A stretch of 57,426 bases of DNA, filler included, from Ionaspis alba (Eukaryota): assembly GCA_964255285.1 (NCBI GenBank). It is 5 parts of 5 records of this genome, joined end to end, with 100 filler letters (N's around TTAATTAATTAA, not from the genome) between each part and the next. Parts side by side here need not be neighbours in the genome. Positions count along the whole stretch, not along the records: positions 46,062 to 57,426 come from CAXUUL010000559.1; 4 more parts are not named here. One strand, given 5' to 3'. Below the pieces are notes generated by a model that was given only the letters and a program-made list of their open reading frames with translations, ran no database searches and was not told the origin of the DNA. The position numbers and the translations under genes are program-made. Below are positions 1 to 57,426 of this stretch, piece by piece (within the stretch, counting starts at the first letter, position 1; each line of letters starts with the position of its first letter).

Positions 1-114
1 TATGGGGTTCTGTTGGCGGTTAAGGGCAGGGTGGGGGGTGTGCCGATTGAGTATGCGAGGGCGCAGACGGATACGCCGCCCAGGGAGGGGTGGGATCATG
101 CTTGGACGAGGTAG
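1..114 (+). CDS. possible 3' end of an unidentified gene, truncated by the scaffold start
   Basis: Frame 1 is open from base 1 (YGVLLAVKGRVGGVPIEYARAQTDTPPREGWDHAWTR) to TAG at 112-114. The G-rich composition matches the 3' ends of other genes here. No family recognised. Confidence 0.3.
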   Translation, partial: YGVLLAVKGRVGGVPIEYARAQTDTPPREGWDHAWTR

Positions 115-477
115 GGGGAAGGGAGTGGGCTGGGATGTTTGTGTACAAGTGGGTGTGTGTGAGCATTGATATGCGGTTGTTGGCTGTATGGTTTGTGGGT
201 TTGGGGCTCAAGTGTAGAGGATTGCATACAACTACGTATAAGGGACTTTCATTGTTTATATTGATCAATTTGCTATAGACTTTTGAGCCCAGTGGCAATC
301 TGCTTTTAATATGTACAGCTATGGTATTGGCCAAAGTAGCCATTTGCACACAAAACACCTCATCCGCCTCGGAGGACATGCCGCTGGATAAGATTCACGC
401 AGCAGAAGCGTCCCCAGTCATCTTTCGTAACGTCGTTTAAAAGTCATGACTCAGCCTCAGACCCATCCGAAGAAAAC

Positions 478-2816
478 TCAATGATTAGATCGCGACTTTC
501 TCAAAACTTTTCGTTCCTTTTCCTTGGCTATGAGATATCATCAGTATACGATATCCAACCGAATGAATATTTGGAGAAGTTACCTACCCTCATCATAAAC
601 CAAGAATTCATGTAAAGCCTTTCCGGCCGGGACCATAGGCAAGACAGGAACCTTCTTATCGGTAACCACCTCCAACAAAGCTGGTCCATCGGTATTGATC
701 AACCACTCCAATTTGCCCTGGACATCATCTGGTTTTATGCACCGATCTGCCTGAACGCCCATCGCTTCAGCGAGCTTGACAAAATCCGGGTTCTTCTGAT
801 GCGTATGTGCGAATCGGTCTTCGTAAAAGAGACTCTGCCACTGTGTAACCATGCCTTGTTCTTCGTTGTTGAGAATGATGATTTTGACACCAATGTTGAA
901 TTGGGCAGCTGTCGAGAGCTCTGTTAGGGTCATGCTGAAGGAAGCGTCGCCGTCGATGTCGACCACAAGGGCGTCGGGCTGAGCTACTTTCGCGCCGATA
1001 GCAGAGGGAAGCCCAAAGCCCATGGTGCCAAGTCCGCCGGAAGTTATCATGGTACGTGGATATCTCCATCGGAAGTGCTGGGCTGCCCACATTTGATGCT
1101 GACCAACTCCAGTCGTAATGATCGTTTTGTCTTTCATGTTCTCAGTCAAGGTGCTAAGCTTCTCAATAACGGTCTGTGGCTTGATAAGCCCGTCCGAGGT
1201 TTCCTTTTCGTAATTGAAAGGAAATCGTGCTTTCCAGTCATTGATCTGACGGAACCATTCTGGTCGCTCAGTCTTGGTTTTGACGTGGGGAATGAGGAGC
1301 GCCAAATTGGTAGCCACATCGCCTTCGACAGCCTCCGTGGCCTGGACAACCTTGTTGATGTTCTTTGGCTGAACCTCGAAATGAACAATGCCTCCTCTCT
1401 TCTCGGCCGCAGCCGCTTTCGCTTGAGGCGCGAACTTGCCAATGCTTCCGGTTACACGATCGTCGAATCTTGCACCAAGGGCGATTATCAAATCCGCTTC
1501 CTGCATGGCCATGTTGGCATAGGCGGAGCCATGCATACCTAGCATATGTAAGGATTTATCGTCGAGTTCGTCATATCCTCCGAGTCCTTGGAGGGTTGTT
1601 GTGACAGGTATCATTGCCTTGTCTGCTAACTCCCTGAGTAGCTTTGGGCCCTCGGGTAATGCCATCATTCCCTGACCGACATATAGAATAGGTTTCTTCG
1701 CAATATTGATAAGTTCAGCTACTCGCTTTATGGCTCCGTCGAGCTGTTTCCTGCGATAATCTCGAGCGGCGAGAGTAGCAGCACTAGGATGTGAGGGCAG
1801 AGTGCTAGCGGTGGGTATCGGATGCCGAAGAATCGCAGCCGTGACGTCCTTCGGCAGGTCGACAAGAACCGGTCCAGGTCTCCCACTTGTAGCAATTTCG
1901 AAAGCCTCCTTGATGCGCTTCGGGAGCTCTGCAACGTTCTTGACCATCACGTTCCATTTTGTGCATGCTCTTGATATGCCAACGACATCTGCTTCTTGGA
2001 AAGCATCCGTGCCAATTGCACTCGTAACGACCTGGCCCGTAAATACGATGAGAGGGGTTCCGTCTGATAAAGCATCTTGCATGGGTGTAATAACGTTGGT
2101 GGCTCCAGGCCCAGATGTGACAAGCACAACGCCGGGTTTGCCCGAAGCACGCGCATACCCTTGCGCCATGTGACCAGCACCTTGTTCGTGCCTAGGAAGA
2201 ATAAAATCGAAGTGCTTTGAATTGTAGATTGCATCGAATACAGGAAGGATAGCCCCGCCAGGATAGCCGACTGACAATATGATCAGTCACGCTTCTAGGT
2301 AGTGCAGAGGTTTTGGCCAACTCACAGACATGCTTGACACCCTGGCGAAGCATCATCTCATGGAAAATCTCTCCTCCGGTAAGACCGACGAACCTGTGGC
2401 GGGAATATGTTAGACTCATTCGAAAGGACCGAAGGTTTGTCTGTCCACTCACGAGTCGTCCATCTCCGGTCGATGTACATTTTGTAACGGGTGTACTTGA
2501 TTGCGCTCCGACTCTTGGTTGAATGCTGGACTTGGGATCGGTCTGGACTGAGATTGACTAACGGTCCGATCAATCTATGTGCAGTTGACAATCGCACAAT
2601 AGCCATAGCTTACGATGCAACTGCCGCATTGGTACTCTGACCTCTTCGTGCAACCTCCTTTGGTGCTCTTGCCTGTGACGTTTGTGAAGGATTCCGATGA
2701 GGCGAAATAGCAGCAATGGTAGGTGTAGAAGAAAATGGCTGTAAAGCCGGAGGGCAAATTGATTGCCGCCGCCGGACGGCGCGTAAGGTATTCTTCGCTG
2801 GCTGAGATATGAACAT
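478..2816 (-). CDS. ILV2: acetolactate synthase (AHAS) catalytic subunit, mitochondrial; 5 exons
   Basis: Motifs FGYPGGAILP, PRHEQGAGHMAQGYARASG, TSGPGATN, GVGQHQMWAAQ and TPP-binding GDASF...NN. ATG at 2816 with an Arg/Ser-rich transit peptide. Spliced exons give RPIPSPAFNQE...MDDS-FVGLTGGEIFHEMM. Last exon reads AKEKERKVLRKSRSNH-TGA (478-480). Confidence 0.97.
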
Positions 2817-2877
2817 CGTACCTGGTCAACGAAGAATGATGGAGTGGAGTTGGTCAATGGATGCGTAACGACGGCTG

Positions 2878-2884
2878 TGACTCA
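2878..2884. promoter_or_regulatory. Gcn4/CpcA response element TGACTCA upstream of ILV2
   Basis: Perfect TGACTCA about 60 bp upstream of the ATG of an amino-acid biosynthesis gene. Confidence 0.55.
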
Positions 2885-2950
2885 AAGGACAATAAAAGTT
2901 TCTATTTGCACAAAGATCGGCGAGATCGCTCCGTTGCGATTAGCGCCGGC

Positions 2951-2964
2951 TCCCGATGTCGGGA
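2951..2964. promoter_or_regulatory. Leu3/LeuB-type site CCG-N4-CGG inside the palindrome TCCCGA-TG-TCGGGA
   Basis: CCGATGTCGG at 2953-2962 in the ILV2/GAL1 intergenic region. ILV2 is a classical Leu3 target. Confidence 0.5.
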
Positions 2965-3289
2965 CCCCGAGGATCGCGAAACCCTACTTTTGCGGGGTGC
3001 ATGAGCATAACCCTAATGAGGATCGATGACGACCCGGGAATATCAACACCGGCTTGACAGGCATAGTAAACAATCCACTTTGAGCGGTCAATTAGAGACG
3101 TAACGCTCCTTCATCACAATCTTGTATTATCCCTGTCGATCCGAGGGATATTTTGCGCTCCAGTAGGCACGTGCCACCCGATTTTAGTTTGTTACATTTA
3201 TTACTAGTGGATACTTTGGATGCCGCGCAACTTTTACCTCCATCTCTTTCCATTCTCTTGCTATTCATCCCACTCAGAAAGAATTGATC

Positions 3290-4892
3290 ATGTCTCGAAA
3301 AACAATGGATGAACCGGTCCCAGTGGTCCAGTCTCTTGAGGACGTATATCCTTCAGAAGCAATAGCTACCCAAAGAAAGAGATGGGACCAACTGCGCCAA
3401 AAGTTCTCAGAATCGTACGGGACAAGTCCAGATTTCATCTCTCGCAGTCCCGGTCGTGTAAATATCATCGGAGAACATATCGACTACTCGCTCTACGAAG
3501 TCCTACCCATGGCAATTGCAGCCGACGTACTCATTGCTGTATCAACATCCTCTCCTGAGGGGCTCCCGACTCTATCAATCTCAAATACCGACAATCAAAA
3601 ATTCAAACCAAGCCAATTCACTATCTCAGAGCAAAATGAGGTCGATATTGATTCTTCCACTCATAACTGGACAAACTATTTCAAGGCCGGTCTCCGCGGT
3701 GCCCTCGGATTGCTCAAGGACAAGAATCCCAACTTCGTGGCCAAAAGTATGAACCTACTCGTAGACGGCACTGTACCAGCAGGTGGCGGCCTTTCAAGCT
3801 CCGCAGCTTTCGTCTGTGCGGCGGCGTTGGCAGTTCTATGGGCCAATTCGTCAGACCCGATTTCCAAGACCGACCTCGTCGAGCTCGCGATCGTCTCCGA
3901 GCGCTTCGTCGGTGTCAATTCGGGTGGGATGGACCAAGCAGCCTCCGTACTCTCTCTCCGCGGCGATGCGCTATCAGTCTCCTTCTCCCCGAAGCTGCAC
4001 GCTGAAGCAATAGCTTTCCCTGCTCTAGACCCTCCAATCACCTTCATGATAGCACAGTCTTTCGTTGCGGCAGACAAGCACGTCACGGCCCCCGAGTGCT
4101 ACAATCTCCGCGTTGTGGAATGCACGCTCGCTGCTGAATATATTGCTGCGCAAGTTGGTCTTGTCCTGAAATCGGATTCTTCGCCACTGGGACGCAGTCT
4201 CCAAGGATTGCAAGGCGCGTTCTATGATTCTAAACCTCAGCTTAGAGACGATCCGTATCACACCCTGCTTCGCCGACTGACAGAGATGGTCGACCTCACA
4301 GATTCACAGCTCAGATTCACCAGCGGATATACTCGGGAAGATATTGCGGATGTCCTTCATATATCAGTCAAGGAACTAGAGCAACGATACATGACCAAGT
4401 TCCCTGTGCGGGCTGGGAAGTTCCTTTTGCGCCAGCGAGCGCTGCATGTATTTCGAGAAGCTATCCGTGTGCAGCAATTTAAAGCGCTGCTGATGTCACC
4501 CCCAGAAGATGGCGAAAGACTACTTGAGAAACTCGGCAATCTGATGAACGAGACTCAAGAATCCTGTCGCGATGTGTATGACTGCAGCTGCCCCGAACTG
4601 GATGACTTGTGTCGGATTGCAAGGGCGGCGGGAGCCTATGGTAGTCGACTGACTGGAGCTGGATGGGGCGGATGTACGGTCCATTTGGTGCCGAAAGAAA
4701 GAGTTGAGGATATCCGGAGAGCCTGGGAGAATGAGTACTTCCGAATGAAGTTTCCGGACATTACGGAGGAGAAGTTGGCGGAGGGAGTGGTGGTCAGTGA
4801 ACCAGGGCCAGGGAGTGTAATGTATGCTCCCTCCACACCTGTCAGAAGTGGGATGAGAACACCAGCTAACGTGAGTTAGCTTTGATGTATGA
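3290..4892 (+). CDS. GAL1: galactokinase (GHMP kinase)
   Basis: Signature PGRVNIIGEHIDY, ATP-binding PAGGGLSSSAA, GVNSGGMDQ and SRLTGAGWGGC. A short terminal intron (GTATGC...CTAAC...TTAG, 4822-4879) gives ...VIFDV-TGA at 4890-4892. Confidence 0.96.
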
Positions 4893-5023
4893 TACTCACC
4901 ACTTGCAAATGCTCTGTACCAAAATGGCCTAGACTATAGACAATCAGAACCGATGTCATTTCTGCTCAGGGTATCAATATATTCAAAACCTTCCATCCCA
5001 CGACCAGAAACACCTTTTCCTAA

Positions 5024-7502
5024 TCAAACAATATCCAAGTCGTCGTCGTCAGGAAGAGGCAGCCTTCTCCCGTCGGGGCTCCCAGCCACATCCCCGAAAC
5101 TTTCCCTCCCTGCTTCCCTAATTCCCTTCTCGGTCACGAACCTGGTTTTCTTTCTTATCGACGCATCTTTCCGAATAGCCTTCCTCTTCACAGGGCTAAG
5201 ATGCACATTCCTCGCCTTATTCCCAAGCAACCCCAGCGCCCCTGCATCGACATTGTCCCCGCCACCATCATATCGATCATTATCCCGTATCAACCCATCA
5301 CCAGTCGCCAGCCGTAGATACTCCGCACCAGTACCATTCCCTCCCTGCCCGAGCTGTTTCGCGATTTCTTTTTCTCGCTCTCTTTCCGCCAACCGTCTCC
5401 GGACCAATTCTTCCTTACCCAGGCCTCTCCCCGCACTCTCCTCATCCGCATCCAACAGACTCGCGGCACTTCTACCACCCCCACTAGGTGCAATAAAGTA
5501 TGCCGATTGAGTCTGACGATCATACTGTCTCCCTTCCCTCAATAATCCACCACCCTCATCATCCTTGTCTCCTCTCTTCCTCCCCACACCAAAGAACCCT
5601 AATCGTCCGCCGCTCTTGCCACCAGGGGCGTATGGTGCACTCATCCCCTGAACCTCCATCCTCCCACGGCGCATTTTCTCAACACCCCTGTCAATGTGCC
5701 ATTCGCAGAACTCCGTCTTCGCGATATTCACCCAGCTAGAACACTGCTTGCCATCCTTCTTAGTTGCTTTACAGAAGCCCAGATCCCGCGCTGTGCCGAC
5801 TTCAAGGATCGTATCATCGCTAGAGCTGAGCGTCAAAGACCAGCGTCCTGTATCAACCTTACCGGGTGGCGGCGGCATGATGGAGGGATTCAGTATAGCG
5901 ACCACCGTGCCTGGTGTCAATTTCCAAAATCGGGTGTAGGCGGTCGTGAAGAGATAAAGGTCCAGAGTCCAGGTCAGATCGGTCAAAGTGAAGACCATAT
6001 ATTTCCCTTTCACGTTGGCTTCGGAATCAATGGCCTGGGCCAGCGACGAATCGCTGTTGTCCTTGTTTGTTCGTTGCGCATCTTTGTGGGTGAGCGGAGC
6101 GGACTTTGAGGCTATTATTCCAAAGACTACAAAGTCCGCTTCCTCGAGGGCTGGTGGGAGGCAGAAGTCGGGAGCTTTGACATCACGGAGCAGGGTTGGG
6201 ATTACCACCGCGTTCTTAGATTCGAGAGTACGTTTCAGGAAAGAGTGAGGGAGAATGCGCTTGGATAGGTCGACGGATGAAAAAGGCTCAAACAGGCCAG
6301 GGTCAACAGGCTGCTTGGTCGGCGATCGACAAGCTGGCGGAACGATTGGTGGAGACACAGTCTTGTGCAAATCGTTCCTCCGAGCTGGGGCACGAGAAGA
6401 AGCAGGAGATTTGGGTGGTTTTGAAAGGCTTGCAGTAGGCGTGGTGCCAAACCTAGACTGTTGCCGTGTATTTCGAGCTCCAGAAACAGTACTGCTTCGG
6501 CGAGCAAGACCCTCAGTCGGCCTATTGAAAGCCTTGACCACCTCGTCCCTCGAAAAGCTGCGATCACGAGCATTATGCCCCTCCGAGCGCTCCTGACGAG
6601 CTTCTGCCGCATTCTTGAACGCCTCGATTTCCTGCTCCTGAGTGCCGAAACCGGTGCTGCGCTGCTTCCGAAGTCTCTCGGACCTCTCTCTCCTGCCTCG
6701 GTCCTCCTTGTCTTGTTGTCTTGTCTCTGCAATCCGTTGACTAAAGGATTTTGGCAGGCTTCGTCCACTACTGGAAGAGAATGTAGAATTTGACCCCGTT
6801 GAACCTCCGCCCCCAGTGGAGTGAGGTACACGTAAGGTGTTTCCAAATGGGTCGTCTTCGCTCGTGGATTGCGAGCGAAGGCTTGGTGCCCGCCGTAGAC
6901 TGACATTCTTGCCACTGAGCCCTTTGTCAATGCCCAATAACACACGGCCAGGAGAACGAGGTTCTTGGGTCACGGTTGGTCTCCGTTCTGGCGAAAGCGG
7001 CACCTGTATTCCGTTCGAAGTTTTGGAGCTGTCCTGTAACCCGTCGGCCTGTCCAATCTCTCTGCCCGACTGCAGCATAGATCTGGCTCTTAATGGAGCG
7101 CTCTCGCTTGCCCGGAGAAGCTCTTCGTTCTCCCCTGCATCTATTTTTACCCTCTTCGACTGCAGCTTTTTAAGCTTAAGCCGCGCTTCGAGGGTCGCCA
7201 GACGTAACTGAAGCGTCTCCTCGTCTTCGTCCTCATCGTTTTCCTCGAGCGGCGATTTGTAGTCAAGCTGCTGTCGGACTGCATCCAGACTTGGGGCCAC
7301 CCTTGGCTTTCGGAGTGGGGACGGCGAAGGTGAAATGTTTCGTTGATGATCTCTTGCTTTCTTTCGGCCATTGGGCGAACTGAGAAGGGCCTCGTAAGGC
7401 GATCTTGGTGGCCAGTGCGGCGCTTCAGCAGCTGTAAACAGGTATAAGCTTCAGCCAGCAAGAAAAGGTCCTTGAGATATTAAGCCAATTACCTGAGGTC
7501 AT
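5024..7502 (-). CDS. MCM10: DNA replication factor Mcm10/Cdc23
   Basis: OB-fold region (FVVFGIIASKS, KYMVFTLTDL, PGTVVAILNP) and CCCH zinc finger CKATKKDGKQC..WVN....FCEWH. A 10-nt first exon (ATG at 7502) splices to WPPRSPYEALLSSPNGRKK. Confidence 0.9.
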
Positions 7503-7730
7503 GTTGAGTTGATGGTGCTAGCATTGTATATTTACTGAACCTGGTGTAATCATCAATGATTGAAAGATGGTTATGCAAAGCTCAGAGACGAAGAGCATAT
7601 ATGTAAGGCTTCAACGCCCGTATGCGACTGACCGCAGCACAAATTTTGTAATGTAAGCAAATGTCAATGGGCCACCAACTTGTGGCCGTTGATGAGGCGC
7701 AAATAAGCTCAGGCTCTTTGATTGGCTGAG

Positions 7731-7771
7731 ACGCGTATCGCGATCCACGTCCATCGACCTTTCCGACGCGT
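7731..7771. promoter_or_regulatory. two MCB (MluI cell-cycle box, ACGCGT) elements in the MCM10/RNH202 bidirectional promoter
   Basis: ACGCGT at 7731-7736 and 7766-7771, next to ATTGG (reverse CCAAT) at 7721-7725, between two divergent DNA-replication genes. Confidence 0.6.
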
Positions 7772-7842
7772 CTTCCCTGTCGTCGAAATACATGCTTGAA
7801 TAAATGCGAGATACTCCCAGATGCCCAACGTCTCACAAGGCG

Positions 7843-9177
7843 ATGAAAACTCGATCTGCAATACTACCATCTACTCTGTACACTTCCACGATGGCTGGTT
7901 TGGATTATCACCCCATCCCGCAGCTTCTGATAGTTCCAGAAACAGCTGGCGAAAATGCCTCCATCATAACCCTGGCTCATCCTAGAACTTTGTCTCCTAG
8001 CCGTTACTTCTTCTGTCCTGCGGTTGGAATTTACGAATTTATGAGGATTAAGTCACCACAGTCAATGTTCCGTAGCTGCCTCTTAGCTCCACCTCGTCCG
8101 GACGTCAATTACGGCAGCTCCAAAGGCGAGATACAGGAGAAAATGTCAGCTTCTACAACACAAATAACAGACTCTATTGAGACAGGTTATGTTACCAAGA
8201 CAGCCGAACTTTTCACAGCAACTCCTATGGACCCCCTCTTTCTCCTCCTGCCAGCCCTTACTCCTAAGCCTTCAAATTCCAGGTCGAGTGAGTCGAAAGC
8301 CTTGTTCCTATCATCCGACGACTTATTTGAGAACCTGGTTACCAGTTCGAAACATTTCAGCCTCCTGCTTGATCATCTACCAACACGACAAGTTCTAGAG
8401 AGGCGGATGGACGCTGTTTGCGACATCGTGGAAGCCGGTGACGAAAAGATGTACAGGCTGAGCCATGAAAAGCTTTTGGCAGAGCTTGTTACCAAGGCTC
8501 GCAAAATTGTCTCAGTGGGACTTCCAACGAGTATGGAGGAGCGGTTCATCAAGAACGCACTGGAGGTCCCCTTAATGAGCGTCAAGAGAGAGGCAAGTAC
8601 GACGGAGAATAACCTCAATCAAGAAGCCGACGAAGAATTGCCGGCCACTCCTAGCACACTTGAAACCTTGGAATCTCAGTCAAGTACTACCTCGACAATG
8701 ACTACAGATTCTCAGACTTCAGTGGACACATCCATTACCATTCCAAATCTGGTCTCGCATCTCCCGATTTCACCGGCTCTTTTCGAACTCCTTCGACTTC
8801 GCACAGCTTTATCATTCATGCTCTCGTCCTACGTCGCATCTCATTTAGCAAGCACCCTCACCAATATCATGACATTGTCGGAAAGCCCTATCGATTTCGA
8901 GCCTCTTGACAACCATCTATCCCATGTCGCGAAAATGCGGGCAGAAGCGCTAGCAGCACGATCGCTTTCGGACTTCAGTCGCAAACGTGGTATAGACGAT
9001 GATGAAGAGATGGCCGAATGTCGCGCGGAAAAGAAACGGAAGAAGGAGGAGGAAGAGAGGAGGAAGAAGGCTGGAGAGTCCAGAGGGGTCAGGGATTTGA
9101 GGAAAGTGGATATATCGGGGATGAAGAAGATGAGCGACTTTTTTGGGAAGAAGGCTGTGGCGAAGAAGAAATCGTGA
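7843..9177 (+). CDS. RNH202: ribonuclease H2 subunit B (Ydr279p family)
   Basis: Motifs IITLAHPRT..PSRYFFCP..GIYEF, ATPMDPLFLLLPAL, CDIVEAGDEKMYRL and C-terminal PIP-like KVDISGMKKMSDFF. Start codon uncertain (7804, 7843 or 7891). Confidence 0.88.
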   Translation: MKTRSAILPSTLYTSTMAGLDYHPIPQLLIVPETAGENASIITLAHPRTLSPSRYFFCPAVGIYEFMRIKSPQSMFRSCLLAPPRPDVNYGSSKGEIQEKMSASTTQITDSIETGYVTKTAELFTATPMDPLFLLLPALTPKPSNSRSSESKALFLSSDDLFENLVTSSKHFSLLLDHLPTRQVLERRMDAVCDIVEAGDEKMYRLSHEKLLAELVTKARKIVSVGLPTSMEERFIKNALEVPLMSVKREASTTENNLNQEADEELPATPSTLETLESQSSTTSTMTTDSQTSVDTSITIPNLVSHLPISPALFELLRLRTALSFMLSSYVASHLASTLTNIMTLSESPIDFEPLDNHLSHVAKMRAEALAARSLSDFSRKRGIDDDEEMAECRAEKKRKKEEEERRKKAGESRGVRDLRKVDISGMKKMSDFFGKKAVAKKKS

Positions 9178-10597
9178 TATATCTTTGTGGGCATGAAGAA
9201 GAATCCACGGAAAGGAGTGCCAAAGAGACCCGAGGTGTACCATGATGCACTATGGCTGGGGGAGCTATTCAGTCCGCCTCACTCGTCGCCTCACTCCGCA
9301 GCTACACAGAAGCTCAAATTGGCGGCTTGACTCTAGCTTTGGCGGAAGATCAACAAACCTAGCTTAGATGAGGCGTGCCGGGTTGGTATATGCACATGTC
9401 CGTGCCATGGGACGATGTGACTGACAAGCGATGGGCACGGACATTTGGGACAACCGTAGCATTTTGGTCTTTGGTTTTGAGCAATGCCTGTCATGGTCGC
9501 CGATATCGTCCAAGTAATGTAGGAGAGCTTCAAGACACCCAGTTTCACGATACCAGAAAGAGCATTCCTGGGTCTAGATGCAAGCTTGCACGATACATTG
9601 GACGCGCCATGTTGTGCTGAGGCACGGTTACCCTGACCTCATAAGCTCAATCTGAGGAGTGCGTAAGATCGATTGCACTTGTGAAGAGAAGTACATTCGA
9701 GCACTTTATAGGGAAGGTAACACAGATATCCATAAACCGACCGTAAGGGTTTACGTACTTGTTCTTCTACACAATCATCAGATGGATCTCGCGTGTCCAT
9801 CAATGATGCTTCTCGGGATGTAAACTTGAGCTAGAACCATTCCAGCTTCACAGCCTCCACCTCCGCGCGGACGACACCCTATTGCCGCACCATTGATCGT
9901 TCGAGCCGCCGGGAAATTTACTCCTGCATGACGTCCTCCCGCCCCCATTTTATGGACTATCAGATACCTTGTACTACTATGAAGCTAGCTTCTCTACAGA
10001 ACAGCAGAGCGCAATGCCCTGTCAGTCAGCTCCGGGAACGATCGCTCCAGGACTGTGGCATTGATGAAACAGTTGTCCGTCTAAAGCTCTATCACCTCGC
10101 TTTCGTGCCTAGATCATCTGCACTGCAGCTCTCTCTTACGACATAGCTGACGTATTGACGGAGCACAGCATTTACCATATTGGCCGCAGACCTGCCTCCT
10201 CGAGCTTTGCATCTAGCGAGATCACCAGAATTTTGCTTCTAGAATCAGGACCTCGTTCTCTTTTCCTAGGACAAACAAGACTAAAACATGTTGTTTGCTG
10301 AAACACGCGAACGGCATGGGATGCTTTTCCACATTGTGCGCACGGCTTCGTCTCCCTATAGATGCATCCATCCCTTGCAGGCCATCCTGCGGGTTTGATG
10401 AGAGGCCTGATATATGGTTTCTCTACTAGAGCTTCGCCGCCTTTTTGAATCCATCCTAAGTTGTGTCGTTTTTGGCTTGCATTTTGTGCGCTGGTGTCGT
10501 AGATCACATAAATAGATTGCGAGTTCTTCTTATAGATGCTCATCGCAGGCTTTCCTTGGGAATTTCTAACAGCATGCGCGTTGCTCTGGATCAAATC

Positions 10598-11443
10598 ATG
10601 TCTCCAAGAATATCCAACTCAGCACTGTCTCTGCTTTCGCTTGTTTGCTGTATAATCGGCATGGCGAACGCCAGTCTAAGTGGGAGTGGCTACATATTAC
10701 CTTTATCCGGAACGGCGTCGACCACTCAGTTCTTTATGGGACCAGAGCTGACTGAAGGAACCTCTTGCGGCGTGAAAGCCTGGGCAAATGGTCTCAACGC
10801 GGGTACTCCGGCGATAGGGGAAGGTCCTGGTTTCCTCTATGCTGCAGCCAATCAGCTCATGTTTGGCGCAAACCCAACCGGTGAGTTCTCCAACCGGAAG
10901 CCAGTCATTGTCTCTCACTAGACCATGCTGATTGATTTTGCAGATCCTAAAGCTGGCGGTCCCGGTGGAGCTTGCGGTCTTTGCTATAGCCTGACGCCCA
11001 TCTCGAACACCTCTCAGCTGCTCGACAAACAGTCTCTCACCTTTATGATCATCGATGAGTGCCCAGCAAGCTCAAACCCAAGCCAGAAAGGCGCCGGACT
11101 CAGCGTTCATTGTGGGCAATGCAAAGCTGGCGATGTGAACGATTACGGGCAGCAATGGCATTTCGACATTGCAGTAGATGCGATGAACAAGGAACAGTAT
11201 GATCTGTTCTTCCACGGTGCTCCTGGGGGACGGTAAGTCCTCTCCCTCCATAAATTGCCAGGAAGAGACAACTTACATGCATTCATTAGCAATTGGAACG
11301 CTGTCGCCTTCCACGAAACCCCGTGCTCCACACCCACTAACCCAATCCCACCAATTGAGACCTGGGGTTGTCTGACCAATTGCAAGAACAACGACGCTGC
11401 TCCCGTTTGTCAGGATGTTTTGTATGGCTCCAACGAGACCTCA
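10598..11443 (+). CDS. secreted GH45 (subfamily B/C-like) or expansin-like double-psi beta-barrel protein, 3' truncated by the scaffold end
   Basis: Signal peptide MSPRISNSALSLLSLVCCIIGMANA. Motifs STTQF, GTSCG, YAAANQLMFG, GGACGLCYSLT, MIIDECP and NDYGQQWHFDI. Introns at 10881-10943 and 11233-11289. Confidence 0.7.
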
Positions 11444-11543
11444 NNNNNNNNNNNNNNNNNNNNNNNNNNNNNNNNNNNNNNNNNNNNTTAATTAATTAAN
11501 NNNNNNNNNNNNNNNNNNNNNNNNNNNNNNNNNNNNNNNNNNN
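11444..11543. other. artificial scaffold linker (N44-TTAATTAATTAA-N44, stops in all six frames)
   Basis: The identical 100-nt spacer occurs four times in the window. Confidence 0.98.
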
Positions 11544-11661
11544 CACAAACAGCAGTGGTCATTGGTCCACAACGGTGAAGTGATCTGAAAAATGATTTCT
11601 TGATATCGTAGACTCCTTCGAATGCATACACGCTTACTATGGTATCACCCACCAGCCATTG

Positions 11662-14373
11662 CTACGCCGGTTCCGACCAGTCGACCTGATCCGTTATAGG
11701 GTCCATACCATCCTTAGTGTAGCTGACTTTTAATCTCAACCGTAATCTCCCTGGTAGTGCCTTGACAGCGTGTCAGTCAAGGACAAGCAAGAAGATTTCC
11801 TGAAAACTTACTCCAGTAGCAGCCGTAACTCTCATCTGTTGAACTGCTTCCTGTCCACCGTCCAAGTCGCTCTTGCTGATGACATTCAACTGCAGCTTCT
11901 GCGATTTCGGGACCGCGGCTTGTAGTCCGACTCCTGAAAAACGATCAAAGTTGCTTTCGTTTCGGAACCGAGCAAGAATCTGGGCGACCCCAGCATTTCG
12001 CTGTACCTGAAGAGAGAGACTAATGTCGTTCCGATTATATGCTTGGTGTGGAACTGCACTGGCTGTCGCAGTTTGTTGCGATACTCCAAGCAGATCATTC
12101 ATTCCAGACGCATTCTGCTGTGCTGCGGAGTTGCCACTACCATTTGAAGGATTCTGGGAGCCAAAGAGGCCCATGATGTCTTGGGCGTTCGAGTTATTAC
12201 CTTGTTTAGGCACAGAGGTCGAATTACCACCACCGAGAATGTCAGCGAGAAGACTGCTGTTATCCTGCGAACCATTGGTGATAGGGGTGATATCACTGCC
12301 GCCACCCATAAGGTCGAGGAGATCGTCCGTCTTGACTGGCTTGCCAGTTTGTCGTGCTTTCGCGGAAGCTTTTTTCTGTCTAGCGGACGCTTCTCCAAAC
12401 ACTCTTTGCTCCTCGCGAATCTCTGGCGGTGGCATCCTCTCTAATACACCCTTGCGGATCTCGTCGTAACCAAACAGGTTTCCATACTCGACGGCCCTTT
12501 GCTGTATCTCCACGCTCAGATCAGCTGTTCGACTTGAGAGAATTCTTCGTATCCGATCGACCTGGGCTGGATCTTGCAAACGATTGGTGAGCTTCATCGC
12601 AGAGGTTACGATATATTCCGATACGATTTGTGATGAATATGCACTGTTGAGGATGGTCGAAAATAAATCCACGATCTCGCTTTCCTCGACCTTTTGTACC
12701 AATTCTGCTTCTTCATAACCCCCGCCGCGAAGTAGAGCATCACCGTATTCGCCAATAACCCATGCACCCGCCAAAGTTAGGCCCTCTTGCGTGATGTCCT
12801 CTTTTAGGCTGGCGTATAGCTTCTGAACGCAGTAGGTCTGTTGCTCTGGGCTGGTAGCTATCAGTCTTACAAAGGACGAGAGTATCTGCTCTTTGACATA
12901 GTTCCCAGCAAGTTTAAGAACTCTTATCATAGTATCGACATGCCACCTCTTGTTGGGAGCGTACCGATCTGCAGCTACACCTATCTGGCTTGTCATAATA
13001 GGCTTGAATTCGTTGTCTGCCACTTCCAAAAATGCCAGTAATTCCCGAATAAGCAGGCTGACGTTGCCCGCATTAATAAGTGTAAAGCTGAGATCGAGCG
13101 CTCTGCGACGAATGCTAATGTCTGGATCTCTAAGACAGTCTAGAATGGTGTTTCGATGGCGTTGAACAGCGTTTGGCTCAACAGCCACAACTTTGATCAG
13201 AGTATTCAAAGCCACGTATCTTATGTTGTTGTCCTTATTTGATAAGAACTTCCCAAGAATGTTGACTCCCAGTACTCGCAGCCCTGAGTCTGCTTCGATA
13301 TCAAGGATTGTAAGTACAGCCTCGTACAATATTGAATTACCAACATTTTTTGAGGAGTCGGTGTTGGTAGCGACCTGGGCAAGAATATCGTTGATCTGCT
13401 CACTAGTCGTCGCATCTCCTCTGCCAAGTACTCGAAGTAGTCGTAGAATCCTGACTTGCAAGAATGGATCCGTAATGCCGGTCACGTCATGTTCTGGAGC
13501 GTATCCAGAGCTAGCTAAGCTCTTCAACGTCTTGACAAGACTGCCAACCAGTGGTCTGAATATCTCCACAATACCATCCTCCCCTCCTCCTGCTTCGTCC
13601 GCCTCGCACATACTGGTGACCAGGGTAAGACCACAAAGTAGAACTCCATGGTTTCGATCGTTCAAGAGTAATTTGGCGCTGTCCACGAAATGCTCTTGGA
13701 GATCTGGAACTTTCCGGCAGATTCGCATAGCACAAAGCGCAGCTTTTCGTCGTATGTAAGGATTGGCCGTAGCAATGAGCTTCTCAATCTCTGGAAAGAG
13801 GTCGCGAGACATCTCAATCGAAGCGATGTTTCCGAGTGTACATAGAGCAAGGCCGACGACATATTGGTTGGGATGATTCAGGTCGCTGTGCAGATCGAGC
13901 ATCAGCGCTAGGCAGGGTGGGACTTGATAGGAGCATTGACTCACTTCTTCAGAGAATTGGTAACCAAGGTCAGAACTTCTTGGTTCTCGTCCAGCAGTAA
14001 CATAGTTCCCAAGTAGCCAAGTCTCTTATCTGCGAACCGCGGCGAAGCCAGGAGCTTCAAGCACTCAATCTGGCCAAAGTGAGTCCGCTCACCGAGCGTG
14101 AAAAGGTAGAGAAGCTTCGCAACATTATTGCGTCTGTTATAGTCATGAGCCAACGCATTTTAATGGCAACAGTTTATCCCTAACCTGACGTTCGAGTCCC
14201 CGCTCTCTTCTCTGAAGCTGGCACGAATTGCAGCGCTCTCTTTCTGCACCACAGCCCGCTCATCTGCTATGGTCTTCGAAGCACGCACGTTGCGTATGAA
14301 CTGCTTCACTATGCTGCCAGTCAGTAGGTTGCAGTTTCGAATAATAGGAACGCAAGGGCTGACAGGAGCTCAT
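11662..14373 (-). CDS. APL4: AP-1 adaptor complex gamma subunit (gamma-adaptin)
   Basis: Spliced N-terminus [48 protein letters not shown]; adaptin trunk ([24 protein letters not shown]); gamma-ear [12 protein letters not shown]; ends [12 protein letters not shown]. Confidence 0.96.
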
Positions 14374-14925
14374 GGCGATAAGTTTGGGGTGCCCAATCCC
14401 CAAAGCTCTCTGGGCTTCCTCAGATCTGGTGCACCATTCGCATTCCCCTGACAAGTAGAAAGATATCGACACTCTAATATGAATCTTCTGTCGTCAAATT
14501 TGTTGATAGTCAACTAGGCATCCAGAGCAAGCACAATATCAGTGATTTGTGGCCGAAGAACCGTCAGCCCTATTCACCAAGAGCGTACGGCGCCACGAGC
14601 TTTACAGTAGTATAACGGATATTAGCGGCTGCCGCACTGCAGGCGTGACACGAGCCACAGCGCGTCTTCCCTGTGACTCGCGAAAGCTTTCTAGCTGTAC
14701 AGTGGTATACCGCCAAATCCAGGAATCCCTCCAGGCAACCAACGAAATTGTTGTCCTCCACTACCATCATACAAACTGTCGGCTTGAGATCAATGTTCTC
14801 GTTCTTGGAATATCATATTCATCCATCAGTTCAAAGCTGCAAGTGCTACTATCAGCGAGTCTCCAAAGCTAGCTTGAGCCAAGTCAACCGATGAGTTACC
14901 TTTAGCAGACCACGCACCCACATTG

Positions 14926-16797
14926 ATGATGGAGTCGTCCTCGATCGATGTAAGAGACACTGGGCATGATCACATATTACGACCACGAGCCGTGAAGCCT
15001 GGAAATCCTGGGGTTCTTCGGACTCAAAGCCACGAGCAGGCCTTGAAACCCAATGGATATATGGATATACCTGTATCTGGACTCTCCAGGCATGCTTCAC
15101 CCCTAGGTCGATAGGAGGATGCTCGCTGATTGCCTTTCAGTGGAAGATCCACACCGCTACCTCTAGATGCACCACCCTCTGTGCAATCGATATCCTCGGC
15201 TAGGAAGCAAATCCGGGCACAGCAGAAGCATCGATTGTTCCCTACAGTCGAATACTCTGCTCGGGTGTCACATTTTGATCCTAGGAGCGAGTATAGCGAT
15301 TTCAGAGGATTCTTTGTTCTCTTCTGGATTGGGCTTGCCATCATGGTTATCACAACCATGCTCAGGAACATCAAGGATACTGGTCTACCTCTAAGAGTGC
15401 GTCCATGGGCACTTTTAACCGCGAACACGTGGCAGTTGGGTCTCAGTGATATGGCTATGGTACTCAGTACGGGTCTAAGCGTACCAATGCAGAGATTCTT
15501 CCGCAAAAACGATGGCATTTTTCGATGGGCAAAGCTCGGAATGCCGATCCATAGTGCTTTTCAAGCGGCATGGCTGATCTTATGGGTGAACTGGCCGTTC
15601 ATGCTGAACTGGAAGTGGACTGCTCAAGTCTTTTTCACCCTCCACACCATTGTACTGCTTATGAAGATGCATTCCTATGCCTTCTACAATGGTCATCTCA
15701 GCACAACTGAAGATCGGCTCTCTGCACTAGACAATCCAGAGACCGCTTCTACGGCTGCTGCAGTGCGATATCCAAGTTCGAGCACGCATCTGAACGACAT
15801 GGACAAAGAAATTGAACAGAAGCAGAAGGCGGATGAAAAGGAAGCTTTGACTCAGCTGCGCGTCGATCTCGCTGTTGAGCTCACTTCCCCGTTGGGTCGA
15901 GTGACCTATCCAGCCAACCTTACTCTTGGAAATTACTGTGACTACATTCTATGTCCAACGCTCTGCTACGAGCTTGAGTACCCGAGGACTCCCAAGACTC
16001 AATGGATTGAGCTTTTCTGGAAAACACTGGCAGTCTTTGGATGCATCTTCCTTTTGACCATTACGAGCGAAGAATTCATTGTCCCTGTACTTAATGAGTC
16101 TGCAGTACGACTCGAAGGTGTAACGAAATGGTCTGATATGGGTCTCATATTGGCAGAAAGTATCAGTCTACTACTATTCCCATTCATGGTCACTTTTCTC
16201 CTTGTATTTCTGGTCATTTTCGAGTATGTTCTCGGGGCGTTCGCAGAGATTACGTGCTTTGCAGATCGACATTTCTACTCTGACTGGTGGAATTCTTGTG
16301 ACTGGTTGGATCCCTCATTACTCTGAACCCTTTTCTTTCAACCCTGATTAATTTGGTCCAGGCTCGAATTCTCCAGGGAATGGAACATTCCCGTCCACCA
16401 TTTCCTCCGTCGCCATGTCTATGGTGCTTCGCGGCCTTACGTCTCCAGGAGTACTTCTACTGCCCTGACGTTCCTGACCAGCGCTCTCCTACACGAACTC
16501 GTCATGGGTTGTATAACGAAGAAGCTGCGAGGTTACGGCTTCTTTGCCATGATGCTGCAATTACCGATAGTGGCCGTGCAGAGAACCAATTTTGTAAGGG
16601 GAAGGACACTATTTAATGTAAGGAGAGTCATGCGAACAATCAAGGATAAACCACTGATCTCATGGTTTCCAGAACATCTGCTTTTGGATCAGTATGATCC
16701 TTGGACTTTCAGTCGTATGTCCAATCCCATCTCTGTTCTTCCCATGGTACTCAAACTAACCTTATATTAGATGTGCTCTCTCTACGTCCTTGTATAA
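14926..16797 (+). CDS. ARE2: sterol O-acyltransferase (ACAT/ARE, MBOAT family)
   Basis: Motifs MKMHSY, CPTLCYELEYPRT, FADRHFYSDWWNS, EWNIPVHHFL and SALLHEL. The first intron appears to be GC-AG (15090-15140). Last exon MCSLYVLV-TAA. Confidence 0.93.
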
Positions 16798-17328
16798 GTG
16801 GCAGCTTGAGCTAAATGGACATATCATTGCTGGTCTGAGCCCTGAGGCGTACTTGAACTCGGTCTTTTTGGCACATATGATAGATAGATACCCTCTTTAA
16901 ACAATTGCAATTCTAAAGCGGAGATATCCTGCAGAAAGTGTATCTTCACAAACAGAATCAAGTCTATGGCGAACAGACTGAAAAAAACTCCATGTCATCA
17001 AGCGCGGTACAGAATGACCAATCTTCACAGCTCAGAAGGTCATCTTCAGCCTGAACAGTTCCGTAATCGTACTCGGGCTTGGTAAATGAAAATGCGAAAG
17101 TCTCGGTGCATTGCCAAATGCCAAAACCAATAGCCACATTGGCCCAAAGATAGACCATGCACCTCCTCTTAACTCATAACATTCTCCCAGTGCCCCAAGA
17201 ATCACGTACCAACGGACTTCTAGCAGTATGACCGTCTGCGCCGCAGCTCAACCGTCGACAACGCCAATACGAGGCACTCCCGAATACAGCCAATCCCTCG
17301 TGATCCATTATTCTCGTCCAATGCCCAA

Positions 17329-18588
17329 TCATTTTTTGACAACTTTATCTAACCTTCCCAACCAATCCTGCGTCTCCCTAACCAAAGCCCTTCTCCTCCC
17401 TCTTGCCTCGTCATCACCTTCCGTCTGTACCTCGTCCAACTTAAGTATGATCTGCGCCAAAATACTCTCACTTAGCTTCTTGTACTCGAAATCCCTCGTC
17501 TTGTGATCACTCGGCGGATTGTTCGTAAACAGGACACACTGTGGCACGAACTCGGTATGGAATTTCGACGACAGTGATTCAAGCTTATCCATTGGCGATT
17601 GCGGCCGTTGAGACTGTTGTGCAGGGGTGTTGGAGCGGGAGGTGTTCGTCGTGCTGGTGTTCATGGAGTCGGCATTGTTAGGATTGAGGTGGTTGGCAGA
17701 GGTAGAGGCAGGTTCTTCGCGGCGCTTTTTCCGGCCGCCTCGATGGCCTTTGCGAGACTTCTTTTGTCCTGATGAGCCACCGATGATAGTGCCGTCGACA
17801 TCGATCCGAACACCGCCATTGGGTACTCCGTTGGCCTCTCGATCGGCTCGTAGGATTTCGCTCTCGCTCGCGCTGTCCGAGGATTCGTCGTCGGGACGGG
17901 AGCCGTTGAGGGGAGGTTCGGAGATGACGCAGAGGAGCTCGCTATTCTGCTTGAGGCCTTCTTCCCGACAAGGGAGGGAGTCATCCTTGAGAGCTTTGCC
18001 TTTGTAGAGGAGCTTGATGCGTCGTGGGTCTGAGGTTTCTGTTTTCTCGGCGGCTTGCCGTCGCAGGTCGCCAACACTCAAGAGGCCTTCGCCAATGGCA
18101 TATGCAGGGAAGTGTAGGGGAAAGGTGCGCTGTTTATGCTTGAGGATCAGGATATCGGGGATATTTGGGTTCGTGGCATCGCTCCGGGAGGCGTGTCGAG
18201 GGAAGTAGCCGTCTCCAGGTGCATGGGTAGGCCGTGGTCGTGGAGGGTCAACGATGTCGTCTGGACCGAGATAATGGTAATCATCTTCTGTAACGTGTGG
18301 TGGAGAGCGTGTTTGGGCGACGCCAAAGGGGGAGAGGCGGCCGCCGAAATAGCTCCGCCACGAGGCCATTGCGAAGAGGAGGATGAGAACCGGGCCAAAA
18401 ACGCTGGCGATAAGAACTTCTGGAGAGGCGGCAGCTGCAAGATTGAGCAACGAGGGAAAGTATCTTTGGTAAATTGGTGGCTCTGGTTTTGGTGTCTGGC
18501 CTAGATAAATGGAGGCCTGCGCAATCAAGGATTGCAGCGGTTGAGGTAGGTTGTTATATAGCGATTCTAGTGTTGATTGAGCCAGCAT
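17329..18588 (-). CDS. BAG-family Hsp70 co-chaperone (ubiquitin-like plus BAG domain)
   Basis: UBL-like RRIKLLYKGKALKDD...EGLKQNSELLCVIS and BAG domain EYKKLSESILAQIILKLDEVQTEGDDEARGRRRALVRETQDWLGRLD. Start codon uncertain. Confidence 0.85.
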   Translation of the reverse strand: MLAQSTLESLYNNLPQPLQSLIAQASIYLGQTPKPEPPIYQRYFPSLLNLAAAASPEVLIASVFGPVLILLFAMASWRSYFGGRLSPFGVAQTRSPPHVTEDDYHYLGPDDIVDPPRPRPTHAPGDGYFPRHASRSDATNPNIPDILILKHKQRTFPLHFPAYAIGEGLLSVGDLRRQAAEKTETSDPRRIKLLYKGKALKDDSLPCREEGLKQNSELLCVISEPPLNGSRPDDESSDSASESEILRADREANGVPNGGVRIDVDGTIIGGSSGQKKSRKGHRGGRKKRREEPASTSANHLNPNNADSMNTSTTNTSRSNTPAQQSQRPQSPMDKLESLSSKFHTEFVPQCVLFTNNPPSDHKTRDFEYKKLSESILAQIILKLDEVQTEGDDEARGRRRALVRETQDWLGRLDKVVKK

Positions 18589-19037
18589 AAAGGATTTAGG
18601 GAATGCAGCGAGAGCCACGGTGACGACGAGAGAGGCAGATGAGCGGCCGATGGATTGTTGAAAGTCTTACGTGTACCATCAATCGGTGAGTGGGAGAGCT
18701 TTGGGGATGAAAATCTCATGGTGGGGTCGAAAGGATTCAGGCAAAAGTTTTGATGTTCCTCTAGTGGCGCAAAGCGAAAGGATGACGGTCTATAGAATCT
18801 ACACCACTCTCAATACCAGGAAGAATGTTTCTCTCAATAACTCGGATCAAAGATGAACACTCAAAGCAAGCTAATAATTCATCTGATCGGCTAGCTGCAC
18901 GATTCCGCAGAGGATGTCGATATGAATTACTACAAGTAAAGACTAATAATACTCATAATCCTATAGTCGATGCCTTGCTTGTCATTCGCCAGGCACCAGG
19001 CAAGCTATGCAACAAGAATGCTATGGAGGCCCCTTGA

Positions 19038-22034
19038 TCATACCATGAACGCCTTGCTACCCTCGACCAAACCATCACCCATCTTCGTGACAGCCACCCA
19101 AATGGGTGCAAATAGTCTGATTTCGTCCAATGCAGGAATCACTCCGGTTTTGCTTTCATCGTTCCACAAACAGACAACTCTGCCATCAATACCCTCTTCT
19201 CCAGCATGCTTTCCTTCGCTGACTTCCCACTTGACATTCACCTCCCAAGGTTTCTCCCAAGTCCTGCTCCATAGCCTGACTTCCTTGCTTCCATCCTCAG
19301 ATACCGGACGGAAACGACTATCTTGACCAGCGCCGTTGACGCTGAAGTCTGAGATGGGACGATTGAACGTGATTTTACATGACCTCGTGTTGAGCCCGAA
19401 CAAGTGGAAGTGAGCTTCGTTCTTGCCCTCCTCACGGGAAATATTGAAAGTCAACCAGTCCGTGTAACCGAATCGTGGTGGAACCTGATGATGGGTGTTG
19501 GGAACTACTCGAGGAGCAAGACCATCCCACGAGCATTCTAGAAGACCAGGTCTGGAGCTCTCGGCACAGTCGAGAGATTGGCCAGCGGCGCTCGGCAAGC
19601 TCTGAATGACTTCATCCAGGTATACGCGGCCCACTCCGGCCAAGGAAGCTTTGTTCAAACCGGTATCAAGATCAACCTTTTGCACAAAGTAAAGCTTCAA
19701 ACGATTGTTATCCGAGAAGGGGAACGCGACGAGATTGTAGATGAGTGTCCCCACGAATGCGCAGAGAAGGAAGGTAGGAATGTGGTAGGTGTAGCGATGG
19801 AGGAAAGGTCCAAGAGGCGCCAATAACAGTACAGAACAAATACCGACGAGCACGTAGATGACTAGAGCAGAGTTGCCGTCCGCTAGAGTCTGGTAGGTTG
19901 CGGAAGTAAGCAGAAGCCCTATCTGCCCAATGAGGATGACAGGAATTGGTGCGAGGAACAAGAATTGCAATAGCCATGTCCAGGCAGGCATTGACCAGCT
20001 CCACGCCTGCTCTTCGCCATATACTCGGCCTTTTTGGTCTTCGTCCGCTGCTTCCTCGTGCTCCGTGTCCTGTTCACTTGGTGGCACGGTGTACTTCGCA
20101 AATGAAGTTCGCTTGCCCTTGCGGAGTAGCGACGTGGACTCGGTGGCCTCCTCGTGTTCGCTTCCTTCAGGGTCAGCTTCTTCGACAGCTTCCTCGAGCG
20201 CAGGTTCCGGTAATCTGCTGCTTGCGACACTACCTGTCCGTGGGCTGGCACCGGCGTTTGTTGCCCCATCTTCGTTACTCTCATAGGTTTCTGCATAGTC
20301 CAATTTCTTGGGAAGGCCGAAGAGCTCGAGGAATGCAATACTCGTTGCCACGAAGATAGCTGCAAAGTAAAAGAATACAAAGTACCCAGCAGCAAGCTTT
20401 AGACGTTCTTCCAAAGCAGCTGTAACCACGAGTATAAACCAACCTCCTACAAACATCCACAGTAGAGCATAAGCTCGGTGGAATGCTGTCGGCCGAACGA
20501 AATCAGCAGCCCTGGAGAGAAACCACACAACAAAGAGCCAGGCGGAGAGCATCATACTCCAAACAGAATACGGGCTGCTATAGAAGATATAAGGATTGAT
20601 CTTAGCAATCAAGAATGCCAGGCCAATCACAGCCGCAGAGGCCGCAATGATGATGATCGGAAAACGGAAAATACCACGCCAGCCTTGCAAAGGTACAGCA
20701 TCGTCTCCTTCAGCGTGGTGATGGTGCTTGGACGAACTGAAAAGGTAGAGCTTGTCCAGCCTGAAGAGAATGACCCCGATAACTATAAGAACGATCGGAG
20801 CTACAACGAGCAACGTAACGGATAGCGCGAACAGTGTCTGGAGCTCGAAGACGGCGAAGGCTCGTCCAAGAAGATCAAACCAAACGCCATTGGAACCCTT
20901 GCCGCTGGGGACTTTGCCTCGATCAGGTTTCTTGCCGTCAAACTCAGAGCTTGTGTCACTGGTCAAGCCTTGCATGGTTGATAAAGCTGCCGAAAGCATG
21001 TGCCAAAGTGAACCAATACTGGTATGTCTGGTATCATCCTGATCAGTATGGTAACGAGATCTTGGTTCCATGAAAGCAACATCAAGTCCTCGCATCCCGA
21101 GGTCGCCGTCAAAGATTATGTAGTCCGTTTGACTACGGACGAAGCCGCGCTTGAATCCATCCACGCCGAGTACCGTGCCAAAAGGATATCTGCTGTTCTG
21201 GTAGAATCTAGTGACTTCAGTGTCGGTGCTTCTGAACAGGATAGCTCGACCACCCGCTCCACCGCCCTCCAGGTTCAAAAACGTATGCGGAAATTGAGAG
21301 GTCACATGCTGCGTGAAAGCCTTAGCACCATTAAGAAAATCCTCCTCGCCATTGTTAAACAGAGCTATGATCCCTCTCTTAGGCTGGTGTCCAGAAGTGG
21401 TGAAGTATTTCACGAGTTGGAGAATGGTGACTACGCCAGTGCCGTCATCCGTTGTCCCGTATCCCGTAGAGACACTGTCGTAGTGGGCATTTACCAGCAC
21501 CCCGCCTGGTCCTTTCGGTCTAGAACCCGACTTCCACCAATCTCCCTCGTCGTCATTCGTCCCACGAATGTAGACTATGATATTGGTGCCTTCGAAGTAG
21601 ACGCTGAGGCCAGGTGCCCCAAGCGAGGGGCCTGTAAAGGTGACATTCGATATCAGATCGTTAAACACAATCACCGGAGCAGTATCTGTGGTTTCCGTTC
21701 CCGATGTCCCACCAATGTTATCTTCGAAACCTAGTGACGTATATGCCGCTCCATTGGCTTGGAGTATATCATCTAGCCTCTGCAGCAGCCAATTCCTCAC
21801 ATCATCGTTCTTTCGACTATTATAAGGGTGAAAGCCATTGCTCAGTGTTTGGAGATCATGCCAGGCTTCCGTGATGTTGATCCCGTTGAATGGAACGGCA
21901 TTGCTTGGCGCTGAGGGGACAACGAGGTGGATGACGAGAAGGGTGATGACGAGTGCCGAATAGGTGAGGGATGTGATGATTGTCACTGGTAAGGGCGTGA
22001 AAGCAAAAGGGTTGTGGAAGAATCCTTTCTTCAT
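19038..22034 (-). CDS. PFF1: vacuolar membrane metalloprotease (peptidase M28, FXNA-related)
   Basis: M28 zinc motifs LVNAHYDSV, GTTDDG, FNNGEE, FLNLEG, SQTDY and YHTDQD. N-terminal TM helix and multi-pass TM region. ATG at 22034 (MKKGFFHNPFAFTP). Confidence 0.92.
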   Translation of the reverse strand: MKKGFFHNPFAFTPLPVTIITSLTYSALVITLLVIHLVVPSAPSNAVPFNGINITEAWHDLQTLSNGFHPYNSRKNDDVRNWLLQRLDDILQANGAAYTSLGFEDNIGGTSGTETTDTAPVIVFNDLISNVTFTGPSLGAPGLSVYFEGTNIIVYIRGTNDDEGDWWKSGSRPKGPGGVLVNAHYDSVSTGYGTTDDGTGVVTILQLVKYFTTSGHQPKRGIIALFNNGEEDFLNGAKAFTQHVTSQFPHTFLNLEGGGAGGRAILFRSTDTEVTRFYQNSRYPFGTVLGVDGFKRGFVRSQTDYIIFDGDLGMRGLDVAFMEPRSRYHTDQDDTRHTSIGSLWHMLSAALSTMQGLTSDTSSEFDGKKPDRGKVPSGKGSNGVWFDLLGRAFAVFELQTLFALSVTLLVVAPIVLIVIGVILFRLDKLYLFSSSKHHHHAEGDDAVPLQGWRGIFRFPIIIIAASAAVIGLAFLIAKINPYIFYSSPYSVWSMMLSAWLFVVWFLSRAADFVRPTAFHRAYALLWMFVGGWFILVVTAALEERLKLAAGYFVFFYFAAIFVATSIAFLELFGLPKKLDYAETYESNEDGATNAGASPRTGSVASSRLPEPALEEAVEEADPEGSEHEEATESTSLLRKGKRTSFAKYTVPPSEQDTEHEEAADEDQKGRVYGEEQAWSWSMPAWTWLLQFLFLAPIPVILIGQIGLLLTSATYQTLADGNSALVIYVLVGICSVLLLAPLGPFLHRYTYHIPTFLLCAFVGTLIYNLVAFPFSDNNRLKLYFVQKVDLDTGLNKASLAGVGRVYLDEVIQSLPSAAGQSLDCAESSRPGLLECSWDGLAPRVVPNTHHQVPPRFGYTDWLTFNISREEGKNEAHFHLFGLNTRSCKITFNRPISDFSVNGAGQDSRFRPVSEDGSKEVRLWSRTWEKPWEVNVKWEVSEGKHAGEEGIDGRVVCLWNDESKTGVIPALDEIRLFAPIWVAVTKMGDGLVEGSKAFMV

Positions 22035-22971
22035 TCTGTTGTATGAATCATCAGTGTCTTTGATTTTGCATATGAGAGATCTGGGTAGGAGATGCAGGGC
22101 GTGCTTGAACAAACCTGACGTTATCGAGTCACTCGTGGACAGGCATCTCCGATCGGAGATGCTCGGGGGGTGTTGTATAGTAAGGACGCACGATGAAAAT
22201 TGGAAGAATGGGTTAAAGAATGGTCCCGAAGAATATAGTACAAAGCTCAATCAGGTGGGTAACTCCTTCGCCGTCAACGATGTCCGCGTCGTAAGAAGCT
22301 ACAAGCACTGACCAGTCGGCAGCTTCAGCGGCGGTAATCATGTAAATAGTGGGGTACATTAGCCATCATTTGTGAAGAAGGTCCAAACGATGCAAAACGT
22401 GCAACCATGCCAAGTCATGTATCCAGCCGATTGGGACACTATGGATACTGAAGCTGGAGCAATATACCAAGTGGCTTGACCGTTGAAATTCTGCGGGATG
22501 ATGTTCATTGAAGCCAATCCCTTCAAATCTGACACTCGCACATAACTCACGTATGCCAATCTGCACCGAAAATGCTTCGAAGGTATTTCATCGTCCAGGA
22601 GAGAACGATCTACACAGACGTTCCGGCTCATTCACTAAATGGTAAATGTGGCCAAACGAAAGAACCCTATCTACAGGAAAGTTGGCGACAAGCGAGGAGG
22701 ATGAATGAAACAAACCAGTATCAGATGAAGAAGGCAATGGAGTGTGTGTAGTGAACGACCAAACCTTCATAGAGCATGAAAAAGTAGAATGAGACATCCA
22801 ATTCTTTGAATAAAAAGTAGTGAAAAGAGAACAGGTGATTTAGGCGTAGGAAGATGAGTGCCAACAGGCTCTATAAAACAGATATTCTCCGAACATAATA
22901 AAAACCATAAGAAACAGTCCAAGCGTGTCAGCACCATTAAGCCACTCCAATCAGCAGAGATCAAGGCAATT

Positions 22972-23071
22972 NNNNNNNNNNNNNNNNNNNNNNNNNNNNN
23001 NNNNNNNNNNNNNNNTTAATTAATTAANNNNNNNNNNNNNNNNNNNNNNNNNNNNNNNNNNNNNNNNNNNN
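22972..23071. other. artificial scaffold linker
   Basis: N44-TTAATTAATTAA-N44. Confidence 0.98.
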
Positions 23072-23268
23072 ATCACGTGACTTTCACGAGACAGGAAATA
23101 GTAGAAGCATCCATCTCTTATGCGTTTGCCATTTTGGAGATTTGATAGGGAATAGTCATCATCGACGTAGCGAGTAATCAAGCGAATTGATGGAATGACA
23201 CGTAGCAGTGATGTCAACCTGTGGAGTACTTGGAGAAACATAAAGTCGAGATGACATTTCAAAGGGTA

Positions 23269-24834
23269 TCAACAACAAACGAGGCTCGCTCCCGTGTCAC
23301 TTCGTATCGCCCCCATCACTGCTCCTCCTACACCGCCAAGCCACAAAGTCATCAGAGAGAATATCCCCATAACCAGTCTCCTCGTGCTTGAACACCTCAA
23401 TCACTGGCGACCTATCCCGCCTCCGGATTCGCCAGACCCCTTCCGTAGTGATAGTCTGCTTGAGCCCTATGATCGATTAGCACTGGCGCCCTTCTTGTTA
23501 CAATAAGATGAGTCCTACAGTCAAGAAAGCTAGCGGTGAAATTAATGCACACGTTACCATCCCAAGTGCCTTTTCCAACACGCTTCACATTCCCTGGAAT
23601 AGTTCTCGTTTCAAGCTCTTCAAGTCCTTCCAAGATCCCCGTCCTACTCCGAAAGCCGACGATGATCTTAGGCACTCCAAGCAAGAACGACTGTATCCAG
23701 AATTTGAGCAGCTTCCGCTCGTATTTCATCTTATCTCTATCGTTCTCAATTGTGGCCGAGGTCTTCAACTCGACCCAATTGATTGGCTCGTCTTTCTTTT
23801 CGGGCTTCACGTCCCAAACTAGAGCTTTCAGTACGGGAGCGGCTTTGTAGATTGGATGAGAACACACCTGCGTCGACCTCACCACCGATGATAAGCTTGG
23901 CTTTACCAATGCCGGTCTTGACTATGGAACAGTACTGGGCATGGTTGTTGACTATCATGTCCTCTCGGCCTTCAATATACTCTCTAGATGTGGCATCCCA
24001 TATACTGGGAAGCAGTGATAGCGTCTCAAACTTGTAGCCTTGTCAGTGTCAGAAGGAACGCTGCCTGAATATAGAAGGAAGGTCCTACCCCAATAGCTCA
24101 TCAAGTCTTGCGAAGGACCTCCTGGCTGTGATGGCTGCGTGTGCTGGTTTCGCCGTTGCTCTAGTTTGTATTCGTGGTTCTCCTCGATGAATCTGTTCTG
24201 TTAGAGCCCGTGCAACCATAGGAATTGAATGACCCTACATCGTTCCCTTCACTCATACCAGCCATTAGCCACGACCAAACGAGACGATCGAGGAGGTTCC
24301 CACTTGGAAGTTGGTAGCATTCATCTCGAAGCTGGAGACCTTAGTATCCCACTGCCAAGTGAACACGGGTAAGGGAGCTTACCCGCTTCCACCCATGTTG
24401 TCATAAGGGGTCGCCATTATCTGAGTCAGCATCAGTAATCGTTCTCCCCGCGATTAACAGCGTCTGACCTTGGTCATCATTCCCCTCCACGTAATTATGT
24501 CTGCTTCACACTTCGAGCCTGTCTCCGTTTCCAAGGCTATTATTGTCTTCAGAAGACTATCGAGGTGATCATCTGCAACATCATCGAGCTGCTTGAAGGT
24601 ATCGAAGCCTTTGGAAAGGTTGGCGCCGATCCGTGGAGTATAGTAGTACCGTAAGGAGCGTTCGTCGAGATGGTACTGATGTTCGTCATCGTATGAGAAA
24701 CACGCTATTTCCTATGAGCTTATAAGCTTCCTGTGATTCTCGGGGTCGTTGCTGGAAGTGCTGACCTTAGGTCTACGAATGGCAGTGCTGGACCCTTCGA
24801 ATCGTTTCAAAGGTTGGATGTTGAAGGCTTTCAT
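23269..24834 (-). CDS. RAI1: decapping nuclease Rai1/DXO, multi-exon
   Basis: Spliced by eye: MKAFNIQPLKRFEGSSTAIRRPK-EIACFSYD, ITWRGMMTKIM, FQGTIFIEEN, YWGYKFE, LIIGGEVD, WVELKTS, KLLKFWIQSFLLGVPKIIVGFR. Confidence 0.92.
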
Positions 24835-25100
24835 CGTGGCATTAGGTATCAAGCATTTATAGCGCAATGCATTGGTCTAATGGCTGTTAAGATAATGTTA
24901 CGTGAGAGATCATGGATTAAGGGGCATGGCACAATTCTGGTAGACATCACGCCGCCATGGTCTGGATGAGTCGCGCTTCCCGAGACGCGAACTCAGTGCC
25001 GATGACGCTAACACGTGACCCGGGGTATACAACTAATATATGTTGTCCAAGAATTATCCTCACTACTTGGACCCAGATCCTGTTGACATGTCTCACACAA

Positions 25101-26730
25101 TCAGCTGCATCTCCTCCTAACCCTCCAAGCACTCAAGCCCCTTTTCCCAATAACCCTCCTCCAGCTCCCTACCACTCCCTCTCCACCCAAATCCAAATCA
25201 TCCAGCCCAACATGCCTCCATTCCGTCCAAACCTCCTCCCAAACCCATCCATCATCTCCCCTCCAAACCTCCAAGTCCTCTCTCGCCCTTGGTGCCACGA
25301 TCATCACATCATTTTTCCCTTGTCTACTGCCACACCTCTGTGCCAACGTCTCTACGGCATCCATTAACTCTCTCAGCGGGACACCCATCAGATCCATCGT
25401 AACCACCTTCTCCTCCCCAGCAACCCCATCTAGCAACCAAATCGGCGGACTATACGTCTTCCACCACAACACTTCCGTTNNNNNNNNNNNNNNNNNNNNN
25501 NNNNNNNNNNNNNNNNNNNNNNNNNNNNNNNNNNNNNNNNNNNNNNNNNNNNNNNNNNNNNNNNNNNNNNNNNNNNNNNAGGAAGGGTAGGGCGGGAGCG
25601 AGGAGAAGAGGTGTGTTGACGAGCAGGTGAGTGTAGTGCGGGTGCATGCCGTGGGTCGCGAGGTTGGTTGGGGACAGGTTATAGAGGAGGAGGGAGAGCG
25701 GTGGTAGGAGCGGTTTGCTGAACGAGAAAGGATGGTTGAAGAAGGTGGTGTCGAGACGAATAGCGAGGAGGAGGGTTAATAAAGCGGATAGGATGATGGA
25801 GAGGACTGTCAGGGGTCTGTGGGTTGAGAGCCAGTCAGTGAGCCGATTGAGAGAATGAGGAATTCCAGAGGGACGCACTTGCGAACGAGGTGAGGCAAGA
25901 TGTAGAGACCAGGGAGGAGTATGTAGGCAGGGAAGTTGATGCGATTGAAGATGCCGAAGATGACAAGGGCTCCGAGGAGGGCCGAAGTGTAGGTTGAGGA
26001 GCGCTATGCCAAGTGTTAGCCCTTTGTTGCTCTCTCTCAGTGGTTACGAATCCTACCTCGTTCTCCATGATCCGTTGCATCAGCACCAAGCTCCACAACA
26101 CGACCAGCGTCTCTATCGAATTGGAGAACGTATGTGTCTGGTAGGTCCAAGTGACATAGGAGGAAGCAACCAAGACCACCGCAATCCGTCGTTGTCGTGG
26201 CGAGTGGACCAACTCATGGATTGCCCAATCTTCGAGCACGAAGCTCAGGATGAACATCACGCCTCGCAATGTGTAATAAATGATCTTGGGCGCAACCTCC
26301 TCTTTGCCTGTTTCTGTCCACAACCACCGTAGGATCACCATGGGGAGGCCGTAGACTGGCCATAGCGGGAAGGTGCTGCGCACAGGATTGGAAGGGTCAA
26401 ACTCCCACGTTCGGTGGTGAGAGAAGCCAAAAATCTTGCCTGTAGCAATATACGTATAAGTGAACGTCTTGGAGGGAAAATAGGGTGGAGCTCAAAATTC
26501 CCCGGGCTGGGGTGTCTGCAGACTAGGTAAGATCGGCTCACCGCCAGCCAGCCAACGACGATAGTTGGACATATGCACGACATCGACGGCAGCCAGCCAA
26601 GGAACATGATGTATAACATACCAGCAATGACCTCGGGACCTTGAAAGTTTTCGTCCGGGTGGATATAGCTGGGCGAGAAAGTAAAGTAGAGCCGCACCAA
26701 GATCAACAACAAATATGTTCGCCTCCACAT
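25101..26730 (-). CDS. SMP3: GPI mannosyltransferase 4 (PIG-Z/Smp3); contains a 100-N gap at 25480-25579
   Basis: N-terminus [37 protein letters not shown]; motifs [54 protein letters not shown]. Confidence 0.92.
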
Positions 26731-27720
26731 GATTTCTCAAAGGTACGTCTTGCGAAAGATCTTCTCGAGGACATGTTGTGGAGATGTGGGGAACAGGATA
26801 TAAGAAGGGTCACCGAGTCGTAGGTAAGACTGGTCCGCACAGGTGCTAACATGCTACTTTGGTGGATCCCATCTCCTTCTGCCCAGAATCTGGGAAATTA
26901 CACACCAGCCGGCTGGTGATAGGCGCGCCATGACGTTGCTGGTCTTAAGTCTGTCGAGGACACAGCAATGATAATTTGTGTTTCTTGGTATATCTTAACT
27001 TTCCACTTATGATGAGCAGTGCTAGGAACAAACTATGGATCTGATATCAGAAGCGGAGGACTACGTCTAAGCCACATGGTAGCTTTCTTCCTAGTGCCGT
27101 GGCAGGGCTGGTTCTTAAAAGAGGTGGTCGAGGCTAGATCTGTACCTAGGATCCAATAGTGATGGGGTATTCACACTGAATGTCACACTGCTTGTGCCTC
27201 ATGCAAGGACTGAATGATCTCCTTCTCACAAGCACAATATGACAGTATACACAGCCCTACGCTGGGGATGAAGTGATTGTGGGCCAGCTTGTAGGTGACG
27301 ACTATGCGAACTGGAAAATTGACGGCAAAAGCGCCATTCCTGGATAGAGAGGAGATCCATTCATCGTATTATTATCATTGAAAGCTTTGTCTCTTGACAC
27401 CTGCAGTCCAAACGCAAACAACTGTCAGTCCAGCACATCCACGAATCAGAAGCGTGGAATATGACGCTACGGAGACTTGCTAACCATATACGGCTAATCT
27501 CGAAGCGGCGGAGTGACTGCTGCCTCTGATTGTCAAATCGACTGAGTTAACACTTTCACCCGCAACCAACCTACAAATACCACTGCTACTCTACCTTCCT
27601 TTCTCTCACAAAGAAACACTTTGCAAAACTCTCACACCATCTGGTCATCCTCCAAAAACTTCCCTTTCACTCTTACAAGTATTCTCTCGTTCTAACGTCC
27701 ACCACATCAACTTCGTCAAG

Positions 27721-28466
27721 ATGTCTATCCGGCTTAAGAGCTCCGACAATGTGGAGATGACCGTCGGTAAGTCGCCTATGAATGTTCTTCTCTAAACACT
27801 TCCTTGGTTTAGAATCGCTCTTCAGAAGGAATCCTCACAAGCTAACAAGTCTCTACCTACAGAGAAGGAGGTTGCTGAACGATCTATCCTGATCAAGAAT
27901 ATGCTGGAGGATATTGGAGAGGAGGCAACAACCGAGGCTATTCCTATCCCTAATGTACGATCCATCTTCCTTGCAATACAATTTGCCAAGCTCATGCAGG
28001 TTTTAGGTGAATGAAGCAGTCCTAAAGAAGGTCATCGAGTGGTGCACTCACCACAAAGCCGATCCTCCTGCGACTGCTGATGACGACTCGGACTCACGTA
28101 AGAAAACGACCGACATTGACGAATGGGACCAGAAATTTATGCAGGTCGATCAAGAGATGCTGTTCGAGATAATTCTCGTACGCGCCCACCAAACTCCTAC
28201 GTCAAGCCTAAGCATTGTCGCTAACTCAGTTTCCAGGCAGCAAACTACCTTGATATCAAAGCCCTGCTTGATGTGGGTTGTAAGACGGTGGCCAACATGA
28301 TCAAGGGAAAATCACCAGAAGAGATTCGCAAGACGTTCAACATCCAGAACGATTTCACCCCGGAAGAGGAGGACCAAATTCGTCGTGAGAACGAGTGGGC
28401 CGAAGAGTGAGCATCTCTCTCATGAACATCGAGGAAGCATAGCTGACATTGGTGCAAAGCCGCTAA
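27721..28466 (+). CDS. SKP1: SCF E3 ligase adaptor Skp1 (SconC)
   Basis: Motifs [81 protein letters not shown]; ends ENEWAEDR-TAA after a final intron. Confidence 0.97.
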
Positions 28467-30335
28467 ACCTTCACACCCTTCGACCTTGATAGTCATGACG
28501 CATATGCACTGTCCTAGTTGGAATTCCCTTTCGCTGGACGGCTGTTGTCGCAAACATTGCATAGGGATCATAGCTTATGAACTTGCATGGCGTTACTACA
28601 AACGGGGAATGTGGCTCTCTTGTTTTGTCTTCATAGTGGTGCACTTGTTGGTTCTGTCGTGGGCGCTGTCTTCCTTGCTTTCCCCGACNNNNNNNNNNNN
28701 NNNNNNNNNNNNNNNNNNNNNNNNNNNNNNNNNNNNNNNNNNNNNNNNNNNNNNNNNNNNNNNNNNNNNNNNNNNNNNNNNNNNNNNNAGACGGTCTCAC
28801 CTGATTGTGTTCCCCGTCCGCAACCGAATCCACTGAGGAATAGGACGATTCTGCTTCTGTGCTCGCGCGAGCTTCTGCTTTGTACGGAAGGTTTTGTGGC
28901 TCTATGAGAACATTAGTACACGATCTCAACAGTGGCTAGAGTCCGAGGCTCGAGCTTGATGAGCGGACGAACCGGCATCGTGAGGTTTTGTGCGTCGATA
29001 CTGGACTCTCGATATGGTGTCGCTTGGGTTTGGATGAGGTTTGATGGATGTGGGCAGGGCTATCGCTTAGCTAGGCCGAAAGAGCGTGCTAGTGTCTTGG
29101 CGTCAGGTGCCTGCTCTGCTTGGCCGGAGCAAATCAAACAAATACAATTTATATGGACTGGCTACGAATTAAAACTTACCTTTAATGAAGCGAAAAGTTA
29201 GAATGATATCTCTAGTTTCTACAAATACTGTCTATTGTTTTACTTGCAGTTCTAAGCGTAGAATAAGGCCTCTACAATGGGCCACGACACTTTTTTAGGC
29301 CTCCGACCAGCAGGCGCGCTGGAATAACTAAGCTCTTGGGGATCATGCTTGCGCCATGTATCGTGGGAGGAGTGTGAATCTACGGAGAGGTTACCTGAAC
29401 CAGTAGACTATCCGCTCCCAATGACTGTAACACTCGAGACGATTGTTGTCTCACGCATTGTCTGCTGACAGTACCATGCCGAGCGTGATTCAAGGGCTGT
29501 AAGGCATGAGATATGTATGTAACGTTCTGCAGTCATCCAGTACAGACGGTCATACACATTCCATCGATGTGATTGCATCCATTGCGAATAGAGTCATACC
29601 TGCACACCGCCTGGTAGCGCCTTCGGTGCTTGGGTAGCAAAGAAGCCGACACCGAGAGACAGTATTAGCCACTCATTACTGGGCACGTAGAGCGAAGAGT
29701 TATGAATCATTATCCGCTGTGACTGTTCTGCCTAAATCAGGGACTCCTGAACGACGTGGAATTGTGCATTGCCAAGTCTTCAATGACCGCTTGATCTCGA
29801 ATCGCTCTTGTTTCGGGGCGCGAAACAATCTCACAGGCCAATGGGGATACGGCAATTCGCCTGAAAGGGTCTATTCCACGCGAACGTCCAGGGATAAGTC
29901 TAGAAGAACGAAGGCTAAGCCTCGGCTACAGCCGCCTCCAGCCTATACGACCGAGTGACCGACATAACTCTAAGCGAAGACTTCGGATAGCCCGCTCTCC
30001 GTAACGTTAATGTTCATGGGTACGAAAAGGCGGCGACGGCGCAACGACAATGAGGATGGCCTTCCTTCAGCTTCCATATCACTCGGACTACTTAGATCTT
30101 AGGCTTCCACTTCGGCAGGCACCTTTTCACTTCTTTGTTCTGCCTTCATCTTCTGCACTCTGCTCATCTGCTTGTTGTTGACCCCGCCTGGTAAGCTTTG
30201 TTGACTTTGGCATTGGCAGAGCGGAATCGTTCTGGTGCCTAACATTCGTTATCTCCGGACCGAATTTCCACCACAACGAACATCTGCGCCGATACCTCGA
30301 CTAGTCATCCTTCCTCTGGGAGAACTCAGGTAACG

Positions 30336-33300
30336 ATGGACCGAGCCGGCGAAGAGTTGGCGCATGCCGCCATTGAAGTCGACGAAAAATACGCTGAAGA
30401 TACCGCCGTACCCTCCTCGAGCAGCGATCCAAAATCAAACAGCGAAGAGATTAGCGAGAAGCAGGAGGAAGATGTACAATCATCCGGGTCTTCATCCCAG
30501 GATGAGGTTGCCCTGGAAAAGATGGATTCGCAAATCATCAAGGTCGGCAATTTGAAGGAAGGCGACGAGGCATTCGCACATCTGCCGGAGCACGAAAGGG
30601 AAATCGTGAAGAGACAATTGGATATTCCCCCTATCACTGTCACGTTCAAGACGCTGTACCGGTATGCTACACGGAATGATATTATCATCATAGCAATCAG
30701 CGCGCTATGTGCTATTATTGGCGGAGCGGTCATGCCTCTGATGACTGTATGTATAGAAGTAACCAAACCAGGGACGGCTCCAGCTAACACAATCTGCAGA
30801 TTATCTTCGGTCAATTGACAGGCACCTTCCAAGGTTTCTTCAATGGAACAACCGACCCTTCAGCTTTCAAGTCTCAACTTGGAGGCTTCACCTTATACTT
30901 TCTATACCTCGCAATTGGTGAATTCGTCACGATCTATATCTGCACAGTCGGCTTCATCTACACAGGCGAGCACATCACTCAGAAAATCAGGGAACATTAC
31001 CTGGCGGCAATTCTGCGACAGAATATTGCTTTCTTCGACAAATTAGGGGCTGGGGAGATCACAACTAGGATTACAGCTGACACGAATCTCGTGCAAGATG
31101 GCATTTCAGAGAAGATTGCCCTCACGTTGACCGCTTTGGCTACCTTCGTTACTGCATTCGTCATTGGATTTGTCAAATATTGGAAGCTTACTTTAATTCT
31201 ATCGTCCACGGTTTGGGCCATTGCATCAATTATGGGAAGTGGTTCGACTTTCATTATCAAATACAACAAGAAATCTCTGGGTTCGTACGCAGTCGGAGGA
31301 ACTGTTGCCGAGGAGGTCATAAGCTCTATTCGGAATGCGACAGCCTTCAGTACACAGGCCAAACTTGCCAGGCAATACGATACTTATCTGACGGAAGCTG
31401 AAAAGTGGGGCACCCGCCTCAAGATCAGCTTAGCTATCATGATAGGCATGATGTTCTGGGTGGTAAGTACTTCTAGGCTTTTACTCCTTGTAGCATCGGA
31501 CTAATTAGTTTCCAGCTATATCTCAATTATGGTCTCGCTTTCTGGCAAGGCTCCCGATATCTTGTTGATGGGGAAGTCACCCTGTCAACTGTCATCACGA
31601 TCATGATGGCAATCATGATTGGTGCTTTCTCTCTCGGTAACGTTGCTCCCAATGCTCAGGCCTTTACCACAAGCGTGGCAGCTGCTGGCAAGATTTTCAA
31701 TACAATCGATCGCATTTCCCCTCTCGATCCTATGACCAAGGAAGGAGGGAAACTGGAACACGTCGAAGGAACAGTCGAACTTCGACACGTCAAGCATATC
31801 TACCCTTCGAGACCTGAAGTGGTTGTCATGGAAGACGTCAGTCTTATAGTACCAGCTGGCAAGACTACCGCATTGGTCGGTGCATCTGGTTCAGGGAAGA
31901 GTACCATCGTTGGACTCGTTGAACGATTTTATGATCCGGTCGGTGGCCACGTCTATCTGGATGGACACGATGTGCAGACCTTGAACCTTCGGTGGCTGCG
32001 TCATCAGATATCTCTAGTCAGTCAGGAACCGACCTTATTCGGAACGACGATTTACGGCAATATTGCGCATGGTCTCATCGGCACTAAGTACGAAAACCTG
32101 GATGACGAGAAAAAGAAGGATCTTATTATCAATGCTGCAAAGATGGCAAACGCCCACGACTTTGTTTCTAGTCTACCTGAAGGTTACGAGACGAATGTTG
32201 GAGAGCGAGGTTTCCTTCTCAGCGGAGGACAAAAGCAGAGAATAGCCATTGCTCGTGCCATGGTCAGTGACCCAAAGATCTTGCTGCTTGACGAAGCTAC
32301 ATCTGCTTTGGACACAAAATCCGAAGGTGTCGTTCAAGCGGCACTGGATGTCGCCGCGCAAGGACGAACCACTATTGTCATTGCCCATCGCTTGTCAACA
32401 ATCAAGACCGCCGATAACATCGTTGTCATGAGTCAAGGTCGTATCGTTGAGCAAGGTACTCACGACGAGCTACTTGAGAAGGGAGGAGCCTACTATAACC
32501 TTGTGGAAGCTCAGCGTATTGGCGCTGAGAGACAAGAACAGAGAACCGATGAAGAAGCCAAGAGCGACGAAGTCGAGAAACAACTCTCCAAGTCCTTGAC
32601 ACAGGAGAAATCCATCGATAACACTTTCGATCCGGACGATGTCAATCTTCAGAACAAGCTCAACAGGACGACTACCGAGAAGTCAGTCTCCAGTATGGCT
32701 TTAAGGAACAAAAAGGCAGGCCCTGCAAATAAGTACTCGTTATGGACCCTCATCAAGGTCGTCGGTTCTTTCAACAGGCAGGAGCCTGGACTCATGCTTA
32801 CTGGATTGTTTTGGTCCATCATCGCTGGAGGAGGTAATCCCACCCAAGCCGTTTTCTTCGCCAAAGCAGTGACTGCATTGTCGTTGCCTCCATCTCAGTA
32901 CGGGCAGCTCAGGAAAGATGCCGACTTTTGGTCTGCCATGTACTTGATGCTTGCATTCGTGCAGCTGCTCGCTTTCGTTGGTCAGGGTATTGCCTTTGCT
33001 TATTGTTCCGAGCGTCTGGTACATCGAGCTCGAGACCAGGCATTCCGAACAATGCTGCGACAGGACATTGCCTTTTTCGACAAGGAGGAGAATTCTGCTG
33101 GTGCTTTGACGACCTTCCTTTCGACTGAAACGACCCACCTGGCCGGTATGAGTGGTACCACCCTGGGTACGCTACTAGTTGTCTCGACCACACTTATCGC
33201 TGCGATAAGTTTATCTACTGCCATCGGCTACAAACTCGCCTTGGTCTGCACAGCAACGATCCCAATCTTGCTCGGCTGTGGATTCTTCCGTTTCTGGATC

Positions 33301-34472
33301 CTTGCCCAGTTCCAAACCCGCGCAAAGAAAGCCTACGAGTCCTCCGCTAGCTATGCCTGCGAAGCCACCTCTGCCATCAGGACAGTTGCGTCTCTGACCA
33401 GAGAAGAAGACGTCTGGCAACACTACCACGAATCCCTCGTCCTTCAAGGTCAAAAATCCCTAATCTCCATCCTCAAATCCTCCACCCTCTACGCCTGTTC
33501 CCAATCCCTCATGTTTCTCTGCATCGCTCTTGGCTTCTGGTACGGCGGCACCCTCATCGTCTCCGGCGAATACGGCATGACGCAATTCTTCATCTGTTTC
33601 TCGGCCATTATCTTCGGCGCCCAGTCCGCCGGTACCATTTTCTCTTTCGCCCCTGATATGGGAAAGGCTAAACATGCTGCTCATGAGCTCAAGACCCTCT
33701 TTGACCGCAAGCCTGAAATCGACTCCTGGTCCTCCGAGGGCGAGCCCGTCGATCATATCGAAGGCACCATTGAATTCCGAGACGTGCATTTCCGCTACCC
33801 TACTCGCCCCGAGCAGCCCGTCCTCCGCGGCCTGAATCTGACTGTCAAGCCAGGGCAATACGTCGCCCTCGTCGGAGCGAGCGGATGTGGCAAGAGCACG
33901 ACTATTGCGCTGCTAGAGCGCTTCTATAACCCGCTTTCGGGTGGCATCTTCGTCGACGGCAAGGAGATCTCGAGTCTCAACATTAACGACTACCGCGGCT
34001 TCTTAGCGCTTGTCAGCCAGGAACCGACGCTGTACCAGGGCTCGATACGGGATAATGTGCTTTTGGGTGCGGATCGGGAGGATGTGCCTGATGAGGAGAT
34101 TGTGCAGGCTTGTAAGGATGCTAATATTTACGAGTTTATTATGTCGTTACCGTAAGTTTTTCTCTTTCCTCCCACTTTCCTCCCATGTTTGGCGTGTACT
34201 AAGTGTACTTTCAGTGACGGCTTCTCCACCATCGTCGGCTCAAAAGGTAGCATGCTCTCGGGCGGCCAAAAACAGCGCGTCGCCATCGCCCGCGCTCTTC
34301 TCCGCGACCCCAAGGTCCTCCTCCTCGATGAAGCCACTTCTGCGCTCGACTCCGAGTCGGAGAAGGTGGTCCAGGCTGCTCTCGATGCTGCGGCTCAGGG
34401 GAGGACCACGATCGCGGTGGCGCACCGCCTTAGTACGATTCAGAAGGCGGATATGATTTATGTGTTTGATCA
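30336..34472 (+). CDS. MDR1: ABCB (P-glycoprotein-type) multidrug transporter, 3' truncated by the scaffold end
   Basis: TMD-NBD-TMD-NBD layout. Walker A GASGSGKS and GASGCGKS, two LSGGQKQR signatures, Walker [13 protein letters not shown]-loop AHRLST. Confidence 0.95.
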
Positions 34473-34572
34473 NNNNNNNNNNNNNNNNNNNNNNNNNNNN
34501 NNNNNNNNNNNNNNNNTTAATTAATTAANNNNNNNNNNNNNNNNNNNNNNNNNNNNNNNNNNNNNNNNNNNN
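34473..34572. other. artificial scaffold linker
   Basis: N44-TTAATTAATTAA-N44. Confidence 0.98.
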
Positions 34573-36884
34573 AGCTGTTTCTTGGTCGCCTCGATCCCAG
34601 GCCCAATGAGAACTTGAGTAGAGTCTAACTTCAATAGAAATTTGTCATACATAAGGCCTTCTAGCTGTTTGAAGTCTTCTTCGGTATATTTTTGCTTCTG
34701 TTTGGACTCAATGTCTTTCATTGTATCCTTGTCCACAAGCTCGCTATTGAGCGCGACATGTCCAGCATCAAATATCAAGCATAAAGCGCTCTTTTTGGTA
34801 ATGCTTTCGGGTACGATGATCAATGGAGCTTGGATATCCAATTTGGCATTCACTGTCTTGTGTTCTTCTAAAGCAAACTCAAGCCCGGCGCGCGTTTGCT
34901 GTCGTAGGCCCTCAACTGTCGCTCCGGCCGTCTCCATTAAAGCCCCTATCGATTCCATATGTCTTTCTGGAGGCTTGAAGAATTTGGCAATCTCAACCAC
35001 GAATTGAGGATTATAGATTACCTCAATACTCTTGAGCTTCAGGGTCACGGCAGTGTCGGCCGACTCATCCAGTGGATTCTGCTCAAAGACAAGGTGGAAG
35101 AGGGAATCATCGGTTGACGACTTCTGAGGTGTTTCTTCCTTCTTCTCCAGGGATTCGCGGTCTTCATCCGAATCTCCAGTGCTTTCACCTTTGGGTACGG
35201 TTTTGGTATCTTTGACTTTGACAATTTGTGGAAAGAGACTTCCTTCCGTGGTACCATCATAGACACGTAAGCCTCCTAGGCTAATGTCTGCCAGCAGCGA
35301 GTCTGGTCGTTGCAAAGCCTTGGCTTGAAAGTTGTCGAACATTAGACTCAACACCTCGTTTGCGTTGCCATGAGGGTCTCTTTTGAGAGTGAAGCTACCT
35401 GTGCGGAGTGAGGACTCTATCTGAAGCTTTATCGACTCGCGTGGAAGATCGATACTATCCGCAATCGCTTTCTTCTCGTCCCAGTCGATTGCTTCATAAA
35501 GTTCCTTGCGCTGTTCGTCGGTCAACTCGGTGCTTTCATCCTCCTGAGGTGGCTTCTCCTCCTGTTTCTTGCCGGAGCCCCAAACCCACGAAGACCATGT
35601 CTGTTTCGGAGGGGGTTTCTTGATGCCAACGTTCTCCTTGCGAAGCTGATTTCGTGCCAGAGACCGCCAAAAGCGAAGATCCTCATAAGAAAGCTTCTCT
35701 TCCAACTTTCGCATCTCTTCTTGCTCGGGCTTCGTCATTGTCTCGGCCTTCTTTTTCTTCTTGAATAACTCGATGTATCGGACACGGTCATCACGTCTCT
35801 CTTTGATGTAGTCCCACGTCCATCGTTTATTGCGGTCATGGATCCTCCTTACCACAGCGTCACCCGCAAATTTGAGCCACGCTCGAGGATCCTCTTTGGG
35901 CGTTTTCTTCGGTTGATACTTCTTGTACTCTTGATGTCGCAAGAAATAATGAAATAGGTCGACCATCATTAGCGCGTCTCTGTACTGATCTTCGTCCAAA
36001 ACGAAGCCTAGCTCGTTGAACAGCAGCCTCGCCTTGATCTTTGGCTTCTCGACCTTCCCAGTCTTGTCCATTTCAATTCCTGCACGTCCGCTGACTGGCT
36101 TGAGTATATACTGGTTATTCTCGCCTTTCTCAATGGCCTCTCGGAATTTCTCTATCAGCTCGTCATGGTCTATCTTTTGTGCTTCAGCTCCACTTTCCGC
36201 TCCTTTACCAGTCCCGAAGAGTTTAGCATCGGTGTTCCAATAGAAAGCGAGTGAGCCGAGTGTGGCGAGCTTATGTGTAGTTGTGGATGTGCTTTGTAGG
36301 AACGTCGGCCTCCAATTTTCGTCAGTGCTAACGGCACTGATTTCCTTCAGAGTGATACCCAGCGTGAATGGGTGCCCTGGATCGGATATAGAGTCTTCGT
36401 AGCGAATGTGGATGTTCTTGATGCTGACTTGGAGATTGTCGATCACAGTTGTTACGAGACTTTCAGTGAAGCTCTGGTTCTTTTTCTGTTCTTCCTGGCT
36501 CAGTCCTTCAGTGTTCCGCTCCTTCAATAGTTCAGCGTTCTCCAACTTCTCCATTTTCACAGCTTGCGCCCTTTTAGCCTCCTCTTCTTCATTGTACTCT
36601 GCATCCTCTTTCGGGGCGGCCAGAAGGAAGACATCCTCAATCTGGATTTTGGTCGGCTTACCGCGCAGATTCGATAGCGGGATTGAGAGTGTAAGCTGCC
36701 CAAGATGTCCTTCGACAACATTGACTGGGAGATGAAGCTGATCGAGAGCTTCGCGCCGTAACGCTAGGTTCTTGAGTGTAACCTCCCCACTCCAGATGCC
36801 GACTTGTAATTGTTTGGCGTCAAAGTTCTTGACATACATGCCCAAGAAGCGGTTGAGCAACGTTGCGACAAGTCCTTCGAGCAT
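34573..36884 (-). CDS. VPS13: Vps13 lipid-transfer protein, N-terminal (chorein) part only
   Basis: Chorein_N start MLEGLVATLLNRFLGMYVKNFDAKQLQVGIWSGEV; IIDNLQV-like segment with NIHIRYED; DIQAPLIIVP. The reading frame runs off the scaffold end. Confidence 0.96.
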
Positions 36885-37625
36885 CTTGACGGGCGAGAGC
36901 TATTACCCAGCCAAGGGAGATACTCAAAAAGGAATGTATTACTGTTGACCAGGTCTCTTCACTGGACTCTACCCATGGTCGACACGAGGAGTTCCCAAGA
37001 CTTCGTCCGCACGACAAAATGATTGTTTATTGTTTGCAGGCGTATTACAATAGACAGCGCGGTATCTCCTAAAGTCTGTTTCTCTTAATGTACGCCACCT
37101 TTGGATCGTCGAACGATTTGTGGCGTTGGCGTTTCGAGCGGGTTGTGCACAAAACTTGGTTGTCGCAAAGCTCCCTTGGTCTCCGATCCTTGGATGGCAA
37201 TGTTGATATTCCCGCCTGCTCAGTCGAGTGTATGGTGTGTATTCAGCTTGATAGATTTTTGCCCAGGCAAGAGAGCCGTATGTGCAAGCTGAACTAGATT
37301 AGACTTTCCTGACTGTCAATCCATACGGCAGGTACCTATCTATGGCTGTGTCTTTTTGACAGGATCTGTGACGTAGTTGGTCTGGCCGAGGGGCTTCTGT
37401 CGCTTAGCATTAGCTGTGAAGCTTGGACCAAGCAGGCTAAGCCGCAACACCTCGCAAGCTTCAAGCTCCTCATCCGAACGACCGCTCAGTTCTACCCACA
37501 ACGCCTTCGCATTGGTGACACAAGGACACCTTTGTGCTCAATTGAGATTGTACACGGAACAGGAAACAACCTAGTTGAGATTATCGAACAGGTATTCCCG
37601 GAGCAGAAGCCGACCTATCGGCAAG

Positions 37626-38789
37626 ATGATTCGCAATGGGGCAGCTCGCTCCCTTTCACGATGTATTTCAAGGCCCACAGCCTTCCCGGTCCGCAATTGC
37701 TTCCCGAAACCTGCCAAAATCACTCCGTCACATTCGAGTGCTCGTTCAGCAAGCTTCAGCCGCCGCTCCACCCTAGCTCTAACTTCCCACAAGCCTATCA
37801 CCTTTTCTCTTCAACGTTACGCGACCACCACTACTGGACCACCCTTTGATCATATTGACAAGAAAACCGAGGAGGAGATTGCTGGAGAAGAGCTTGAGCC
37901 AAGGCCAGAAGAAGTGTCCACGGACTCTTCGGTTCGTCACATAACACGGGAAGAAGGAGTTGAGGAGCAGGAACGTGACACGGATATGCTGGCTGGAGTG
38001 AAATCGGATCTGGTAGGTTGTAGCACCTTTCATAGGAAGAGATCGAAAGTTTAGTTGACCATCGTTACTGCAGAAAACCATTAAGGAAACGTTCGCATTA
38101 AACGACGTGCCAAGGGAAGCTCTCTATATTGGCATGGCAGGAGTCCTTCCGTACCTTGCTACGTCGCTTTCAACAGTCTATCTTGCGTGGGACATCAATC
38201 ATGCCCATTTGACTGGATCGGGCTTCCTTCTCTCGGGTGAGAATGCTGAGCTGCTACTTCATATTGTGGAGCCATTACAGATCGGATACGGCGCCGTGGT
38301 AAGTCGAGACGAGTGTCGAGACTTGGTGGAGGCAGGGCCTGACACAATGCACAGATCATTTCATTCCTAGGAGCTATTCACTGGGGGCTTGAATGGGCGA
38401 AATATGGTGGCGAAAAGGGCTATAGGCGATACGCAATTGGCGTTATCGCGCCAGCTATTGCTTGGCCTACCATGCTGTTGCCGGTGGAATATGCTTTGAT
38501 CGCCCAATTCGCAGCTTTCAATTATCTCTACTTCACCGACGCAAACGCAACAGTGAAGGGATGGTGTCCTTCTTGGTACACGACTTATCGTTTCGTCCTG
38601 ACTTTCGTGGTCGGTGCAAGTATCGTCGTCAGCTTGATTGGACGAGGTCAGATCTCAGACAAGATCAACAGATTGCCAGGACCTGCGGACAGGCTAAAGG
38701 CTTTGCGAGATTCGCAAATGGAGAGTTTGGAGAAGGAAGAGCGGGAAAGGAGAGCGAAGATGGTTGCCGAGGATGAAGAGGAGGAGTAG
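37626..38789 (+). CDS. mitochondrial membrane protein, DUF3429/TMEM69-like; 3 exons
   Basis: Arg/Ser-rich presequence; GMAGVLPYLAT; QIGYGAV-IISFLGAIHWGLE; PSWYTTYRFVLTFVVGAS. Confidence 0.8.
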
Positions 38790-39377
38790 GATTGGTTCCT
38801 CTTATTGCTTGTGATGGGAATGACAGTGTACCCTGTAGATATTGTAAATCGCAGAAAATTTAGCATTCCTACATGTTCATGATGCGTACTGCTTCGAAAC
38901 AGCCCGATACCAAGAGCCTCTAGATCTCAAAACAATCGCGTCTTGGGAAACTGTTAGAGCTCTGCCTTTGGGTCGCAGGGGGCGGAGTGGCTTGTTGATA
39001 CGAGGCTGCAGGACAGACTAGACCCTTTGGGGAAAAACGGAATCGGAATTGGCCCAGCAATAAACGACGAAGTTTCCGGACGTCGATGAGATCAAGAGAC
39101 GAATCAAGTCGGTGTTGAGAGTAGAGCGACGTCGTACATGATTTGGTTCTTGCTGAAGGTAAAGGTGTGTCTATGAATACGTTGTCTGTTTTCACATGTG
39201 AGCTACCGATCCGACGACGACCAAGATCCGATACCACGTAGTAAGCATGATTGTTCAGCTTCACGAGGTATGTCCAAAGAGTTGGTAGCAGACTTCATCC
39301 CTTTCGCTAATCTACTCCCAGGTAGATATCCCCGTAATTCCTTTAGGCTTCGAACCATCCTCTTGTCTACATTCACC

Positions 39378-42300
39378 ATGTTGTCCTACTTCCAAGGGAT
39401 CAGACCTAGTGGCCGGCGGGGTCCATCGACTCATACTGGCTCTTCTCAATCGTCAGAGCCTAGAAGATATATAAATGGATCGGCTCGAGATTCCGGGCAC
39501 TTAGACCATGAAAAATCATCACTTGCAGCAGCGGGCGTTGATGCTGTTGAACTTCCTACAAACACATCTTCTTATGCTCCTGTTCTTCCGCCTATACCCC
39601 ACATCGCAGCCCGCCACAGTCCACCAGGAAATGGGTTCTACGAACAGGTGAATGAAGGAGGACAAGAGAAACCAAAATCAAGGCAGATCGAACATGATGC
39701 ATCCGCGGGAGTCTCTCAAGTCCCCAAAAGTTTCGTAAAGACAAAACCTGAGGTTCACAATGATAGTTATGAGAAGGCCTGGAAGGTTGAGCCTGAACTG
39801 GTCAGTTCATATAGAATCTCTCGGCCCAGACCAACTCCAGCGGCAGTCGACGAGTCTTATGAGATGCATAAACCGTTATTTCGTCCACGCACGGAGCCTA
39901 CAAATAGCCGGCCCAGAAGTCCACGACAGGTTACACTAGAAGAATCATCGGACTGGGTAAGACCAGAGCCAGTATATCATAGTAACAGCTATGTGGCCCC
40001 GCCCACAAGCATAATCCCGAACAACGGACGGCACAGTAAAACCAAACTCAATATGCTCAATCCAATGTCATTGCTCTCTCGGCGGCGATCAGCACAAATA
40101 GGTGGAAAGATAAATGGTCAGTCGTCATCGCACCGACCGAGTGCATCAATAGTTGCTACTGGGCTACCGGACGACTACGATCCTAGGATTCGGGGAAAGG
40201 TTGTGCATGACTTCAGTGCTCCTAGACCAAGACACTATGTATCTGCCAACAACATTGCATTCTCGAGGAGTCGGGATGATGCAGATGCAGAGCTCAAGAA
40301 CAGTCAACTGAAAATTGATCTGCTGAACGCTCATGATGGCACGACCTCTGACGAAGAAAGTTCGAAGCATACCTCCAGAAATTCAAGATCTCCGGACCGA
40401 CAGCATACTCCGATATTCAAGGAACACTTTGGAGACGACATAGATTGGCGATTCGATGCCCATGATCGAAATATCGAATCGACATCAGAGTTTGCAGAAC
40501 AGCCATCGATTCAAGAACCGATTCGAAAACGATCTCCTCTTCCAGCTTTCGCTCGTAATCTTCCTGCTGACATTACAAACAACTTTATCTTGAAAGACCA
40601 GATGTCCTTATCTGCTACGAGACCACCCTCTGATGCTCTCGCAAAACAACCTCCGCCGAACACTCCACCAACAACTTCCCCAGCACCTGCAGCACAAGAG
40701 CCTTCTCAATATACACCCTCCCCTAAGGCGCGCTCCCGGACTCCATCAAGCGCGGATCAATCCAGGTTTCTGACGGCAATGCCAAAACATATGACGAGTA
40801 ATGCTTCACGTTTCAGTTTTGATCTAGCAGGTGTAGGATCTGCCGCTCAAGAAAAACTACTGGAAGATAAGCATAGGCAACAGAACGCTCGGAAGACCCG
40901 GGAGAGTGCAATATCTGGAGCTTCTGCTATTGAGACAGACGGTGGTATGCCCGAAGATGATGACTTTGACTACGACGATATCGATTTTGATGACGGACTA
41001 GAGGAAAAGATTCCTGGAGTGAATGCAGACTTTGATGAGGAAAACGAATTCTCGTTTGAAAGTTCTCCAGGAGACTCTCGGCTACAACTCTCACATGATC
41101 AAGCAAACAACTCCCTACCAGAAAAGACGCTGGCTGGACGTACATGGCTGGATGAAGTTCAAAGCCCCGAAGAGTCTCCTACCAGTCCTCAACCGCTTCC
41201 ACCACTGCGAATATCACCCAAGAACGAGTTGAAAAGGAATCTTTCTCAATCGGATGTGATAGGTGAAACTGAGGTTTCCAACCCTAGTCGGTCATGGGAC
41301 GATCGTTGTATGTCTTACCAAACTACACGCCCAGTGCATAATTCAATATCCTACAAAGAATACTCCAATCTCGACGGAACTGATCTGTATTTCGACGACG
41401 GCTTGATTGACATTCTGGGTGAGACAGACGGAACTACCTTCGATGAATCTGTCTTCGATGATGATACCAGTCGTGTTTACGGTCTTCCTCTACGTGATCT
41501 AAAGCCTTTGCCCGAAGTAGTAGAATCGAGCAGTGCTGAGATGTCCCAGCAATCGACCAGGCCTATCTCATTAGACAGTGAGGTTGTCCCTGCGAATGTG
41601 CAACCAGAAGTGGGGCAGGATACCAGTCAAGCATCGTTGTTCTCGTTCGATAGATCGCTGCCTGCTCCAAGGAGTTCACTCATTCAGAAACATCGCATGC
41701 CACACGGTAATCGCAACCCATTAGCAAATCTTACGCATGATAACCTAGAAGCATACCATAGTGCTCTAGCTGGTGCAGCTAATCGTGCAGCCCTCGATGG
41801 CAAGTTTGATCGTAAGGGAAGTATGGACGACGGGCAGGATGGTCAAGATCATGCTAAAGAACAAAATCAAAGGATTGTCAGTTTCGACGAAAACCAGCTG
41901 AGTAGACCAAAGGACAGCTTCGTTCTCGAAGGCTCAGTGGAAGACGACAATCCGCACAACTTCGATGACGACCTGGATGACGAGGCCATCATCGCGGCGG
42001 CAAATGCAGAGGCATTGGAGAATGATGACGAAGGGTTTTACGGTCAAGAGTTTGGCTTCTTTGCACACTCCAATGGCTCGGAAGAGGCTCAATACGTCAA
42101 CGGCGGATACTTTGGATCCTCGGAGAGTAACGGTATCAAGCGAAGTCACAGCGGTCGCGCCAATGGTCAAGAACCAAGCCTTACACCTATCACAGAGCGG
42201 AGTGAGTGGAGCCAGCGCAATTCGATGATATCGTTAGCAATGCACGGTGGCCACCCTCCACCGATGCAGACTCCTGGGCTTGCACAATTGGCAGATGCCA

Positions 42301-42821
42301 TACAACTCGAAGACGATAACATGTCGCTCTCTGCCCTGATGAAGCTTCGGCGTGGAGCTTGGGGCGGTAGTAACACGAGCTTGCAGAGCTCGGGGAGTCA
42401 AAAGAGTGGCGCGCCAGTGACGGGGATTCGTCCAGTGACCCCAAACAACATGCCGAGCAGCGGGCTCGTTGGCTCGAACCTTGCTGGCTCGAGTTACAGC
42501 CTTGCCAGCAGCAATTATTCCGACCCTGACGAGGATGTCTCACAAGATAGTCCTACATTGACATTACAGACACAGGGGTTGGTCATGCCACCCGGACTAG
42601 ATGCGCCTAGGAGTAGCGGATCGGACTCCTCTCCTAAGCGACGAAATGCTATCAAAGCGGTGGGCCATAGTCGGAATAGCAGTGGTGCTGAGAGCGTCAG
42701 CTATGTCAAAGAATTGAATGAGGATGGAATAGGAACTTGGGTACTGGAGAGAAGGCGTACCGCTGAGGGAGGGCAGATGGAAGTATTTGGCCGGCAGGTC
42801 GTGGAGGGTGGGAGAATCTAA
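39378..42821 (+). CDS. large conserved hypothetical protein, mostly disordered and S/D/P-rich
   Basis: Intronless ORF of about 1147 aa with short motif islands (LPDDYDPRIRGKVVHDFSAPRP; ANAEALENDDEGFYGQEFGFF; LTPITERSEWS; WVLERRRTAE...GGRI). No catalytic domain seen. Confidence 0.75.
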   Translation: MLSYFQGIRPSGRRGPSTHTGSSQSSEPRRYINGSARDSGHLDHEKSSLAAAGVDAVELPTNTSSYAPVLPPIPHIAARHSPPGNGFYEQVNEGGQEKPKSRQIEHDASAGVSQVPKSFVKTKPEVHNDSYEKAWKVEPELVSSYRISRPRPTPAAVDESYEMHKPLFRPRTEPTNSRPRSPRQVTLEESSDWVRPEPVYHSNSYVAPPTSIIPNNGRHSKTKLNMLNPMSLLSRRRSAQIGGKINGQSSSHRPSASIVATGLPDDYDPRIRGKVVHDFSAPRPRHYVSANNIAFSRSRDDADAELKNSQLKIDLLNAHDGTTSDEESSKHTSRNSRSPDRQHTPIFKEHFGDDIDWRFDAHDRNIESTSEFAEQPSIQEPIRKRSPLPAFARNLPADITNNFILKDQMSLSATRPPSDALAKQPPPNTPPTTSPAPAAQEPSQYTPSPKARSRTPSSADQSRFLTAMPKHMTSNASRFSFDLAGVGSAAQEKLLEDKHRQQNARKTRESAISGASAIETDGGMPEDDDFDYDDIDFDDGLEEKIPGVNADFDEENEFSFESSPGDSRLQLSHDQANNSLPEKTLAGRTWLDEVQSPEESPTSPQPLPPLRISPKNELKRNLSQSDVIGETEVSNPSRSWDDRCMSYQTTRPVHNSISYKEYSNLDGTDLYFDDGLIDILGETDGTTFDESVFDDDTSRVYGLPLRDLKPLPEVVESSSAEMSQQSTRPISLDSEVVPANVQPEVGQDTSQASLFSFDRSLPAPRSSLIQKHRMPHGNRNPLANLTHDNLEAYHSALAGAANRAALDGKFDRKGSMDDGQDGQDHAKEQNQRIVSFDENQLSRPKDSFVLEGSVEDDNPHNFDDDLDDEAIIAAANAEALENDDEGFYGQEFGFFAHSNGSEEAQYVNGGYFGSSESNGIKRSHSGRANGQEPSLTPITERSEWSQRNSMISLAMHGGHPPPMQTPGLAQLADAIQLEDDNMSLSALMKLRRGAWGGSNTSLQSSGSQKSGAPVTGIRPVTPNNMPSSGLVGSNLAGSSYSLASSNYSDPDEDVSQDSPTLTLQTQGLVMPPGLDAPRSSGSDSSPKRRNAIKAVGHSRNSSGAESVSYVKELNEDGIGTWVLERRRTAEGGQMEVFGRQVVEGGRI

Positions 42822-43050
42822 TGTAGGGGAAGGAGTTTTGCTTATCTAGCTGTTGGGAGGATTATGGAAACATGAGGATGACATTTTCTTGAGATACCCT
42901 GCGAAGGAAACACGTCCTTTCGCTTTTTCTATTTAGATTGAAAGTTGCCGGAGGTCATGTAGGAGCTAATTCTGCAATATAAACACGAAATAACACATCT
43001 ATTAAAACGTGCGTTAAATGTGTATCAACATCTATAATCAGCATAAGTTA

Positions 43051-44370
43051 TCATTCCGCTCTCCTCAACCTCCCCTCCCACTCCACCCTCAACCTCTCCA
43101 TCTCGTCCCACACCTTCCCGCCTAATGTCTCAAACTTCCTCCTTGCCTCATCGGTCAGATCCGGCGCCCCAACTCTCCTAACCGCCCGTCCTCCAAACCT
43201 GCTCTCATCCCCAACCGTCCCTCCGAAGCCCCACCCCTCCACTTCCGTCCGCAGCACTTTCTCTCTTCCCCACGCATCCGTCGCACTTCCCCACTTCGCC
43301 TTGCCGTCCTTCTCCTCCAACGCATCGAGCGTATCCTGTGGCGTCAGCCCCAGCCACACTGGGGCCGTCGCGCCTTGATATGTCGTTATTGTGTGCCACG
43401 GCGATCCTAGCCAGCGCGCGAAGTAGAAGGCCAAAAGCTTGAGGTACAGCACAACGATCATAAGGGGGAGAATCTTGGTGTCGCAGACGCCTGGGTGGCA
43501 GACATAAGTTTTTGGTCTCAGCGACTGGGGAATAGGGTCGCCTGTGGGTGTTGAAAGGAATGAAGAAACGGCGTTTTGGGAGGGCGGAAGTGAGGCATTG
43601 AGAGCGAGGACTTCGGTGAGGCGCTTCGAAGAGTGGTAAGCGTAAGGGCTTTGAATGCCTTGGATATCAGATGCATTGAAGGCTGCGGCTGTGGCTTCGA
43701 TGCTGCCGATCCAGATGATGCGAGCCGGATGGGAACGTGGGGTGGATGTGAGTAGGGGCATCAAGGCGTGGGTAAGCATGTAATGACCGAAGACATTGGC
43801 GGTGAAGACTTCGCCGAGGGGTGGCTCTGGTGGGGATGTGTTGGCGGGCAACTGGGGTTTGGCGAGGAGGCCGACATGGTGGAGGAGATATGATGGATAG
43901 GTGGTCGCTTTGAGGGTGTCTACAGTGGCTTCCCAGAGTGCGGGTGGCCAGTTGATAGCACGGACGCCAGAGATGCCGGCGTTGAGGTAGAGGATGTCGA
44001 GGCGGGGGAGGGTGGTGAGGAGATTGCGGGAGAGGGCGAGGACCGAGTTGAGATCGAGGAGGTCCACTTGGAGGGATCGAAAGGTTATACGAGGAGATGA
44101 GGGTGTATTGTTGGAGTTGTGTTTGAAATGCTTTCGGAGAGAGACTAGGGTATCCTGAGACTTTTTGGTGCTTCGGGTCGTGATGATGAGGTTAAGCGTA
44201 GAGGTGGATGGCTTGGTTGCGAGGAACTCGTCAATCAGACGGGAGCATATTGCGCTGCCGAGTCCACTGGTAGGACCTTAGCAAAGTCCTTAATAGACAA
44301 TTGAAAGGAGGACTTACGCATTTGCCCCTGTAATAAGGACATATGTACATCGTGGATCTATATTCACCAT
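43051..44370 (-). CDS. ERG27: 3-keto-steroid reductase (SDR family)
   Basis: Spliced Rossmann motif VLITGANA-GLGSAICSRLIDEFL; LDILYLNAG; VFTANVFGHY; catalytic YHSSK; HPG; YFARWLGSPWH. Confidence 0.9.
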
Positions 44371-44702
44371 TATTTACATAGATTGTTACATCTTCTATAC
44401 GTTTTTGTCTCCGAGATTTTGATAGTACACAGTCGGCACTTGTAATCTCCGACATCTCGCCTCCATACGATACCGACTCCGGCCACAGCACATTCCACAT
44501 ACACATTCCAAAGGTTACGCTTCCAACCGTCTTTGGACACAGCTAAGAGCGGATCCATCAGCAATTACTGTGATTCTACAATGATGTACTATTTACTTGA
44601 AGTACGCCACGTGGTGAGGCCGCTTTCGTCCCTTTCAGCATTGTATTCCTCTTTGTCTATCGGCTTTCTGTTGGCTGCAGCCAGTATTTCCTGCAACGCT
44701 CA

Positions 44703-44912
44703 ATTGTACGACCGAAAGCAGCAAGATGCTCTTGCTGAGGTCGCATTGCTCATCAAANNNNNNNNNNNNNNNNNNNNNNNNNNNNNNNNNNNNNNNNNNN
44801 NNNNNNNNNNNNNNNNNNNNNNNNNNNNNNNNNNNNNNNNNNNNNNNNNNNNNNNNNATTGTACGACCGAAAGCAGCAAGATGCTCTTGCTGAGGTCGCA
44901 TTGCTCATCAAA
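44703..44912. repeat. 55-bp direct duplication flanking a 100-N gap (assembly overlap)
   Basis: 44703-44757 is identical to 44858-44912. Confidence 0.85.
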
Positions 44913-45052
44913 TCCTCGTGGATGATGCTCTTCTTTGTCTCGTCTCTCGCCACTTCCTCATACTCTCGTTCGCTCGACAATCCTATTTTGATATCCACTT
45001 GACGTTCATCATTGTTTCGCTTGCTCTCTCTCTACCTTCTCTGCGGCACAAG

Positions 45053-45961
45053 ATGTTGCTGGTAGCTTTGGCGGCCATTGGAAGCCTATTCGGTCAAGCG
45101 CACGCCCAAGTTCCTGGAGTTGACCTCACGAAACTGCCATTATGTGCTGTAAGTTACTTGTTGTCGGCTACGGAACGGTCCTAACGTTTTGAAGCAAGGA
45201 TGCCTTACAAACAATACTGGTGCAGCATTTGGTTGTGCCATATCGGACATCCACTGTGTTTGCAGTAGTATACCATATATTAATGCCCTGTCATGCTGCC
45301 TTATACAGAAGTGCAATTCGACAGAACAGAGAGGTAAGCCTCCAGAGGCACATGCAGCCAGTGCACTATATACTCATAAAACCATAGCGGCACTCACTTT
45401 CGACATTGCTCTGTGCGCCACCTACAATGTTAGCATCCCCAACTTTCTGGGTTGTTCACCACTGGAAACAACCGGAACGTCAGGCGGAAGCACAATATCA
45501 GGGGCCAGCGTAGCTACGGGGAGCACCATTTCGTCCTTGAGTATAGCAACAGTCTCAACGTTAAGCAGTGTTCAATCTGCTGTAACAACGACGAGCGATG
45601 GTCCAGTTGCCACCTTCACTGGCGGCAGATTACTCGGCGGGTCATGCACTGTTCCTCATATAGCATCTTACACAATGGATTCAGGAGGCGTCCTCGAATA
45701 CCCCTGGGTCGGCTGCTCTGGAAATTCTCCTGAATGTTGCCCGTATGACATTTCTCAAGCCGGACCTCTGACGGTCTGCCCAGCCGACTACTTTACCACA
45801 AACTCAGCCTGCTGTCCCTCGTAAGAATCCCTCCCCTAGCCTAATCTATAGTTGCCACGCTAACACTCCTCCCCCTACAGCGGCTGGTCCATCTACACCT
45901 CCACCATCGCAGGCCAAACCCCCTGCTACACAACCGCCGCCCTCCCCCTCGTGGCCCCAAC
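45053..45961 (+). CDS. secreted or cell-surface CFEM-domain protein with a second Cys-rich domain, 3' truncated
   Basis: Signal peptide MLLVALAAIGSLFGQAHA. CFEM pattern LPLCAQGC...GCAISDIHCVC...CCLIQKC...ALC. S/T-rich stalk, then GCS..SPECCPY...CPADY....ACCPSGW...PCY. Confidence 0.82.
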
Positions 45962-46061
45962 NNNNNNNNNNNNNNNNNNNNNNNNNNNNNNNNNNNNNNN
46001 NNNNNTTAATTAATTAANNNNNNNNNNNNNNNNNNNNNNNNNNNNNNNNNNNNNNNNNNNN
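45962..46061. other. artificial scaffold linker
   Basis: N44-TTAATTAATTAA-N44. Confidence 0.98.
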
Positions 46062-46471
46062 GGGGAGTGATGTGGGGAATGAAGGGAGGGAATGGGGAGG
46101 GGAGATTTATGGAGTATAGATGCTTTGGTTGGCTTTTGCTCGGAGACATTTGCTTGATACTTGGTTATACTCGTGAGACTGTTGGTATCACTTCATATAG
46201 TTGAGGTAGTCAATCGGAGCCCATCCGTGGGATTTAGTACATCGCTGGTCTAGCTAAGTGTCCTTCAGTGGACCATATTCAATCATTCTTGTTTGCAAAC
46301 GTTATCAGATCATGGACATCGGTCGGAAGCGAATGTGTTCGTTAAGACATGGTACATCATAAAGCAAGATCGCCAAGCTCGTCCTCATCCAAGAGCCCGG
46401 TCCGGCGAACCGAGAAAAAATTTTCTGGAAAGAAACCAGGAACTGTCTACTCAATTGTGTGTTTCCGCCTC

Positions 46472-48289
46472 TCACGAAACTTGTCTACGCCTAAATCGAA
46501 TAGTCTGACTCCTATCAGGTCCAATCCTCTCATCAACAAAGACATTTGCCGGTCTCTCCATCTGACCTTCAGGGAAATCAAAATCGTACTTCAGCAGCAG
46601 ACTGGCCAGAATAAGTTTGATCTGGGCTGCAGCGAAGAAGCGACCTGGACAGGCATATTTGCCGTGGCCGAAGGGGAGGTTGATCGATGAGGTGCTAATA
46701 TGAATGTTAGTGGCTGTATTAGAAGCTGGGAGTGAGGAACTGACCTGGTGAACTGGTGGCGATTGGCTTCTTCCGGGGACGATTGGCGCATTTCATAGAA
46801 GCGGAAAGGCCGGAACTCATCGGGTGCAGGATAGTAGGCTGGATCTTTCGCGATGCAGGCGGTCGGCATGGTTACGAAGGTGCCGGCTGGAAGGAATGTG
46901 CCGTCCGAAAGGGTCATGTCTTTGAGGACTTTGCGGTTGAATGAGACTGGAGAGACTGTTGTCAGACAGAAACCTAGTGGGAGGAAGCACTATGGGAAGA
47001 CATACGAGAGCCTGGATGATTCAGGCGTTGGGACTCCTTGAGCAAACTGTCAAGTTTCTTCATTTTGTTGATGGCCGATAGCTTGAGACCGCCCTCTTCG
47101 GCGATCGCATTTTGAATCTCTTCTCTTAGAGGCTCAATATACTGAGGCATGGCGCAGAGATCGAACAAGGCGTGACAAGCACTCATGGTACTGGTATGGA
47201 TAGATGCAAGACAGAGAAATAGAACCTTGCGAGAAAGCTTGGCAGGAGTCCCATCACTTCCCTCCGCCGAGTCGGTCATCCATTGCAGGAGGTCCAAAGG
47301 CTTGTCTTCTCCCTTCTTGGAAGGAGTCCGAGAGTTCAGGATAGGAGTCAGGTGCTTTCTTGCAATGGCAAGATGACCCTGCACTCTCCTCCTGGAGTCG
47401 AGGAAGTAATAGATGAATGGTCGGACCATCCAGTGACGATCTCGAAGTGCTCCTGCAACTGCAAATGCGTCAAGCGTATAACCGACCGTCGTGGCCAGCC
47501 ATTCGGGGTTGCGGCATAGGGGAAGTCCCACAAACACTCGAGACATCACCCGAGAGATTGTGTTCAAGAGCACAGTGTGTCCATTATGAGAGTGCCAGTC
47601 TGAAGTTTGGTGTCAGAAAAGGGCCTCGATCACAGTTGCGGTACTTGACTATCTCACCGTTGTTATCAACACAATCAGGAAGCTCTTGCTTCAGTGCAAA
47701 GTTGACTTCATCCTGCATACTTTCCATGGATCGAGCTATATAGGAAAAGTTTAGTACCTGATGACGAGATTTGACAATTCAGCTCAAAAGAGACGTACCC
47801 AAATTCTGGGTCATTTGTACACGACAGACATCGTTTTGCAAGTGACTTTCCAGAACCACGCTCAATGTGGTGTAACGACCCAAATGTCTCTCGTTCATTG
47901 CTACCCGAGTACTGAGATGGGACTCTGGAGCCACACGAAGCTCTTCCACGTATTTGTTCGATAGAACAACTCTTTCCATATCTGCCGTCTGGATAAGAAA
48001 TGCAGAGTCTTTGAACTGGATCCATAGGAAGCCTCATCAATTTCTGTCTGTAAATCCTTCTTTTTGGAGTTCAGCGTACCTTTGAGTAGCCATCTTCAAG
48101 CAATTTGTGACCGTTGGCTAGGAAATCAGCTTTGACAGCCGCCACGCCCACCTTCTTCGGATCCTTTCCAACACGTGGGATCCTCAACTTCTTTCCATAA
48201 TTAAGGAATTCTTGTGCAAGAATAGCAGTAAGGCCGCAAAGAGCAGCGTATACGCAGAAACGGACGGCGAGTTCACCGAGAGGAGACAT
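46472..48289 (-). CDS. cytochrome P450 (terpenoid-tailoring, ent-kaurene oxidase/PaxP-like clan), cluster P450 A
   Basis: N-terminal TM anchor; I-helix LASIHTS; ExxR in KESQR; PDEFRPFRF; heme motif FGHGKYACPGRFFA; about 6 exons; stop TGA at 46472-46474. Confidence 0.92.
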
Positions 48290-49661
48290 TGATGTTCTTT
48301 GGTGGGAGAACTTTCGACTGTTGCAATTGAGATGACAGATTTGTTGCAAGTCCATCTTCACTCAGGCTGGGGGATATCCTTGAGAGGCGGTGGAGGTCAT
48401 TTCGGGAAGGTTGCATGCTCAAATAGTCTGACCTGTCGCGCGAAGGTCTCCTTGGATTGCCCCCGCTCTGTGTTGCGCCGAATAGCTCAATTGCTCAACA
48501 GCCAGGTACCCTCCGTCCACGGTTGACGTGACATTTTGGCCTTCCACTTTGGTTACACACACTTGAATGTCAGATTATGATGTGTTCTTGTCATGGCATT
48601 CCCACACGCAGCCATTGAGGTCATACCCAGCCAGAGATAGAGATCCTTCGATTAAGAATTCTCCCTTACTCTGCATATGCTTCTGCAAGCCAAGTATTGT
48701 AGATAGGATATCGGACACATCAACTGAGCATCCGCTATATGCACGTTGAGCTTCAGACGCCATCTTCCTGCAGTGTCGTTGTGATGGGGACGAGAATAAG
48801 ATTGATAGACAGTTACAGTGTCGTAGAAGATCCTCGTGCTGACACCGTTGATGCCGGTCTGGTCAACCTCCGTGATGGACTACAACTTCCCGATTGGTTA
48901 GCGATTTCCAGTCCTGTAATGCACGAGCACACTAAAGATGTTAATTACACTGGTGGCTTACTAGTTGCTCCACGCCATCTCGTCATCCCGCCTGTACCAC
49001 ACGAATCCTCCCGAGCACAGATTCAGCCTCTATAGGCTAGTATCTTCGAACCCTAAATTGTCCTTTCTGCAGACCTCATATCCAGATTATGCCACGGCTC
49101 CCCAATAGGATCAACACCTTTTATCACCCAATAAGTCTACTCGGCCGTAGAGCAATGACCCCCACCACCTCGAGACGCAATGCAAAGTAAGATTTTGGCT
49201 CGACCACATTAGACGATGTAACGAGGCCCTGTGCAGCGGCTCCAGTCATTTTCGGGGGAAATTGGAATTGGTAGAATCTACCCGACGCAGAACTCTCTCC
49301 CATGTGCTCTCGACAATCTTCAGATCCCAGCTCGACCCTTACATCTCTCACCGCCATCGTCGTCAGCGGTTGACACTTCGAATCCTGAGCTATGCATAAT
49401 GTTTTCGGCTTTGTTTGGACCGCATGTGACTCGAGTTCGCATTTCAAAGCAATGCATGTGAACTGTTGCACTATTCGTGCAGTAATTGACTAGAAGGACT
49501 GTATATTTCAAGGATACCATTCTTGCCCCAATTTGGGGTCAGTGCCTTTAGTCTGTTGTCAATATCTGCTACCCCTTTTTCGACTTGAAGCACTGTTCAG
49601 TTCTTGATATCAGCTACAATCATCTTGCTGCTTAAATATTATTACAAGCTCACTAGCAATC

Positions 49662-51048
49662 ATGAGCGTTGAAAACCCTCTTCAGATCTGGAGCAGTGAT
49701 GTTTCCACCTTTCCATCTGAGCCTTCAAGTCCCACTCAGATGTATGAAGAACTACCCGAGCATGGACAGAAGAAGAGGAAGCTTGTAAACTTGCCTCCGA
49801 CTCCTCCTAGTCCCGTTGAGGAGGAGTCACTTTCTGCTGGCACATCCGTCTCCGGGGATGATGTCAAATCTGAACTAGGAGACTGTGATGAAGAAGGAAG
49901 CAGCGCCATAGAAAAAGATCAATCAAGAGAAAATGCTCGTTCTATAAGGGACTGGATGAAAGAGGCCTGGACAGAAAAGACCGAGCTGGTATGTCTTCAA
50001 ATTTCGCTTGAGGAGAGAAAGAAAACTAACAAAGACTTGAAGATCATCAATGAGCCATACAACTATCTGATATCACACCCTGGAAAAGACATCCGGAAGC
50101 AGGTTATCGCTGCCTGTAATGTCTGGCTTCAGGTAGACCGTGAGTCACTAGATATCATCGGTGAATCAGTCTCCATGCTGCACAATGCCTCGCTGCTGTA
50201 AGTCAATATCTCTGTATTCAATCTTGACTTCAATGCATTACCTTGTCAAGTCAGGATCTAAGTTATTTCATACAGCATCGACGACATCCAAGATAGCTCT
50301 CAAATCCGTCGAGGCTTTCCTGTAGCTCATAATGTCTACGGCATCGCTCAGACCATCAACAGCGCCAATTACGTCTACTTCCAAGCCCAACAGCATTTGA
50401 TGAGGCTACAAAACTGGCCAGCTGCCGTCGAAATTTTCAACGAGGAGTTGTTGAATCTTCACCGCGGTCAAGGCATGGATCTCTTCTGGCGAGACACTCT
50501 GACCACCCCGACAGAAGAGGAATACTTGCAGATGATCTCCAATAAGACCGGTGGTCTCTTCAGACTGATGATTCGACTCATGATGACCCAGAGCCGGACT
50601 GGAATCGATCTGGTCCCATTCGCCGAAGTCATGGGATTGATCTTCCAGATCCAGGATGATTACAAGAATTTGACATCTGCCCAGGTAAGTGCCATATCAA
50701 TCAAGCAACTACGAACAATGAGACTGGGTGCTGACTACGTAACAGATGAGCTCAGCAAAAGGCTATTGCGAAGATCTGACGGAGGGCAAATTCTCCTTCC
50801 CCATCATCCACGCCATCCGTCACAGCCCCTCGGACAACAACGAGGTCATGAACATCCTCAAGCTCAAAACCGAGGATCATGCACTCAAGGAACATGTTGT
50901 CAAATACATGTCTGACTCGGTCAAGAGCTTTGACTACACGAAGAAGATTGTACAGGATTTGTATGTGCAAGCGAGTCAGATGATGGAGGAGCTGCAGCCG
51001 TGTAATCTGACTATGAAGCTTATCTTGGATAAGCTGGTTGCTGAGTAG
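49662..51048 (+). CDS. geranylgeranyl diphosphate synthase (cluster-associated, ggs2/PaxG-like); 4 exons
   Basis: [14 protein letters not shown]; first Asp-rich motif [44 protein letters not shown]; second Asp-rich motif [21 protein letters not shown]. Confidence 0.94.
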
Positions 51049-51558
51049 AAGCTTGGATTGGATCTCACAGGGGCGGGGCAAGGCGCGGTATTGGCGTTTG
51101 GTGATTGTATTGAGCAACAGCAGTGCTAGTCATTTAGATATCCAATAAATGCCAATTATGCAAACTCTATCATATGTTCCAAAGTGAGATATCGTGGTAT
51201 GGTCGTTAGGATGATTCATCCTCGAATGATGGCAGTCACTGATAAGCCTAAGGAGAGTCTGTGCCGTGACTGCCAAGGTAATCCTCCTCGGCCCCAAAGC
51301 AAACCCCCGAACTTGGGCCAACTGTTCTCACAAATTGACACTTCCAACCAGAGATTTCTCAGCTCGGAAAATTTCGTGATCACGGTCAAGAAGTAGAAGA
51401 TGTAGTGATAAGGTCATAAAGCATTTCTGGTGCTAAACTACTCTCCCCTCACCATAGCCTTTACGAAAACTCTGACTACCCGACATCTAGATAAAAACTT
51501 GGAATTCGCATGCCATCAAGTAAGGCCCTCCCAGTCATTCAGCCATGTCAACAAACAA

Positions 51559-53340
51559 TCACAACATGGTCGAAACCTTCTCATTCTTCTCCGTCCTCTT
51601 CCTCATCAGCAGCCTAGCCGATGGATCCGGATAGATGTTCTCATCAGCAGTCATATTCTTCGGCCGACCCTTACCTTCCGGATACTTAAAGTCGTACTCC
51701 AACAACAAGTGCGAGAGTAGCATCTTGATCTCATTTGCTGCGAAGAATCTGCCCGGGCAGGAGAACTTGCCATGACCAAAGTGGAGATGGTCTTTGGATG
51801 TGACAGCAAACTGGTGCTTGTTAGCTTCGGCGGGATCTTCACGCTTGCGGTACCAGCGGAAGGGATCGAAAGTGTCGGGATCGGGGACTACAGAAGCGTC
51901 CATCATGATTGGAGCTGCGGCCACGGCGACGTGTGTGCCTTTCGGGAGCTTGACACCGTCGGAAAGGGTCAAGTGAGACGTTGCAATACGATTGAATGCC
52001 ACTGGCTTATGTCAGACGTGGATTCCCCACACAGAAGGGATATCATGTTAGGGATACTTACATAAACTAGGAGGGTTGATCCTCTGAGACTCCTTCAAGA
52101 AGCTGTCCAGCTTGCGCATCTTGGTCAAAGTGGTCTTGTTCCAGCCACCATCTTGGCTCAAGACTGCCTCCATTTCCTCGCGGACTGGCTCTAGGAATTC
52201 CCGATGAGCACAAAGGTCGTAGAGAGCATGAGCGGCGGACATAGTCGTGGTGTGAATAGATGCCAAGCTGACCAAGAGCTGTCGATGGGCAAGTTTGTAT
52301 GGCTTGCCTTCGTCCTCATCGGCGGCATCCATCATCCATTGAAGAAAGTCGACCGGCTTCTGGTAATCTGGACCTTGCTCAGCTTCTGTTTTGCGGCGCT
52401 CGTTGACCAGTGGGACGATAAGTTTCTTGCTAAGACGGAGATTCTGGTGGATCCGGTACCAGGAAGGTAGGAAACGGACAACGAAGGGATGCATATATCC
52501 TGGGAACATCCGGAGGGCAATAACGGTCATGAAGATGTTCTCGGTGTAGTGGATTGAAGTCTCAAGCCATTCCTCGTTACGGCATAGTGGAAAGCCCACA
52601 AAGATTCTGGCCGAGATGCGGGCCACGATGCGGAGTAAAATGTCGTAGATTGACACTTCGACCCAGTCTGCAGAGGGTCACATGTTAGCACACTTTAATG
52701 ATTTGTACTGACAGACGCTTCAGCTCACCATCTGCCTTGGGCACTTCCACGCCGATTGCAAAATTGAGTTCATCTCGGATGATGTGGACCAGTGATCCGA
52801 GGCTAGGAGTCAACTTGGTTTGAAGAGTTCGAGTGTGAAGATCACTTTCAAGAAGAATGTTTGTTGTCGAATAAGGTCCAAGGAGATTCTAGTCAAAGTC
52901 AGTTTTCTGGATCTCTCCCAGTATGTTCGAGAGTTCAAGGCTCAACCAACCTTGATATGAGCATGGATAGCACTGGCTTTAGCATCCGGAAGAGCTCGAA
53001 GTTCATCGACGTACTTGTTCGAGATGACAAGAATATCTGCATCATTGCGGCGAACCTTGAACATGTTGTTCTTGAACTTATTGTAGCCTTCCATCACAAT
53101 TGGCCATGCTCCCTGGCAGAAGCGAAATCTCAGGATGAAAGTTGGTTCCCAGAAGCTGCGGTAGCCAACGAAGGGAGCTTTGACCTTGACATCGTTGCGG
53201 AACAGAGAGCTCAGCATGAAAAGACCTGCAAGACCTGCAAATACGAGTTTGACTGAGACCTGCCAGTCGATGCCGTCTTTCCACTGTTTGTCAAGATACT
53301 CAGTGCCCCAAGTGGGTATGCTATCAATAGTAGAATTCAT
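51559..53340 (-). CDS. cytochrome P450, CYP503-like (ent-kaurene oxidase-like), cluster P450 B; 4 exons
   Basis: N-terminal APFVGYRSFWEPTFILRFRF resembles Fusarium P450-4 (CYP503A1) as recalled. I-helix SLASIHTT; KESQR; heme motif FGHGKFSCPGRFFA. Confidence 0.92.
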
Positions 53341-54534
53341 CTTCTGGTGTTCAACTCGTTCAGTCAAGATGTGTTTGACCAAAGCAAAGGCTAGCAAAAC
53401 AACACTCAGTCGATTTGTGTCACAGGACAATTCTTTGGAGGATGATACAGAGAGAGCAGTGATCCAGAGATATCGAAAGGGGCCAATTAAAGAGAAATGG
53501 TAGGATGATGCTCGACCCCTCTCATTCACCTATGATACTCTGAATTATTAAGGTTATCCACGTAAACCACGCTTCAGGAGGCCACGCCTCAGGATGATCG
53601 AAGCGGTGAAGAGATAGCAAGGTGCTGCATGCTCGTGCGGCATCCTCAGCTCTAGCATTGCTACGGTGATGAAACGACGACATTGTGCATGCGAAGATAA
53701 GAACCTCTTCCGACGTGTTTTGGTAGATTGAGATTTTGATATCTTGGCGGAAAGAGACCATGCAACATCGGCAAGACTAGGACGAGGGCAGTGACAGGGG
53801 TAGCGGGTGGAGGCTTAAATTACGATACCATTACCATAGCGCGAATACCATAAATACGGATTCTCGGCTCCATCGCGGAAGGATGGTATGAAAGCCTACA
53901 CGTCAACGTACATTCACAAATCTCCATCTTCATCCTTTCGGATCAATAGATAACGACCGGTGGTGATCTCCTAAGGCTGAAGAATTGCATAAAAAGTTGT
54001 GGGGCTAATGTGGCATCGGACTCATGTGACGTTGCAGAATAAAGCCGACATGCAAGGAGATACCCCCGGTCCCCGACAACGACGCTCTGATCCTTGAGGA
54101 TGATGAATATAGCCGCCATGGCCTCCTGGCTGACGCCCATATGCGTACTCGTTCGCTGCGGATATGCAGTCAGCTTATTTTATCCTAGTGTCGGTCTTCC
54201 GCATATTTCGTGCTCCGCAGCCACTGTTACACCGTTCAAGATACGTATGCCTCTTTTGTGTATCGTCAACGATAACGGGTAGAACTGCTCGAACTTGCTT
54301 AGTTAGGTGTACAGAGGTGGTACACCATTGACTCTGACTTGCAGCTCTCCCAATGCTGATCATTTTATTGGATTCGAAAACAATGAGGAAATGAAGTGCA
54401 TTGGCAAAGGAGGAGCGAGGAATGCCAAGCAAGANNNNNNNNNNNNNNNNNNNNNNNNNNNNNNNNNNNNNNNNNNNNNNNNNNNNNNNNNNNNNNNNNN
54501 NNNNNNNNNNNNNNNNNNNNNNNNNNNNNNNNNN

Positions 54535-57424
54535 GAGTCTTTTCAGTATCTCCTGGACGCTCAATCACCGAGAGGCGGATGGGTTTCCGATGGGACACAG
54601 TTCGATGGAATTTTGAATACTATGGCTGCTGTCTTGGCCCTCAGTAGGCACGCCAAAGCTCCCTCTCTTTCGGGAGTCTCCCTCCCGAAAGATCTGGAAT
54701 CACGAATGTCGAATGCCATTGCTTTTCTCCAAGCGGAATTACAGGAATGGGACGTCCAAGCTACCGAGAATGTGGGCTTTGAATACCTGCTTCCAGCACT
54801 TCTAGATCTATTGGAGCAAGACGGAATCTCATTCAACTTTCCTGGCAGGCAATCACTTATGGCAATCAACAAGCAGAAACTTGCAAAGTTCGACCCGAGA
54901 ATGCTGTACAGTACATCAAAATCGACCCCTATACACTCTCTGGAGGCTTTCATCGGCAAGATCGATTTCGACAAAGTGCGTCACCAGAAGGACTTCGGTA
55001 GCATGTTGGCATCTCCTTCTTCGACCGCGGCTTACCTTATGCATTGTTCCCAATGGGACGACGAAGCAGAGGCTTACCTTCGGGTTTGCTTGGCATTCGG
55101 CGAGGGAAAAGGCAATGGAGCTGTTCCGTGTGCTTTTCCAATTACCATCTTCGAGTTGACTTGGGTAACTATTGAGCATGCAACGTCTTTCTAGACTCGA
55201 ATGCTAACGCCAGTAAAGGTGATATCTACTCTTCTTGAGTGTGGCTTTTCAGTCGAATCGCTCGAACCCGATTGTCTATCGAAAGTTGCGGATTACCTTG
55301 AGCTTCATTTACAGGATCAAAATGGTCTTGTTGGTTTTGGTAAGTTGCCAATATAATAATCTTCCTTATACTGAATCTAACATTCTCATGCATCAAGCTC
55401 CTGGACTTCTATCAGATGCAGATGATACAGCGAAGACGATTCTCTCCCTCAACTTGCTTGGCAGGCCAATTTCTCCAGATCAGATGATTGCGGAATTCGA
55501 AACGAAATCGCACTTCCAAACCTACAAGGCTGAGCGGAATGCTAGTTTCAGCGCCAATTGTAATGTCTTGAATGCTCTTCTTCATGACCCCGAACCAGTC
55601 AAATATCTAAGCCAGATACACAAGACCGCCAACTTCCTTTGTGACTCCTGGTGGGCAGGTAGCCTCAAGGACAAGTGGAATCTGGCCCCGCAGTACGCAA
55701 TGATGCTTTTGACCCAAGCCTTGATGAATTTGCTTCGCCTTTGGGACAAGGAAGCGTTATCCACGTTATCTGAAAGGCTTGTCCACGATCGGATTCCTGT
55801 CGTTCTCTTGGAGATCCTGGTTCGAACTTTGGAGAGCCAGAACTCCAATGGATCATGGGGCACCAAAGACTCGTGCGAGGTTACAGCATATGCTGTTCTG
55901 ACCGTCGCATCTGTATCTTCCTTTCCTGCTCTCAGCTCTCTGGGACCACAGATTACCTCCGCCATTACAGCTGGGCGAAAGTTTCTCTCTCTATCCACTG
56001 AGAAATGGAACCAGCCCGATCATCTCTGGATCGAAAAGGTCAACTATGGATCCGCCGTACTCTCACAGACGTACTGCCTAGCAGCCATGAACATCTCCAC
56101 TTCTCCATACACATGGGGACAGAACGTTTCAGGACTTGCTCCAATCCCAATGAAAGCCGTTGCCAAATTCTCCCAATTCTTCTCCAGACTACCTTTATTC
56201 TCCAACGGACCAGAATGGAAGCTCCGTTCCTCCCTCATCGAAGGTTACATGTTCCTTCCCCAACTCAAACGCGTCCGACTCGACATCTTCCCTCGAACCG
56301 AAATGGCTGAAGACAAATACCTCGAATATATCCCCTTTACCTGGACAGCCTCCAACATCATGGGCGGCCACCAGATGAGAGCGGATCTCCTCTGGGAAAT
56401 GATGATCATATCCATGCTCAACTACCAAGCCGACGAATACATGGAAGCGGTCGTCGGCCACCACTTCGAGCACGACCTCGAACCCATCAAGCAAATGATC
56501 CGCGCCCTCTGCAAAGACCCCAAAGACGAGCCTATTCCTTTTCCCTCAACCAACAAAAAACGTCCTCATCCCGACGACGACGATGCCTCCTCTGAACCTG
56601 CCACCAACCCCAACAATAACCACATCATGACCACCACCCCACCCGACACCGACACCGAAGGCCCCAACATCTCCGAAATCCGCAAAGTCCTCGGCCGCTT
56701 TACTACCTACGTCCTCACCCACCCCGCCACCCTTTCGGCCTCCCTCCACGACCAACGTCTCCTCCGCCACGAACTCTCCACCTTCCTCCTCGCCCACCTC
56801 ACCCACGTCGAAGACAACACCCGCTTCGGGCGTCAAAACCCCTCCTCCGTCACGCACACCACCCCCTTCCTCTCGCCCTCCTCATCTACATACTATGATT
56901 GGGTCCGCACCACCTCGGCGGATCATACCTCGTGTCCTTATTCGTTCGTGCTGTATGGATGTCTGGTTGCGGCGAATGGGAAGGGGAGGGATGCGTGGAG
57001 GGGCGTTAGGGAGAAGTATGTCGCCAGGGATTTGTGTCGCCATTTGGCGGCTATGTGTCGCATGTACAATGATTTTGGGAGTGTGGGCAGGGATCGGGAG
57101 GAGGAGAATTTGAATAGTGTGAATTTTTTGGAGTTTCATCCTGAGGGTTTGGTTGGTGGTGGTGGTGTGGTCGGTGAGTGTAAGGGTGTAAGGGATGATG
57201 ATGGTGCGAATCATGGGGTTGATGGGGAGATGGAGGAGGAGAGGATCAAGAAGGATTTGTTCTTTGTGGCTGAGTATGAGAGGGAGGGGTTGAAGCTGGC
57301 GGTGGGGAAGGTAGAGGGGATGGTCGCGGAGGCGACGAGGAGGGCTTGGAGACTGTTTGTTGATGTTACGGATTTGTATGGGCAGGTTTATGTGGCGAGG
57401 GATATTGCTAGTCGGATGAAGTAG
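54535..57424 (+). CDS. cps/ks: bifunctional class II/class I diterpene cyclase (copalyl diphosphate synthase/kaurene synthase family); 5' end lost in the gap at 54435-54534
   Basis: QxxxGxW repeats (QSPRGGW, QNSNGSW); HSLEAF; ASPSSTAAY; class II DxDD (DADDTAK); KDKWN; LWIEKV; class I DEYME; DHTSCPY; NSE/DTE motif RMYNDFGSVGRD; TDLYGQVYV. Two introns near 55165-55218 and 55340-55397. Confidence 0.95.
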
Positions 57425-57426
57425 TC

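What the first reader, a model, noticed from the sequence alone, without database searches (positions are those of the whole stretch)
46472..57424. Compact labdane-related diterpenoid gene cluster: P450 <- -> GGPPS and P450 <- -> CPS/KS
Seen: the whole 11.4-kb scaffold holds four pathway genes in two divergent pairs. These are a GGPP synthase, a bifunctional cyclase with intact DADD, DEYME and NDxxSxxxD motifs, and two P450s with intact heme motifs. Established: GGPPS + CPS/KS + P450s is the core of the fungal gibberellin (Fusarium), aphidicolin (Phoma betae) and pimaradiene (Aspergillus nidulans) clusters. Inference: the cluster makes an oxidised tri- or tetracyclic diterpenoid (kaurane, pimarane or aphidicolane type), possibly an undescribed one. 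The cyclase stop lies 2 bp from the scaffold end, so further genes (TF, transporter, oxidases) may lie outside. If the host is a lichen fungus (not proven here), it is a candidate pathway for lichen diterpenes such as 16-hydroxykaurane or sandaracopimaric acid.
Basis: partly seen in the sequence, partly recalled or inferred. Interest (0 to 1): 0.85.

Follow-up and report, generated by a model that had tools for sequence, protein, structure and literature searches.

The report
Lichen-class fungal diterpenoid gene cluster
Four neighbouring fungal genes form an ordinary, well-known kind of pathway for an oxidised ring-shaped diterpene, here in a fungus of a mostly lichen-forming group where no such pathway seems to have been tested yet.

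Summary
The cluster is real. Scaffold 46062-57426 holds P450A(-), GGPP synthase(+), P450B(-) and a bifunctional class II/I diterpene cyclase(+). All four splice into stop-free frames with their catalytic motifs. A close relative's run shows 4 of the 13 predicted introns spliced out. The same gene order recurs at 50-79% identity in one other fungal species group, which adds a third P450 and an O-methyltransferase; partial versions occur in two more lineages. RPA2 places the host in Ostropomycetidae (Lecanoromycetes); lichenisation is not shown. The cyclase is at most 51% identical to named proteins, 43% to the PbcA-like clade, and lacks the gibberellin-clade signature. The best guess is an oxidised (iso)pimarane; an aphidicolane-like tetracycle is the main rival. 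Cyclase + GGPPS + P450 clusters are common in fungi, so this is a new member of a known kind. Interest 0.38, not 0.85.

The parts
46062..57426 (.). Scaffold that carries the cluster (G000:C559, 11,365 bp); bounded on the left by an N-spacer-N linker and on the right by the window end
46472..48289 (-). P450A, 507 aa, 6 exons (48289-48080, 48015-47799, 47735-47658, 47599-47006, 46946-46745, 46694-46472); N-terminal hydrophobic anchor, ASIHT, ESQR, FRPFRF, FGHGKYACPG
   Evidence: 42.5% identical to P450B and 51% to the best protein held (P0191, Zopfia); syntenic orthologue 57-74% per exon in L006
48290..49661 (.). 1,372-bp divergent intergenic region, presumed bidirectional promoter of P450A and GGPPS
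   Evidence: no k-mer sharing with the second divergent region beyond shuffles
49662..51048 (+). GGPP synthase, 397 aa, 4 exons (49662-49988, 50043-50197, 50276-50684, 50746-51048); DDIQD and QDDYKN; one of four strong GGPPS-like loci in G000
   Evidence: introns 1 and 2 seen spliced in run X3
51049..51558 (.). 510-bp convergent spacer; relatives carry a third P450 here, with no trace of it in the window
51559..53340 (-). P450B, 532 aa, 4 exons (53340-52951, 52888-52729, 52667-52062, 52001-51559); ent-kaurene-oxidase-like (CYP503-like by inference); ASIHT, ESQR, FDPFRW, FGHGKFSCPG
   Evidence: introns 1 and 3 seen spliced in run X3
53341..54434 (.). Divergent intergenic region, presumed bidirectional promoter of P450B and the cyclase
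   Evidence: same P450B <- -> cyclase layout in L005-type loci, L009 and L012
54435..54534 (.). Assembly gap (100 N) hiding the cyclase start codon and about 55 residues
   Evidence: median 54 residues precede the W.FP motif in the 48 of 120 homologues where the pattern was found; a loose end of 255 letters lies before 54535 in run X1
54535..57424 (+). Bifunctional class II/class I labdane-related diterpene cyclase, 925 aa visible, 3 visible exons (54535-55164, 55219-55339, 55398-57424); DADD 55415-55426, DEYME 56432-56446, NDFGSVGRD 57068-57094

Best explanation
An intact, probably expressed biosynthetic cluster for an oxidised labdane-related diterpenoid in an Ostropomycetidae fungus. Step 1 (established for the family): a dedicated GGPP synthase makes GGPP from IPP and DMAPP/FPP. 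Step 2 (established for the family, motifs shown here): the cyclase protonates GGPP at its DADD site to a copalyl diphosphate, then ionises it at the Mg2+ site (DEYME plus NDxxSxxxD) to close more rings. Step 3 (inferred): the skeleton is most likely a tricyclic isopimara- or pimaradiene. My odds: about 50% (iso)pimarane, 20% aphidicolane or other non-kaurane tetracycle, 12% ent-kaurane, 10% bicyclic labdane or manoyl oxide, the rest inactive. Step 4 (inferred): membrane-anchored P450B oxidises a C-4 methyl (C-18 or C-19) to alcohol or acid, as ent-kaurene oxidase does, and P450A makes a second, unknown oxidation. Step 5 (inferred from layout only): each divergent pair is driven from one shared promoter region. 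The stated confidence is for the cluster type, not the skeleton.
For: Four stop-free spliced models with GT-AG introns and catalytic motifs. Cyclase: 521 relatives among 8000 candidates scored, named ones at most 51% identical; an alignment profile hits PDB copalyl diphosphate and diterpene synthases; the model (mean pLDDT 88.3) matches class II cyclases at E 1e-8 and class I terpene synthases weakly, E about 1e-3 to 3e-2. P450B is 62-65% identical to P450s whose locus tags or contig lengths put them beside cyclase hits in Acrodontium, Sclerophora, Arthroderma, A. thermomutatus and A. bertholletiae. Four-gene order and orientation are kept in 6 of 14 fetched loci, all one species group, and GGPPS-P450B-cyclase in L009. 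Spliced contigs of run X3 skip 4 of 13 predicted introns. A 20-residue stretch around DEYME matches A. otae_a and A. sojae_a at 16/20, A. nidulans_c at 15/20, F. fujikuroi at 12/20 and P. betae at 10/20 (counted by eye from Table 1). The characterised Aspergillus enzymes make isopimaradienes.
Against: No product or activity is shown. The cyclase N-terminus is unseen and no contig piece spans the gap. The cyclase falls outside the PbcA-like clade and is only 43% identical to it. Enzymes with different products share 36-39% and enzymes with the same product can share as little as 34-39%, so identity does not fix the skeleton. No characterised fungal bifunctional cyclase or named CYP503 sequence was in hand for direct comparison. 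No shared promoter motif beyond chance. X3 is only guessed to be RNA, is one study, is 93-97% alike and so not this strain, and its one listed cyclase piece crosses no intron. G000 is a fragmented assembly, so RPA2 and the cluster could in principle come from different organisms.
Confidence: 0.88

Rival explanations
1. Aphidicolin-like pathway: the cyclase goes through syn-copalyl diphosphate to an aphidicolane or other tetracyclic alcohol, and the two P450s hydroxylate it.
For: The minimal aphidicolin pathway has exactly this gene content: GGPPS, cyclase, two P450s. One P450B hit at 65% is named 'P450 monooxygenase No.2'; that this name echoes PbP450-2 is my reading.
Against: The P. betae cyclase row matches worst of the five rows counted around DEYME (10/20 by eye). 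The relatives carry a third P450 and an O-methyltransferase, so the four-gene content is not fixed.
Confidence: 0.2
2. ent-Kaurane or gibberellin-type pathway giving ent-kaurenoic acid derivatives or 16-hydroxykaurane.
For: Automatic names of hits include 'ent-kaurene synthase' and 'ent-kaurene oxidase'. The His of the HSLE motif is present. Fungal kaurene oxidase is CYP503.
Against: Gibberellin-clade rows read N(H)IGVE where this enzyme reads NVGFE. The HSLE His is in nearly all homologues listed, so it is not diagnostic. F. fujikuroi uses four P450s and two are here. The names are transferred labels.
Confidence: 0.12
3. The four genes are a fragment of a larger cluster; regulators or more tailoring genes lie beyond the scaffold ends and decide the final product.
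For: The cyclase stop is 2 bp from the end and only about 400 bp lie beyond P450A. An O-methyltransferase follows the cyclase in 9 of 14 related loci. The assembly is incomplete: no RPB2 match above 31%.
Against: G000 holds no close orthologue of that methyltransferase (best 38%) or of the third P450 (best 48%), though incompleteness weakens this. L006 and L010, of the same species group, lack the methyltransferase within 10 kb. This rival is compatible with the best explanation.
Confidence: 0.35
4. A silent, decaying or mis-joined locus: the cyclase is broken inside the gap or does not adjoin the other three genes.
For: The gap hides the start; no listed piece in four runs bridges it. Several motif-bearing Magnaporthe cyclases gave no product in expression tests.
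Against: No stop in 2,361 visible codons. The loose end before the gap reads in frame as SNGKSQWCFP, the conserved motif (translated by eye). Depth is alike on both sides (119 and 117). Relatives show the same junction.
Confidence: 0.07

Closest known systems
Aspergillus nidulans pbc cluster (PbcA, PbcB, PbcG) and Neosartorya/Aspergillus CPS-PS isopimaradiene synthases
   Same: GGPPS + bifunctional cyclase + P450. P450B is 63-64% identical to the P450s on the contigs of the PbcA-like cyclases P0073 and P0090. P0073 and P0090 share the DEXXE 20-mer with the A. nidulans_c and N. fischeri rows; that this row is PbcA is my inference.
   Different: Cyclase only 43% identical and in another clade, against 84% between PbcA and NfCPS-PS. 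No HMG-CoA reductase, dehydrogenase, methyltransferase or transcription factor on the scaffold; two P450s rather than one.
Phoma betae aphidicolin pathway (PbGGS, PbACS, PbP450-1, PbP450-2)
   Same: Identical minimal gene content.
   Different: Cyclase motif rows differ most. Orthology of the P450s and gene order were not tested.
Fusarium fujikuroi gibberellin cluster
   Same: GGPPS, bifunctional cyclase with DEYME, a kaurene-oxidase-like P450; divergent P450/GGPPS pairing (recalled).
   Different: Seven genes with four P450s and a desaturase; different cyclase signature.
Uncharacterised syntenic clusters in L005-type loci, L009 and L012
   Same: Same order and orientation; exon identities 46-79% in L006; cyclases of the L005 and L012 types fall in one group with the window enzyme, Circinaria and Xylographa (SH-aLRT 91).
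   Different: L005-type adds a third P450 and mostly an O-methyltransferase; L009 shows no P450A or third P450 within 10 kb; L012 shows no GGPPS on its 7 kb of upstream flank.

Membership tests
Fungal bifunctional class II/I labdane-related diterpene cyclases | DxDD acid motif | tested here: met
   DADD, residues 257-260 of the model
Fungal bifunctional class II/I labdane-related diterpene cyclases | DExxE and NSE/DTE metal motifs | tested here: met
   DEYME and NDFGSVGRD; fungal DEXXE rule from PMC4617483
Fungal bifunctional class II/I labdane-related diterpene cyclases | Three-domain gamma-beta-alpha build with a full alpha domain | tested here: met
   Profile hits over gamma-beta; model of the last 700 residues matches class II cyclases strongly and class I folds weakly; aligns to 963-aa P0003 over 939 columns. 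First ~55 residues unseen.
Fungal bifunctional class II/I labdane-related diterpene cyclases | Converts GGPP to a polycyclic diterpene | not testable with these tools
   needs expression and GC-MS
Fungal labdane-related diterpenoid gene clusters | Cyclase clustered with GGPPS and P450s | tested here: met
   pattern described in PMC4617483
Fungal labdane-related diterpenoid gene clusters | Co-expression of the genes | tested here: inconclusive
   One run guessed to be RNA, from a close relative, shows spliced GGPPS and P450B and an unspliced-region piece of the cyclase; contigs give no levels
Gibberellin clusters | Cyclase of the ent-kaurene synthase clade (N(H)IGVE signature rows) | tested here: not met
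   NVGFE here; motif comparison by eye, no full sequences
Gibberellin clusters | CYP503A + CYP68A + CYP68B set | tested here: not met
   Two P450s on the scaffold; further genes off the scaffold not excluded
A. nidulans pbc (isopimarane) cluster | Cyclase inside the PbcA/NfCPS-PS clade | tested here: not met
   43% to P0073 and P0090, separate clade; clade identified by motif rows, not by PbcA itself
A. nidulans pbc (isopimarane) cluster | HMG-CoA reductase, SDR, methyltransferase, Zn2Cys6 regulator in the cluster | tested here: inconclusive
   Absent from the scaffold, but both ends are cut
Aphidicolin pathway | GGPPS + cyclase + two P450s | tested here: met
Aphidicolin pathway | Orthology to PbACS and syn-CPP chemistry | tested here: inconclusive
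   10/20 around DEXXE by eye; full sequence not in hand
CYP503 family (P450B) | Over 40% identity to a named CYP503 | not tested
   No named CYP503 sequence was returned; hits carry names such as ent-kaurene oxidase; family label is inference; the 40% rule is recalled
Lichen-forming fungus (host) | Placement among Lecanoromycetes | tested here: met
   RPA2 78% to Xylographa, 77% to Ptychographa and Lambiella; clade with Stictis and these at SH-aLRT 100, quick tree, one gene
Lichen-forming fungus (host) | Lichenised lifestyle | not testable with these tools
   The clade also holds non-lichenised forms such as some Stictis (recalled)

The most novel reading that the evidence does not exclude
The cluster belongs to an old, modular diterpenoid pathway of lichen-class fungi: a fixed P450B <- -> cyclase core with a P450A <- -> GGPPS module and optional third P450 and O-methyltransferase. 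Its cyclase group has no tested member, and the P450A lineage has no close named relative among the proteins held. It makes a skeleton or oxidation pattern not yet described and would be the first diterpenoid pathway of a Lecanoromycete tied to its genes, with natural gain-or-loss variants that reveal what each oxidase does.
Probability: 0.3. Interest if true: 0.62.

Novelty: new member of a known kind. Interest (0 to 1): 0.38.

Why it matters
Fungal labdane-related diterpenoids are called pharmaceutically important but underexplored (PMC10999977). A survey of 724 terpene clusters of lichen-forming fungi found none grouping with a characterised cluster and leaned to triterpenes (PMC11457338). 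A compact, intact cluster that is spliced in a close relative is a cheap heterologous-expression target, and the relatives with and without the third P450 give a built-in comparison. The architecture and chemistry are textbook, so a specialist would not be surprised; the value lies in the unknown product and the host group.

Tried and rejected
Pfam found no family for the cyclase or for two full-length homologues: a library gap, not evidence against. No RNA holder is on record in the run listing. P450A had no cover in X3; contigs show presence, not absence, so nothing is drawn from it. No listed piece bridged the gap or extended the right end usefully. Shared promoter words between the two divergent regions did not exceed 200 shuffles for k = 8-12, and blastn against relatives' spacers gave only 12-base hits. 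Repeat search gave short chance pairs and P450A/P450B paralogy. No remnant of the third P450 on the scaffold. RPB2 could not be used for the host, so RPA2 was used. The records behind L005-L012 are not held, so flanks beyond 10 kb were not read. Xu et al. 2017 is not held; its cyclase results are taken second-hand, and its P450 results are recalled only. The plant LHS/PNV base motifs do not fix stereochemistry (PMC11795633) and were not used to call a product. The careful RPA2 tree did not finish; quick trees were used and a FastTree for P450s, with no bootstrap. P450A got no database search of its own; its best relatives come from the P450B search.
Full report
Observation. The window is five scaffolds joined by N-spacer-N linkers; the finding fills the last one, 46062-57426, which is G000:C559. 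G000 is 18.3 Mb in 1,282 contigs and lacks an RPB2 match above 31%, so it is incomplete. Splicing at GT-AG introns with branch-site motifs gives four frames with a single terminal stop: P450A (minus, 48289-46472, 507 aa), GGPPS (plus, 49662-51048, 397 aa), P450B (minus, 53340-51559, 532 aa) and the cyclase (plus, 54535-57424, 925 aa). Pfam matched 7 of 11 exon pieces; the cyclase pieces had none, but nor did two full-length homologues.

A 100-N gap at 54435-54534 sits at the cyclase start. In the 48 of 120 homologues where the W.FP pattern was found in the first 200 residues, a median of 54 residues precede it, so about 55 residues are unseen. In run X1 a loose end of 255 letters lies before 54535; its last 30 letters read in frame as SNGKSQWCFP (translated by eye), continuing the conserved motif. 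No listed piece bridges the gap, but depth is 119 and 117 on the two sides and relatives show the same junction.

The cyclase. Its last exon found 521 relatives among 8,000 candidates scored; the closest is an unnamed ENA protein at 68%, then Trapelia, Circinaria, Aspergillus cristatus and others at 46-51%. It hits two Penicillium copalyl diphosphate synthases in the PDB at E about 1e-50, and a profile of 100 of the 120 listed relatives hits 13 terpene cyclase sequences. A model of the last 700 residues (mean pLDDT 88.3) matches class II cyclases at E 1e-8 to 2e-4 and class I terpene synthases weakly. In a quick tree of 60 rows (58 of the 120 hits, chosen mostly for having names, plus the window model and a paralogue), it groups with the ENA protein (100) and then with the L005-type, Circinaria, Xylographa trunciseda and L012-type enzymes (SH-aLRT 91); the Trapelia hit falls elsewhere. 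P0073 and P0090 share the DEXXE 20-mer of the A. nidulans_c and N. fischeri rows of PMC4617483 Table 1, which I take as the PbcA clade; the window enzyme is 43% identical to them and outside their clade.

The P450s. P450B found 155 relatives among 732 candidates; full-length identity is 62-65% to proteins of A. wentii, Acrodontium, Sclerophora, A. bertholletiae, Arthroderma and A. thermomutatus. Locus tags put several beside cyclase hits: Acrodontium R9X50_00768600 and 00768900, Sclerophora M1837_003022 and 003017, Bogoriella M1820_007862 and 007866. Source names include ent-kaurene oxidase; fungal kaurene oxidase is CYP503 (PMC7758035), so I call P450B CYP503-like by inference. P450A is 42.5% identical to P450B and 51% to a Zopfia protein, and sits outside the P450B group in a FastTree of 39 rows; it had no search of its own. 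G000 has three more strong GGPPS-like loci, so this GGPPS is likely pathway-dedicated (inference).

Synteny. A metagenome scan gave 14 loci. Ten of them are 98-100% identical over the cyclase (L014 was not in that comparison) and count as one lineage. Six (L005, L006, L007, L008, L013, L017) show P450A(-), GGPPS(+), P450B(-), cyclase(+) in the window's order; L011, L015 and L016 show the last three with P450A beyond the 10-kb flank; L010 shows only a scrap of GGPPS beside a transposase-like frame; L014 and L018 show the cyclase alone. Per-exon identity to L006 is 57-74% for P450A, 57-79% for GGPPS, 46-69% for P450B and 50-67% for the cyclase. This lineage has a third P450 between GGPPS and P450B (10 of 14 loci at 97% or more, and L012 at 52-55%) and an O-methyltransferase after the cyclase (9 of 14). 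The window has 510 bp there and no remnant; G000's best matches are 48% and 38%. L009, whose P450 is 86% identical to one of Pleopsidium, keeps GGPPS-P450B-cyclase; L012 keeps third P450-P450B-cyclase. So three lineages besides the window share a modular cluster.

Expression. Four runs were listed and laid. X3, guessed to be RNA and 93-97% alike, has contigs that skip 4 of the 13 predicted introns at the predicted places: GGPPS introns 1 and 2, P450B introns 1 and 3. It also has a 137-base piece of the cyclase that crosses no intron. This supports the gene models and shows transcription in a close relative, from one study; it gives no levels and no co-regulation. The two divergent spacers share no words beyond chance.

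Host. RPA2 from G000:C919 is 85% identical to an unnamed protein and 77-78% to Xylographa, Ptychographa and Lambiella. A quick tree of 40 rows (39 of 120 hits) places it with Stictis and these genera at SH-aLRT 100, that is Ostropomycetidae (subclass assignment recalled). The cyclase's neighbours Circinaria and Xylographa agree, which fits vertical descent. One gene, a binned assembly and non-lichenised members of the group (recalled) leave lichenisation unproven.

Mechanism and product. GGPP supply, two-step cyclisation and P450 oxidation follow from the families. The skeleton does not. By eye, the 20 residues around DEYME match A. otae_a and A. sojae_a at 16, A. nidulans_c at 15, F. fujikuroi at 12 and P. 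betae at 10, and the gibberellin-clade rows read N(H)IGVE where this enzyme reads NVGFE. The four Aspergillus/Neosartorya enzymes tested make isopimaradienes and the pbc cluster yields sphaeropsidin-type isopimaranes (PMC13644022). That, and the likeness of P450B to the P450s of PbcA-like clusters, make an oxidised (iso)pimarane the best guess, about 50%. Against certainty: PbcA is 36-39% identical to enzymes with other products (PMC3323652), CiCPS-PS makes the same product as AnCPS-PS and NfCPS-PS at 34-39% (PMC10999977), and the gene content equals the minimal aphidicolin set. C-18/C-19 oxidation by P450B rests on the kaurene oxidase analogy and on recalled results of Xu et al. 2017, which I could not read.

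Novelty. In a 2015 survey 19 of 56 fungal diterpene synthase regions had a GGPPS and 17 had two P450s, and a Xanthoria region with GGPPS and three P450s was already listed (PMC4617483). The kind is known, also in lichens. I found no report of a tested lichen diterpene cyclase in three searches of the held library (20 listings read of 186, 97 and 40); subscription papers are mostly missing, so this is weak. PMC11457338 says none of 724 lichen terpene clusters grouped with a characterised one. Verdict: new member of a known kind, interest 0.38.

Papers seen. Whole text: PMC10999977. First part of six plus passages: PMC13644022. Passages plus part 1 of section 6: PMC4617483. Passages only: PMC11600568, PMC11795633, PMC9609704, PMC3323652, PMC11457338, PMC5534450, PMC6272487, PMC7758035, PMC10512213, PMC8403587, PMC4950769, PMC9134587. 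Listing only: PMC4625925. No supplements were opened; those of PMC4617483, PMC10999977 and PMC11457338 may list related lichen clusters.

Noticed in passing
G000:C653 (L004:1116-6353): A second divergent P450(-) <- -> diterpene cyclase(+) pair in the same genome; the cyclase is 30-47% identical to the window's, with DADVDD, DEFME and NDLASAERD, and sits on a long branch.
   Followed up: partly
G000:C628 (L038:1277-2853 and 9228-9998): A P450B-like gene (52%) and a GGPPS (58%) at the contig end, with a transporter-like frame between: probably part of another terpenoid cluster.
   Followed up: partly
G000:C235 (L039, L040): A 21-kb contig with about five P450 genes, including P450B-like and third-P450-like ones, and an O-methyltransferase-like frame; no core synthase was looked for.
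   Followed up: partly
G000:C32 (L041): Two or more P450s beside a weak prenyltransferase-like match (37-39%), a possible further terpene cluster.
   Followed up: no
window 56500-57424: Strong GC-skew flip in the cyclase 3' end (-0.66 at 56700-56899, +0.80 at 57100-57299), milder in L005 and L009; depth in X1 falls from about 117 to 48 over 55994-57426, which may explain the assembly break.
   Followed up: partly
window 46472-48289 and 51559-53340: P450A and P450B are 42.5% identical and share two intron positions, suggesting an old duplication within one P450 clan.
   Followed up: partly
window 45153-45961: A CFEM-domain protein (E 1.4e-06) ends the previous scaffold; it is not a neighbour of the cluster.
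   Followed up: partly
L010:13134-18718 and 0-1700; L006 downstream of 12000: Mobile-element-like frames (reverse transcriptase, transposase) flank the cluster in some members of the related species group, replacing the methyltransferase side.
   Followed up: no
window 583-2286, 31477-34152, 43054-44277: Other scaffolds in the window carry frames that look by eye like acetolactate synthase, an ABC transporter and a 3-ketosteroid reductase; ordinary and unlinked.
   Followed up: no
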